A DNA stretch of 63,216 bases, counting the filler, from Circinaria calcarea (Eukaryota): NCBI GenBank assembly GCA_051942165.1. It is 10 parts of 10 records of this genome, joined end to end, with 100 filler letters (N's around TTAATTAATTAA, not from the genome) between each part and the next. Parts side by side here need not be neighbours in the genome. Positions count along the whole stretch, not along the records: positions 25,361 to 31,591 come from JAVECS010001634.1; 9 more parts are not named here. One strand, 5' to 3'. The position numbers were made by a program, and so were the translations under genes. Of the stretch, positions 1 through 63,216 are shown in pieces; position 1 is the first letter of the stretch; each line of letters opens with the position of its first letter. A model generated the notes under the pieces. The model searched no databases. It saw only the letters and a program-made list of their open reading frames with translations, and was not told the DNA's origin.

Positions 1-33
1 AACTTCTCTCGGCCGTCCACCTCGATCTGCCAT
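1..33 (-). CDS. 5' fragment of a gene running off the contig start (MADRGGRPREV...)
   Basis: ATG at 33 on the minus strand, open to position 1. A putative 5'UTR intron lies upstream (GTAAGC at 367 ... CTAAC ... TAG near 287). Confidence 0.3.
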   Translation of the reverse strand, partial: MADRGGRPREV

Positions 34-902
34 TATCGAGTAGGTAACGGAATGGACACGGTAATCGGAGTGACTGAATTCAGAGTACCTGCGGCGTCGT
101 GCTGAACACCTTCCCAAGGCTTAGTCGAGGTCTGACTGGTGTAACATTCAATGTCGGTAGGGTTTGGTGATGATTCGGCAGCGGCTTTGTTGGAAGCCTT
201 TGTGATGACTCTAGCCGCTTTAGTACTATCGTAATATGCTGAGATGGTGAAGCTTGCTTGGAAAGAGAGTATGCAACAAGTCGCTCTAGATCGGTGTTAG
301 TAGCTTGAATGATTGTGAATAGGTTGTAGATGGCGAAAATGCATAAATGTTAGATGCGCCTGCTTACTTTACTCGTGCTGCCGATACCACCCGCTATCAA
401 ATGACGTTCTGGCTGGTGGCTGCTATCCCTGTCCCGTATCGCCACGTGCTCGTGGCGGATCTACAGAGTAGAGACGAGTTGACGCTGACAAGATACTGAA
501 CACTCAAGAGAGCGGCGAGTTTAGAAAAAAAGGACAATAGCTCAGATATTCAGCATTAGTACTATGGTATACAAAAGAGCAAGGAGGCGGAGCCTAGAGA
601 TGGCAGGACAACTCAGTCAAAGCAAACTTCAGCCTTATTGCTCGTGCCTTTCTTCCGAGTTCTTCAACCTTCTTCGTTGGTCTTCTCAAGAATCACCTAC
701 GACTGGTCGGAATTCCTCCAAGATCCTATGAGGGAATCTTAGCTTACAACAACGCATCAAGATTGTTGAGCACAATGTAATCAACAGTTCTCGTTTGAGT
801 GGACGCTACGAATTGATTGGACATCTTGTACAGAAGTCCATAACGCCGATATTCAGAATCCAGACGCCTGCCTTTGCAGTCCAAATTCAGGATACGTAGC
901 CC

Positions 903-1544
903 TCACCGCCGTCTTGCGCCCTTAAATATCATACTGCCCAGAACACCAGCGGCAATCGCAACACCACTTAGTATAGCCACGCCTACCAGTCCGTCCTTTG
1001 CCACCTTGTCGTCGATCAACCCTCGCAAACTTCCTGCCTGCAGATTTCCCGGTTCCAGATCGAGTAGGAGATCGTTATATCGCCTTGCTTCCGCGTAGTT
1101 GCCGAGCTTGTAGTGACCCAGGGCTAGGTAATAAAGGCACTCTCGCCTCCGCTCTGGCGCATTTCGAAAGATTTCAGAAAGTAGTCGCACGCCTTCTTGC
1201 TGCTCGCCGCGCGCATTTGATTTGATCAGGCCCTAAGCTGGTTTAGAGATGCTTGGAAAGTTTGTCAAGGAGGGCCTGACCCATGCATAGTTGAATTTAG
1301 TCTGGACACCGACGTATTCCCCTTCCTTCTCATACTGTCCACGAAGGACTTGAAGCTCATCCGGCCTCAGCGGGCTAGCAAAAGACTGTTAGTATTGGTG
1401 TAGCAGACCGGTACTTTTGAACCCTCACCTTTCAGCATCCGCAGCGTCTAGTAATCGGAAGGACATGTTAGCGGACTTTGCACTATAGCTAGAGAGCAAG
1501 GGAAGAAAAGGGAATCTTTACTTACATGGCAAGTTTGAACCCAT
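903..1544 (-). CDS. FIS1: Mitochondrial/peroxisomal fission protein Fis1 (4 exons)
   Basis: Spliced translation [49 protein letters not shown]...[19 protein letters not shown]..., with TPR-like motifs and a C-terminal TM segment plus basic tail. Three GT-AG introns. Confidence 0.96.
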
Positions 1545-1862
1545 ACCGAATTACCCTCCCCAGTTTGGCGTGTTGTAGCTGGAGGAGGCAGAACGAAAAC
1601 TAACCCACCATAGCTAGTTGATCCCATGCTCGGTTCACATGCTTTTGGTAGCGTGGCGCCAAGGTTTGCGGGAAGCCGCATCCGTTTGTTTACATGACTT
1701 TCTATACGAATTAATCCAGGAATTAATTGATATTCTCGACGTTCCCCACCAGAACTTGATAATCAGTGTACTCAAAACAACATTGGTATAAAACTAGAGC
1801 TAGCCGTTACTTCTAAAACTAGACGTCCGTCCTGAGAATAGTTCCATTGTCCGACTATCGCT

Positions 1863-2682
1863 ATGCTTCTCGACGAGGACCCCGCAACGGTATACTAATG
1901 TCTTTTAATGGTTCGAGCGTTGTGACCACTAACGCGACGCCAGCTTATCCATCACACGATTGGCAACTTCAATATCCACCCTGACAAAAGCGCCATATCC
2001 CGTATTCACGAATCCCTCTCTACTTTACACCAAGCCCGCGACCTGCGCATCCGGGAGGCCGAAGGCGCTCTTAAAAGTTTGTCTCTCATAGAAATCTCCC
2101 AACCGTTGCTTCATCCCAACTATTTAAATTCTCTAACCTGTTCCTGCGCACAGAGCTCTCCCGCAACCTTAGTACACTTTCCGCGCAACACACCGAAACA
2201 GTAGCCTCTCACTCCAGTACTTCGCATGCCTCCCAAATCGTTGAGCTCGACACGCAGAAATTCCGGATCGCCAAAGCAGCCAGCGATTTGGAAATTGAAG
2301 GGGAGCGCTTGGAGCAGGAACTCGAAAGTCTAAAAGCCAAGCTAGCGGAGTTGGAGGCGCAAGGGGTCGAAGGGGATGAGAGCGAAAGAGCAAGGAGGGA
2401 GGCTGAGGATCCGGTCGTGTAAGTACTTCTACAGCTTCATGACCTGCAAGTTTACCCTTGAGGTAAGAGTTACAGAAGAAAGCCATCGCTAATGTAAACG
2501 GTCATTAAAGCCTAAGACTCGGAGTCTATCGCAAACTAGGCATCGACATCGAAGCGGACAAGGCAGGCAGCTACAACAAAGCTATCATACGGAACAGCCA
2601 GAAAGGGGACGTCCATGTCCTGAATATAGACCCAAAAGTCTCGCAGTACTTTTATGCCAATTACTTCTGGCAGACCATATAA
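1863..2682 (+). CDS. SPC24: Kinetochore Ndc80-complex subunit Spc24 (4 exons)
   Basis: Spliced translation [24 protein letters not shown]...[24 protein letters not shown]...|[14 protein letters not shown]...[25 protein letters not shown]. Divergent from FIS1 (~320 bp between ATGs). Missing from the ORF track because of introns. Confidence 0.92.
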
Positions 2683-3265
2683 CGGTTGTACGGTATGGCG
2701 TTAAGGTAACTCCCACGGTTTTGGGAAGTTGTAGTTCTGGAATTAGCGTTTGTATTGGTTTCCCCCCCCGGAGCCTATACAAGTCGACGTCTTGGGGCCT
2801 TGACTTATCCGGTTAGTGGTAGGGAAGAGAGGTGTTTTCTGCTTCAGCAAGTAGCTTGCTCTTTTTCATAATGGCATTCGGCCAACGTTCTGCAACATTA
2901 CAGCAATGGACAGTCAGTGAACTCTAGGAAACCGCAACATCAGACATATGCGTAATATTTCCTGGGCCTACCAGAAGCGACCGACTGAGATTTGATACCT
3001 TTTCGCACTTGTAAGTTTGGTCTCTTCGGGCAGTGGGTTCCAAGCGCACGCTTCTGGCACATGTCACCAAGAAATGGAAGCAATCAACACGATAGCAGAT
3101 CAGAGTTCAGAGCTATCCACGCTCCTATCTAAGTGTCTGCACAGCAAGATTCTCTCCTCCCGCTACCTTCCACCATCAGCCCCAAAGCATTATCTCGCCA
3201 TACCCCACGCCGCATCCAGACTTAGCCCCTCTTTCCCCAACTCCGTTGTTCCATGCGAACTGGAC

Positions 3266-3665
3266 TTAAAACCACTGACAGTGGCAATTGTGGGTGCAGA
3301 GCTCGCTACAATCGACGCAAAATGGTTTTCCAGCGCCTGAGCAGAAGTAGTCGCGGTTCCTGCAGTCCTTTATGTCGGCTGGACTTTTGTCACGAAGGCA
3401 AGGTTAGCAGGGAAATGGTTCTGTACCGGGGGGGAAGTTCGGTGACTACCGGCTGCACACTAGGCCCCAGAAGGTCGTTGGCCCGGGGGGACGCGAGGTT
3501 ACATTGGTGGCTGGAGCGGTGAAAGCGAGCTGGGAATGCATGGCAAGGGAGAGAAGAACGGCTAAGGTAGAAGAATGTAGGTCAGCAAGGTTTTCGGATG
3601 GAAGGACGTTGTGGGTGGTTGGTTGTGGGAAACGCCAGGATACCTTTGAGAGACCAATGCATCAT
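3266..3665 (-). CDS. Small secreted cysteine-rich protein, 83 aa, 3 exons (3665-3644, 3561-3450, 3383-3266)
   Basis: Introns GTATCC..CTGAC..TAG and GTAGTC..CTAAC..AAG join in frame to give MMHWSLKAVLLSLAMHSQLAFTAPATNVTSRPPGPTTFWGLVCSRPADIKDCRNRDYFCSGAGKPFCVDCSELCTHNCHCQWF*. Confidence 0.75.
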
Positions 3666-4459
3666 GATGATGGACTTGAGTTGTATTTTGCAGATGTCTG
3701 GGTATGTGAGATTGATGGCTTTTCCTTTGATGGAGAGAGGTGTATGGACGGAAGGTTGAAGAAGGAGATGAGGCAAGCCGACTGCCACTTACTTTATACC
3801 TGAGGGCAATGATACAGTTCACCAGTCACTGATCCGTGAATCATGGCAAGAATAAGAGGAGATGCAATTCACGTGGAGAGTAGGATTCATTCATCTGTGC
3901 AGCTCGAGACGGATATCAAAACCGATATAGTGGCAATCACCTAAATAGGAAACCTTTGGGGCCGAATTAGAGTAAGTTTAAGAGAGCTGGATAACTAAGC
4001 TATCGGGCCTCAAGGAATGTCTAAAAACCAAATAACGAGATGAAGCAAAAACTACAACTACAGAAGGCAATCTCCTGAGATTATAAATGGCTTCTCTTGA
4101 GAATACAAGTGGCTCAGGCAGTTTAGGCAGTGTTGGCTTATAGCACATTGCATTTGCAAATAAGAACATGTCTAGACTAGTAAGCTTCAACGGAAAAGTC
4201 CAGCGGCAAGACTCCGCGCTAAAACTTGTAACATGAGCAAAAAGCAGTACCACAGTAAATGTAGTCGTGAGCCTGAATCATGTAGGGAGATCAAAGTACA
4301 TGTAATTATAACGTCATGAGTTTACGTTGCCGGTCAGTCCAGGAAAATCATGTGAAAATGAAGGGGTTGAGTTGAGGATCGGCAATAATCACCCGAAGCT
4401 CCGAGCTGTTTTCTTACCATGTGCCACTCGTCCGTTATGATGATAGATGCTAGACAAGC

Positions 4460-6243
4460 ATGCCTCGACATAGACCGCCCACATCTGGATATGCCCGTTT
4501 ATCTCAAGCGGAGGAAGAAGATGGAAATAGATATCTGGACGACTCCGACTCCGACGATGTCCATCAACCCCCCCAAACCATCTCAGTCTCCGCACCACAA
4601 TATGCCCCCATTCAGCCCCAACCTCACCGCCCTATGCCCGGCCCCTCAGAGGGCTACTCCGGACACCGACGGCGCCCCAGTGCTGGCCGGCGACGTATGC
4701 GAAGCAATTCCTCTGGTGTTGATATAAAGGCTATAAACGCAAGACTAGAAAGGTGGGCCGAGGAAATAGCCGCGAAATTCAAGATCAACAAGGTTAAAGG
4801 GAAAACGGAGCACGAAGAGCAGCTGGAGATTCATCATTCGGTTTTCCGACCTCCCGAGGGCCTCCGGCCTGCTACTGCGGAAACCTTGTCTTCCGATGTG
4901 ACAGACGGTCATGGGGAGCGGATGACAAAGATCGAGTTCGACGATGTGGTTGAAAGTGTTAAAGTAGCAATCGAGCTTGGGGTACATCCAAAAATGATCT
5001 CGCAGGGGAGTTCTGGCAGCTATTTCGCTCGGAATGCAGAGGGGAAAGTGGTCGGAGTCTTTAAACCAAAGGATGAAGAGCCGTATGCCTCGAGGAATCC
5101 CAAGTGGACGAAATGGATACACCGGAACCTTTTCCCGTGTTTCTTCGGTCGAGCGTGTTTGATACCCAACCTTTCATATGTTTCCGAGGCAGCGGCATAT
5201 GTTTTAGACACTCGATTACGGACTAACCTGGTTCCCTACACGGACATTGTCTACTTGTCTTCAAAATCCTTCTTTTACGATTTTTGGCAGAGATCGAATT
5301 ACTATCGGAAACGGAAGCCTTTACCACCGAAAGTGGGAAGTTTTCAAGTGTTTTTGCAGGGGTTTAAGGATGCCAACGTCTTCCTACGCGACCATCCATG
5401 GCCGGATCAATTGAATCCAGGTTTTCGTCCGCAAGATGCCCCAAAAACGAGGCTCAGACCATGGGCCGAGACTTGTAGGCCTAGCGGTATTAACTCTGAA
5501 GATGAGGACGAAAGGCAAGACGAGATCCGGTCTTCCGTATCAGAAAATGAAACACAAGGAAGGAGGTTCGTTTGGACAAGCGCCCTACAGCAGTCGTTTC
5601 GAGAGGAACTAGAAAAACTTGTCGTGCTAGATTATATCATGAGGAATACAGATCGAGGTTTGGATAACTGGATGGTTAAAGTCGACTGGCACAACCAAGA
5701 GGTCTCTATCGCCTCCGAACCTCCAAAGTTGAACGGTACCCCGAGTGAACCTGCTACACGGCTAAGGTCAAAGGCTAACGGCGGCACTGCCCCTTCCGAC
5801 TCCAGTCCGTACCGGCGCCAAGAGACAATGTTGCCAAATAGTAGATCTGGGACTCCAACAAATTCCCAGACCTCAGGACGGCCGCCTTCCATTTCTATCG
5901 GTGCAATCGATAACAGTCTGTCATGGCCCTGGAAGCATCCGGATGCTGTGAGTAACGACGATCCCTTGAGAGATAGTACCGGTGACTAACGGAAAAGCAG
6001 TGGCGTAGCTTTCCTTTCGGCTGGCTATTTCTACCTGTATCCCTCATCGGGCAACCATTCTCTCAAAAGACACGCGATCATTTTCTTCCGTTACTGACTT
6101 CGACATACTGGTGGAGTGAGACTCAAATGGCTCTCCGACGGGTCTTCAGCCAAGACTCCGATTTCAAGGAGAGCATGTTTGCGCGACAAATTGCTGTCAT
6201 GAAAGGTCAAGCATGGAATGTGGTGGAAACGTTGAAAACTCCA
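4460..6243 (+). CDS. LSB6: Phosphatidylinositol 4-kinase type II, 3' truncated by contig end
   Basis: Motifs ISQGSSGSYF, VFKPKDEEPY, LDYIMRNTDRGLDNWM and AIDNSLSWPWKHPD. Intron 5948-6000, then WRSFPFGWLFLP. Confidence 0.95.
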
Positions 6244-6343
6244 NNNNNNNNNNNNNNNNNNNNNNNNNNNNNNNNNNNNNNNNNNNNTTAATTAATTAAN
6301 NNNNNNNNNNNNNNNNNNNNNNNNNNNNNNNNNNNNNNNNNNN
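6244..6343. other. Artificial contig linker
   Basis: N44-TTAATTAATTAA-N44 (six-frame stop spacer). Confidence 0.99.
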
Positions 6344-7115
6344 CAACCCTATACTTGCGCGCGCGCGCGAAGACTCTCACACCCAACATTCTACCCCCCC
6401 CCGGATGGTTCATTCATTTACATCCCATTAATCATACATACCAGGCTATCCTAGGCACATCCATCAGGGTTCTAGAAAGTCTGAGGTATTTCGGGTTCGG
6501 GTTTAGGTTCGGGTTAGGGCGGTTGAGCGGTCTTCAGGCCGTTGAAGGGTATGTATGGAAAAAAAGTGTTTGGGAAAAAGAGTGTAACATATGTGTGTGC
6601 GGGCGAACACTTTATTCCAGCGACTCTCTCCCCAAAAAACAAACAAACGAAAAGAAAAGCATACGGAGTACAGTCGCGAGAAGGATAACGGTTGGTTCTC
6701 CGTATTTGGGGTTACTGGGGTTAACGGAGTGTACGCTACCTTCCCCCTCACCTTTCTTTGGGAGGGGGGCCGTCTCTATTCGCTTCCGCTCCGGCGGTCT
6801 TTCAGAGTCCTGGTCCTTGTCCTAGTTAGCTTTCTTTCTTTTTCTGTTATTGACATGTAGTAAGTGAGTGGTTCGTCTAGGGTGGGAATAGGGGTCAAAA
6901 TCGCATGTATTTTTTCTTTTCTTTTTAATAGACATACCAATAATAAGCCTTACCCTTACTTAGCCTTTGTCTTAATTTTAGGTATGAAGAGCAGGGGACT
7001 TGGGATGGGAACATTGCGGACTTGGGAAACGGTTCTTTCATGTATGTCGTAAACAGAACCAGATAGGTAATAGATCATTATATAATCGAGATGATAAGCA
7101 AAAGTGATCAAACTC

Positions 7116-8402
7116 TTAATCCACCCATCCCCACTTCTTCCTAAACCATTTTATCACATACACCAGACTCACCAGCACCGGCACCTCGATTAGTGGTCCC
7201 ACCGTACTCGCCAGCGCCTGTCCGCTACCCACGCCGTAAACCGCCACCACGACTGCAATTGCCAACTCAAAATTATTGCTGGCGGCGGTGAAACTCTGCG
7301 TGCAGGAGACACGATAGCCGAAGCCGAATTTGCGGCAGAGCATCACCGTGGCGGTGAAGACGATGGCGAAGTAGACAATCAGCGGCGGGCAGACGCGGAG
7401 GACGGAGGTGATTTGCGTGACGACGTGCTGGCCTTGGCTGGCGAAGAGAACGATGATGGTGAAGAGAAGGACGATGAGGCTGAAGGGCGCGACGAGGCGG
7501 ATGAACCACATTTGATAGTTTCGCTCTCCGAGTGTGGAGCGCAAGGCGACTCTGGTAATGACCGCTGCAGCGAGCGGGATACCCAGGAAGACGGCCACGC
7601 TCTGCGCGACCGTCGAGTAGCTCACCGCGACGTCCTCGCTCGCATGACTGACGACCTTGATGTAGAAGAGGGCAAAGGGCGCGAAGAGGACGATCTGGAG
7701 GATGCTATTGAAGGCGACGAGGACGGCGCAGTAATCGCCGTCACCACCAGCGAGGTCCGTCCAGATGAGGACCATGGCAATGCAGCGGGCGATACCGACG
7801 AAGATGAGGCCCTGGCGGAGGTCAGGCCGGTCGGGGAGGAAGGCCCAGGCGAGGGCTGTCATGAGGAGGGGGGCGAAGATCCAGTTGAGGACAAAGGAGA
7901 GGAGGAGGTGGGTCCAGAGGGCGCGGGAGCGGAGGAGGAGATGCAGGGTTTCGTAGCGGACTTTGCAGAGGATGGGATACATCATAACAAGGAGGCCAAT
8001 TGCTGAGTGGCGAGGATGTGGTTATTAGTGGATTCTGTGGGGAGCGGAAGATTGGGTGGAACAAACCGATGGGGAGGCTGACGCCAACGAATTGGCCTTT
8101 CTGGAGGGCAGGACCGGTGGAGGGGATGAAGTGGCCCAGGATGATACCGATGGCCATGGCGAGAATGATCCAGATTACCAGGAAGCGGTCGAGGAAGGAG
8201 AGGCCCTTGAGGGGTGGGATATCTTTTGCACAGGCGGTAGCATCTAATCGTATACATCAGTATATCTGCTAGTATGGCTGGTGGACCACACTGCGGACAA
8301 CATACCAGGCACTGGGCCATGCTCCGGATCCGAGTATTCACCATGGCCATGCTCTTGATCGGCTTGAGGCTTCTCCAGCACGGAGCGCTCAACCGTATCC
8401 AT
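7116..8402 (-). CDS. ACR3: Arsenite efflux transporter, ACR3 family (3 exons)
   Basis: MDTVERSV...LSFLDRFLVIWIILAMAIG...GLLVMMYPILCKV...GIARCIAMVLIW...SFTAASNNFELAIAV...GPLIEVPVL. Confidence 0.95.
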
Positions 8403-8948
8403 TGCTGTAGATTAAGAGGGAGGTGAGTTTGTGCAGACTTCGGCTTTGAGATTGCCAAGGTTGGCAAGAGTGGCAAGAAAGGCAAGACATCGTGGCTGTT
8501 GGACTTTGGCGCGGATGATGTACTGTGGTATGTAGAGAGTGGATCGCATAAGACCGGGTGGAGGTTTTTTAGACGGGTATGTCACCGGGGCACTTTGATT
8601 GGCTGCCTATTTCCCTTGTTAAATGTTGTCTTAGGTTAGCGCTTCAGTGAGCTTTGATCTACCGGAGGTTGATAATGAGTGAAAGTCGGTAAGATCTCCA
8701 TTGGTTACCATTGCCTTGAAGTAAGGCTCGCTGATAATACCACAGTAAGTGAATACGATTCACGTCGAGTGTGATAAATGCATGCCAAGCCTTAGTCCAA
8801 TGCTTAGTGGGGTTTATGCACGTGAAACACAAGCACCACTGCTCCCCACGACATATTATCTAAACAAAATACATGCCACACCCCACTACTTCAAACTTGA
8901 TCGCACAATCCATCGGAGCACGGTCGGTTCATTGAGACATCATTCAGA

Positions 8949-11900
8949 ATGCCGCGTCTCTCACCTCCCTACACTTGGCTCTGTCTGGCCCTTCTGGTGG
9001 TCCTCCTCTCTTCTCCCGTCGCTGCCTTTGGTGCGGGTAACATTGGTAAGGCTACAGTCCACAGTCCACATCTAAGGCCAAGACACTCATGATATCGTAG
9101 CATCGTTGGCCGCCATCGAAGGTCAGAACTGGCGCCATGGCGATATTGAAGATACCCTGCTCAATATTCTCATGTCCCGCGCGGCTGGCGGTAAAAAGTT
9201 CAGTAAATTGGATGTCAAACGTGTTTACTTTGGCAACTGGCTACGAGACTACAGTCAGGCTGTCGACGTTGGAACCGTCAAATATGTCAGCGCAGAAGCT
9301 ATTCGGTAAATCCCACCTTGTCAGACGCCAAAGGTTTCAGAAGACTAACAGTTCCTAGATTGATACTATGGGTCTTGGGCTTCATGTCTTTTGGCTATGG
9401 GACCAAGGAGTTCGAGGTTACCACCGAGAGATTGGGTTGTTACCGGCCCGAAGAACATATTGACAATCCAAAAGACTATGCTGGTATGCCGTTGACCTGG
9501 GAGAATATCGCTATCCTGCTGAATTGACTCGCGTACTGCAGATAACATTGATGCCCGTCAATATGACAGGAGGCTTCGCGGTCCCGTCGATGAACGTCGA
9601 GAACTGAGCATTGACCAGCGGACTGGTAGGTCTCCCATCAAATTTATATCCTTTTACTAAAAAACTGTCAGGCTTAAAGAAGTATATTGCATCGGAAGAC
9701 GCAGGTATTACCACGTCCGCCGGCCTAGTCCGTAACCTGTTCGGTCGAAGCATCCAACTAGGCAGGCAATACGCTCGGTCACAAAACAAAGCAGACTTGT
9801 ATGAAGTAAGTTTCCAGCTGCATCTATAGTCACAGTGAATCTCCGGTTAATCAAACCCTTCAGGCGCTTCGATTGCTTGGAACAGGATGCCATTGCTTAG
9901 AGGATTACACCGCTCACTCCAACTACGTAGAGCTCGCTTTGATCGAACTGGGCGAACGTGGGGTGTTTCCCCATGTAGGACGTCAAACTCAGTTGAATCT
10001 CCCAGGAGCTCGACATTCGGTCTATCCAATCATTACGGGAACCTTCGGTGGAGTGGACTTTCTTCACAGGTAACTAAACGTAATCTTACTTAAATGATAT
10101 GGTACTAATAATATTATAACCTAGCGTGATGGGTGAGTTTTCGGACAAAGCAACCCAATCCGAACTCCAGGAGCTCGAGGGAACGGTCGAAGCTTCACAG
10201 AGTGGTGGAAACGTCAGCATGCTGCAGGACCTACTCAATCAAGTCCCAGATGGACTTTTTGGAGGCAAAGATGAAGCCGGTAAAGCAGACGAATTGCAGC
10301 AAAATGCCCAGGCTGCACAAATGCAAAACACCCACATCACCCCTCGAGAACCCGAGGAATGGACTAGGCAGCTACAGGAGGTATCTAATCAGATACGACC
10401 GATTCTCGAATGGCACGAGTATGTCGTCGAAGACCTGCTAAAAGTTTGCGGAAGCTAACTATATCTAGCGAGATCATGCAGTCTATCACGGAGACCATTG
10501 AAAAGATTCCGATCCTGCCAGAGCTCATTGAACAAGTCCAAAGTACATCAACTATCTCTGAATGCTATTGATACTGTACTAAGTTACCCTCAGATCAAGT
10601 CAATATCTTTGTTTTTAGCCTTCTTGCGCCTTTTATCTTGCCTATCATTAAACAGGTAAAGGCTGAGCTTAACACCGGATCCTCCGAAATCATCCAGAGT
10701 AGCCGCGAGAAGCAATTGATTGTATTCTCCGATGACCGATGCAGCGACCCCACTCACTCAATGTTATCCAAGGATCACTTTTCCAATATCCTGTGAGTAT
10801 ACTGCTTGATCAGTATCCAATAGAGACCCAGACTAACGTGGGCTCTAGCAACGAGCCTGCAGGCAAAACAGCTAGCCAAATCCTGAAATGGGTAGTACCT
10901 CAGCTTATTGCTTGTTGGGATGACGAGAGGATCGATGTCGACCGCACCTTGACCAGGATCGTGAACGGCGTATTCCATCATCCAGCATTACGTGATTATG
11001 GAGATGACGGAGCCGCCGATGGTAGAAGACTGATGTTTGGAATTGTTCAAACCTGGTGGTCAGAAAAAGATGAGCAGGAAAAATATACACTACGTGACCA
11101 GCTCAGCCGTGATGGTGTCGAACAAGGACGTAACCACAAGGAGGGCGTTCAAGATCATGGTCACGGTAATTGCAAGGTGGGTTTCCTCTTTATTCTTGCT
11201 GGCTGTATACATTAGCTTATGGAGTCCTAGCCGCTTGGGATGCCAAATGCAAGGACGGCAGGAAGTTCAGGAGCCGTAGGCGGTCCTGCTGCAGGTGCGA
11301 TTCTAGGACAGATTACAGACGCCCTGAGTGGGCAGTCTCAGTATGACGCAGGCGCCACGCGTCCAAGTGCTGGTCAGCCGTCGGCAAGCTTTAGCAAGCT
11401 CGCCGGAGAGGCTGTTGGTGGTGGAGCTTTAGGTGGCATTGTTGGAGGTCTTGCCGGCGGTATTGGTGGGGACCTCCTTAGCGGCGTCCTTGGTGGGTCC
11501 GATGTTAAGAAAGAAAGCTTCCAGAAGCAGCAATATGGACATGATGGCTCGTATACTCAGAAATACACACAAACTGGATATCAAGAAGGCCAGCAGCGAT
11601 ATGGACAAGCCGAATATAGTCAGACAAACTACCCTGGAGGAGGTCACCGGGAGGAATTCCAACGTTTCGAACAGGAAGGACGCGGTCAATCTGGTTATGG
11701 TGAACAAGTCATCCGAGATACCACACCAGCGTACGGAGGTGGCTATGAGCAAACTTCCGAGATTCGTCGTGAACACCCTGGAGAGGCTTGGGAATCAGAA
11801 GTTCGTCATGAAGGACGTACCTCAGGTGGAGAGTTCTACAAGAAAGAAAAGCATCACGAGGGATACGGTGGATACAAGAAAAAGGATTCCGATGACGATA

Positions 11901-12585
11901 ACGACTCGGATGATGAGCGAAAGAAGCAACAGCATCACGAGGGATACGGTGGATACAAGAAAAGGGATTCCAACGACGATGACGATTCAGATGATGAGCG
12001 AAAGAAGCAAAAGCATAAGAAGAAGCACAAGAAGCATGGGTCTGATTCTGAAGATGAAGGACTGGCGTATGGTGATAGGGAAGGTGAAGGTAGGAAAGCT
12101 TACGGGCGACAGGAGCAAGAATATGAAGGAGAGAGCCGATTTGGCGGTGAACGCCGAGCATACGATGAAGACGTTTCGAGTCGCCAAACAGAAGGATACG
12201 GGGGTGAATCCCGCTTTGGAGAACGTCGTTCAGGATTCGAATCTGGTGGTATGCCAGGTGGCTTTGGTGATGACCAACTCCAGCCTGAGCGTTCCAGATA
12301 CGGTGGTGGTGACGAGTTTGAGTCTAGAGAACGGATGCCTGGAGGGTTTGGTGGGGGACGTGAGGAAGGTTACGGTGGTAGAGAACAGGGTTATGGTGGT
12401 AGAGAAGAGAGTTACGGTGGCAGGGAAGAGAGATTTGGCGGAGAAAGAGAAGAAACCTTTGGCGAAGGCCGAGGAAGAGGCTACGGCGGCGAAGAAACCT
12501 TTGAACGGACCGAAGATGAAGGTTACGGAGGCAATCAGGGATACGGGGAAGGAGAGGGGTACCAGCAGAGACGTGGATATGGGGA
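8949..12585 (+). CDS. HET-C domain protein: signal peptide, HET-C domain, Gly/Glu/Arg-rich low-complexity tail; multi-exon, 3' truncated
   Basis: AAFGAGNI, NWRHGDIED, VYFGNWLRDYSQAVD, LGCYRPEEHIDNPKDYA, HCLEDYTAHSNYVELAL and DPTHSMLSKDHFSNI are HET-C family motifs. Confidence 0.93.
11850..12010 (+). repeat. 81-bp tandem duplication within the HET-C tail
   Basis: Two copies starting at 11850 and 11931, each encoding HHEGYGGYKKxDSxDDxDSDDERKKQ. Confidence 0.9.
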
Positions 12586-12685
12586 NNNNNNNNNNNNNNN
12601 NNNNNNNNNNNNNNNNNNNNNNNNNNNNNTTAATTAATTAANNNNNNNNNNNNNNNNNNNNNNNNNNNNNNNNNNNNNNNNNNNN
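12586..12685. other. Artificial contig linker
   Basis: N44-TTAATTAATTAA-N44. Confidence 0.99.
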
Positions 12686-13648
12686 TATTTCGCGAAAGCC
12701 AAAAGCGGACCATGGGATGATGGCACCAAAGTAAACGAACATGGAAGAGTTGAAGATGAGATCTAGGATTTCAGGCAGGTGGGTTTGTTTGGTTTTGCTG
12801 GCGAACCATCCATCATTGGAGAATCCTACCCCTGCTCCGAAGGCAACGAGGAAGTCGTCTACCCCAAGTGTGCTTGCCACACCGATTGAAAAGACTGCAA
12901 GTAGGAAGTAGAAAACGAGAAAAGCGGAGGGAGCAATATACCCTTTGCCGGCCGAAAAGCGAAGGAGATGATTTGCAAAGTATCCTATAACCAGGCCCAG
13001 CAGCGTTCCGAAGACGCATTGCCATAGTATGGTGATCAGGAACCATTGCCGGACTGCTAAGCCCGCAGTTGGCTGAAGAACAGCAAAGATCCCGGCGTAA
13101 AGGAAAGGAAACGAGACCCCATCGTTGCATCCACTCTCGGCAGACAGCAGATGCCTCAATCTCCGTGGTACTCTATTGGCAAAACGAGACTCGGCGAGGA
13201 CACTTGCTGCTAGCACCGGATCTGTAGGCGATAAACACGCAGCCACAATCAGCGCGGTTGTTATATCAGTCTTTAGTATGAGATATGTAAACAGCGCTGT
13301 AATCAGCCAGCCAAAAGTCATGACGGGCCCAAGCAACATGGCCACGCTCTTCCAGTGTCGATCGAAGTAAGTCTTTGGCAACTCGATGCCAACGGCAAAG
13401 ACCTGGACTCCCACGATGAGTCTGGTCACCTCCTGCGTAATGTCATCTTTAAGGCCCCAACTCTTGGGCACGATGACTCCTGCTCCGCGAGGTCCGAAAG
13501 CTATGCCCAAGAGAGTGGCCAAGGGCGGCTCGGACAGGTGAAGCCTGTTTCGGATGAAGTGCGAGAAGAGAGCATAGGAGATGAGGAAAGCGGCGAGGAT
13601 TAGATACGTAAGGTGCGGGGCGGTTGGTTCAACCTGGGACCATGTCAT
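12686..13648 (-). CDS. Fungal plasma-membrane Na+(K+)/H+ antiporter (CPA1, Nha1-like), 3' truncated
   Basis: MTWSQVEPTAPHLTY..., QVFAVGIELP, ACLSPTDPVLAASVL, LLSAESGCNDG, LGVDDFLVAF. Confidence 0.92.
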
Positions 13649-14347
13649 TTGAATCTTTGGTCTTGATCGAATCAAAGGGCGGCGAATCCGATGAGTGATT
13701 GATAAAGAGCCTGAGACTTTGAAAATGGTATATTTAACTGTAGTGTGTGGTATGTAGTGATCTGAGAAATGTAGCGGAACCTTAAGAACGCTTGTCGGCT
13801 AAGTTGTCTAAATATCCGGGTGCACTAGCCTCAATGAGGCTTCATCTTTGAATGGTGGGGAAAGTCCCAGTAGGATGGCACTCATATCTTATCTTATCAG
13901 ATTGATTGATCAATCTGGCGATGTTGAGGCTCCAAACAAAGTTTGAAAGGTCAAACATGATTTGAGGGGAAAGCCGCCCGCAAGCCACTTAAGCCCCCAC
14001 TCCCACCCTATATCATCCACAACGTAAACGTGACCACCATTCACTACAGACGCCTTGATGAAGATGACATGTACGCCTGGTTAAAAGGCCTTTGGCTGAT
14101 GCTCCATACTAATATCTAAAATTTGGCGTATAAGCAACGCCGGTGCTACTGCATGATCATTAGAGAATCAAGTAATCAGCATCGATAGTTATTACATCAT
14201 AAGAATCCTTTCGGCGCATTTTCATTTCAGTCTGTATAGCTTTCATCTGCACGAAGAGTACCATATATAAGCTTTAGAACATCATACTTGATTCGTGTGT
14301 TGATCCATCAACTCTCTAAAGGAACTCTATACTTCTCTCTTCTATAT

Positions 14348-15267
14348 CTAATAGTTATCACAACTTACGCTACTATCCTCCGGCCAGAACAGCCAGCAGC
14401 CTGTTATTACTAACTTGATACCTCCTGAAATCCACAATGCAATCTCAATTCCTCCGGTCGATTTGGCAATCCGCCCACCCACCAGTGCTCCAATCAGCAT
14501 TGCAGTGAAGGCAAAGAATCTCCTATTCCTCACAGCATTAGATTTCAACGAGCTGAAAAGCCTTGGGTCCATGCCGAAGTCGCAGATCACGGTCGTTACC
14601 ACCACAGTGGGAATTTCATGGAGGTCCAAATCTCGACTTCCGACAATCTGTCCAGCAGCCTGGAAGCTCAAAATTGTAATCGGGATCATCTCCCTCCATC
14701 GGATCCCAACGACCACCGCCTGTACCGTCCCATCGACGATATCAGCTTGGACCAGTGCCGCCGTGAGAATAACCATTGATGATTGGATAAGGAAAGAGAG
14801 GACCATGGTTTTGCGACGGAGCGGGCCTAGATAACGGCAAAATCTGGAGAAACAGAAAGCGCCTAGGAGGAAGCAGGCAATGGATGCAAGGGATTTGGCC
14901 CAGGCAAATGGCTTCGTGCTATCCTTGAAAGAAGCGCCGAGACCGAGGAAGATAGTGTTGCCTGATGAAAGATCTGTTAACGACCGACAACCAAAAATGA
15001 GCCTGATAGGATGTAGTAGTAGGTACCTGTCTGCATGGAGACGAATGTACTAAAAGCATTATAGACCGTGCTGTCGGTGAGTCCAGCGACTAGGCAGCAT
15101 AATATCATCAAGACGTCCGCACGTCCTCTGCAGACTTGGGCTGCCATGTGTCTATCCCATCGTTCCCAAAGCTCATCAGTGCGTCGCTTACGAGCTACAC
15201 CCCCGAGCTCGCAGTCCACCACGGCTCCCTCTGCGTCCTTTGAGTGTCGACTAACTGTGCGTGCCAT
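14348..15267 (-). CDS. DUF1275/YoaK-family membrane protein (2 exons, intron 15026-14962)
   Basis: LCCLVAGLTDSTVYNAFSTFVSMQT|GNTIFLGLG...FQAAGQIVGSR...IPTVVVTTVICD...RNRR. Confidence 0.88.
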
Positions 15268-15333
15268 GGCCTGAGTAGCTATGTTCTAGGACGTCGTAGG
15301 CAGAGAGGCGAGTAACTGTTCACTAGATTTCAG

Positions 15334-15368
15334 GGAGGGCTGGAGGGCTGGAGGGCTGGAGGGCTGGA
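15334..15368 (+). repeat. (GGAGGGCT)4 minisatellite upstream of the DUF1275 gene
   Basis: Read directly from the sequence. Confidence 0.85.
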
Positions 15369-17812
15369 TAGAAGGAGAGAAAAGAGACAGAGGGCTGCCA
15401 TTTTAAACTTCGTACCTTGGACGGAAATTATACCTCGACCCGGGAACGAGGTCCCTTCGCAGTCCGACTCGATTAGGGTCCAAACTCTCCCATCGGAAAC
15501 CGTCCAAGTGGCAATGTGTCTTATCGGCAAGGAACATGATGCACCTTGGCACATTATAGTTTACATCACGCTGCATGTCGATGACCGGATGCTTGCAGTC
15601 TCGGCTTTGGTACGTATCAGTGGGTCCATTACAGACACACCCTCACCAGTCGAGCGGAACGTGTGCTTTGCCGTATCACCGTTTCCAACCCAGGCCTTCT
15701 CTTTCGGGTCGTGCCGCGTATGCCCGTCCTATCTTGTCAGCATCAAGACGTATGTCTCAGTATGACATCATGACATCCGATAAAGAAACTCAATTGGATC
15801 TCTGGGTCGAACTACCGCCCGGCATGATGCTTGACTTATGCCCTCAAGCCTCCCTTACTCGATTTAGGGGAAGTTGAGCCAAGGCGGGCCAAGAGATTTT
15901 CCAAGCCCGGCACAGCCCTCCGCGGGTGATCGACACGCACCTTTGATTAAGCGCATCAGCACGAGAGGACGTCGGGCCCATTCATCTATGCGTGTGCAGA
16001 CCCACTTGATAAAATGTGCGATAATTAGGGCGGTTCGTGAGAGAGGAATGGGGTTGTACCACGTAAGTGTCCAATTTCACCTCTTGGCATGCATCCTGGC
16101 TTACGAATCTGGGAGTACCCGTAGGAAAGTACTTCTTATCACACCTTGGCACTTTCAGCGGTGTACCATCCCTTCAATCGCCTCCAATGAAACTTCGACA
16201 GTCAGTAAAGGGAGATACTGAGATGCGAAGCGTCAGGCGGAAAGATCTCCTGTCAAGTCCAGAACCCTTTTTCAATCTAATGTACCTGCGAATCATCGAG
16301 ATGCACATCACAATGTTGGGACCGGCGTATGCGTCTACCTAGGCAAAACGCACAGCCGAATTGGCAAAACCCAGGCTCAGCAAGTGTTCTAACGTGGGTA
16401 ACAAAAGCTGTTTAGCCTATGACGAGTTCACTGAAGGGCTTATGATGAATGCTAGCTAAGTACTGTTAGACCCCGAGTTCAAACCCTAGCAGGATCGAAG
16501 ATTCTAGAATTCTGGGTGTTGTACTCTGTAGTTACACAGATGATTATGCATAAACCTGCAATGCTCCAGAACTGCGTCATGCAAGATGGCCTGCACTCCT
16601 TAGCGGCAACCACGAGCAAAAACAAACCTTCCATAGGATACATATCTCCGTGCTTATCTTACTCACTGCAGGCACGCTCGCGGTGTGTATCATCGATCTT
16701 GACCCATCGCCTATCACGTCTTCTTTCAATTCAAACACCATTTAATCCGCCCACGCCACAGCACCCGATTAGCTCAAGCACTGATAGCTACAAAATTGAC
16801 CTTCCAGATCTGGAATTTTTAAGTGAATCTTTCCCTTGTCCTCTTATCTTCCCCAAATGTCCTGATAGATTCGGTATCTCGCCTTTCGCCTCTTATTGAA
16901 TCCCCCCCTCTAAACACTACAAATGTCGATACAAGTTCTCATGAAAACATTAGGTTACTTACTTTAATTGACTCTGCCAGGGGGCTTTTAGCCGCTGATT
17001 ATTCCTTCGCTGATCCTTCTTCCCAGAGCTCATAACTCGGAAATTGGAATCCCATGGCTCGATTCGCCATGATGAAATCAGCACGAGTCTCTCATTAGGG
17101 AGTCGGTGAGTACCTCGTTGGGAAATATGTCAACATCATACTTAGCGTAGGCTTAGTATTATCTCATGTTAAACACTAGCACGAACCTTCCCCCAAAGGT
17201 ACGGTAAGTCCAACCCAGAAGAATAAATCAACGCCATGCTTAGCTTATGCTCAGCATTTTCATTTGATCAAGTCTCTTCTCCTCTTCCCTGCACCCCCAA
17301 AGCCCCTCGGAGATTCAAATTTTGGACCGTTTGGGTTCGGCCCTGAACAGCGATGTGGCCCCAGGCTCTGTTTACATTTAGGGGGTTTAGTGATTTTTGT
17401 TATGCTGGCAGAATGACCGTACTCCAAGCCAACAAAGTACCTTGCTATTAAGGGAACCCGGCCCTAGCTCTACATAGCTCCATTGTATATCTACAACGGA
17501 GCTATGCTATCCTAGTGCACCTTTTCTGGCCAATCTAAGGGCTTAGATTCCGCACCAACAAGGTAGGCCCGCCACCTTTGCTTTATGACATCTGGCTTAG
17601 ATTATCGGTGCCGGGCTGCAACACACAACAGACTTCAACAAAAAGCACCTAAAACCCTTAATTATGAGCCCATAAGAGGGTTGGTCTGGTTCGACTTAGC
17701 ATAGAGTCGTTTGATCAAACCGTTTGGCTACATTTGAATCTGTGGCTATCGTTGCAGAGCTTGGGAAAAAGACAATGCAGTTTTGAGCATGCTCTAGTTA
17801 CCTCGATTACAG

Positions 17813-17863
17813 CTGCTGCCACTGCTGCCACTGATACTGCTGCCACTGATACTGATACTGCCA
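17813..17863 (+). repeat. Degenerate CTGCTGCCA/CTGATA tandem repeat
   Basis: ctgctgcca ctgctgcca ctgata ctgctgcca ctgata ctgata ctgcca. Confidence 0.7.
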
Positions 17864-18260
17864 CAACTTAACTCGTCCCACCTAAACTAAGAATACCCTC
17901 CTGGTTTAGTATCTCTAGTTTAGTTAAGCCGGTTCGGTTTGGTTTGCTGCTAATTAATGCTGCCCTGAACACGCTTATCATTCTCGGTCCTTTAAGATTG
18001 CTATACGATCTTCAACATTTATCAGAAAGCTTGTCAGCTTAGTTGAATCTACCAAGGGGGTTTTAAATATTATTCATCCCTTCGCTACCTAGGCTTTCTA
18101 GAGTTCCAATCTCAATTCCAGTCAAACGCTCGCAGTTTTCGAAATAATTTCCACACAATCAAACATCTCCGCCGGTTCTCTTGAACCGCGGGTTTAATAA
18201 AAAATTTCTACTACGGGCCTAGATAACCCAACCTAGGGCCTCAGGCACGGAAACAACAAA

Positions 18261-18388
18261 ATTTCGATAAGTCCAAAGTTCACCCCCGGGGGTGAACGGA
18301 ATACAAAAAAACCCTCCCGGCTCGAAGTTATATGATTTCGATAAGTCCACTGGCCTTGAGAAGGGTCTTAGGATCTGCGATAGGTCCA
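18261..18388. repeat. Direct repeats flanking a perfect 20-bp palindrome
   Basis: ATTTCGATAAGTCCA at 18261 and 18335, a degenerate third copy near 18373, and palindrome GTTCACCCCCGGGGGTGAAC at 18278-18297. Confidence 0.75.
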
Positions 18389-18924
18389 ATCACGGAAAAG
18401 CATACATCAATTCTGCTAAACATGCTGAAATTACGTCGAGTATTTACCCCCAAGTAAGTCTCCTCCTCTCCCCACGATCCTGCACATAGGGGTTCCGCTT
18501 GGTAGCAATTTTCTTTCTTTTTTTATATTTTATATTTTATATCTTGGCCTTTCCCTATTCTATGTAGCTATAAATTCAGCCCCCCTCGCCGTCCCAAAAA
18601 GCCATTTTAAAGCTTTTTATCGTAAAGCGGAGCTCCTCAGCGCCTCCAGCCACTAGCCGCTTATTCTTCTTTTTCTCTCTCCCCGAAAACCCCCTTAATT
18701 TCCCGAAACCGCCCATGTTTGGGAGTGTCGGGTCCACTAGCAGCTCAAAAACTCGAAATAACAAGTACCCCTGGTTGGGCTCTAGTTTTCCAAGCTACAT
18801 CGGCACGGGAATGACAATCTCGATGAGGAATCCCGTGGTTTTGAGATGGAGATCGAGCTTTCTTCCTGCCCTCTTCCCTTCTCGTTCCCTTTCCCTATTC
18901 CTCCCCCTTCACCCCTACCCAGCC

Positions 18925-19024
18925 NNNNNNNNNNNNNNNNNNNNNNNNNNNNNNNNNNNNNNNNNNNNTTAATTAATTAANNNNNNNNNNNNNNNNNNNN
19001 NNNNNNNNNNNNNNNNNNNNNNNN
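18925..19024. other. Artificial contig linker
   Basis: N44-TTAATTAATTAA-N44. Confidence 0.99.
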
Positions 19025-19475
19025 CTCCAAGACCTGTACCTCCCTCCTTCCCCCTCCTCCTCCAACGCTCCTTCTTCTCTTCCAAGCGCCCCACTAACAA
19101 CCCCCCCTCTCTCCTCGCAGCGTCAACGAAGAAGTCATCGTGCGCCTCAAATGGGGCCAAACCGAATACAAAGGCCGCCTCGTCAGCGTGGACTCGTACA
19201 TGAACATCCAGCTGAGCGGAACGGAGGAATTCATCGATATGAAGAGCACGGGCAGTTTGGGGCAGGTGCTGATTAGGTGAGTTGTGCCTTTGGGCTTCTG
19301 GGGGTGGGGCATGGATGGTATTTGGGAAGCTAGAACAAGGGAAAAGGGGGGACGCTAGTCAGTGGTAAGATTGAGGGCTAATTGTGTTGTTTCGTCGGGG
19401 GATAGGTGTAATAACGTGCTTTGGATATCGGCGGCGAAAGCGGCGGAGAATGGGGATACGGCGATGGCGGGGTAG
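19025..19475 (+). CDS. SMX3: Small nuclear ribonucleoprotein SmF, 5' truncated
   Basis: [43 protein letters not shown]...[14 protein letters not shown]. Introns 19036-19120 and 19277-19405. Confidence 0.93.
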
Positions 19476-19670
19476 GGGATTAAGTTGAATTTTTAGGCGG
19501 AGAAATTGGCCCCGGAGGGAGAGGAGCGAGAGCGCGATCGTCAAGGATTCGATGGATATAAAAGCCACCGAGATTGCGAAGTCTCCAGGATATGCAGGTG
19601 GTAACGGGCGGCGTCGTGGCCATAGACCATAAAACAAAGATACCCATTTGTTTTGGACACGTCTTTTATA

Positions 19671-22600
19671 TTATTCTACTTCCTCAATGCGAGGCCTTGA
19701 CGCTGGTGCGCTATCCGAGTTGATTGACAGCCCAGCAAGGTTGCCGTAAACCGGCGAAGTTGGAAACATATTCTCCGGTGCGGACCTCGAGAAACTCAAT
19801 AAAGACCTCATCCGCCAGGCTTCAAGGCTTTCAATCACCTCCATCACATGTCCCACAACCACATCATCCGAGTCAGTCGACTTGATATATCTCAACACCT
19901 CCAGAACCTCTTTCAAGCTCTCCCCCGCAAGTCCAAACCCCAGCTTCTGTCCCTTATCGTTCGCCTTGTCCAAGGCTCTGATGAGGCTCATGATTAGAAG
20001 CACTGCAGCTCTCCGCAGGATGGCTTTGTCCGGTCCAACCTCCATCTTCAATATCGAGATTGCCAAATCGATAGCCGTCGATGTCAAGGTTGAGCCCATT
20101 CCCGCAACGTTGGTCTCAATAGCCAGCCCGAGCACCGACAATGCGGAAGTTCTTATCCTGACATCTTCCTCTCCTTCTTTACCTTCCCAACCCTCGAGCA
20201 CTTTAGCTAGCCTCTCGCTAGCGTGATTCTCTTCCTGATCGTCTCCGAAATCTGGGACATCGCCTCCCCAAGCGTCTTCTGCTTCTCTCTTGGATGCCAA
20301 GTGCTTCGCTGCCCTCTCCTGCTGCTCTGCTAACGTCTTGGCTCTTTTCCCCCTCCTTCCTGCGACCCCAATCATCCCCTCACCCACTGTTCTTGCGACG
20401 TCCCCCACCAAAGCTTCTCCTAATCCCTCCATGGTCTTGAGCAGCGCTTCTCCAACTCTCAATCTCTGGTCTAACCTCATCTCTTCTCCATGATCTACAT
20501 AATTTTCAACAAGCATTCTAACCGCGGTCCTGGAATGCTTAGAAGCTAATAATCCGAGACTTTTGATTGCAGAGAGATATATGAATTCTTCTTGATCTTG
20601 GAGCAAGGAAAGGATGAGGATGCAGGTACCAGGTATATCGAGGATAGCAGAAGAAGCAGTAATTAGAGTCGTTAGCAGGGCGAGACCTTCTGCGCGAACA
20701 GGTGGAAGGATATCAGACAGGTGAGTTAAGGCGCGGGAGTAAGTTTTGCGATCTTGAACGTGCGGGTCAGGAGGTTTAGACGTATAAGCTCTCGGACCGC
20801 CGGTTGAAGAAAGATGCATTTCCACGAGAGCGCAAATGTTCCTGGCGCTTATAGCGGTAGAAGCCGGGAGAGATGCATGGGTCGATGTGATTTCGGTTAG
20901 GGTGGACCTGAGGGAGGTGAGGAGGTCAAGTATTTCGGGGGTAACCCGGATATCTGGTGCCGAGAGAATCGTAGAAAGAAGGCTGATACATGCGGACACA
21001 ATTTCTGCGGAGTCGTCCACCTCCGACACGGGTGTCCTCTGCAGCTCAGGAGTGACGATCGAGCCTAGAGTAGCAAGAGAAGGTATGGACAGGCCCGCTC
21101 GAAGATTGCTCACGTTGGTGTCATGAAGATATCCGTCTAGCAGCTCTTGAGTAAGATGGATGACTCTAGCCGGATTATTTATAATGATGTTTTGATACCT
21201 CTCTAGCATTTCCTGCGTGACCTTTGCATAAACTAGGCTCTTGAAAGGGCTCCCATCCTTGATGCCATTACCAGCAAATATATCCTGCCGGATGGAATGT
21301 TTGTGGCTTCCTTGAAGCCATCCTCTAGCAGCATGTAGGAAGATGTCACTGATGTCTGTATCATCCACACCACTAGTCTCCAATAACTGTCGGAAGATGG
21401 TAACACGAGAGTCAATGGTCTCCATAAGTGCGATGGCATCAACTCGTGGGCTGTAATCCTCAGGACGCCGGCATAACGCTATTCTTGCTTCAGAGAACCG
21501 TTTATAAGTCCACGATAATCCGCCATCCCAGGTGAGGTGGTCAATGAGCTTAGCAAAGCCTGTAGAACCTTCGGAAACTTTAAAATATATGGATATTAGT
21601 TGGGAGCATTCTTCAAACCATCCGATCGCCACTTCAGACTCCTTAGCAAAGCACATTAGACCCCACAGGGGCAGCAGTAAGGGCCCCAACAGTCGCTTTG
21701 TAAGGCTTGGATTGGGGTGGATTACCACGAGTGCCGATAGCCGTCGAATTGCTCGCTGAAACTCCTCTGAAGAGACAAGAAGTCGAAAATCTTCCTGTTC
21801 ACTTTCTACGTTGCCGGTTTTGTTTCCCGGGGCAATTGCTCTCATAAGAGGCTCAGCAAACAGTTTCCATCCAATAGCCCCTGGTGCACCAAAAATCCTA
21901 CGCCCAAGTATCCCATTCCCAATGATAAAAGAGGCTGCCCGCCGCTTATCTGGGCCTTCAGCATCGAGTAGTTCTAGTAGCTGAGGTGCAATAGCTTCGA
22001 AGTAAAGATCTGCAGAGATAGTGCTTGGGACCGAAGAGAGTAACCGTGACGATTGCTTCAACACCTCCAGAGGCAAAGATTGGGCTGTTGGTGATGTCGT
22101 CCCGTTGATATCTTGATACAATGCTTGCGGGGATGAGCCTGCAATAAAAACAATAGTTTCATGTACGCCGTTTGGTCGTAGAGGTAAAGAAGATAAAGCT
22201 GTGGACAGGTAGGGTCGCAGCCATGACGGCGTTGCAGAATGAAGAAGAGATGTCAAGCATGGAAACAAGACCAAGGATGGGGCCCTGAACGTTTGATTCA
22301 GTATGTGCTGAAGATCTCATACATGCTAAGCTTATATACAACTAAGATAATCGAAAAACGGAACGACAGAGGGTGCAAGACATACTCATCTATCAGCGAC
22401 TTCAATGCATTCTGGTAGGTTTTACTGTCCCGGCTTGACGGAGCATATGCCAATTGACCCAGTGCGGCGATAAGGTCAACCAGTGTTCTCTCTTGAAAGA
22501 CGCGGCCTAGTCCTCTGCCTTTACTCTCAGCTACTCCTCTAAGTTGGTTGACGATCTCAACGAGGAGAGCCTCATCTCCATCTCCAGCCTTTTCTCGAGG

Positions 22601-23047
22601 AGCAGTAGTTCTAGTCTCAAACCCACCACGTAAAACAGACTTGACCCTACGTTCAATGGGTACACCAACCCCTGACGACAGGTTTGGATAAATACCCTCA
22701 AGTGAGATTAGATCGAATAGAGAGTCAACAATCCGGCGATAGCTCGAGTTGTAGAGAAAATCACGAGTATCATCGTCGGTAGGAGAATTACATAAAACAT
22801 GATGGATATTTAGCAAAAGGCCTAACGCTCGATGTATAACCCCACTTCGAGGGTTCGTATTATCCTCAGCCTGGACATGCTTGCCTGCAGCGAGGCACTC
22901 GACAAGTGATCGTCCGCGACTCTTGACCGTTGCCCCTTTTGACAGTGTCAGTCCCAGCAGCCCAGATGTACGTCAACAACCTTCACCTTGATTTAGGACA
23001 GGAGCAAGGAAAGCTCCAGCAGCAGCAACTTCTGCTTCGGCAACCAT
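19671..23047 (-). CDS. RTP1: RNA polymerase II nuclear-import/assembly factor Rtp1 (TANGO6-like), 3 exons
   Basis: LISLEGIYPNLSSGVGVPIERR, LSSLPLRPNGV, LPPVRAEGL, LLQDQEEFIYL, RLRVGEAL, EDVRIRTSALS, and C-terminal RPRIEEVE. Confidence 0.88.
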
Positions 23048-25260
23048 AGCACTACAAGTCCACTGTAATGGTGTTTAATCACGTTGGTTTATGTATTTAC
23101 TACATTTGATGGAGGAGATTCTGATATTACCCAAGGATGATTATCTTCCATGTCACGTGCTTGACGCGCTTTGATCAACGCGCTTTTCCAGCCACCAGTC
23201 AAGAACACAACATTTGGATTTCCCTCAGCATCATCCCACATCCACAACAAACTCATTGACTACTCTCATCTCAAACGTTCAATAGCATCGACGCTTCAAG
23301 ACGATTGCCGGACCTGCAATTACGCTCACCTCACCATGAATCGCATCTACACCTCGCTCATGACCTTGAACTACCCAAGTCTCGCTTCCAGCACAGTCTC
23401 TTCTCCACCAACTCTCTCGCTCGTTATTGAGCAACACAAAGAAAGCAGCACACCTTCCCTACAGTTCCCCGACTCTCATCTTCCAGCCTTGCGCAAGGAA
23501 TGTCTAAACGCCCCTCGTACACACCTGCTTACCTTATATGGGCACTGTTTCTCGGACCTCGCAGCATGGCTTCGTATAGTTACAGTATTCCTTATCTGGA
23601 ACGCTGCAGTCGCAAGATTGTAAAGGGTAATACGAGAAGGATGAGTTTCGGAACTTAACCCTAAATATTCGTCGGTCCCTTCTCCTTTGGGAAAGGAAAG
23701 TCTTGCGGTTATAGTTGTCAACCCTCTGACTACCTTCTTGTTATCCTCTTTCTGAGCTCTTCGCATGATCAGCTTGGATCTTGGAGATATGGAAGCCAAA
23801 GGAGAGCATGACGTCCAGAGTCCTTCGGACACTGAAATGGCTTTACTATGCGCCGAAATTGGTCAGATCTTCACATGGAGACGCGCCACGGTATCTCCTG
23901 CTGGACACCTACTCTGATTATAGCGGATGCTTCGCTTGATTTGTGGCGTGATTGATGAACAAGGAAGGCATCAGGTGGCATCGGTCGGGCGGCTTCTCGT
24001 AAGCTTGCCTTTTGGATCTTCGAGGACTTGTCTTGAACCCCACTTGGTCACTCATGCTTTGTATATATACATTTTCGATCCTGACAAAACCAGAAACTTC
24101 CATAATCGAGGATCTGGAGACTTTGCTATCGGTTTCCTTGTTACACGCTACGATTCTCCAGTGGATCTCTCCAACCTTGGCGACGTTCTCGTTTTATGAA
24201 AGAGCTACGAGCACGTCAAGTACAACATACTTTGCATACAAAAGGGCTGCAGTGCAGCATGTATATCATCTTGGCTCTCGGTCAATTGTGCAAAGTGGAT
24301 CCACTTGCCGGAACCGTATATATCCCAAGCTTTCAGATGCTCTCTGAGCCAAAGTGGCAGATAAATGCGTAGCAAGGTCCTCGTGCTTACAAATGGATAT
24401 GCATCTGCATTGTGGCCGGCCCTCCAGATTGTTACTACTTCAGTGCAGTACTGGTAGGGCCAATGGCATGACGTCTCGCTCCGGGTAGCTCTGGATCTTA
24501 CAAGAAACTAGCTAAGATGATGGAGATCCACCTGTCGTTGCGTGTGACGAGGGGATTGAAGCAGATGTTATGTTTTCAGATTGTAGTACGAGCATGGATT
24601 GGGTTAAGTAAGGTACAAACGTACACACTCAGCAGAGCAGAGATAGACGGTTTTGGCGGTGGAGATGTCCAGTACCGATCTCCTATTAGCTGAAGGCTCT
24701 AGCAGCCTTTGTTATCCCTGATCTCCACTCCTTTTCAATCACGTCGTCTATTTGACGAGGCCCAATCACGAAGCCTACATCCCGGCATCAGCCAATGGTG
24801 TAGTTGTCTCTTCAAAGACATGTCCCAATCAGCCGCATTAATCACCTCCTCGTGTGGTCAGCACACGAGTCGAAGGTGAGCGCTGACATTTAAGTCTTCT
24901 TAGCCCTCACCGGCCAGGTCGACGCCTATCCTTCCTACGGGGAGATGGGAGCGGTTTTTGGTGATGTCCTTTGTCCGCTTAGCCACTGCCCTTCTGTTGT
25001 TCCGAAAGGACTGCGGAAGAGGAAACAAAGACTAGTCTCTGAAGGTACTGCACATCAAAATGAGAGATATTCCTGAGCTTGCAGAAGCAACGGAGTCTTG
25101 GATCCGAGATTTGGGAGTAATGTTTGGTCTTTTAGGCTCAATGATACGTGGTGTTTGTGATTGGTGAGGGAGCCAGTTAGTGGAATGAGGGCATCGACAA
25201 ACTTAAAGTCTCGAGGGCCAAAGTCGATGAGAGAAGTAGCAAGAATTGGTTTTGTGGGAT

Positions 25261-25360
25261 NNNNNNNNNNNNNNNNNNNNNNNNNNNNNNNNNNNNNNNN
25301 NNNNTTAATTAATTAANNNNNNNNNNNNNNNNNNNNNNNNNNNNNNNNNNNNNNNNNNNN
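25261..25360. other. Artificial contig linker
   Basis: N44-TTAATTAATTAA-N44. Confidence 0.99.
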
Positions 25361-25655
25361 TATAAGCTAGAACGAGCGTTGGAATTATTTACAGCTTAGC
25401 AGAATCTTTCCGGGAGCCCGATTAATATAATCGAACAAAGAGTTCCTGGTCTTATCTAATTTCTGAACTCGCCACGGAGGTCGGGTTAGTGCTGGAAGAA
25501 TCTTATTCTTTATCAATCCGACAGAAGTTGAGCAGTCGCTAATATAAACGCCGATAAGCCCCCCGCTAAAGTTTCTGTCGCAAAGGACGCATCTTTAGAA
25601 CTTAGATAGTTCTAGGCAGCCTAGGCTGGGCCAGGGCAATAATGCTAACAGACGT

Positions 25656-25942
25656 TGTAAATAACGTGAGCAGCTAAAGCCGGGTATGAGGTAGCCAGTT
25701 CAGGCTCCTATCTACTGCGCCCCTGCATTGCCCCATAGCGTTCCCTTTTGCTCCTTTGGTGCTCTCTCGGGGCTATCTCGCTGCTCCCCCCTGCTCACTC
25801 GATGCTCCCTCTGAAGCAGCCCTGCTCCCTTTCCCGATCAAAAACAATAATCGCAAATCCCAGGTTCGGGGTGTATATAATAGATATATATATCGCGAAT
25901 GAAGCCAAACCCTCGATGATAGTCTTATGCCTCCCTTTAACA
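25656..25942. mobile_element. Possible degenerate LTR-like relic
   Basis: TGTAAA...TTAACA near-inverted ends, an internal TATA-rich tract, and a TpA-rich left flank. No target-site duplication seen. Confidence 0.25.
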
Positions 25943-26716
25943 CGGAAAGTCAAGCACTTTAGAGCAGGTAAAAGTTCTTACCGTTGCAATCCAAAAATGG
26001 TTCGTGAGACTTTGAGACTGTATCTCCATTGGCAACAGCGGACCTTAGAGAGCCACGGGAGAGCTCCAGAAGGAGAAGATGTGACGGTCGTTGTCGCTTA
26101 CGTTTGCATAATATCTGTAGGATGGGAAGACTTCCTGTTATCAGTGATATTTGCCTTGTCGAAACCAGAGATAATTATGTAAGTTCATGGCCCACCCTGA
26201 GGACTGTAAATGAACTCGATTAATTATTTAGTATTAACTTCCACGGCTATACGAAAAGGGGAACATGAACTAGTTTTTAAAGTTTAGATTTCCATCGCCT
26301 ACCTAACGTAAAAGTGTGCTATAGTCTAACGTCTTGGAGGGGTGCAGATGTGACGTATACAAAGCAAGGAATAAGAAACTAGCACAAACACCTTTTGACT
26401 TAAGATTATGACTCCATTTTCGTCCAAGTTCCATGCTTGGCAAGTAGCGAGAAGATACTGATACCTAAATTTAGTTTGCTCGGCTCTCATGAACGCACAT
26501 AAGTTCTCCACAGTTCCGTGATTCGGTTACTTTCCCGAGAATAACGTGCTTCGACGTACGACTAGTATCTTCCATACATCGTCTCGCCAGATATACTTTC
26601 CTTGATGAACAGTCAGTAATCTGATAAAGGTGCTCTCCTTGCTTGAAGGCAAACGTAATTCAACTCCAAATCTCCATCACAGAGACAGATATTTGTGTCG
26701 TGCAACCGCTCTGTTC

Positions 26717-28779
26717 TCACTCGACCGTTATGTCCCTTCGTGAAGCCTGCTGATTTGGCAGTAGCTTTGGCTTCGAGCTCGGGATCTTGCGGATCCTTGG
26801 AATAGGCTTAGGCTTCCCTGGAGACTTAGGACTTGACTTCGCGGGCCCCGACGAAGTTTCCCGAGCCGCTTCGAGTGCCTGATTGGTCGTACGCCAACGA
26901 GACATGAAGTCGTCGTGATTTACTACATCACGTTGGTTAATATGCTAGACCAGCATGTCTTCCGTTGGCTGGTGCTCTTACTGTATCCACCACACATTCG
27001 CCTGTTCCCGGTGAAGGCTGTTCTACCATGTAAAAACCTCCAATTATCAAAAACTGGTAAAGTCAACAATCTACAATCCCCCAAACAACCTTGGTTAAAC
27101 TTACTGACCGGTTTCCCTGGCCTCAATGGTTCCCAGTACTCTAAGCTCGGCCGCCGTAAGATCTCGACCCATTTCCTTGCAGCATCATACCACGCGTCCA
27201 GATGTTGTACCGCAATATTTAATGCTGCCCTGTCTTCGTTATTCCATCTTACCTGTAGTACTTCTCCCGTCTTAGGGTGATGGTTCAGCACAGGATACTC
27301 GAATGCAGGATGAATGCGGATCCCTTCATTTCCACTAGCATGGGCCGGTACCGTGGCATTACTAAGTAGATGATGTGCTGCTGGGTCTTCATCTTTGAGA
27401 ATCTGTGCAGCCTTGAACCCATCTACGAGTAGTGACTCGCCGCCACTGCCGTCATTATGTGAGAGAAGATGAAACATTTGTAGGCCGGCAGGTTCGGTGA
27501 AGTAAGTCGTATCAGTGTGAGCTTGCAAGGCAAGATTAGTGTAGGCTGTATCTTTGGAGGAGAGATCGGATGTAAAATCGTAGAACCCGCCTGAAGCCAG
27601 ATATCAGTAAGGACTATGCGTGGTACGCAGTGGTCGACATACCATAGTGCGTTTGACGTATAAAAGCTATGCGTTCTAGTAGTAATTTGGTAGCTGATGG
27701 AGTGGGCGGGCAGTGATCTACGTAAGAGAAGCCGTACTGCGCCTATGAAAGCGTGAGTGGGACGTAGTATGAAGAGGTGGCAAGGCTGACAATCGAGTTT
27801 GTCCACTTTGCTACTCCTTTCTCGGAGCTCATCACTTCTTCGTAATCTATTGTTGGGGGACCATTACGCCCAACATCGTCAATCCAATATGTCCTACATC
27901 CGATAAGCACGTAACAACATGGAAGGAGGTTATCTCACCTTCGTATAAACTGATTCTCTCCTATAACACGGGCTCGAAACCACTCCCAGCTGTAGAAACT
28001 CTGATGACCGTCATTTTGCCCTTTGTCGTCAGTTCTCAGGTTATTCAAGGGAGAAATATGATCATACATGTAACTGCAAGACCATCTGTACTATCATGAG
28101 CCTCCTTAACTCTTATGTTGCGTGGAATCTTTATATACGAAAAATGTTAGTTAAAAATACAGTTACATTCTTGAAACTATGAAAGGTAGGTCATTGTTTG
28201 AAAGCCAAACATCAAAATATTCACAGACAACTGGAGTACTCAATTTATCAAGGCCAAAAGACATGACGAAGTCTAGTTACCGAGACTTACTGCAAACGTG
28301 TCTAGCAGCCGCTGTTTTGTCTTTTCATGAACGCATTCTTTGCACTGGCAGTGGTCTCTGTCAAGTATAACTTTAAGCAATCAGGTTCGCTCAATAGGGC
28401 CTTGGGGCGAAATGTCTTACCTCAAGAATATATTGCTACTGCTCCACATAATCAGCCGAACAGAGTCTTCAAAGAACATATTGCGCACAAGCTAAAGTCT
28501 GGATAATCCGGCCATCTGAGATGAATGTCTTGCCAGGTATCACCAGTCAATCTAGTCTATCCTACCATCAGCCGAGTTTCTGATATACGGACGAATCCAG
28601 CTTGGCCTAACAGGCTGAAAATGTCCCTTTATTGGTTGCCAGTCCGTCTTGCTATTGAAAGCAAATTGTTTGACAGGCCTCTCAGTCGCCTGATCATTTG
28701 TCCAGATGCGACGAGCATGGGACCATGTACGACTTGGAAGACCTTTTACGACCCGGGGCCTAAAGGTAAGAAGAGACAT
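26717..28779 (-). CDS. Trimethyllysine dioxygenase (carnitine biosynthesis; GBBH/TauD-like), multi-exon
   Basis: N-terminal LRDHCQCKECVHEKTKQRLLDTF zinc domain; IRQTHYGGFYDFTSD; HTDTTYFTEPAGLQMFHLL; VRWNNEDR; FDNWRFLHGRTAFTGNRRMCGGYINHDDF. The exact 5' exon boundaries are less certain. Confidence 0.92.
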
Positions 28780-29114
28780 TGAATGGTAGGATCGTTTTCC
28801 CATCCATCATCTGTAGAAAACAAATGTATTTTGGGGTATACAGCTCTATAGACGTTCATGCGGGTCTGAGACATGCATCGAGGGTGTAAAAATTGACCGC
28901 CGAACCCAGTTCATCGGATCACCGTAGCACCCCCTAATCGTGGTGGGAAACGGCCCTGAGACTTGGTAGTTACCACTCATTTGGAGGCGGCACGAAAGCA
29001 ATTTCTACGGTTACTAACTTAACTGGTAAGTGCTCCGAACTTTTCTCGAGAAGTGTCATTGTCTAAATTTGTGATTATTTATTTAATTAAGGAAGAACAT
29101 CATCCTCTACACAG

Positions 29115-29248
29115 GGCACCTTGGCCTAATGGTAAGGCGTTGCTTTCCGGTTGCGTGAATGGCAAAGATTGTGGGGTAGGTACATTCCTCCGCCAACATC
29201 TCGAACAATTATCCTAATCCTCTTCCAGTTCGAGTCCCATAGGTGTCG
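29115..29248 (+). tRNA. tRNA-Arg(CCG) with a canonical anticodon intron (29151-29159) and a 53-nt spliceosomal-type insertion in the T arm (29176-29228)
   Basis: Acceptor stem GGCACCT/AGGTGTC, D arm GCCT-AATGGTA-AGGC, anticodon arm TTGCT-TTCCGG^T-GGCAA, variable loop AGATT, T arm GTGGG^TTCGAGT-CCCAT, discriminator G. Confidence 0.9.
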
Positions 29249-29259
29249 GAATCAGTTCA

Positions 29260-29273
29260 TTTTTGTCCTTTTT
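29260..29273 (+). terminator. Pol III oligo-T terminator of the tRNA gene
   Basis: TTTTT at 29260-29264 and a second T-run at 29269-29273. Confidence 0.75.
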
Positions 29274-29690
29274 GGACGACATTTATATCTTCATGGGAGA
29301 GTTTTTTGTGATGTAAATGATCTTATCCGCAGGGGAAGATGGAGGGAAATTTTTATAATCCCGACCTCATAGAAACAATGCTCCAAAAGAATCATGAAAA
29401 TGACTGCCATAGATGCGGAGGCTGGACCTCCTACGGTCAGAGTTCACAAAGCCATTTCACGTTATCGCACTGAAGTTTTCTGAGTGCCCGCACGGAATCC
29501 ATCCAGGATCAGGATGTATATTGTATTTCAGCCGGCGGGGGTCTAACCCCCTTTATAGGAAGTGGTACTCTACGTAAAACGGTCATCCAATTGCACGCTA
29601 TCTTTGGAGAAGCTATGCTGATAATCTTTAAAGTAACCGAGCAGGCGGTTGCTCAAGAACATATAGCCCCTAATCTAGCTCGACACCTTC

Positions 29691-30847
29691 TAGCTTGCTC
29701 TTACTCCCCACACATTTCATCAATGCCCGTCTGTTACCGAGCATCACTTTCCCTCCCTCAACCCTTGTCAGGTACCTGACCTCTTCCCAGCTATCTTTTA
29801 CTTTCCCAGTCCTCCAGGCCTCTGTCACAAGCTTATCCCCCGGATTCACCGGCGCAGCGAACCTAGCTTAGAATTCCTTGATTTTGGCAGGGTCGCTTCC
29901 ATCGAGTGCTTGCAACAGGCCATGACAGGCAGAACTCCACGAGAATAAGCCGTGCATAATGGCATCGCCAAAACCCATCTGTTGACCCGGCTTAGGGGTC
30001 GCGTGTAAGGGGTTTTAGTCGCAATTCAGCCTTGTCTCTGTAAACCAGAGACTAAATCTTGGGAGGAAAATCTACCGTATCTATAGAGGAGGGCCGACGC
30101 GGTGGTTGTCCGTAGTGTATGTACAGCGTTCGGCTTCTTCCCTTCCGGTGGAGGGAAATTCACAATGTTCGGCCCTTCAATCCATCAATCAGCTCGTACT
30201 CAGACCACTCCTCATCTCCTGAACCTCACTCACCCTTTAGCCCACCCCAATTACCTTGCCCATCGAAGAATACACTTCCTACAGTCCTGGTAAGAATGTC
30301 GCCGCCCTTTTCCACCAGCACCGTCTCCGTCTCCACCATACTCCCTGCCTCTTCCTTGTCATACACCCCTATAATCTTGGTTCGATCTTCAAATATCTTC
30401 CCTTGGCTCGTTGGTGGTAAGGGCTTGAGGAAAGTGAGCAGACGGCTGACCATCAACGACTCGGTCGGGAGTCGAATCTGGGACGTTGGGAATGTTCGTC
30501 AAGACGTCGTGCGGGCGTAGAAGTCAACAAACTCTTGGTCGGCCTGCTTGGAGAGGCTTAAAATTCTCAGGATAATTCGTAGAATGGTGTGGTTAATGGC
30601 GAACTTTTGCGGGATCCTATCGCACCGAGGATGATGGGATATGTTGGAAAGACCCGGAATTTGGGGTGGAGTTCCTAAGAGCGTCAGTGAGCTTTGGCAA
30701 ACAGAAATTGGAGGGGAAACTCCTACATAAAGGAAGTGAAGCTCGTCCGCTGTGCAGCCAGTGCTATTTGCGAACAGTAAGGACATCCCGCTTCAACCAC
30801 GAAACCTTTTGGGAAGGATACTCAAAACCTGCGCCTAGTCCACTCAT
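29691..30847 (-). pseudogene. Disabled peroxisomal MaoC-type enoyl-CoA hydratase/dehydratase
   Basis: MSGLGAGFEYPSQKVSWLKRDV, a frameshift to LLFANSTGCTADELHFLY, and another frameshift at VDGQ. The catalytic motif reads YRLNCD*NPLHA (TAA 30015-30017), with a second stop EF*ARF (29868-29870). One intron donor reads AT instead of GT. A remnant ...GSKSKL PTS1 is present. Confidence 0.88.
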
Positions 30848-31270
30848 CTTGAAGTGGAACTGTGACGTCTTAAGTCTACATCGAGGGCTGAGATACTTCC
30901 AAGTGCAATACGTAGTATGTAATCAGCCCGAGGTGTGGGGTAAGCTCTTAGCAATGCTTGAGCTTTGGGAATATATACCGAGGTCGACCCTCATGCAAAA
31001 CAGCTCTAGAGTACCCATTGCAAATATACCTGCCTGATTGCCCGACCTATAAAAACGCCGTACAATGTAATGGTTTCCACAACACGGAGCTATAGCAAGT
31101 GACGTGGAGGGTAGTCGATGAGGCTCATTCCCCGAAGAAGCTTGAGCACATTTGTCCGTGCGGGCTTCGATAAAATATTTACTTCACCACTCATATGCAT
31201 ATAGTCTACTGTGCTTATACAAGGTCACAAACGTCCCTTTCCCCTTCTGAAGTATACCGAGGAAGAGAGG

Positions 31271-31591
31271 ATGGCTTCTTCCAATAGCTCGCAGTCCGAA
31301 GAGGGACCCGTCTTTTTCTGGATGCCCGACCCCCCGAACGGCTACCTCTCCCAGTGGTATCCATCCCCGTTCCAAGCTCCCACTACAGACCCTTCACTTT
31401 CCACGTCAACGATGACGTTCCACACAACAGAACAGTACATGATGTACCATAAAGCCATCCTTTTCAAGGACACCGAAATTGCAGAAGCAATTATGAAGGC
31501 CACAACACCAAAGAAGCAACAAGCCTTGGGGAAACGGGTGAAGAATTTTGAGGGCAAGGTGTGGAACGAGAATAAAGAGAAGATCGTGGAA
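31271..31591 (+). CDS. NADAR (YbiA/DUF1768)-family protein, 3' truncated
   Basis: VFFW...GYLSQWYPSPF...FHTTEQYMMYHKAILFKD...ATTPKKQQALGKRVKNFEGKVW. Confidence 0.9.
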
Positions 31592-31691
31592 NNNNNNNNN
31601 NNNNNNNNNNNNNNNNNNNNNNNNNNNNNNNNNNNTTAATTAATTAANNNNNNNNNNNNNNNNNNNNNNNNNNNNNNNNNNNNNNNNNNNN
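31592..31691. other. Artificial contig linker
   Basis: N44-TTAATTAATTAA-N44. Confidence 0.99.
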
Positions 31692-32890
31692 GCAAAACTT
31701 AAGCAACAGGCAAACTCGAACGATCACTCCTGTTACATACATTTTAACCCAATTTGGCGCCCCAATGGGAGTGGAGAAATGTATCGGCAGCACCTGGCTG
31801 ATCAGACCACGCAACCGAGTGACAATGCATTATCTTATATTCAATAACGATACATATAACATAAACAGAATACAACCAGGCAGCATGACACAAAAGTCAG
31901 ACTGCAAAAATCTGTCGCAAATTATTCGATTGCTCGAACCCAACGTTACAAAACTTGATCATCATGATCTAGCTATTTTTGCTTTGTCGTTAATGATCTT
32001 TGTCGACTACAGTTGATAGGCTTTCGTTTTCCGTCCTTGGTACCCGGCCGAGATTTCACGAGGGATTTGGTGAAATAGGGGGTCAAGGTGGTTACCCCAG
32101 ATTGCCTGTGAAGAAGGTCTCTACAGTGGTTATAGCCTCAATTCTAAGTCTGACGAGATCCTTGACAGACAGCTCGAAGATCATCAGCATTGAGCGCTTT
32201 CCATCCTGCAAGTACTCAATGCCTTACACAAGCTTTCAAGCCAGCCTGTTATCCCAACTATTCGAATTACTCATGTTCTTGCGAAGCTATTGCTTCGCAT
32301 CATAATGCAAGAGATCTGCGCTGCCACCTCATAAATCAGCCTTAGATTCACCGCGGACCTTACCCATAACCACTTCTATCTCGAAAATCTCACTTAAGAG
32401 TGGACAGTCACAAGTTGCTACTTGCGTCAAGGCACCGAGCACATTGAATGCAAATCGATTGGGCTTGGGATCGTTGAGGTATAGCTCAGTTTCTTACTTT
32501 ACTATTTCACATGTCCTTTACCGTTGTGTTCGTCTTCCACGACGAGTACTCATGTGCATATTGATATCCCATCTGCTCCACATCGGCTATTTGTGATTGA
32601 ATCTCATAACGTCCAGTAACTTTTTGGGTTCTTAATCGTTGAGCTAGGTGCCTAACCTTTGAACCACCATCTTACATACAGCAGACGTCCATAGACCACT
32701 ACTTCTACCGACCACAGTCAGCATCATCGTCTACCCATCTGCATTGTCTCAACTCGCCCGTACCAAATATGATCTATGCCTGATAACGTTTTCCTCGCCT
32801 CAACCATTGAAGAAATCAGATTAAGGTGTGGCTCACCTTTATACAAAGTCATGCATCATACTCAATAAACATGCAGTGTACTCCGCAGAG

Positions 32891-34711
32891 ATGGCAGGAG
32901 TCCAGGTCGCTCATCCTTTCGTTCCTTTCGCACATTCCTTCCTACATTCTCTTGATAATCATAGCCTATCCAACCCTGCGCTCGACGACTTACGCAGCTC
33001 AAAGTATGATTTACGGCCAGGTGCTCGCCTATTCCGGGACATAATCTTCACCACCTGGCTAGACCAAGATCAGAGTGGAGACTTTGATCCGACCGGAAAA
33101 GAGCCAGAACCACCCTTTTCGTTAACCCGGAAGCGAGAAAGATTGACTTTTCAGCTTGGAGACAACCAGACTGGGGATTCTGATTCGACCCCTAAGAAAC
33201 CTAAGCTCAACACATGGAAGGCAGGGCGAAACCGAGGATTGAGTTGTCCCATCACCATCAAATTCGAATCAGATGGTGGGAGGGCCTTGTTACAAAAGTA
33301 CGACGATATATCTGACAACTGGCCGGAATACCGATACGCAAGTGGTGACAGGGGCCCAAATTTCACCGAGCTCAATCTGGACTCAGTTCAACCTCAGCGT
33401 CTCCGCGCACGTCAACAAAATCAGTGCACAATAACATCGTCCACTTCTCAGTCTGATTTCTGTTGTGACCATCCAGCAATTACCGAGCTCACACTTGGTC
33501 ATCCGGCTGCCCGAGGCTGCAAGGGATGCTTCGAGGTTGGTGCACCATGTACTTTACTCCAAGAGGGCTTCAGTTACCCATGTTTCGCCTGCCAAGAAGA
33601 TGACCTCGAGTGCGAGCTCATTCTTCCTCCTGCCAAGAAAAGACCCTGCGAGAGCTGTCGAAGACGCCGCATCGTCTGTTCATACCGCAGCGATGACGAC
33701 CATAGCTCTCCGTGTAAGCAGTGCGTTAATGATAGGATGAAATGCGTTGCTGGACCTTTGAGCGGAAGGACTAGAACAGGTCCGAGCCTGGATGGAGGTC
33801 ACGCCACAGCAGCGAAATTCATACCGGGTGCAGAGCGGCGATATGGAAGCTGCACAGAATGTCGAAAGGTGAAGAAGTGGTGTTCACTTGCTTCAAAATT
33901 GTCTAGTACCGATAATAGTACCTGTAACCGATGTGTAGGCCTTACGCAAAAGTGCACTTTTGAAGCTGTGGATACAAGGCAAAAAAGAGCTGTTGATATA
34001 CAGAACAAGACGACTCCTCAGCCAGCATCGAAGCCTGATCCACTTGAGATCAATGGTGCTACAGGGACCACAAGCACGATTACTACACGATTAGTGCACC
34101 CAATCACATTCAACCACCTGGTATCTGATGACGGTTCTAGTCCTTGTCATTGGTGCGAAGACATCGTCTATGGTATCGTCGGTTTTACCGAAGTGCATGT
34201 AGAGGTCATCGATTACCATGACGGCCAAGGATACGTCGAAATCAAAGGTGGCCACACAGCCCAAGGTCAAGAACCGAGTCGGATGTGTTATGAATGCACC
34301 GCATCTCGACTATTCATTGCTGGCTGTGAAGGCCATGACATTCAACCCATAGCAGGTGTCGACCCGAATGGCTTCAACTATGATGAAGTATTGGAGTGGC
34401 TCGTACCTGGCATGACCCTTTTTGCGCCATTCCAGTGGTGTTCTGTTTGCCCTAGTCCGGCGTCTTTTGCATGTAAGAAGCCTCGTATATCGGGTATGTG
34501 CTTGGAAAGTGAAGAGAATGCAGGCGGTGGTCCATTAGGTTGTGGATTGCTGCTTTGTGAGAACTGCGCTGTCAATATGCTAGGCGGGCATGATGGAGGC
34601 CTGGATGGCTTGATCTCTGAATTGGAGCATGCGGGCCCACTTTGCATACGGGCAGACGCTGACTTTTTGCGATCCGATGGCTATTTGTTGCGCCGGATCT
34701 ACGGGTGTTGA
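32891..34711 (+). CDS. Cys-rich protein with three tandem Zn(II)2Cys6-like clusters and a C-terminal Cys/His domain
   Basis: Single long ORF containing three Cx2Cx6Cx(10-13)Cx2Cx6C motifs. The first in-frame ATG is at 32891. Confidence 0.82.
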   Translation: MAGVQVAHPFVPFAHSFLHSLDNHSLSNPALDDLRSSKYDLRPGARLFRDIIFTTWLDQDQSGDFDPTGKEPEPPFSLTRKRERLTFQLGDNQTGDSDSTPKKPKLNTWKAGRNRGLSCPITIKFESDGGRALLQKYDDISDNWPEYRYASGDRGPNFTELNLDSVQPQRLRARQQNQCTITSSTSQSDFCCDHPAITELTLGHPAARGCKGCFEVGAPCTLLQEGFSYPCFACQEDDLECELILPPAKKRPCESCRRRRIVCSYRSDDDHSSPCKQCVNDRMKCVAGPLSGRTRTGPSLDGGHATAAKFIPGAERRYGSCTECRKVKKWCSLASKLSSTDNSTCNRCVGLTQKCTFEAVDTRQKRAVDIQNKTTPQPASKPDPLEINGATGTTSTITTRLVHPITFNHLVSDDGSSPCHWCEDIVYGIVGFTEVHVEVIDYHDGQGYVEIKGGHTAQGQEPSRMCYECTASRLFIAGCEGHDIQPIAGVDPNGFNYDEVLEWLVPGMTLFAPFQWCSVCPSPASFACKKPRISGMCLESEENAGGGPLGCGLLLCENCAVNMLGGHDGGLDGLISELEHAGPLCIRADADFLRSDGYLLRRIYGC

Positions 34712-36312
34712 TTCTCCCATTTGATAGCCATCTGGCGCTGCTGATGTTGACGTTAGTTGAGAAAGGCAGCACCTGGGCTTGGCCTAGCATTACTCTGTTG
34801 CTCGTTCCCTAGAAGCTATGCTTACGCTCTCTAGATATTGGCTATCATATTAGCATTTTCTGGCCACAGTTGAAGAAGAAACTCAATGATATGCCCTAGA
34901 TGCTCTCTACCAGCCATCTTGTGAAGCTAAGTGATGCACCTTTTCTAAAACCCAGGGGTCCTCCATGATGACAAAGGCTAGCCTCTACGGACATCCAAAA
35001 TCTGCCATCTACGTTTCGTCCATGTATAACTTCGACAGTACGTTGATATGCTAGAGGTAACAGGATTTCATCTAAAACACGCATTTACGTCGCTACCGAA
35101 CCCCCACAACCTTGCAACTCCTCTACGACGGTAGTCCAAGCATTGTCCTCAACACCTAGTTCATACCGCTTGTTTCTCAAGTCTACAGTTATCCTTACCC
35201 TCCAATCTAATTACTATCTTCAGCACTGCTTTCAAGTCAGGATAGAAAATCACGGACGCCGTGGTAGGTTTTGAAAAAAAAGGCCAAAGCCTGGTGGAGA
35301 ATGAATAAGAGTAGAGAAAATACACATTTGCATTTGGTCCGGAGTAGCTGGGGATACGGGAAGAGGTTGTATTGGGGGGGGGGAGGAAAGGGGACCCGGG
35401 CGGGTTCAGGAGAGGAGGACTCCGTTTGTGGCAACGAACGGAAAGAAGTGGTAGGTACCCTGAGAGGCTTCTTGGTACATGGGAGAGCGGATGGACTGTA
35501 TGGGAGAAAAGTGTTGTGAGAGGATTGTATAAGCTTTAAGCGGTTGATGGTGGTCCAATGGCATGTATGTTGCTTCACAACGTTATCTGCTCTTGAACAG
35601 CAGTATAGCAAATCAGGTAGACTGCCATGAATAAGTTGATTTACATGGCTTTGAGATTGATTGAGATTGATGTGGAAGCTATGGCTACGGATAGTCTATG
35701 AGGAGGATTAGGGTTAGCGAAACAAGGACAAGAAGAAGAGAGGGGGGGTGCCACCGGGGTTCGGCTGCTTCGGCCCGCCTGTAATTTATCTGCGCCAAAT
35801 AATTTACGTGAGATACTTCACTTTTGACTTTAAAGGTCGAACCCATCCAAGCTGTGTCCACACGACAAGTAATCCAGCCTCTATCCCAACCGACGCTTAG
35901 ATCCTCACCCAGAAAACCCACAAGCTTACTCCAGTAACCTGCACTGCTGGAGTTGAGTTTGTCTTTGCTAGCCATCTATCATCTGGGCTGCTGCACGTCA
36001 ACACTGCTCCACTATCCGTCATTCATAAATTCACCTTCAACTAAAGCTTCACCTTGGCCCATCTTGCCTTTCTTCTCTCCATCAAGCAAATTCGAGAGCC
36101 TACCTTCAACCATTCAGGTAAACCCGATCATCCTATGCTCGGCTGATACAAGCAGCAACTACGACTCTACACCACTGTTTCCTATCCACGAACATCGAAA
36201 GGATAGAGAATCTTTCTTGATCGGCTGCCACGGCACTGCCGGGTGAAGTGGCGCGCATTCCGCTCGTCTGCAGGCTTTCACATGAGTCTACCAATCTACC
36301 TGAGCTGTCACG

Positions 36313-37921
36313 ATGGGGAGAATCAAGAAGACGGCGGGCCCAAAGCATGAGGCTACGGTGGTAGGTTTGAACCGCGTCTGTTAAGCAATATAAATACTGA
36401 CTCTCCACTCGTAGTCCCCGGCTCTTTCGGATTTCGTCACAAAAGCTACAAGCCTTCCTCTGGTAAAGCTGCCCGCGCATCTCCGGTCCTTTCCTGCTCG
36501 ATGGCCTTTCCCGAGAGGGGACCTATACCACTGGCTATCTTTACTTGATCGTTTCGACAGCATCCTTGAGAGCTTTAACCAGCACTACGGCTTAAATGTC
36601 GGACCGCAGATGCGACCGTTTACCACGGCGCTTCTACAAAGAGGGATCCCGGAGACAGACAATGCTGCAACAGCTTCCGAGACCACCCGGGAGGAAATTG
36701 AGTCATTAGGATTTGGACCAGAAGGTGATCGAGAGCTGGTAGAGACAATCTTATGGTTTTCGATGTTGCTGGTGGAGAACTGCAGCAATCGGAGCCTTTA
36801 CAATAGCAGCGAACGATTAGGAGATCTTCTTAACACAACATCGCTTTCGTTACTTTCAAAATCCCTTCGTCTCGCAGTTCGCCTCGCGCAGCGATATCAT
36901 GCATCCCGTCAACGTAGTGCAACCTCTAGTCTGCATCTTAACCATGCATTACTAGCTAGCCACTACAATATCGACTTAGAGCATGTCCAAAGACTAGCTG
37001 ATCCATTTATCAAATCGGTACCATTATCATTTACACCAGTGACAACACCCTCGACAAAGGTGAAAGACAAGGCTACCCTCGAGAATGTTGGGCGGAGAAA
37101 GTCTGCGGATCCTGTTCAAGCCAGTGATCTATATGCAATGGCTAGAGACGAGAACTCTTTGGCGAAAGATTCTATGGGCAAGGGAAGCAAAGCTCCAAAG
37201 GACTCCTTCTTTGACCCGCAAGATTGGGGATCTGTTTCGTTCAGTTATTATCGAGCACATGCTGCGTCCGCAGAAGAGAAGAGAGACAATTCTATGGCTG
37301 AAGATCCTACACCTTCTGCACCGAACACTCCCACCCCAATTCGACGAACGTCAGGACTTTCTCGACCGAGTCGCCTTTCAAGCTCAGAGGAATCGTCCAA
37401 CACAACAAGCACCGCTACAGCTGTCAAGTTGGAAGAGCCAGTTCCGGATGGAGGAATGGGAATTCTTCCGATACCGTATTCTACAATAGTGTCCACTCCG
37501 CTGGAACAAATCCTCGAATCGGTACTTCCAGAAATACCCAAACACGCCCATTATGACCTTCTGTGCCGTCTGCGTGTTGCGTATGCCCTTAGCCATTCCC
37601 TATCAACACGACGGCAGATGCTTGCTATTCGAATTCTGGCAATCACCAACCTTGCCTATATCTATCCAGAGGTAACCTTCTACCAGAAAATACTTCAACC
37701 GGATGCCGACGAACCCCGACGATTGCAGCTTCCATACCAATTGGTCGACCTTATCCATCCTCCCGGTAATGATCAAGCTCATATTCCAATCGACTTGAAA
37801 ACAATTGCCCTTGGGGCACTTGAAGCTCTTGCCAAACACAAGAGCAAGGCTGCGGATGTTAGTGCCGCACTGAGCATCAACGTCAATCATGGTGTGCTGT
37901 TGTACGTTCTTCGAAAAGCAG
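36313..37921 (+). CDS. TOM1: HECT E3 ubiquitin ligase Tom1/HUWE1, N-terminal (DUF908) part, 3' truncated
   Basis: MGRIKKTAGPKHEATV|SPAL...RWPFPRGDLYHWLSLLDRFD...LVENCSNRSLYNSS...RILAITNLAYI. Intron 36361-36415. Confidence 0.93.
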
Positions 37922-38021
37922 NNNNNNNNNNNNNNNNNNNNNNNNNNNNNNNNNNNNNNNNNNNNTTAATTAATTAANNNNNNNNNNNNNNNNNNNNNNN
38001 NNNNNNNNNNNNNNNNNNNNN
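37922..38021. other. Artificial contig linker
   Basis: N44-TTAATTAATTAA-N44. Confidence 0.99.
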
Positions 38022-38941
38022 TGCAATCTAACGCCCGCATCCTTCGTTGGTCTGACGGTTCGATGACGTTGCAACTGGCATCGAATCCACTAGAGCAATA
38101 TGAGCTTTCCGCAAAACCTCTTGCGCCACCCCAGAGAAACCCGCTGAAGCCAACGCCAACCAGCATGAAACCGACTCGAAGCTCTGACAAGCCAGCAGCC
38201 TACGATGCTAGCCTTGACTCACATACATATCTAGCGTCCTCGTATGCGAACGTTCCTTTTGTCCGACTCACAAACCATGTGACGGCATCGCTCTCTGTAC
38301 AGTCCAAGGTAACCGAGGATGACGACGCCTTGCTTCGTCTGCAGGAGTCTATGGCAGCCGAGATTAAAGGGAAGAAGACAAATGGCGGTCTTAACATTAT
38401 TTCTACGTCTGAAGACCCGGAGCTAGCCAAGAGGAAAGCGGAACTTGCAGAGCGTGAGAAGTTGAAAGCTCAGCGCCGTCGCCAGATCCAAGAAGAAAAG
38501 GAGCGAGATCGTGCCAATAAGGTACTTGGTAGATCAGGCCTTCGTACGGGTATGAGTAGCGGCTTGACTGTCGGCGGACTGGAAGATGATGATGGCATGA
38601 CCACTACAAAGGCTCGTGCTAACAAGCCGGCGAGGAAACCTAGGCGACGGAACAGTGAATACAGCGAAGATGAGGAAGACTACAGAAACCGTGGTCGTAC
38701 TAAGGAAGACGAATATGACGAAGATGACGGGTTCGTAATAGGAAGTGAAGAAGAGTTGGAAGTGGTTCAGGACGACAGCGAAGACGAGGAAATGGCCGAT
38801 GATCTCGATGATGGCGTCGAAGACAAACCGAAGAAGAAGAAGAACCCAAATAAGGCGAAGACAGGGAAGGATGGTGAAGATAATCCAGGTGGCTCTAGGG
38901 CGAAGAGAAGGCATGTGGTGGATGATGAAGATGAAGACTAA
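38022..38941 (+). CDS. LEO1: Paf1 complex subunit Leo1, 5' truncated
   Basis: QSNARILRWSDGSMTLQLASNP...EDPELAKRKAELAERE...EDEYDEDDGFV and an acidic tail. Confidence 0.92.
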
Positions 38942-39537
38942 ATCAATGGTGTCCGGAACGCCGGTTTCCCCTGAACAATGGGCCAGGCAGAAAGGAGTAG
39001 AAAGTGTTGGAGATCGTGTGTGAAAGGGAGAAACCTTTCGCGCGACTATTCAATCCCCCAGCTTTCTAGTAACAATCCAATAGGTCACACCATATAGCAA
39101 CTAAAGCACCTGAACAATCATGAGTTTACGGCATTATTTGACGACGTAAAGCCGCTCCTGCTTGCTTCAGATTTCTCCGTGCCAACCCCTATTTTGAGGG
39201 TGGTCGTCAATTTTCTTGCTTGATTTGATTTACAAATAACGATTTTTGACAGCCGATTTTCGTTTACCCCCTTTTTCACCACTATTACTCTAACATTCAT
39301 AAGGCTCTAACATTTCTAAGTGTGGTCACACATGACACCTATCAGATTCCACAGAAAAAGGGTGAAGCAAAAATCTTACATTCTATCAAATCTACCCAGG
39401 AAGGTATACTCAAGCTCCCCCGACCCCCGGTCCCAAAGCATGCAAAGAAAAGCGCAAAAAGGAATTACTCCGCCCCCGACCTACCCTCTTTATCCCCCGC
39501 GTCGCCTCCCGGCTCCCCGTCTGTTGGTTGCTTGTCT

Positions 39538-39762
39538 CTAGAACCACCGGTCCGATTCGTATCGGATGACGTTGGAGCCTTGGGTGACGCGGTGCCTCGC
39601 GGCTCGGAAGCGTGCTTGGCAATCGTAGCAGTACCCTCTGACCGTGCGGTTTTGGAGGTGGACTCGACAATTCCGTCCGCGTCTGTAGCGGTAGCAATGG
39701 CGCTCCCGGCCTTCCTCTCGGTGGTCGCCGTATCATTAAAAAAAGATTCTTTGGTTGCACAT
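39538..39762 (-). pseudogene. Disabled Cys/His microprotein gene (MC...CxxC type)
   Basis: MCNQRIFF**YGDHREEGRERHCYRYRRGRNCRVHLQNRTVRGYCYDCQARF...WF*, downstream of a TATAAAAG box at 39935-39928 and a C/A-rich leader. Confidence 0.45.
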
Positions 39763-39927
39763 GGTGCGATGTGCGGGTTGGTGCTGAGTTTCTGTGATGT
39801 GTCTGCTTGGGGTTCTTCTTCCGGTTGTTCTTGTAAGCTTGCCTGGTGGGGGAGACTTGGTTGAGATGTGTTTGGTTGGAGATTTGAGTTGCTGGTCGAG
39901 AGCAGAGGAGAGCCAGGTACTTGAGAA

Positions 39928-40075
39928 CTTTTATACCAGAGTCCGGTGGCTTTGTTCGAGTACAATGCCATTGTTCTGCTAAAAGGGAAAGGGAGCGCTT
40001 TGTTAGATACAATACCGTTGTATGGAAACAAAGAGGAGAGAGCTCGGAAGTCTTTCGTTGACGACAATGCCATTT
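39928..40075 (-). promoter_or_regulatory. TATA box plus three ~50-bp-spaced repeats containing HMG-box-like CTTTGTT/ACAAT motifs
   Basis: CTTTGTT at 39950 and 39998, CTTTCGTT at 40052, AACAAAG at 40027, and ACAAT at 39962, 40009 and 40064. Confidence 0.45.
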
Positions 40076-43041
40076 GTGTCAGGACAGAGGGAAAGAGTTG
40101 CGAAATTCTTCGTAACGGCCGTACAAAGACAGACAAGGGAAAAAAGAACGAAGGGCAGCGTATGGTGAGAGACAGCAGAGCAGATACCTTGCAACGATAT
40201 TGAACAGTCAGGAAAAGGGTTACCATCTGACATCGTAATCCAAGGCCCTCAGGTACTGAACCTGCCAACGGAGTGATCCTTATCCACGTCTAGATAGAAG
40301 TGATGGCCATAGCCAATTCCAATCAGTGCGGACCCTTTAGCCTTTTTGGTGGCTGCCAGCCCAACTGAGCCACCAAAAAACTAACACAAATCAGACGAGC
40401 CTCTAGAGCAATCAAGTGGTACTCCGGCACGGAGGCTTTTTCACTGGCGACTAGGTTTGAACCCTTTCGCGCTCGACAGAGACCCTTCTTCGGAAGAAGT
40501 TAAGAAAAAGGGGATGAGTCTCCATAGCAGTTCGGTGGTACCATCCAGAAGGGTTCTTCGCTACTATCAGGCTCGAAAAGCCGTTCGCCCCCGACGGAGG
40601 CTCATCACTGTTGCATGATAAAGAAACAAGGACAAACCAACGCACCAGGCCTAGATCGGTCTCCCGCTAACATGATGACCACCAGCCATATCCATACGCC
40701 TTCCGCTTTTGGAGATTCAGTGAGAGAGAGAGCGCGCTGCCATTGCGCCCTATATTGGTTCGGTTGGCGTTTAGGCAGCTATACCTTTAGCTGCTATAAT
40801 CGCTTCTAACTCTAGAGAATTTTGCATAGCTTCTAGCCGCAGCAGCGACCACGTCTTTTCTGACTACCATAAAATCTGCAGTGGCTCAGGCTTGACACTT
40901 TATCCTACATCAGTTAGCTCCACGGATCTTTCTGTATGGTCCTGCTTTCCCAAGTTCAATCTGCTTGGAGTCAGTACAGGTCAAGCACCACTGTAAGCGT
41001 TAGATCAAGCAAGATGCCTGGCATGCCCGTACCTTGTAAGTCTTGCCTTCCCGTTACTGTTACCGCGTTCATCCATGCCTCATCCATATTTATTTTCCTC
41101 TATCAATGCCCAATCTGATCATCATCCAAAACACGCAGCTTCATCAGACTCCAGTTTCTCTTGCTGACATTACATAGCCGTCAAGCCGGAAGTGGCTGCT
41201 AGCACATAAGTTGAGGCTCGATATGAATGCTTCATGTCACCTGTTCAAGAAGTTATTATGATCCAACAGCCGGGTAAGCATTCATGCTTATGAAACAATA
41301 TTTTGAATGCTTTTGCTCGGGTCGGGTTCTGTTCTCTTCAACGTTTGTCACTGATGCTGTGGTTATACTATTCACATACTTTCCCCGAAGTGAAGGCAAA
41401 CTTTATCAGCTGTAATCCTCCCACCTATATTCTCTCGCTTGAACATATATATGATACTAGTGCATTACCTTTATTGTTTCTTCCACCCTTCTTTAATCAA
41501 AGGGTGTATATTTAGCGCATTTTATTTCCAGCAACGAGATATTCTCACTGATATATATGCGCATCGTAGATACTATGGTGCTTTCGTGTCTCAATCGACG
41601 ATACTGACAGCGAGAGCGAGACTTTTCAATCGAGCAAATTCGCATGAAACGGGAACAGTTTGTCAAACGCCATCGATTAACGAGGATATGTCTCAATCGG
41701 CCAGAGGCTGCTTCAACGATTCCAATTACCTGTTCAAGACCATGCTTGAGCAAATTAATCGAGTGGATGATCTGCCTTCATGTGTCAGCTTGGTTGGACC
41801 TTGGCTGGATGGTGTCCATCAACAAAGATCTCCTATTTTTGTGGGTCTCGCCTACGAGTAAGATATCTCCAATGAGATGTGCTTAAAGTCAACATGGACA
41901 TCTTAAGCTCCTCAGGCGGCGAGAGCTCAGACACGTTATTGGATGACGGAACAGTTGATAGTACATCTCACACTCTAGCTGTACCGCGCATCCCACCATC
42001 TCAAACAAGAATCTCGCTGTCGTTGAGATCGGCCACCCTGAAGACCCTAGTGGATGAAGAAAACACCACATTTACATCCACTTGTGTACTCAACGCCTCA
42101 ACGGAATGCGATTTCCTCGGCTGTACCGGTTGCAGAAAGAAACACTCGCAAGACCGCCGGCTTCAAATCAATTCCAGCCTAGAAGAGTAGAAAAACCACG
42201 GAGAGTTGTAGGCTTACAGATATCCCGGTACAAAGCTGCCGTGGTCGATGAATATAAAGAAAGTTTGACGTCAGGCAGCAGTCTCTGTACAATTCGGGAA
42301 CCTCGTCGTAAGTTCAGCCGCGTGTGGTGCTCAGTTTCAGCTCCATTCATATTTAAACTTCTTGAAGCAGATTTTCCATTCTTCTCCCGAATGCCCTGCG
42401 AAAGCAGGTAGTCATTTAGAAATGGGACAATGAGAGGTAACAAAGCGAGAAACCGAGCACATTGCTGTTGACCAAACCGTCTGTGTTGATAGTCTTGCTC
42501 AATGCACTTACAACGTTGGTTTGCGCTTCTCGTAATGAGTTTGTGATTGTCTCCCCTTAATTGCACAAGAGGTCCCTCCATCCATCCCCTTCCGGCACCC
42601 GACGTGCCGACTTCGAATGTATGTTGGAATAAAGTTTCTCGAACTGCCCCGAGTTGCGGGGAAGTAGGTTGAGTTAGGCTACTCCTCGAGGTGCGCTAGA
42701 GACTTTTAGATTAAGCCCTACCACAACCGCATGCTTTCCATTAGCTGATATACCTTGTGATTCCTGTTGGAGCGATCCTTAAAGTCTTGCTCAAGCAGCA
42801 CCAACCTTTGCGATCCTTGGATACAAGGTTGGGATTGGTCAACCTAGGCTAGCACGGACCAGAAGAGTGAGCAAGACCTTAGGGGATAGCGACCTTTGGT
42901 GATCCGTTACCATGACTATATCTCAGCTCGGATTTATACGTGTGTTCGCGGTGTATCAGATCTGACCTTATTAGTATACACAGCGTCACTTCAGTGGTGA
43001 TGAATGATCTCGTGATGCGATAATGACTACGTGAAAATACC

Positions 43042-44247
43042 CTAAGCCTGGCCCACACTCGCCGCTCTCCTCCTCTTCTGCAGTGAACCTCTTGATCCAA
43101 CCCTCTTGATCTCACGGAAATCTCCATCTAGAGGCTTCCTCCGCCGTACCAGCTGGTATCCGCGGTCCAACTCAACTTCCACCGCACATCTCACCTTCAA
43201 GGCCCCAATGGCAGGCCATACGCTCCTTTCCCCACGTAGTATCCAGTAATCCAATGACTCCTTGGTCGGGATTTCAAGTAGCTTTAAGAAATCGCTTGGG
43301 CTCAAGTCTGGGACGAGCGTCAAGCCCGCTCCAGGTATGGTTTCATCGATGAGCAATCGACGTGCAGTAGCTGGTAACAGCCCAAAGGAATCCAGCTGAT
43401 TGAGACGATGGTGTATCTCCAGTGTAACGAGTCGTAGTAGAGGTGTAACAAGTCCTTTGGGACCAGCTTGACTAGGATTGGGATGATGAAGGTCTGAGCG
43501 GAGAAAAGGGGCGATGTACGGCCGAGCTTGGGAGACGACGAAGTGATTGACGTTGAAGAGTTCGGCGATGCGCAATAGAGGGGAGTCGCGGTCTTTGTAG
43601 CTTGCTTGCCTCCAGGAGCGGAATGTGATCTCTTGGGCGGAGGCCCAGGGAACAATGGCCCCGGTTTCGTCCTTGCATTTAAGGATTACAGGCGAGTAAA
43701 AAGTGGTTGATGAAGCATTCGAAGCCAGCGCAGCAGACCATATGAGCTACACATCTGTTAGGGTTAAAGAAGGTATAGATGTACGAAAGGTGTAAAAGGC
43801 ATGAAAAATGTTAAATTATAGAAGGTTTTTACACCACAAAAAGGTGTTAAAAGTATAAAAGGCGTTAAACGTATAAAAGCAGTCTGGACTTACTACATTG
43901 GGTGCTGTGAGGTAGTTGAGCAGATTCGGCACACCGCCACGTCCAGAAGTGGCAACGGTGATGTTCAAGACTCTCTTGGTCCTCGCGTACGCCTCTTCAA
44001 ACGTCAAGTCTCCAACATTGGCTCTCACACAATCCTCAAGAACATTGACATCCAGAAAGTAGCCTTCCTTGAGATACCTTTTGGTCCGGCGAGCCAACGT
44101 CTCTAAAAAGCTGCTTTGACTGTAAGGTAGTAGAGCCTCGCCTTCCTCTGAAGTCTTCACGTTTGCCCTATGCCGAGAGAATGCGCTAAGGTCAATACCG
44201 TCGCCATTGAGGAAGTCTAGAAGCTCATCCTCCGTGTGGATCCCCAC
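43042..44247 (-). CDS. Patatin-like triacylglycerol lipase (Tgl3/4/5 family), 5' truncated
   Basis: VGDLTFEEAYARTKRVLNITV...PNLLNYLTAPNV|LIWSAALASNA...RIAELFNVNHFVVSQARPYIAPF...GERSVWP. Intron 43893-43747. Confidence 0.92.
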
Positions 44248-44347
44248 NNNNNNNNNNNNNNNNNNNNNNNNNNNNNNNNNNNNNNNNNNNNTTAATTAAT
44301 TAANNNNNNNNNNNNNNNNNNNNNNNNNNNNNNNNNNNNNNNNNNNN
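44248..44347. other. Artificial contig linker
   Basis: N44-TTAATTAATTAA-N44. Confidence 0.99.
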
Positions 44348-45053
44348 GGGTGCAGGATGGATGGGTAAGTAATCTCTCTCTTCTGCCTTTTCCCTTCCTC
44401 TGTCCCCCCCAGAGGGAGGCCGGATTTGGGATTTGTCCACCCCGGAAAAAAGAGAAAAGAGGAAAAAAGCATAAGAGTCCTAGGGGAAAAAAGGTTGAAA
44501 AGGAAAATCTATTATTTCTTATTCCTGAACTCTTAACGCCTTCACCCTTGATCCCCGAACCCGAACCTCTAGCCCCCTAATGCCCACAATTCCCCAAACT
44601 TCCCAAAATCCACACTCTTCACTCTCAATCTTACAAATACCCTCCTTCCTTCAAAATACCTCATTTACTCTTTCTGTTTCTTATCCAAGGTTTTCCACCT
44701 TGAGGCTTACGGACACCCGCAGTCCGTCACCTTGCTGTACGGGGTATTTTAACTTTTCCCCTTCCTACGTGAGTTTTGATTTTGGCTTCCTCGTTTGAGT
44801 GAGGGGAAAGAAGGGGGAGGAGGGAGGCGGGAGAAGATGGGGGATTTGGAAGGTACAGCGATGCCGTGTAATTAATAGAGTGGCAGTGACAGATATCTTT
44901 CACTACAACGTCTCATTAAAAACAATTAATTACAAGTATAAACCCAGTCCTTACCTACGCCTCCCCTTCCTCCTTCTAACCCCCCTTAACGCCCCTTGCT
45001 CCTGCACCTGCCCTTCCTCTCCCTTCCTCCCAACTTCTTTCCACCCCAAAAAC

Positions 45054-45945
45054 TCAGCTCCCCCCCGTAGCCTTCAAATGCCACTCCATCACCTCCCGAA
45101 ACACCCCCTTCCCATCCCGCTCAATCACATCCCCATGACACGGCACTATGCGGTCAAAGTCCCAACTGTCGATCCTCTTCATACTCGCGTTAAACCCCAC
45201 CCGATCCCGCGCGCTGGCCACATACCACAGGAACCTCTTTTGCGCCACACTGCTCGGCTGCGCGCTGAACAGCCTCGTGAAGAGTCTCGTCAGGAGCCCC
45301 GACGTCGCACTCTCGGGCGAGCGCGAATACTGCTCCGTCGCCGGGAGGTTGAACAGCAGATCCGCCTGGATGAGGGTCCGATCCGGCCGGTGGCAAAACA
45401 CGAGCTCCTTGTTCCCATGGCTACCCACGTACTCGACGTCAAACTCGTCGTTGAACTCGTCGTCCTCGACGCGCATCTCGCGCTTGTTCTTCATCGTCCA
45501 CACGTAGGCGAACTTGGTGCCGGCGGGCTCGTGCGATTTCGCCCGCTTCTCGGGTAGACCTTCGACGCCGAGGAGTTTGGCGCTGGGAAAGGCGCGCGCC
45601 CATTCGGTGAGGAAGATGTGGTGCTCGTAGTCGAGCGCGGTCAAGTAGGCGACGTTGCCGCCGAGGGAGTCGACCGTCGAGCGGACTTCGGGCGTAAGGG
45701 CGGTGGGAGAGAAGACTGCGAGGCGGCCGGATTGGAGACGGACTGTGGGGGGGGGGAAGGAAATTTTATTAGCTTGGGAGTCTTGTCGGTTGAGGGAAGG
45801 GGAGAACGATACCAATGGTACCCCGTCCACCGACTTTGAAGCGGCCGAAACGGGCAAAGGGTGCGGAGCAAGTGATGATGTTGGGCGTGACTTTGCGGAT
45901 GACCATTACGGACGAGGGGTCCTGGGGGATGAGCTTGGAGGTCAT
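45054..45945 (-). CDS. DUF4336 / metallo-beta-lactamase-like protein (2 exons, intron 45812-45743)
   Basis: MTSKLIPQDPSSVMVIRKVTPNIITCSAPFARFGRFKVGGRGTI|VRLQSGRLAVFSPTALT...ALDYEHHIFL...RTLIQADLLFNLP...WDFDRIVPCHGDVIE. Confidence 0.88.
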
Positions 45946-46899
45946 GGTTGGAGTTTGTTGGTTGTGATGGTTCCGTAGAGATTATATTGCGTATAAAAGC
46001 GTTAGGTTTATTAAAGTACGTAGTATTTAAATTTGGACTCGAGGAAAAGAAAGGTCCGCTACGATTACAGAGCAGAGTATGTACATGATGACAGCGGGAT
46101 GTCACGGTCTCAGAGCCGTGTTCCGGCCTTAACTCCGTAAGCAGCCTCTCACTCGTGTTCTATCTGCCTCGGCATTATCCTATCACGAACTTTATCTCAC
46201 ATCTTGCACATGCCTACCGAGTATGCTTCCCAAGCTATTGAGCCAATGAGCCGGAATCAGATTCGCTTTCGCATCAGTCATCTAGAAAAAAGCCGACTAT
46301 TTCCTAAACGTATGACTCGTGTTGGTTTACCAAGAAAACATGAGATCGCTGTAGACATGGTAATGTTTTGGAATCGTGTGGGGCAATAAAAGATGAATCT
46401 TGCAAGTTCGATTGAATAGAAGCCCCACTCGATTGGTCATGTTCTCCACCAATCTTAAACAACCCCTTCCTTCAAGATCCCGCCCTACAGTATCACATCC
46501 CACCTTGGCTTGCAAGCAGTCACTTAGGATAGGAGACCCCTTTCCAATCGGCGGAATTGTTCTCGGCCTCAACATGAACCCGTGCTTTCCTTGCTGAGCT
46601 TCAGCCTCTTGACATTTGAGTGTTGACGTGATAGCCCACCAAGGACAGCTTCTTTCCTTAGTCGGGCCGCAGTAGGCGTGAAGTGCTATTGCGATCCCGC
46701 ATCCGTCATGAACATCGGTTTAGCCTGACCAGAACGAGTGGTTTTGTCTAAAGATTGTAAGCCATTTCCTTTAGGAATCATACCTTAGCGGTAAGCAGTG
46801 ATTTGACATAAGCGGATATTTACCCGGAAGCAGGTTGGAGATGAGGATAGCTTGGGAAGTACTGACGGTGTAAGAAATGGAATTAGGGGGACGAAAGGA

Positions 46900-47028
46900 T
46901 TACTGACAGTTGGAAAAAGTAGAAGGGCGCTGCTTCGTGGGACGGGCAGCACACTCATCACACTTTCCTTCAGGGATGTTTGTACGTTGGCGGCAGCCAT
47001 AACGCTCGTAGTTGACACAGGAATACAT
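46900..47028 (-). CDS. 42-aa four-cysteine microprotein (putative zinc ribbon)
   Basis: MYSCVNYERYGCRQRTNIPEGKCDECAARPTKQRPSTFSNCQ*, with a TATA-like TTAAATA ~150 bp upstream. Confidence 0.5.
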   Translation of the reverse strand: MYSCVNYERYGCRQRTNIPEGKCDECAARPTKQRPSTFSNCQ

Positions 47029-48028
47029 CAGATCTTTTCGACTGAACCCTGCAGTACAGATATTATAGCCGAGCTTATATTGGAGAAAGCAACAAGGCTG
47101 GTAAGAAGCTGTGTTAGATGGAAAGGATACACAGTTCAGTCGAGTGTGATAGCAAGGAAGAGGTGGGATATATGTCAGGTATTTAAGAAAATCCATGGGG
47201 AAGCGAGAAGAACCATGCTGTGAATAGCTTCAGCGAGCCGCTTTGTTGAGCACCAATCACCCCTAGCCAGCGCATCTGGGAGCGTCAGTGCTATCTCGAC
47301 ATGGCGCATTACCGGGAGCATGATCCCATGAAGCGTTCCTTCGTTATGCATGCGAGTTATGTTCAGCGCCACTGCAAGTATGTGCTGGAGCTTCAAGCCT
47401 GAACTCAGTTTACTTTAACAAGCTGATCTCAAAAAGCTATAGGATCGATACATGAGACGTCTCCAAGGAACCCTCGAGATCTTCACCCATCAGCGTTTCT
47501 GCCTGGCCAAAGGCTTTAGCTCATGTTGTGGTATCTTATTTTGGCAATCAGTCGAAACCTATCGTCAGCGCGCAAACCGCTGCGGGTCGCGTCCGTGTTT
47601 TCGGTATCCCAATCCACGATCGAGAAAGTACGCCAAATAGATAGGACTTGACCTAGGGAATGTTTAACCCGCCGAATACAAAGCTGCCTTCCAGATCGAC
47701 CCTATGGGCTCGCGGGAGGTGTTGATGGTTTGTGGGTCCCTTTGCTAGCGGCCGTGATCGATTGACTCTGGGTCCCTCTCAGGTTATCGCTGTGGTAGTA
47801 TGACGGTAACTTACCCATCCTATTCTGCAACAGTCATTTACCCTGGCCTTGGAAACAACGATCCACGACATGACATGTATGCATACTCAAGGAGAGATCG
47901 AACAGTTAAGCATTGCTCCATGGCCATGGCCATTGGGGATGCGCTTATTCCGGCGCAGGATTCGCGGAGATTGGGCCTCCTATTTATCATCTTGCACAAC
48001 AAAATACCAGAAGATTTCAATTCGCTCT

Positions 48029-49101
48029 TCACCCTCTCTTCAAGCGTTTGCTTTGACGTGTTACTGGTTTCGTCAATTCCACAAGAGATGCGCCTGTGCT
48101 TTGAATAAAGAGAGGCTTGGTCTGAACGGAAACGCTATCAGGCTCGGGCGTTGGCTCATCTTCCTGGGATTTCCTTTTACGGCCCGGCACCTTCGCTTGG
48201 TGAAGAATATTTGCTGCAAACTCCCGAAGTTTGATTGTACCGGATAAATGGTTAGCGCCTCTCCCTTGACCATCATGGTCTGTTGGCCCGTTTCCTTCAT
48301 TGGTCCCAAGCTTTCGGGTTAAGGCCGAGTAACTCCTTACATTACCAGTCGCGTCTGGACATTCATTCCGCGTAGGAGAATTGCCCGATGTATCGGAACC
48401 AGTCAGAGACTGCTTAGCTCTCGTCGGGAGGGGCTCGCATGTTGAGCATGCAGTGGGACTGCCCTGTTTGGGCCGTCCAAGTCGCTGGCATTGGTGCTCG
48501 ATAGCTGCTGTGACGGTGTCAGGGTTTTGACCGGCTACCTGAGTTAGAGTGCGTGATCGGCTGTTCCATGAAGCCACCCTAAAACGCTGCCTCCAGTCCT
48601 TTAGCAGGGCAACTCTTTCTGATTCATAATCCCCAACCACGCGACTTTCAGGCCTAGAAAGTTCCTCCTTCCACTTGACGATTGGGGCGGGTGGCTGTGG
48701 AGGATTGTTCGTTTGCACAAGCTTCCTGCGCTTTCTCACTTGACGCCCCTCGCTTACGCTGTTCCTCCTCTTTCTGCCAATAGCCTTGATTTTACCCGAG
48801 TTCCCAGGTGTTTGTCGGTCCCTCGTCGGGCTTTCTTGATCATAGTAATCATCCGAGTAGTATTCCCAATCACTCCAACCCTCTGCCATTTCGTAGGACG
48901 GATCGTTATCTTGCCAGACGGGTGAGTGCATTGTATGTTCCACCAGGTCATCCTATGGAACCCCTTTAGCAAGACCGTCGTTGGTTCCGAGCAGGCCTAG
49001 GAGATGAGTTTTCGATAACATACCGCTTCAGTGACCGGACCCTCATCCACGTAGTAGTAGTCATCATCATCATCATAATAATCATCCTCATCATCTGACA
49101 T
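48029..49101 (-). CDS. Hypothetical protein with an acidic D/Y-rich N-terminus and NLS-like basic stretches (2 exons, intron 49023-48953)
   Basis: MSDDEDDYYDDDDDYYYVDEGPVTEA|DDLVEHTMHSPVW...WSDWEYYSDDYYD...KRRK...VALLKDWRQRF. Confidence 0.78.
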
Positions 49102-49562
49102 CTTGTAGAATAACTAGACAACGGCGAAGAAGGTGGTCGGAGGCTTGTACCGCGCACCTCGATGCCTGACGAGGTCAAGAGAAGACGATGATTGCGGATC
49201 CGTGCGGTCCCTCGAGTCTGTTGGGGGGGTACAAGATTATTGAACGCGAGGCGATTGACACGGTTTCATGAAGGTGCTAGCTAGCGTCTATTAGGGTTTA
49301 TGTTGGCTAATCTTGCCAAAGAACAAACCATTCTATCAACGTCTCACAAGATGCTCAGACCCTGAGAAGGCGTCGTGTACTTCGAACAGATGGTGGGGAT
49401 CCGAAGTACATGGAAACGCGGTTCCCATAACAGACCGACTGATACCCCGGACTTCGGCATCTGCAAACCCCGACCGCGTCTGTTGTCGGATCAGTCAGCG
49501 CTCTTCTTCAACTTTGGGAAATGAGGAGATAATCAGTCCATTAATCAGGTAGGGAACACAAC

Positions 49563-50571
49563 ATGTATAATATCAACAGCTTCTGTGGGCCCCGTCTCCT
49601 AAGGCATCATGCTTCACCTTTCCTAGCAAGACATGGTTATAGTTCTACAGCAACAGGTCGGGCTACTAAGACACCCTTGAAATCTATACTCATCGCCAAC
49701 CGCGGTGAAATAGCACTGTCAGCTGTACTCTTACCTGACTGAAGCATTGGTTTGACACGCATTAGGCGAGTTGGCAGGACTGCGTCTGAACACGGCGTGA
49801 GAACGACGACTATCTACACGCATCCAGATGCCAAATCCCAGCATGCTCTGAGCTCCCCATTTGCCATCAATCTCGGAGATTCAACTGCGTACCTTGATGG
49901 CGAAAGGATCATCGAGGTTGCCAAGCAGCATGGCTGTGACGGCATTCATCCGGGATATGGCTTCGTGAGACGGGACGTCAAAGGAGTTTTCACACATACA
50001 CTGATTCAGAGTAGTTAAGCGAGAACTCCGCGTTTGCTCGGAAATGCACCGATGCAGGTCTCGTGTTCATCGGCCCGCCATGGCAAGCAATGGAGGCAAT
50101 GGGGAACAAGAGGTATGCATTGAAAAGAATACGGCCCGCTCGCCACTAACTTCGTGGAGCCGTTCCAAGGACATCATGCTACAAGCTGGCGTACCATGTA
50201 TACCTGGGTATCATGGCAGCAATCAGGATCCAGCATTTCTCCAGGCAGAAGCTCTCAAGATCGGGTTCCCTGTGCTTCTGAAGGCGGTCAAGGGAGGGGG
50301 AGGCAAGGGAATGCGTATAGCATCATCTCCAGAGGTCTTTCTCGACCAGCTAAACTCTGCGAAATCCGAAGCACGAAGCTCTTTTGGTGACGATGTGATG
50401 CTAGTGGAGAAGTATATCACCACGCCTCGACATGTCGAAGTGCAAGTTTTCGCAGACAAATACGGAAACTGCGTTGCTCTAGGGGAACGAGACTGCAGTA
50501 TTCAAAGACGGCATCAGAAGATTTTGGAAGAGTCACCTGCCCCGCATTTGGATGAAGCTTTGCGTCAAGAC
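49563..50571 (+). CDS. mccA: 3-methylcrotonyl-CoA carboxylase alpha (biotin carboxylase) subunit, 3' truncated
   Basis: Mitochondrial-type leader, [66 protein letters not shown]. Confidence 0.9.
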
Positions 50572-50671
50572 NNNNNNNNNNNNNNNNNNNNNNNNNNNNN
50601 NNNNNNNNNNNNNNNTTAATTAATTAANNNNNNNNNNNNNNNNNNNNNNNNNNNNNNNNNNNNNNNNNNNN
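50572..50671. other. Artificial contig linker
   Basis: N44-TTAATTAATTAA-N44. Confidence 0.99.
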
Positions 50672-50687
50672 TTGGACCCGGTCTTTT

Positions 50688-51395
50688 ATGATCATGAAAC
50701 GCCAACGTGGAACGGTATTGGAAGACGCATTCATCTACATGACCGACAGCCAGATCAAAGACGTTGCAGATGAGGTTGCAGCTCATGTCAAGACACTTAC
50801 ACAGCATACCTCTAAAGTCCTAGAAACTGTTGATCATTCGGGCGTCGGAGAAGAGATTCTGGTTGGACTCATGCCACTGAAAGAAGCTATTCATACCCCG
50901 TCTTGGGTACGGCGTCGATCGCCCCGGTTTACGCCGGAAGAACTCCAGGCACATCAGAAAGAAATCTCCAACATGGAATCGATCCCCGACCCGGGACCCG
51001 AGTTCGTCCTTTACAACACCGGCCTCACGCCTTACGATATTTCCGTTTATCCTCCGTGTCGTGGCGAAAAGTGCCGGCTGGCAGAGGTCAGCGGCTGGGA
51101 GCGTACTGGATACTGGCCCCGCTACTGGGTGGCCGTATGTCCCTCTAGTTCTGGAATTTACGTGGTAAGGCGTGGAAACGATGAGCGCTGGGCGCAGTAC
51201 CTCAGCCAGGCGCTTGTAAGAGCAGGGTTTGAGGATGATACCAAGGAATGGTTTTCTACCTTTTGTGACGCCTCCCAAGAGCTGAGGCACGAACGAGCAG
51301 GCCAGGAATATCACGATTGGATCGCGGCCGTCCGGTTGAAAAACCTGAGCAACCTGTCTGGAACCAAAGCCGGTTATTTGGCTTTAGCGGACTGA
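50688..51395 (+). CDS. Hypothetical protein (possibly 5' truncated)
   Basis: 235-codon ORF with coding-like composition; no family recognised. Confidence 0.55.
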   Translation: MIMKRQRGTVLEDAFIYMTDSQIKDVADEVAAHVKTLTQHTSKVLETVDHSGVGEEILVGLMPLKEAIHTPSWVRRRSPRFTPEELQAHQKEISNMESIPDPGPEFVLYNTGLTPYDISVYPPCRGEKCRLAEVSGWERTGYWPRYWVAVCPSSSGIYVVRRGNDERWAQYLSQALVRAGFEDDTKEWFSTFCDASQELRHERAGQEYHDWIAAVRLKNLSNLSGTKAGYLALAD

Positions 51396-52333
51396 AGCTG
51401 CTGTGGTTCACGGTCCATGCTTGGCACCGCGGCAACTTTTCGCCACTTACGCTATTTAGCTATATACAATCCGCATGATTACCCCGGGCTTCATTATGTT
51501 CGACCTCAACGATGTGAAGGAGGACACGTCTCCCAATTTCCATTAATGTTGTGTCAAGATGCTTCAAGTACATGCTTCGATCGGAACGCCCTATCCCGGC
51601 CCTGACTCATACCGTGTCCTCCTTTTGGCCACCTCCCCCCCCTTACACGCGTTTCCCGCCCTGCATAATGCTTCCTCACTCTCCAACTTTCATGAACAAG
51701 CTCCAGTTTATTTAGTTCTACTCCAGCCAGCTAACAGGAAGATGGATGCATGAAAACCGATATTCTATTGCTGGTTTTTGTAGTCGACACCGTCTCGGGG
51801 GACTTCTTATGGCATAAATCACATTTATCCACGTCACATGGGCTGGTGTAGCGGCACTTCGGGGCAGTAGGTTCGCGCTCTCTCTCCGGAGTCCATCGTT
51901 GAATCGAGGCAGCAAAGGTGCGGTGTATCTTCGGGTCCGGGAGACAGTATAGCGTATGGCTCAACAGGATGCAGCAGTACGGGAAGCGATTGATGGCTCG
52001 AGCTGATCGATAGAGGGGAGGAAGAGTGTCGACAGTGTTGTGTTGAATGAGTATAGGGAGAGGTAGACGGTTGTGGGATCGTACCGGAAGCTATATATAC
52101 CACGCTCGACACGCCATTGCTACGCCCCGTGAAATGGTTTCCTCTTTTGAAAAAGATGGAACCCTAGACAGCTTCAGAGTCTGGGACATGATTGTGAACC
52201 CAAGACCCTCTGGTGGAAAGGAATATCTCAGGACAAGCTCTTTTGTTGCCCAAGCCACCTCAGGTCCAAATGTGTCGCCAAAACTCTTTTGTTCTCGATC
52301 CCGACCTCGGAAGTCCAGCTTCGCAGCTCCGAA

Positions 52334-52993
52334 TCACTGCCAGACTCGTGCAAACAATGGATGCGAGTTGCGGACCTTGTTGCAGGGGCGAGCAGTTGCT
52401 CCCTCGTCGACCGCAGGTTTGGGGCGACATGTCTTTCTCGATGGACGACTAGAAGGGTTTGTGCTGGCGAAACTGGCATAGAACTCGGCCGCCGCTGGGA
52501 GGCCTAACACCGACAACAAGCTGGTTTCCGGCATTGCGTACCGTAATGGTTTCATCGTCAATATGGGATACGTTTGCCCTTGATGATAACCTTGCGGGAT
52601 CTCATCCCCCATCAGGTACTGGATGAGTTTGTCGAGCGTCCTGATCTCCAGAGACCCGAATGATATCGGTATATTCCTCCGTGTACTGGACCAGAGATAT
52701 TTCCCCGGTTCAGGGCCCTTCCACACCCCCGTTCCCTAAGTGGGAAAATCGACGAACAGATTCAACGATTGATTCCATGCCAATATCTCGCGGCTGTATC
52801 GCAAGGCTTTTGCGAACTGCGGGATGAGCAGGCAATCAGTGAGGGTTACAACGGGTAACCAATCCTCCAAGGAGTAGAGTTGATTTGTGACAAGGGGAGT
52901 ATTACAAGCCAACGGGTGGCACGTACATGAATGAGGGGGCGGAGACGCCAAATTCAACCGGACTGTTTTTTCCTTTTCCGAAGTTTGCATCAT
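52334..52993 (-). pseudogene. Uncharacterised reading frame interrupted by a single in-frame TAG
   Basis: ORFs 52736-52993 and 52334-52726 are in the same frame, separated only by TAG (...FVDFPT*GTGVWKG...). Confidence 0.35.
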
Positions 52994-54131
52994 TCCTTCG
53001 ATTTTTTCCGGGGATCCTAGTTGATAAGATGAAATATACGCGCACCCCGACTAGAAGCGGAACGGGGGATCACAATCCGCAGTGATATTGATCCCTCACA
53101 GCTCTAGCGACATTCGCACACCACCCGAAAGGCGCAAACAGTGATATTATCTCCCACCCTCCCCCAAGGATCGTCATAGGGTAGACGAAATCTCTCCGTG
53201 GTTGAACCGCCTTGGAGGTACGGAGGGGATGGTGGGGGAGGGGGATTGAAAATTCAAAAGCTTTCGGACTTTCTTCTTTTTTTTGGTTCTTGGGATCCGA
53301 TCTCCGGGACATTTGCATACAGACGGTTATCCTTTCCTTTCATTTCCTGTCCTGTTTGGGGAGGGAATTGGGATGATTGACCTACCAGTAGGAACCCAAG
53401 GGTTTCCCCCCGGGAAGGGCTTGATGTAGATAGATGCGGCTACGGGGTTGAAAGAGGATGTGAGCGGGGCATGGTAGGACAATAAGGATCTGGAACAGGT
53501 GCAGTCGGGGGAAGTAGCCGAGGAGATCTCGGATGACTCGTTTTGGAAAAACTCGTTGAAAAGGGTAGACTGCCGTCCTTTCAAGGTTCAGGGGACTCCG
53601 ATGTGGGCGGGGGGGGGGCCCTTGCTAGGGAGTACTCTTTTCATGCCGATATGGCGTAACAAGAGGTCAAGCTTTCCGCGGGCGGAGTCGGTGAGAATAA
53701 GAGGGGAGTGGAGTAGGGAGGAACAGCGCAAAAAGGCGATCAGGGAAAGAGAAACTTCCTTGAACTGAGTGGTGGGGAGAGATGAGGTGAGAGAAGAGGA
53801 ATTAGAGGTGGTAGATCGTGGGACGGAAGTTCACAGAGTGCAATTTTTTCGCCACCGTGAGAAAGTGAGAAAGTGAGAGAAAGTCAGTTGGATGGGTCGG
53901 GCAATCTATGGCCAAAAGGAAGAAATCGCGACCATCGCCCAGCGGCTTAAATGCCTACGGTAGGAAAGAATTTTCGGGAAGACCTGCCGCATGAATAAAC
54001 ACCCCCCAATTCGCCCCCTTCATCCACTCGATCCCGAAACCATCAGAAAACTCCAGAGTACCACTAGTCCCGTGGTTCCCAAATCCGATTTGTTGAGCAT
54101 TTTCCTTTACCCAAATCCTCCACGAACGGGT

Positions 54132-55020
54132 TTACGTGTGCTGTGTCACCACAATGCCAACGTCCTTCTCCGAACTGGCGTACATAGGAGGTTGTTGGGA
54201 ACCGAATTCAGGATTGCTCTTGTATTGAAGTTCAATATGCTTCTGGACGCCTCTGATTAGACTAGTTCGCCGCCACTTGTGCGTGTCGATGCAGGCAAAG
54301 ACGAAGAGGATGAAATGCAGGACACTGTATTTTCCCCTTGTCTATTAGCATTCGTTGATGAAAAATTGATCTCTAGATTCGAGAGACGAGCGGAAATGAC
54401 TTGCAAGACAATGAATAAAAATATGATTCCTGTAATCTCCATGTGCCCGATCGTATAAGCAACCGGATCACACTCTTTGGAGAATTCGTTGAAGAAGAAT
54501 CCGCAGTCGACGTTTCCGTTGTGGTCGGAGATGGCGGGCTTCCAATACCAGAAGAGACCACCGGCAACGGTGAAGATAAGGGCGGGGACGGAAACTGTCC
54601 AGATGGCAAGGTCGACGGTCAGGTGGATGGCAGGGTGAGGGTGTTTGCCGCGGCGGAGGAGGAGGAGCATGAAAAGGGAGACGGGGTTGTAAATAAGGGA
54701 GAGGAGGACCTGTGACTGGAGTTAAGAACGTGTTTGTGAAGGTAGGTACCAGGGTGGTCAAGGTGGGGTATAGGAGAATAGGAACTTGCAGGGAGGAACC
54801 TTACGGGAGCGAGAGCCATTCCATCCATCCAGTCATTAGCCTTGCGGCCGTCATGGTTGACAAAGTTGCTGTTGGTCAACGAGACGGATGCCGCGAGAAG
54901 AATCGTTGCCACAAGGGCCGAAGCGGTAGCGATGATTCGAAGGATAGCTTTGAGGGGCCATTGGGTGTCTTCCTCGTGTAGACGACGACGGGTCTCTACC
55001 GTCAATGGACCGTTTGCCAT
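54132..55020 (-). CDS. Four-TM (MARVEL-like) membrane protein, 3 exons
   Basis: WPLKAILRIIATASALVATILLA...|...HPHPAIHLTVDLAIW...|VLHFILFVFACIDTHKWRR. The second intron is GC-AG (54404-54325). Confidence 0.82.
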
Positions 55021-55723
55021 GGTTGTCGGGGTGTGAGATAAAGTCGATCAAAGATTTGGAGGTAACGAACGTCAGGCAACCGCTTTCGAAAGCAGATTAC
55101 AGAGGTGGAATGGGAGAGGACAGATGGAAGATGAAGAAAAGGAGAGACAGTCTACCCATACGAGCAGATGAGAGAGTCACATCTTTACAGCATGAGGGTA
55201 TCGAAGCTATATGAGATCCCGCCCTCCTCTCCTTTACCAACTTATTCTTAGCTGAGGAAGCAAGCAGAGGCCCCTCGCGTCCACAGATGGAAAGATGCGA
55301 TACCACAGCATCACCTCCATGCATCCTGATCCCTGCTAAGCGCCGAAGCTTGGGCCAGGCCAGGCGGTTATGTAGTTTTGGCGTACAGAGTACCAACGAG
55401 GCCCGCACTCCGCCGTGGCCAACGTCAAGGTCCAGCGGTTGGCCACCGTGCCCGCAGATGAGCGTTTACGGAGTACGCAAGCGTGGCTACTGGTAGACCT
55501 TTCGAAGTCGAGGGGTTGTTTCACACGCTGCTGACCCTGGAATCTACGGGCCGGCATCTTAGCGGCATGGCGGGCGCTTCCTCGGCGACTTGAAAATCAT
55601 CCTTATCGAAGGGGAGCTAAAAGTGCTAGTGGATGATTGGAGATCCAATGCTTTCGTCATGCTATCGGTGAACTTGAATCGACTACGAACCTCGAAGATG
55701 GCCTTCCCCAACTTTCCCCAACA

Positions 55724-56121
55724 ATGTCTGCGTCGACCACCAAGCCCCGTTACAAACTTATCTTCACTGTCCCCCACTCCGCCCTCGCCGCTTGCAAAAA
55801 TGCCGTCTTCTCCACCGGTGCCGGCACTTACCCGAGCGGAAAGTATTTCAGAGCCTGTTTCGAGAGTCCCGGTGTGAATCAGTTCACCCCGTCCGCCGGC
55901 GCAAAACCGCACATCGGACAGGTAGGGAAGATGGAAAAGGTCGAGGAGATGAAGGTCGAAATACTGTGTGTTGGCCATAATACGATGCAGAATGCCGTCA
56001 GGTCATTGAAATTGTGTGACCCGTCTGTAACATCTCCGAGTCGACGTCTGCTGACGTGACATACAGTGTACATCCATACGAGGAGGTCCCTTATGAGGTT
56101 TATAAGCTGGAGGATGTATGA
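55724..56121 (+). CDS. Stand-alone YqfO/NIF3 PII-like (GlnB-like fold) small protein (intron 56014-56066)
   Basis: YKLIFTVP...KNAVFSTGAGTYP.GKY..ACFESPGVNQF...PHIGQVG..EKVEEMKVEILC...|HPYEEVPYEVYKLEDV. Confidence 0.85.
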
Positions 56122-56195
56122 ATCTTGATAACATTCATTTCCAAACGACCCAGGTGGCTTCTTGTACATAAGATATTTACCTTGCCTGATAATGT

Positions 56196-56894
56196 TTAAG
56201 CATGCAAGGCCTCTCCGATCCAATCCATTTGTACCGCGCTTACCCCGCGAGCGTAGCTGCGGTTTGTGAAGACGAACTCGTTGTACATGATGGCCTCCAC
56301 CTTTTTCCCAAACAGGCAGCTTGATGGATGGATGGCTACGATCTGGTTGCCAACCATGGTCTTGTAGCTTCCATCGGGAAAGAGCCTTGCAGTGTTCGTA
56401 GCGAAGCCTTTGAGGAAACACTTCAAGATGGCATCTGCCCGTTCCGGTGTAATGGTAGAACTCTGAACGTCCTCTGAGATGACTTTCAGCTTCAGATGCT
56501 GGCATTGGGCTCGAAGTTGTTTTCGCACGTCCTGTCCTCTATTAGCGATCTCCGTTTCACAAATGCACGCGGGGAACTGAGAAGCTGCAACACCATAACT
56601 CTGGAAGTAGGAAATAGGATTGGTGGCTGAAATACTGCCACTAAGCTCATGATGATGATTCATATCTTTGGACCTACTCTCAATACGAGCGATTGATCTC
56701 GGGTAGTAATTTTGTAATGTAACCTTTTTCACCGCACGTACAATATAGAACTGGACGTACCATCACCGCCTGCATGGCTCTGTGGGAAATGAAATGCTTT
56801 TCCGACCATGCTCTTCTGTCCGAGCGCTCCGTCGCATATGCTTGAACGGTTGTCAAAAGGGTCAGATGATCACCTTCTCGTCGATAAAGCGCTC
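56196..56894 (-). CDS. DHR2: DEAH-box RNA helicase C-terminus (Dhr2/DHX33-like), 5' truncated
   Basis: REGDHLTLLTTVQAY...HRAMQAVM|DVRKQL...ILKCFLKGF...DGSYKT...AIHPSSCLFG...YNEFVFTNRSYARGVSAV. Confidence 0.85.
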
Positions 56895-56994
56895 NNNNNN
56901 NNNNNNNNNNNNNNNNNNNNNNNNNNNNNNNNNNNNNNTTAATTAATTAANNNNNNNNNNNNNNNNNNNNNNNNNNNNNNNNNNNNNNNNNNNN
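56895..56994. other. Artificial contig linker
   Basis: N44-TTAATTAATTAA-N44. Confidence 0.99.
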
Positions 56995-58774
56995 AACACA
57001 TTCCCCTCTGCACAGTTCTCACATGAAGTAGCAGCCCACCATTTACCTTGGTGAGAAAACCCCCTGCCGCAGTTATTCATTCCACAAGCATCTTAATCTT
57101 TCATCAGTCTATATGTAAATAAAATACGGGATTATTAGATTGGAACGGGAATTAAATAATAAATAATAGAAATTATTATACTCGCTAATAGTTTGACTTA
57201 ACCCAACTCCCTAAATCTAATTGAAATTTTACTTACCCATCCTTTCCGTGCACTCCTAGGTTTATTTAGGTTTGGGGGGGGGAAAGGGGGTGAGGTAGAA
57301 AAGAAAGTATAAACAATCACTACTCGCAATTTGGTTGGTACCTTAGCTGACCTCGGAGTCTACCTTATCAACAGGCTATCATCCCGTGTCTGAGAATGGA
57401 GAGAGAAGTTGAAGAGTCGGCGCAAGACCAATCGGCGACGATGGGGTCTCAGGGTTGGTTAAGCGAGGCTAGCTCTCAGGTGGAGACGATCAAAAATGCG
57501 ACCAAGTCCACCGCCGTAACCGGGCTCAGGGCTTCCTACACCCTCATGGAAGCGTTGTGTTCTTCGGCGAAGAAACAGTATTCGAGCCGCAATTACTACC
57601 TGATCCTACATGATCCGACATGTTCCTCCCTCCTTACTAGATACGCCGCTTGAAGATCTGCTACCGGAGTCGCTGCCGCTATTTGTACCGCCTTGCGAAC
57701 CCTTGGACGACGCATTATTCCGATCGCCAGCAGACTGCGCCCGTGCTGCAAAACCCCGGGATGACATGTCACCACCACCTTTGGCCTATCAATAATCTGG
57801 TTAATACGAGGCAAAAAGATCAGATAGACCTGGTAGTCTTTACCTGAGATGACTGTATCCGAGAAGAGTCAGACTTGGTCATTTGATGGGAAGGCATGTT
57901 GTTATATATGGGCCTACTGAAGAGGTATGTGAGAGTTGATTTTCAAGACCTCGCCGGATGTAGAATGAGTAAGAAGAGTAGATTTGGGTCCAGTATCTTA
58001 TATAATTATGTATGGCTAGTAAATGCCTCACACCACCATCAATACTCAAGTTAAAATTAGAGCAAAGCTACTGCTAGCGATAATCCCGCTCTATTTTCGG
58101 ATCCCGAATACACCCACTAGCACACATAACAGTAAGAGATCCCCCCCTACTTTGAACTCGGCTGCAGATTACTTTGGCATTTAGGGCTTGGAATAAAACC
58201 CAAGCTTACCACGTGCGATTAAAGAGATCTATACTATCACGTGAGCGGAGAGCCAGCCAATACGTGACGTAATCGTAAAGTATTTTCACATACACTATGA
58301 AGACCTGTGTGAAGGAAATAGGGTGCTCCGCTATGCTCCTAAGGTATAGGCAAAGACGCTGAGTAGAACGAGGCCTCGAGGTCCCGAATATAGAAGAATT
58401 AGAAGGTATATGGCACGACCTGACTGCTATAGTATAATGCGCATATAGATGTCACGTAACAGCTGGATTCAATCCTGCTTCAGTGCTATTCAGTTGCTGC
58501 TCTTCATGTGTGTATGAAGAAAATCCCTATCTATGCCTGCGCCAGTACTGCCATACCCCTGCCCCTCAGTCTAGCCCTTTCTGTCTCCACCACACTGTGT
58601 ATCATCGCTTTCGCTTCTGACAAGACCCGAGGGCAGGCGTAGAATATGCTTTTGCAACCACGACACAGAGAGAGAGGAGAGACAGAGAGGCAGGAAGGGA
58701 GGCAGGGTGAGAAAGGAGAAGGAAAAGGCGGTGGGAAGAAAGGTATTCTAAGAAAGACAGGCGATGCGTAGGAA

Positions 58775-58800
58775 AAGAAGAAGAAGAAGAAGAAGAAGAA
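58775..58800 (+). repeat. (AAG)n microsatellite
   Basis: About 8-9 AAG units. Confidence 0.9.
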
Positions 58801-59299
58801 CAATAGAGCCACTCTCCCCTCTCCCGCTATATCTTATAAACAATAGCGCCGAGAGCGTATAGAGAGTAAAATCCGCGTAGTAATCTTGAAATACAAATAT
58901 TCTAAAGCTAAAACAAGAGAAAAGAGATTATAGATAAAATAACACGAACCCGTAAATTATCGAATAAAATCCTAATTATATACCTCTTTAATATTTCTTG
59001 TTTTGTTTTATTTCACTCCTACATCGCTTCTTACCAGTTACTCGCCTGCTCAAACCCCCCCTTAAAAAAAAGGATTTTAGGGCTAGTATTTGGAGATAGG
59101 TTGATTGAGCTGGTGAGACCTGTTCGCAAGACCTGTGGGGACGTTATAACAGGAAGCGCTTAATGATATAAATATAGTGCTACGGCTAGCCCAGGCACTC
59201 CAAACACCCTATTTTATAAAGTCTGAGCGGTTCAAGAGAGACGCTGAGCCTGATTGGGACAGTTCGATTGCCTCGTATTTCAAACGCAAACTATTCATC

Positions 59300-60445
59300 C
59301 TAATACTGAGCTGCTTCGAGTGGTCGAAGCAAGTGCTTCAGCACTGCCCCAGCCTCCAGCTCGTCCACTGCTTGCTTGCTATAAATCTTCCGGCTGTCAT
59401 AGCTGTAATCACTCAGCTCCTTTACTGTCCGGAAAATCCGAACGTATTTGCCACCACTACGGCCCCATTCAATGAGATCGATGATGTTGACATGACGGCC
59501 GCGGACGGACTGTTTCAAGGGTTAGTGCTCACGCATTTGAAGAACATGGGGATGTAGACCTACTGATCGACATAGCTCACATGTTGTAGGGAGGGGTGTG
59601 ATGCGCACCGCCCGGCAAAGTGAATGCCACGCATTCAGGTCATCTTCAACACCGAACCACAGGTTAAACTCCTGTGTTAGCGCGGTTTGATAACGATGCC
59701 ACAATTCTTTGCATTCGGGGCCTCCACGGGACCATTTGTGGCGTTTCTGCAGATGGCTTTGAAGGGATTCAAATGAGATGGCGGGTGGTGTGGAGGCGTC
59801 ATAATGGAAGGAGTGGTGGGAGTGGAAGAAGTTGTCCAAAGGGCCGTCAGAGGTCCAGCTTTGCAACAGACGATTAGCGGCTAAATTCGACTTTGCAATC
59901 CTTTTTCCTTTGGTTTTATTCGCTTCAGGTGTCCCTGATATTGTAGAATTGACATGCAGCGGGACTAGGACAGTTGATATCTCAGGTATCAGCTTTCTAG
60001 CATGCGCTTTCCCGGCAAGATGGTCAACTCTTGAAATAGCTTGCATTTTCCGGTTGCAGAGTGTGCATGTCCAAGGGACGGCGCCAGGTGGAGCTGACAC
60101 TGTGACAGCGTTCCGTAGCTTGGCTTTTGTCTGCGTAGGCTCAGCTGTTCTTTGGAGAGTCGAGGGAATCGCAGTGGTAGGATGTCGCGAAAATTCTGCA
60201 GAGACTTGCACACAATCCGTGATCCCATATTGCTGATCTTTTATATGGGCAACAGGCAAGATGGATATGGACTCTTTGCTAAAAGAAGAATGCAAAAGAG
60301 TAAGTTCTTTGATTCGGGATGCCAAAGCGCTAGCGTTGAATTGTGCAAGACGAGCTTTATGACTATTACTGCCTATATGCGCCGGTCCGTCTTTTACCGC
60401 CATAAGAAGGGAACAGATTGTACAAGTCCACGTGGTATATGCCAT
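59300..60445 (-). CDS. Protein with two U1/matrin-type C2H2 zinc fingers and a C-terminal uncharacterised helical domain (intron 59563-59510)
   Basis: WTCTICS...HIGSNSH; WTCTLCN...HLAGKAH; then FNLWFG.EDDLNAWHSLCRAVRITPLPTTCELCRS|SVRGRHVNIIDLIEW...VLKHLLR. Confidence 0.82.
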
Positions 60446-61145
60446 TGAGCTTGATATCTCTGGGGCAGTAGGTATGCAAAAGTGCAGATGAAAGTAGAAC
60501 ATCCTGTTCTACTTCCTAGGAACTAGTGAGGTGGCTCGTGTAATATTTATCATGATTGGATTCCTATATTTATGTATTAACCCGGTATATAACGCGATTT
60601 TGTGCTCAGACATGTCCAGCCGAGACCTATTAATAAGCTCGGAATGGTAGCTAACCCGCTAGGGGCTTAGCGCCTCATACTTGGGAATTGAGGTAATTTA
60701 TTATATCATTGCAATTTATAACTCGCCGCTAATAAATCACTACCTATTATAATTAAAATACAAAGAGTTCTGGAAATACTATAAGGATCCTTTACGAATA
60801 ATATAATGATCTTACGATTAAAGGTCGGTGAACTGTGTGATAATGTGCACAATTGGTTCGCATGGTGTATGAATTATTGCTAAAGAATTCTGGTGTAACG
60901 CTTCGCGAAGAAAACCCTTCTCGCTAAGCCAATACCTCGTGACCTCGGTGTATAGTTCACCCGTAGGGTTCGTAGGGGTCCTCTGGTAGAGGCTCCTTAC
61001 AGACGGCTTTGCATTAACCTCACTCTGGAAAATTATTTATCACGAGTTATTGTTTTCTTGTTGGCTGACTTTCAAACCTTTATTAAAACGTACACAAGCA
61101 ATCTATCCATCCATTCGAGCGAGCACACCTACGCCGTTTCAGAAG

Positions 61146-62101
61146 ATGGAACCCACACAGCTTACCTGTCGAATCCGCGTGTGTAAGGCTGAGACTAGAG
61201 ATACTGACGCTGAATATCCAGAGGAATCCGCGGTGTTTGATTTTAAGGACTGTCAGAATGTTGGAATCGAGATTCGAACACGGTGGATGCATGAGGTAAT
61301 AAAGTACTTCACTGACCTTCATGATCGCATCCGACCATGGGACTTTCTTGCCAAATTAGACGGATCTGTCGAACTCCTCGAAACGACGGCATTGGGTGGC
61401 GAGGCCTACCCGGCCCGATTCCAAATACCACCACGCACCATCCATGGGCTTGATCGTCGTGAACAAGTCAGAAGAATCGAGAAATTTGCAATGGCCAGCC
61501 TTCTTTACGAGATCTTATCCGGTACGAAGCCTTTTCAGGAATTGACCGACGACCAGGTGCAGCATCGCTTCAGCAATGGAGACTTTCCTGATGACGCTGT
61601 TTCTTTACCCAACTCATTAATTATCTGTTCAGGTTGGAGTGAGGAGTTCTCGCAGGAGTTGAATAGGCGAGGTATGCTATGTCAACCGTATTACTTAGAA
61701 GCTACTGACTTTACATAGTTAACGCGCAAGACAGCAGCATTCTACAAGCGGCGAGCAACTATGCGAAAGCTCATCCACTGCGCACCGGAATTCAAGTTGT
61801 AGGCCTCACTCTTTCCGCCTTATCATTCCTAGCGGTGCCAGTGCTTGGTGCCGTTGGATTCACCGCAGCCGGACCAGCGGCTGGTTCTGCAGCAGCAGCA
61901 TGGCAAGCTTCGATTGGGGCTGTCCAGGCTGGCAGCCTCTTCGCATGGTGTCAAAGTGCGGCAATGGGCGGGGCAGCTGTGGGTGGTATCCAAGTTGCTG
62001 GTGTTGCTGGTGCGGCGTTGACAAGGGTGGCCGATGTTCCGGGATTGGTCGAGACATTTAAGACCGTTTTCCGTACCTCAAACCAAATACAGCGATCCTG
62101 A
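61146..62101 (+). CDS. 302-aa fusion of a kinase-C-lobe-like domain and an IFI6/IFI27 (ISG12)-like Gly/Ala-rich membrane motif (intron 61672-61718)
   Basis: EKFAMASLLYEILSGTKPFQELTDDQVQHRFSNGDFP, spliced in frame to ...PVLGAVGFTAAGPAAGSAAAAWQASIGAVQAGSLFAWCQSAAMGG. Confidence 0.8.
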
Positions 62102-63216
62102 TATAGCTTGATACATTGCTAGGAATGAGTTCCGACGAACCGTAATAGCTCCTCTGGCTCGCTTGTCGTGACTCCTTGCTGATATAAAAAAAGCGCCAAT
62201 GTGACAACCGGTATATTAAGTTGAGCAAGGGAATCGATCTTCATCACATGATTCTCGAGGTATGTGTAGCCGATCAGCACGTCCTGAGGCTATAATTGAT
62301 ATCCAAGATATTGACGGATGCTGTTGCTGAGGTGAAAAGGTCATGCATCAGTCGCCCCGCTAAGTTAGCTGTTCGATTTGTGTAGTGTTTGCCTAGGCCG
62401 GCGAAAGGGAAGCCAGGCCACATGATGTATGATCCAATGATCCGGAGCTTACCTTAGCAAGCTCAGAACCAAGAGAGTTGTTTCTCTAGTGCATCAATAT
62501 ACAGTTGCCACCTGCCGATCCGTCCGATAATGGTACGCTTTCTCACACGTCAAAACGATGGCCTTCCAATAATGAGGAACGCGGAAGATGGTAGTTAGTT
62601 GCTCTTCAAGCGTCTTCGTCCTGGCCTAAGCTCCTGGCAGATATCTGAAAGGTCAGACAGAATATCAAATATATGAAGAGGAGCAGGGCTTACCGCGTAG
62701 ACTGGCCTTTCGAGATATTCAAACAGTCCCTCTATCAAGGTCTCACCAACCCCAGCGAGACAGCCGAGCTCAATTTATTTCCTCTTTCAAAGCTGCTGCC
62801 TCCGAGTCAGTGGGAGAGAGGGAGTGTGAGTAGTCCGCCAGTGGGCATCGGAACGATGTTCACACTTGACCGTGATTATCGGGCAAGATCGCAATTCCCA
62901 AGTCCTTGTTCCTAAGGCATTTTAGTGACTGGCCTGTAGCGTTTATAATATTACCACAACCTCTCCCTTATCTGCATTCGCGCTTACTTCTCCGTTTATT
63001 TGACTCGGCGCAAATTCCAGCTACAGAACCGCTAATAACGTCCTAGCGAAAGGCCAAGGACGTGTAACTCCAGCAAGAGACTCCATTCTCCATTGCTCTG
63101 TGTCTAATCCACGCCACAGCACCCTGCTCCCCCAGCCCTCCCCACCCTAGCCCCACGTCCCACGCCCTCCGCCAGCGCCAGCGCCAGCGCTAGAAACCGC
63201 GTGAGCGGTATTGAAG

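Follow-up and report, generated by a model that had tools for sequence, protein, structure and literature searches.

A fungal tRNA-Arg(CCG) gene with an endonuclease-type intron and an apparent spliceosomal intron in its T arm

A tRNA-Arg(CCG) gene whose T arm is interrupted by a 53-nt insert bearing the signals of an mRNA intron is present in the 63,216-nt stretch of DNA analysed here (hereafter, the window). With a probability of roughly 0.74, it represents a working nuclear gene of an ascomycete-like fungus that combines an endonuclease-type intron between tRNA positions 37 and 38 (37/38) with a U2-type GT-AG spliceosomal intron between positions 53 and 54 (53/54). The anatomy of the gene, its splice signals, the conservation of these signals in related genes and the covariation of the stems are direct observations. 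As similar inserts are kept in related environmental genes, the spliceosome is probably needed for this tRNA, and the maturation of tRNA-Arg(CCG) would then require the mRNA splicing machinery.

Organization of the tRNA-Arg(CCG) gene

Both the reading of the sequence and the Rfam alignment place a complete tRNA-Arg(CCG) gene with two interruptions on the plus strand at 29115-29248. As delimited by the alignment and by our parse, exon 1 (29115-29150) covers tRNA positions 1-37, comprising the 5' strand of the acceptor stem (GGCACCT), the D arm, the 5' strand of the anticodon stem and the loop as far as G37. The anticodon CCG, which specifies arginine at the codon CGG, lies at 29147-29149 according to the Rfam alignment and to ARAGORN after removal of both inserts. 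It is followed at 29151-29159 by a 9-nt intron, TTGCGTGAA, which the parse puts at 37/38; this intron is not GT-AG and is of the ordinary tRNA type. Exon 2 (29160-29175), identified by the same alignment and parse, carries positions 38-53 with the 3' strand of the anticodon stem (GGCAA), the variable loop AGATT and the T-stem strand GTGGG. The second interruption is the 53-nt insert at 29176-29228, located at 53/54 and assigned to the spliceosomal GT-AG type by its sequence, by comparison with the gene family and by an estimate of chance occurrence. Exon 3 (29229-29248), which was recognised from the sequence, the Rfam alignment and the parse, supplies the T loop TTCGAGT, the T-stem strand CCCAT, the acceptor strand AGGTGTC and the discriminator G. 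Without the two inserts, all 21 stem pairs are of the standard type and the anticodon CCG sits in a 7-nt loop.

The preliminary description of this locus had read the insert as 53 nt at 29176-29228 with the layout GTAGGT, CTAAT and CAG, and this reading is confirmed by the sequence. The predicted 5' splice site GTAGGT occupies 29176-29181, and related genes aligned with it show no variation at G1, T2, G5 and T6. The motif GTRNGT is the extended fungal 5' splice site, complementary to U1. The branch-site motif CTAAT lies at 29214-29218; its A, at 29217, precedes the 3' splice site by 11 nt, and its TAA is invariant; the predicted 3' splice site CAG is found at 29226-29228, with an invariant AG. 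The border of the insert is ambiguous by one base, since a G stands on each side, and the GT-AG register leads to 53/54. The exons flanking the 53-nt intron are very short for a spliceosomal substrate, the two introns being separated by 16 nt and the second being followed by 20 nt and the trailer. A TAGGT pentamer, noticed by eye, is common to the start of the intron and the 3' end of the tRNA, out of register; an origin by tandem duplication was considered for it.

Several features of the locus concern transcription. Two T5 runs, the usual terminator of RNA polymerase III (Pol III), are present downstream at 29260-29264 and 29269-29273 (+), the first beginning 12 nt past the discriminator, and the insert itself has no T run longer than 2. 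An A/T-rich, TATA-like stretch read from the sequence at 29075-29091 (+), 24-40 nt upstream of tRNA position 1, is a possible upstream Pol III promoter element. Within exon 1, TGGCCTAATGG at 29122-29132 is what we take to be an A-box-like element. The last AG of the intron joins the start of exon 3 to give AGTTCGAGTCC (29227-29237), which agrees at 10 of 11 positions with what we take to be the B-box consensus. The same holds for the 53/54 introns of the family, where the final AG plus TTCGAGTCC gives 10 of the 11 positions, and on the same assumed consensus all 11 are kept with the introns at 52/53 and 51/52.

Survey of related genes in metagenomes

Homologues were sought in a metagenome collection with a 27-nt query that runs from the D arm to G37 and holds no T-arm information. 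This search pattern fixes the D arm and the anticodon stem's 5' strand, and these parts are uninformative on conservation. The survey yielded 63 homologous loci (designated by L numbers), 61 of which were fully parsed, 20 having an insert outside the anticodon loop and 41 having none. L029, excluded from the 61, ends six bases into an insert that starts GTGAGT. At L061 there is only the 5' half of a tRNA, from the D arm to the anticodon, with unrelated sequence after it, and this locus may represent either a fragment of a tRNA gene or a gene with more extensive interruptions; the intact intronless gene L060 lies on the same contig about 2.5 kb off.

When the window gene is included, there are 19 distinct non-anticodon inserts, distributed over seven positions. 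Inserts at 53/54 occur in the window gene and in L008, L009 (= L023), L026, L027, L036 (= L055), L039, L041, L046 and L054, and those at 52/53 in L018 (= L045), L028, L030 and L031. The remaining sites are 7/8 (L004), 8/9 (L016), 51/52 (L011), 58/59 (L021) and 66/67 (the second insert of L027).

Some of these genes are unusual in their own right. L027, read on the minus strand of its locus, has three interruptions, namely a 37/38 intron of 28 nt, a 59-nt insert at 53/54 (L027:298-356; GTTGGT, ACTAAC and AAG) and a 50-nt insert at 66/67 in the 3' strand of the acceptor stem (L027:235-284; GTCCGT, GCTAAC and TAG). In L021 a 55-nt insert (L021:316-370, minus strand; GTATGT, CACTAAT and CAG) lies within the T loop at 58/59. 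In L004 (343-398, +) and L016 (429-484, -), a 56-nt GTGAGT intron separates the acceptor strand from the A box, and the two insertion sites differ by a single base. The tRNAs of these two loci are otherwise identical, and the same mature sequence is found intronless in L007, L013, L015, L025, L050 and L062. The position of these two introns suggests either intron sliding or two gains, and puts the transcription start site in question. BLAST of the 300-nt flanks of all parsed loci returned 45 pairs in the same intron state and no pair with similar flanks that differed in it; by this comparison, no presence/absence variant and no RNA-derived copy was found among the parsed loci. L016, with its 8/9 intron, and the intronless L007 and L015 have a short upstream motif in common, seen by eye and below the BLAST threshold.

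Splice signals and their conservation

The distinct inserts are highly uniform in their signals. All 19 begin with GT and end with AG, in a parse that gave preference to GT-AG wherever a border could be shifted by 1-2 nt, the extended signals being independent of that choice. G is found at +5 in 19/19 and T at +6 in 17/19, and every insert has a YTRAY motif 10-15 nt before its end (19/19; for L039, inspection by eye gave CTAAC at 11 nt). A YAG acceptor is present in 16 inserts, and the other 3 have AAG. Most inserts (17/19) are 50-60 nt long, and the remaining two measure 100 and 107 nt. The 37/38 introns of the same genes served as a control, and none of the 21 distinct ones (7-36 nt) is GT...AG. 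The probability that a random insert permits a GT-AG register is about 0.008. Furthermore, when random 53-mers of window composition were placed at the insert site, GTRNGT and YAG coincided with a YTRAY motif located 8-20 nt from the end in 11 of 3,000,000.

Conservation is confined to the same signals. When eight 53/54 genes were aligned with MAFFT, the exons hardly varied, and within the intron no column was invariant except those of GT, +5G, +6T, the branch TAA and AG. Flank similarity identifies two orthologous pairs of loci. L008 and L041, with flanks 77-80% identical, agree at 72/72 exon positions and at 35/54 intron positions (65%); L026 and L036, with flanks 76-84% identical, agree at 72/72 exon positions and at 44/60 in the intron (73%, with indels). 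By these comparisons, the intron behaves like one in which only the splice signals are under selection. The expectation of the preliminary description that relatives would have inserts at the same position, with conserved splice signals and a divergent interior, is thus borne out: related genes have inserts at the same or nearby positions, in which GT, +5G/+6T, the branch TAA and AG are kept and the interiors diverge.

The length of the insert was also said to match that of the pre-mRNA introns in the window, and this likeness stands, as 53 nt fits the range of 50-58 nt seen among intron candidates that are known from ORF joining alone. Such candidates are located at 5948-6000 (53 nt), 10419-10468 (50 nt), 10793-10848 (56 nt), 9806-9863 (58 nt) and, on the minus strand, 59510-59563 (54 nt, likewise GTAGGT). 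The short ORF-joining candidates carry GTRNGT and CTRAY. A further intron candidate lies at 26923-26981. A loose intron pattern was no commoner in the window than in Markov shuffles (14 vs 15.4), so pattern counting alone provides no evidence.

Recognition by tRNA search programs

It had been suggested that standard scanners could miss this gene. ARAGORN called no tRNA anywhere in the native window, and the Rfam tRNA model (RF00005) barely passed, scoring 32.4 bits on 29115-29248 against a cut-off of 29. The Rfam match is nevertheless end to end (model 1-71), and its alignment accommodates an insertion in the anticodon loop and a second, long insertion in the T loop. When both inserts were cut by script, ARAGORN reported tRNA-Arg(CCG). 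When the 53-nt insert was cut and the 9-nt intron kept, it reported tRNA-Trp(cca) with the short intron misplaced after position 35 (29145-29160), and this miscall is a pitfall in the annotation of such genes. In a check of the kind that the preliminary description had put forward, ARAGORN gives the Arg(CCG) call only once both inserts are removed. The resulting product is identical (72/72) to the natural intronless genes L019 and L059, of which L019 scores 61.7 bits in Rfam as against 32.4 for the window gene.

The same behaviour extends to the family. Among 21 native interrupted genes, ARAGORN made no call for 17, called 2 as Arg with a wrong "anticodon intron" of 55-64 nt and 2 as tRNA-Pro, so that none of the 21 was correct. 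With the non-anticodon inserts cut, it called a tRNA in 21/21, as Arg(ccg) in 18, undetermined in 2 and Trp(cca) for the window gene; with all inserts cut, the call was Arg(ccg) in 21/21. Rfam scored 13 of the 17 interrupted loci submitted at or above its cut-off, two of them as partial matches only, and one at 27.6 bits, below the cut-off. The other three of these 17, L021, L027 and L046, gave no tRNA match at E <= 1.

Selection on the tRNA and features of transcription

The interrupted genes represent 10 distinct mature sequences, in which 210 of 210 stem cells hold standard pairs. Compensatory changes are seen at six pairs, five of them in the acceptor stem and one in the T stem (50-64, T-A to C-G). 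The compensated pairs span the insert, which indicates selection for stems that pair after removal of the insert. A T5 or longer run is present within 40 nt downstream in 18/18 distinct interrupted genes, as compared to 31/33 uninterrupted ones. Inside the inserts themselves T5 is found in 0/19 against a shuffle mean of 2.1, which is a weak trend (P = 0.09). Additionally, most homologues, interrupted or not, have TATA-like stretches at a similar upstream distance, as judged by eye and unscored.

Surroundings of the gene

The tRNA gene lies within an interval of about 1.8 kb that is devoid of any ORF with a Pfam match. To one side, Pfam identifies a TauD-family dioxygenase gene at 26923-27603 on the minus strand; to the other there is a MaoC-like ORF at 29670-29867 (-), which scores 21.8 bits, below the Pfam cut-off of 27, and beyond it an NADAR-domain gene from 31205 onward. 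A match to the Ascomycota telomerase RNA (RF02462) is located at 24949-25037 (+), with 39.9 bits against a cut-off of 30 and covering only positions 1283-1381 of the 1858-position model; there is probably a telomerase RNA gene about 4 kb upstream of the tRNA, to judge from this match. Together with the short ORF-joining intron candidates that bear GTRNGT and CTRAY, the match suggests that the DNA comes from a filamentous ascomycete. About 85-100 nt upstream of the tRNA gene, TACTAAC at 29012-29018 (+) is followed 8 nt later by GTAAGT at 29027-29032, and these motifs could be splice signals of an unannotated transcript, or chance. The window also contains pairs of 44-N blocks about every 6.3 kb, with 792 N in all. 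The first are at 6244-6287 and 6300-6343, and those nearest to the tRNA at 25261-25360 and 31592-31691. None touches the tRNA gene, but neighbouring ORFs are cut, for example the NADAR gene.

Alternative explanations

The spliceosome might act on a Pol II transcript, either a host or a read-through product, from which RNase P and RNase Z would then cut out the tRNA. Recruitment of the spliceosome is normally coupled to Pol II (PMC8527467), the TACTAAC and GTAAGT motifs upstream could belong to a spliced transcript on the same strand, and the inserts of L004 and L016 part the acceptor strand from the A box, which is awkward for a Pol III start chosen by measuring from the A box. This account is nonetheless unlikely, given that the interrupted genes are followed by T5 or longer runs just as the uninterrupted ones are, that TATA-like stretches stand, by eye, at the usual distance upstream of exon 1, and that no ORF with a Pfam match extends across the tRNA locus; avoidance of T5 by the inserts weighs weakly in the same direction. 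Very unlikely, in turn, is removal of the insert without any spliceosome, for example by the tRNA splicing endonuclease acting on a bulge-helix-bulge (BHB)-like fold as in red algae. The conserved positions are the U1, U2 and AG signals and nothing else, whereas an intron read by its structure needs no GT, no +5G, no YTRAY at a fixed distance and no AG. A 4-bp central helix in the canonical register is found in 0/19 inserts, three of its four pairs in 5/19 and one of four in the window insert, by a test that counts the strict register only and in which true 37/38 introns reached four of four in just 4/21. Non-canonical introns known from eukaryotic tRNA genes are of this BHB-like type. The red algae do provide precedents, as the tRNA-Ile(UAU) of Cyanidioschyzon merolae has an hBHBh' intron at 53/54 (PMC9602550) and Chondrus crispus has RT-PCR-validated introns at 20/21 and 58/59 (PlantRNA 2.0 preprint). 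An endonuclease-type intron was itself considered for the 53-nt insert and rejected, its position being 53/54 instead of 37/38 and a strict-register BHB being absent.

The window copy might also be dead or dying, its insert never removed and the tRNA provided by a different Arg-CCG gene; other contigs do contain intronless genes of identical mature sequence (L019, L059). Yet the exons of the window gene match a natural intronless gene at 72/72 positions, with terminator and upstream element intact, and 18 other distinct inserts keep full splice signals around stems that are perfect and covarying. Moreover, the intron has been kept in both orthologous pairs despite drift of its interior. Decay would not preserve intact exons, terminators and splice signals, which makes a dead gene hard to square with the data, and we regard it as highly improbable.

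Proposed maturation pathway

A working gene with two introns of different types accounts best for these observations. The preliminary description had interpreted the insert as a spliceosomal intron, and both the scans with and without the insert and the conservation in related genes lend support to that interpretation at the level of sequence. We infer from the same material the splicing event, the order of the steps and the polymerase. Transcription would proceed through both inserts, most likely by Pol III in view of the TATA-like stretch, the near-intact B box after the intron, the T5 terminators and the absence of any long intronic T run. The spliceosome would then recognise GUAGGU, the CUAAU branch site and CAG, and excise 53 nt. 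The T stem (GTGGG/CCCAT) and the T loop could form only after this removal, and the folded body would subsequently be read by RNase P, RNase Z and the endonuclease with the ligase, completing the tRNA. The 9-nt intron at 37/38 is the one that the tRNA splicing endonuclease and ligase would be expected to remove. Beyond the window, we lean towards the view that spliceosomal introns have been gained and inherited many times in the tRNA genes of filamentous fungi, with seven sites in the tRNA-Arg(CCG) family alone, and that a share of these tRNAs consequently needs both the spliceosome and the endonuclease.

Significance

A spliceosome-dependent tRNA would have several implications. Textbooks separate three classes of introns (see the introduction of PMC12530127), namely spliceosomal introns of Pol II transcripts, tRNA introns cut by the endonuclease, and the HAC1/XBP1 introns cut by Ire1. 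If our reading is true, such a tRNA would blur the line between the spliceosomal and tRNA-endonuclease classes and would join U6 and rRNA as the precedent for a third polymerase class. It would also be a clean system in which to study how a short, uncapped and highly structured transcript is found by the spliceosome, and at which point this step falls among those of RNase P, RNase Z and the endonuclease. The supply of tRNAs, including the decoder of CGG, would be tied to splicing capacity. Furthermore, the number of tRNA genes in fungi would be underestimated by standard scanners, or functional copies would be annotated as pseudogenes. Catalogues of fungal tRNA genes and models of codon usage may be incomplete, since ARAGORN missed or miscalled 21/21 of the interrupted genes and Rfam missed 3/17, with one more below the cut-off. 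The seven insertion sites and the orthologous pairs would additionally provide material on intron gain where every exon base is constrained.

Comparison with known systems

The precedents named in the preliminary description, the fungal U6 intron (PMC5855946) and the ascomycete rDNA introns (PMC5855946, PMC8527467), are both to be found in print. Schizosaccharomyces pombe and other fungi have an mRNA-type intron in the U6 snRNA (Tani and Ohshima 1989, 1991, cited in PMC5855946). The present intron resembles it as a short GT-AG intron with a branch site in a small structured Pol III RNA gene, whose removal is needed for folding, and in having positions that differ between fungal lineages. Unlike a tRNA, U6 lies within the spliceosome's active site, which opens a route of origin by reverse splicing; unlike U6, the tRNA-Arg(CCG) host also carries an endonuclease-type intron. 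Spliceosomal introns are likewise found in the rDNA of ascomycetes, mainly lichen-forming ones (Bhattacharya et al. 2000, cited in PMC8527467 and PMC5855946), and yeast removes one such lichen rDNA intron from Pol I transcripts (PMC8527467). They are similar to the tRNA introns in being ectopic spliceosomal introns in non-Pol II genes of ascomycetes, but their host is a Pol I rRNA instead of a 72-nt tRNA, and the accounts just cited describe no second splicing system on the same molecule. The list of non-coding hosts given in PMC5855946 comprises the U6, U2, U5 and U1 snRNAs and rRNA, and that list includes no tRNA. A full-text literature search retrieved no paper that reports a spliceosomal intron within a tRNA gene, and the literature searched likewise yielded no account of splicing in any structured Pol III transcript besides U6. 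Taken separately, intron and tRNA are ordinary, and it is their combination that appears to be undescribed.

The red algae provide the closest likeness in position. In C. merolae, tRNA-Ile(UAU) has introns at 12/13, 37/38 and 53/54, and the extra ones are removed before the anticodon intron (PMC9602550). As in the genes studied here, the available accounts of red algae describe nuclear tRNA genes with an extra T-arm intron at the same sites (53/54, 58/59) besides 37/38, and genes that scanners miss or call pseudogenes; the L021 insert at 58/59 occupies the same site as the non-canonical introns reported for Chondrus crispus. The means of recognition differ, however. The C. merolae introns are described as hBHBh' structures for the endonuclease, whereas the strict BHB register is found here in none of the 19 inserts and GT, branch site and AG in all 19. 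Finally, the ordinary tRNA introns at 37/38 are represented in these genes by the 9-nt intron of the window gene and 20 other distinct introns of the family, none of which is GT-AG. In contrast to them, the 53-nt insert lies at 53/54, is GT-AG and has the length of an mRNA intron.

What the first reader, a model, noticed from the sequence alone, without database searches (positions are those of the whole stretch)
29151..29240. The T-arm insertion rebuilds the Pol III B-box, and coexists with a very short 9-nt canonical intron
Seen in sequence: the insertion splits the B-box (GGTTCGAGTCC), but its terminal AG supplies the G, so the DNA still reads AGTTCGAGTCC at 29227-29237. The A-box (TGGCCTAATGG) is intact, and only the A-B spacing grows by 53 bp. 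A separate 9-nt insert TTGCGTGAA lies one base 3' of the anticodon, the canonical TSEN position. Inference: this is one of few T-arm positions where a GT-AG intron leaves transcription intact, which argues for a functional, selected gene. It also suggests an order of events, with spliceosomal splicing first, because TSEN recognises the folded tRNA body.
Basis: partly seen in the sequence, partly recalled or inferred. Interest (0 to 1): 0.7.

Follow-up and report, generated by a model that had tools for sequence, protein, structure and literature searches.

The report
tRNA gene with messenger-type intron
A fungal arginine tRNA gene carries, besides its ordinary short tRNA intron, a second insert built like a messenger-RNA intron, and related fungi carry such inserts at many places of the same tRNA, so this tRNA probably needs the mRNA-splicing machine to mature, although no RNA data were available to show it.

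Summary
Window 29115-29248 is a fungal tRNA-Arg(CCG) gene with a 9-nt intron at 37/38 and a 53-nt GT-branch-AG insert at 53/54. Removing both gives a 72-nt tRNA identical to two intronless homologues. It is not a one-off: 31 of 108 homologous loci carry such inserts; with the window's, 25 distinct sequences at 9 positions; 24 of 25 have a branch motif (shuffles: mean 4) and none has a full bulge-helix-bulge. Synteny links the gene to orthologues with no such intron or one at 3/4. Any AG placed after G53 restores the B-box, 9 of 16 T-arm sites leave it intact, and core-breaking sites are not avoided (3 of 20 events). The 9-nt intron is ordinary in this family. Spliceosome-first order is plausible but inferred. 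Splicing itself is untested: no RNA run was listed. Ten literature searches found no natural spliceosomal intron in a tRNA; the closest known case is fungal U6. This scan noted the same kind of intron before in other fungal genomes and tRNA types (unchecked).

The parts
29115..29248 (+). tRNA-Arg(CCG) gene, three exons and two introns (134 bp; mature 72 nt plus CCA)
   Evidence: Rfam RF00005 32.4 bits; ARAGORN on the spliced form; identical to intronless L038/L107
29115..29150 (+). Exon 1 (nt 1-37): acceptor 5' strand, D arm, anticodon CCG at 29147-29149
29122..29132 (+). A-box (TGGCCTAATGG)
   Evidence: consensus recalled
29151..29159 (+). Canonical 9-nt tRNA intron at 37/38; U32 can pair with the antepenultimate G (A-I pair)
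   Evidence: definition in PMC10275265 section 11
29160..29175 (+). Exon 2 (nt 38-53): anticodon 3' strand, variable loop, T-stem 5' strand
29176..29228 (+). 53-nt U2-type (spliceosomal-looking) intron at 53/54: donor GTAGGT, branch CTAAT (A 29217), pyrimidine run, acceptor CAG
   Evidence: same size and signals as five mRNA introns of the neighbouring gene
29227..29237 (+). B-box as read in the DNA; the intron's terminal AG stands in for positions 52-53
29229..29248 (+). Exon 3 (nt 54-73): T loop, T-stem 3' strand, acceptor 3' strand, discriminator G
29260..29273 (+). Two T5 runs 11 and 20 nt after the gene: Pol III terminator-like
29074..29090 (+). A/T-only stretch 25-41 bp upstream of +1, where a TATA-like TFIIIB site would lie (inference)
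26870..28377 (-). Context: trimethyllysine dioxygenase gene (5' end not mapped), with five homology-supported GT-AG introns of 47-59 nt
29721..30847 (-). Context: MFE-2/MaoC-like hydratase gene, the synteny marker; three in-frame stops in the aligned part, apparently decayed

Best explanation
This is a working tRNA-Arg(CCG) gene of a filamentous ascomycete whose precursor needs two splicing systems. Step 1 (inferred): Pol III transcribes it from the internal A-box and a B-box displaced by the intron, and stops at the T runs. Step 2 (inferred from the signals): the major (U2) spliceosome removes the 53-nt intron in the nucleus through a lariat at A29217 and joins G53 to U54, which creates the T arm. 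Step 3 (inferred): the now L-shaped pre-tRNA is end-processed and exported, and the tRNA splicing endonuclease and ligase remove the 9-nt intron. Shown here: the anatomy, the perfect spliced product, the recurrence of such introns in the family, and the orthologous position of the gene. The introns are best read as repeated, nearly neutral gains into a conserved tRNA locus, as in fungal U6 genes; the restored B-box is a by-product of an AG ending after a G, which makes 53/54 a harmless site but not a special one.
For: Spliced product is a perfect tRNA, identical to intronless L038/L107. 31 of 108 homologous loci have GT-AG inserts (one cut by a contig end); 25 distinct sequences including the window's, at 3/4, 7/8, 51/52, 52/53, 53/54, 54/55, 58/59, 59/60, 66/67. 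Donor G5 in 25 of 25 and T6 in 23 of 25; branch motif in 24 of 25 against a mean of 4.07 and a maximum of 12 in 2000 shuffles; 22 of 25 are 47-60 nt. Interiors do not align with the window's. The neighbouring gene's five mRNA introns are 47-59 nt with the same signals. 0 of 315 stem pairs are mismatched in 15 distinct spliced products, against 3 of 819 in 39 products without such introns. Same downstream gene in 10 of 108 loci: five with a 3/4 intron, five with none. The neighbouring hydratase has decayed (three stops) while the tRNA exons have not. T5 within 30 nt downstream in 28 of 31 intron-bearing genes and 58 of 76 others. No T5 inside any of 25 introns. CGG is 39 of 218 Arg codons in six long ORFs. 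A Pol III transcript spliced by the spliceosome exists: S. pombe U6 (PMC5855946 section 14). Pre-tRNAs are capped 5-22% of the time in yeast (PMC10275265 section 5).
Against: No RNA evidence for this gene. Copy number is unknown (no genome held). The A-to-B gap is 94 bp between boxes, just above the usual 30-90 bp (PMC5855946). Three of 19 intron-bearing lineages have no perfect B-box core (L057 group, L041, L044) against 0 of 44 others (Fisher p = 0.024, post hoc), and introns at 3/4 and 7/8 move the A-box about 50 bp from +1; both are awkward for plain Pol III transcription in those homologues. The parser maximised stem pairing, so the 0-of-315 count is partly by construction, and GT..AG was chosen among 1-4 equivalent registers (for the 5' introns among tied parses). 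A folding model still forms the acceptor, D and anticodon arms with the T-arm intron in place (0.98, 0.74, 0.83), so TSEN acting first is not excluded.
Confidence: 0.7

Rival explanations
1. Same spliceosomal intron, but the precursor is made by Pol II (for example from the promoter region shared with the divergent dioxygenase gene), spliced co-transcriptionally and then trimmed by RNase P and Z. The B-box would then be kept only because it is the T loop.
For: Homologues with degenerate B-boxes occur only among intron-bearing genes (3 of 19 lineages against 0 of 44; 77 of 77 genes without such an intron have an intact core). Introns at 3/4 and 7/8 separate the A-box from +1. The gene lies head-to-head with a protein gene.
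Against: T5 runs follow 28 of 31 intron-bearing genes. L012, whose intron breaks the B-box, has a perfect B-box inside the intron (0 of 24 other introns; shuffle frequency 0.0086), as in S. pombe U6. The window gene has all Pol III elements.
Confidence: 0.12
2. Both introns are removed as proposed, but in no fixed order, or the 9-nt intron can go first.
For: The anticodon arm folds with the T-arm intron present. Human TSEN cuts an isolated anticodon stem-loop at low activity. Where TSEN sits in filamentous fungi was not found in what I read.
Against: Yeast SEN reads the mature domain as a ruler and sits on mitochondria in both budding and fission yeast; Los1/Xpo-t binds tRNA tertiary structure; T-stem pairing is 0.0 before and 0.98 after removal of the 53-nt intron (the same model misfolds the mature tRNA, so this is weak).
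Confidence: 0.15
3. The gene is a silent or dead copy: an intron-like piece landed in it, and CGG is read by another tRNA-Arg(CCG) copy or by tRNA-Arg(UCG).
For: No expression data; copy number unknown; the adjacent hydratase gene is decayed; one broken family member exists (L046).
Against: Exons identical at 72 of 72 positions to intronless genes with unrelated flanks; splice signals kept while interiors diverge in many lineages; orthologous position; L061 keeps two such introns plus a canonical one with a perfect product.
Confidence: 0.06
4. The T-arm insert is a non-canonical tRNA intron cut by the tRNA endonuclease at a bulge-helix-bulge, as in archaea and Cyanidioschyzon merolae.
For: Such introns exist at non-canonical tRNA positions (PMC4033280; tRNAscan-SE 2.0 preprint).
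Against: Central helix 2 of 4 pairs and flanking helices 0 and 1 of 2 in the window; 1 of 4 in the slid register; only 1 of 25 introns has 4 of 4 and none has a full motif. Donor, branch and acceptor conservation has no role in that pathway.
Confidence: 0.02

Closest known systems
mRNA-type (spliceosomal) introns in fungal U6 snRNA genes (S. pombe, Tani and Ohshima 1989; survey by Canzler et al. 2016; both read only as summarised in PMC5855946 sections 6 and 14)
   Same: Pol III-type gene with A and B boxes; canonical donor, branch and acceptor; unrelated interiors; many positions and repeated gains; several introns in one gene; a B-box inside an intron (S. pombe U6; here L012).
   Different: The host is a tRNA, which must also pass RNase P/Z, export and a second, protein-only splicing system. 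U6 sits in the spliceosome's active site, which was the proposed route of intron gain; a tRNA does not.
Spliceosomal introns in U1, U2, U5 snRNA and rRNA genes of fungi (PMC5855946 section 14)
   Same: Spliceosomal introns in stable non-coding RNA genes of fungi.
   Different: Pol II or Pol I transcripts; not tRNA; no internal promoter to disturb.
Canonical eukaryotic tRNA introns at 37/38 removed by SEN/TSEN (PMC10275265 sections 10-12)
   Same: The 9-nt insert fits: position and A-I pair.
   Different: The 53-nt insert does not: wrong position, conserved terminal motifs. The tRNAscan-SE 2.0 preprint states that eukaryotic tRNA genes are limited to one intron.
Non-canonical and multiple BHB introns of archaea and Cyanidioschyzon merolae (PMC4033280)
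   Same: Extra introns at many positions of the cloverleaf, up to three per gene.
   Different: Those are defined by a bulge-helix-bulge structure and cut by the endonuclease; tested here and not met.
Engineered yeast SUP6 tRNA carrying a pre-mRNA intron (Koehrer, Vogel and Domdey 1990, EMBO J; recalled, not seen; a search for words of its title found nothing)
   Same: As I recall it, showed that the spliceosome can splice a pre-tRNA in vivo.
   Different: Artificial construct, intron at the anticodon loop; the genes here are natural.

Membership tests
U2-type spliceosomal intron (53-nt insert) | 5' donor GTRNGT | tested here: met
   GTAGGT; family G5 25 of 25, T6 23 of 25
U2-type spliceosomal intron (53-nt insert) | Branch motif CTRAY shortly before the 3' end | tested here: met
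   CTAAT, A at -12; 24 of 25 against shuffle mean 4.07
U2-type spliceosomal intron (53-nt insert) | 3' acceptor YAG and size like the genome's mRNA introns | tested here: met
   CAG, 53 nt; five neighbouring mRNA introns 47-59 nt
U2-type spliceosomal intron (53-nt insert) | Excised as a lariat by the spliceosome in vivo | not testable with these tools
   No reads could be laid on the locus
Canonical TSEN tRNA intron (9-nt insert) | Position 37/38 | tested here: met
Canonical TSEN tRNA intron (9-nt insert) | A-I pair between N32 and the antepenultimate intron base | tested here: met
   U-G in the window; 29 of 38 distinct family introns pair
Canonical TSEN tRNA intron (9-nt insert) | Cleavage by SEN/TSEN | not testable with these tools
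   needs RNA or biochemistry
Non-canonical BHB tRNA intron (53-nt insert) | Bulge-helix-bulge at the exon-intron junctions | tested here: not met
   central helix 2 of 4 (1 of 4 in slid register); no full motif in 25 introns
Pol III type 2 (tRNA-like) gene | Internal A-box and B-box core | tested here: met
Pol III type 2 (tRNA-like) gene | A-B distance in the usual 30-90 bp range | tested here: inconclusive
   94 bp between boxes, 106 bp from A-box start to G53; yeast U6 works at about 200 bp
Pol III type 2 (tRNA-like) gene | T-run terminator after the gene and none inside | tested here: met
   T5 at +11; longest T run in the 53-nt intron is 2
Pol III type 2 (tRNA-like) gene | Pol III/TFIIIC occupancy and oligo-U transcript | not testable with these tools
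   needs ChIP or RNA ends
Functional tRNA-Arg(CCG) | Complete cloverleaf conserved with homologues | tested here: met
   21 of 21 stem pairs; identical to L038/L107
Functional tRNA-Arg(CCG) | Expressed, matured and needed (sole copy) | not testable with these tools
   no genome held

The most novel reading that the evidence does not exclude
A sizeable share of tRNA genes in filamentous ascomycetes (here 31 of 108 sampled tRNA-Arg(CCG) loci) form an undescribed class whose maturation needs the spliceosome, some with up to three introns of two kinds. They are missed or miscalled by standard tRNA finders. In lineages where the intron sits at 3/4 or 7/8 or breaks the B-box, the genes have changed their promoter logic (intron-internal B-box, upstream elements, or Pol II), which would tie tRNA supply for a codon to spliceosome activity.
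Probability: 0.6. Interest if true: 0.88.

Novelty: new variant of a known kind. Interest (0 to 1): 0.72.

Why it matters
Reviews read here treat tRNA splicing as spliceosome-independent and eukaryotic tRNA introns as single and fixed at 37/38. If these inserts are spliced as their signals say, natural tRNAs pass through the spliceosome. That gives a small native substrate for two open questions: how the spliceosome finds a Pol III transcript without a Pol II CTD, and how new spliceosomal introns arise (one conserved 72-nt locus, at least five separate regions of gain). It also means fungal tRNA sets are under-annotated: ARAGORN missed 18 of 31 unspliced genes and called two as tRNA-Pro, which affects codon-usage and tRNA-gene counts.

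Tried and rejected
No genome is held for this window, so copy number and other tRNA genes of this organism were not examined. No RNA holder was listed for 26400-31590; this is no evidence either way, and no reads could be laid. The same pattern found 0 matches in viral contigs. An ab initio set of mRNA introns as a control for T-run avoidance failed: 13 candidates (one was the tRNA intron itself) against 8-9 in shuffled windows; a stricter pattern gave only 2. T5 avoidance is therefore only suggestive (0 observed, 2.4 expected for 24 introns, P = 0.071). The 49-nt alternative register (donor at 29180) gives a broken T stem: rejected. ARAGORN's tRNA-Trp(CCA) call with a 34/35 intron on the partly spliced form is rejected by the intronless homologues. 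Automatic parses at 67-69 were false: ten were genes with an intron in the 5' acceptor strand, three (L040, L043, L108) had none. L046 (3' half missing) and L065 (contig end) were left out of the stem counts. One search had wrong coordinates for two of six rows and was not used. RIP indices on the contig show no clear signal. Canzler et al. 2016 is not held. Ten literature searches gave no report of a natural spliceosomal intron in a tRNA gene; the one phrase hit was 'non-spliceosomal tRNA introns'. The library lacks most subscription papers, I saw most hits as listings only, and no supplements were read, so a mention in a genome paper's supplement is not excluded.

Full report
What is in the sequence. 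The window is a string of ten assembly pieces joined by N spacers; the piece that holds the finding runs 25361-31591. It is fungal: the neighbouring trimethyllysine dioxygenase is closest to filamentous ascomycetes, best hit Xylona heveae at 62% identity (one protein only), and another piece carries an Ascomycota telomerase RNA match. Rfam finds a tRNA at 29115-29248 with 13- and 59-base unaligned gaps; ARAGORN finds none in the window. Removing 29151-29159 and 29176-29228 gives a 72-nt tRNA-Arg(CCG) with all 21 stem pairs. The 53-nt insert lies between G53 and T54, begins GTAGGT, has CTAAT with its A at -12, and ends CAG.

Homologues. I parsed each gene by tRNA structure, without asking for GT or AG in the 3' half, and looked upstream where the 5' acceptor strand did not pair. 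31 of 108 loci carry at least one GT..AG insert, one of them cut by a contig end. With the window there are 25 distinct inserts: 3/4 (5), 7/8 (1), 51/52 (1), 52/53 (4), 53/54 (10), 54/55, 58/59, 59/60 and 66/67 (1 each). By shared flanks the 108 loci plus the window form 63 clusters, 19 of them with an intron. L061 has two such inserts plus a canonical intron. L038 and L107 are intronless and identical to the window's spliced product; three more spliced products are shared between intron-bearing and intronless genes.

What kind of intron. All 25 have G at donor position 5, 23 have T at position 6, and 24 have a branch motif 5-25 nt from the end, against a mean of 4.07 and a maximum of 12 in 2000 shuffles. 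22 of 25 are 47-60 nt. The interiors show no similarity to the window's. The five mRNA introns recovered by protein homology in the neighbouring gene are 47-59 nt with the same signals. A bulge-helix-bulge, the mark of endonuclease-cut non-canonical introns (passages of PMC4033280), is absent. The caveat is that GT..AG was picked among one to four equivalent registers, and among tied parses for the 5' introns; the G5, T6 and branch counts do not depend on that choice being forced.

Is the gene alive? Fifteen distinct spliced products have 0 of 315 mismatched stem pairs, against 3 of 819 for 39 products of genes without such introns (L046 and L065 left out; the parser favoured pairing). The hydratase gene downstream of the window's tRNA is also downstream in 10 of 108 loci, five with a 3/4 intron and five with none (flanks of 400 bp cannot show this for the rest). 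So one orthologous locus has three intron states, which points to independent gains. The window's hydratase copy has three in-frame stops while the tRNA exons are unchanged, an internal contrast in favour of selection on the tRNA. CGG makes up 39 of 218 Arg codons in six long ORFs. Copy number could not be checked.

The B-box claim. The DNA does read a perfect core across the 3' junction. But this is automatic for any intron that ends in AG and follows G53, and it is not rare: of 29 sites from 44/45 to 72/73 only seven (54/55-60/61) break the core, and 9 of 16 sites inside the T arm keep it. Real introns do fall in the seven: 3 of 20 lineage-level events against 7 of 42 visible sites, p = 1.0. 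The events may not all be independent; 13 of 20 crowd into 51/52-53/54, which may be common descent with sliding or a favoured G-run. One result favours a need for a B-box: L012 (59/60) has a perfect B-box inside its intron, none of 24 other introns has, and shuffles give 0.0086; S. pombe U6 has the same arrangement (PMC5855946). One result goes the other way: 3 of 19 intron-bearing lineages have no perfect core, against 0 of 44 (p = 0.024, post hoc). T5 runs follow 28 of 31 intron-bearing and 58 of 76 other genes. For the window gene Pol III transcription is the simplest reading.

The 9-nt intron is ordinary: 44 of 108 parsed rows have an anticodon intron, 25 of them 7-11 nt long, and U32 can pair with its antepenultimate G (definition in PMC10275265 section 11). 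Seven of the 31 intron-bearing loci have both kinds, so the two come and go independently.

Order of events. Yeast SEN measures from the mature domain and lies on mitochondria in budding and fission yeast, whereas the spliceosome is nuclear (established knowledge); the main tRNA exporter binds tertiary structure. So spliceosome first is likely. It is not proven: human TSEN cuts an isolated stem-loop weakly, and in a folding model the anticodon arm forms with the T-arm intron present, though that model misfolds the mature tRNA. How the spliceosome is recruited is open; capping of 5-22% of yeast pre-tRNAs is one possible route (inference).

What is known. The closest system is the spliceosomal intron of fungal U6 genes (PMC5855946 sections 6 and 14; primary papers not seen). 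It works like that, but a tRNA host was not found in ten searches, and passages of three papers describe tRNA splicing as spliceosome-independent or limited to one intron in eukaryotes. An engineered yeast case from 1990 is recalled, not seen. Papers read: PMC5855946 (passages, section 14), PMC10275265 (passages, sections 5, 10, 11, 12), and passages only of 10.1101/614032, PMC4033280, PMC13149111, PMC12587029, 10.1101/2022.12.06.519325 and 10.64898/2026.07.09.736142; no supplements. Earlier notes of this scan describe the same kind of insert in other fungal genomes and at least eight tRNA types, two of them claiming RNA support; I did not check them and do not count them as evidence.

Verdict. 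The feature is real and belongs to a recurrent class of tRNA genes with spliceosomal-type introns that I could not find in print. Interest 0.72; new variant of a known kind; splicing in vivo remains to be shown for this gene.

Noticed in passing
L012, intron at 59/60: The intron breaks the B-box but contains a perfect B-box near its 5' end; 0 of 24 other introns do. Parallel to S. pombe U6.
   Followed up: partly
L003/L037/L064/L071/L079, L008/L057/L068/L072 (3/4) and L009 (7/8): Introns in the 5' acceptor strand leave a 3- or 7-nt first exon and move the A-box about 50 bp from +1; the start site must be set some other way. The L057 group also has a compensated A53-U61 pair, i.e. a degenerate B-box.
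   Followed up: partly
L061: One tRNA gene with three introns: canonical 28 nt, GT-AG at 53/54 and GT-AG at 66/67.
   Followed up: partly
window 29012-29114 (+): Upstream of the tRNA: TACTAAC at 29012, GTAAGT at 29026, and CAG right before +1. Could be an 89-nt intron in a long leader ending at +1, or chance.
   Followed up: no
window 29721-30847 (-): MFE-2/MaoC-like hydratase gene with three in-frame stops and an apparent frameshift: a pseudogene in a conserved hydratase - tRNA - dioxygenase block.
   Followed up: partly
window 24949-25037 (+): Part of an Ascomycota telomerase RNA (RF02462, 39.9 bits), on a different assembly piece from the tRNA.
   Followed up: no
L046: tRNA-Arg(CCG) gene that stops after position 55, with no 3' half within the stored flank: broken copy or chimeric contig.
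   Followed up: no
L001 401-560: Two different tRNA-Arg(CCG) genes in tandem, about 130 bp apart, each with a canonical intron.
   Followed up: no
window spacers at 6244, 12586, 18925, 25261, 31592, 37922, 44248, 50572, 56895: The window is ten pieces of about 6.2 kb joined by artificial N spacers; neighbourhood across spacers means nothing.
   Followed up: yes
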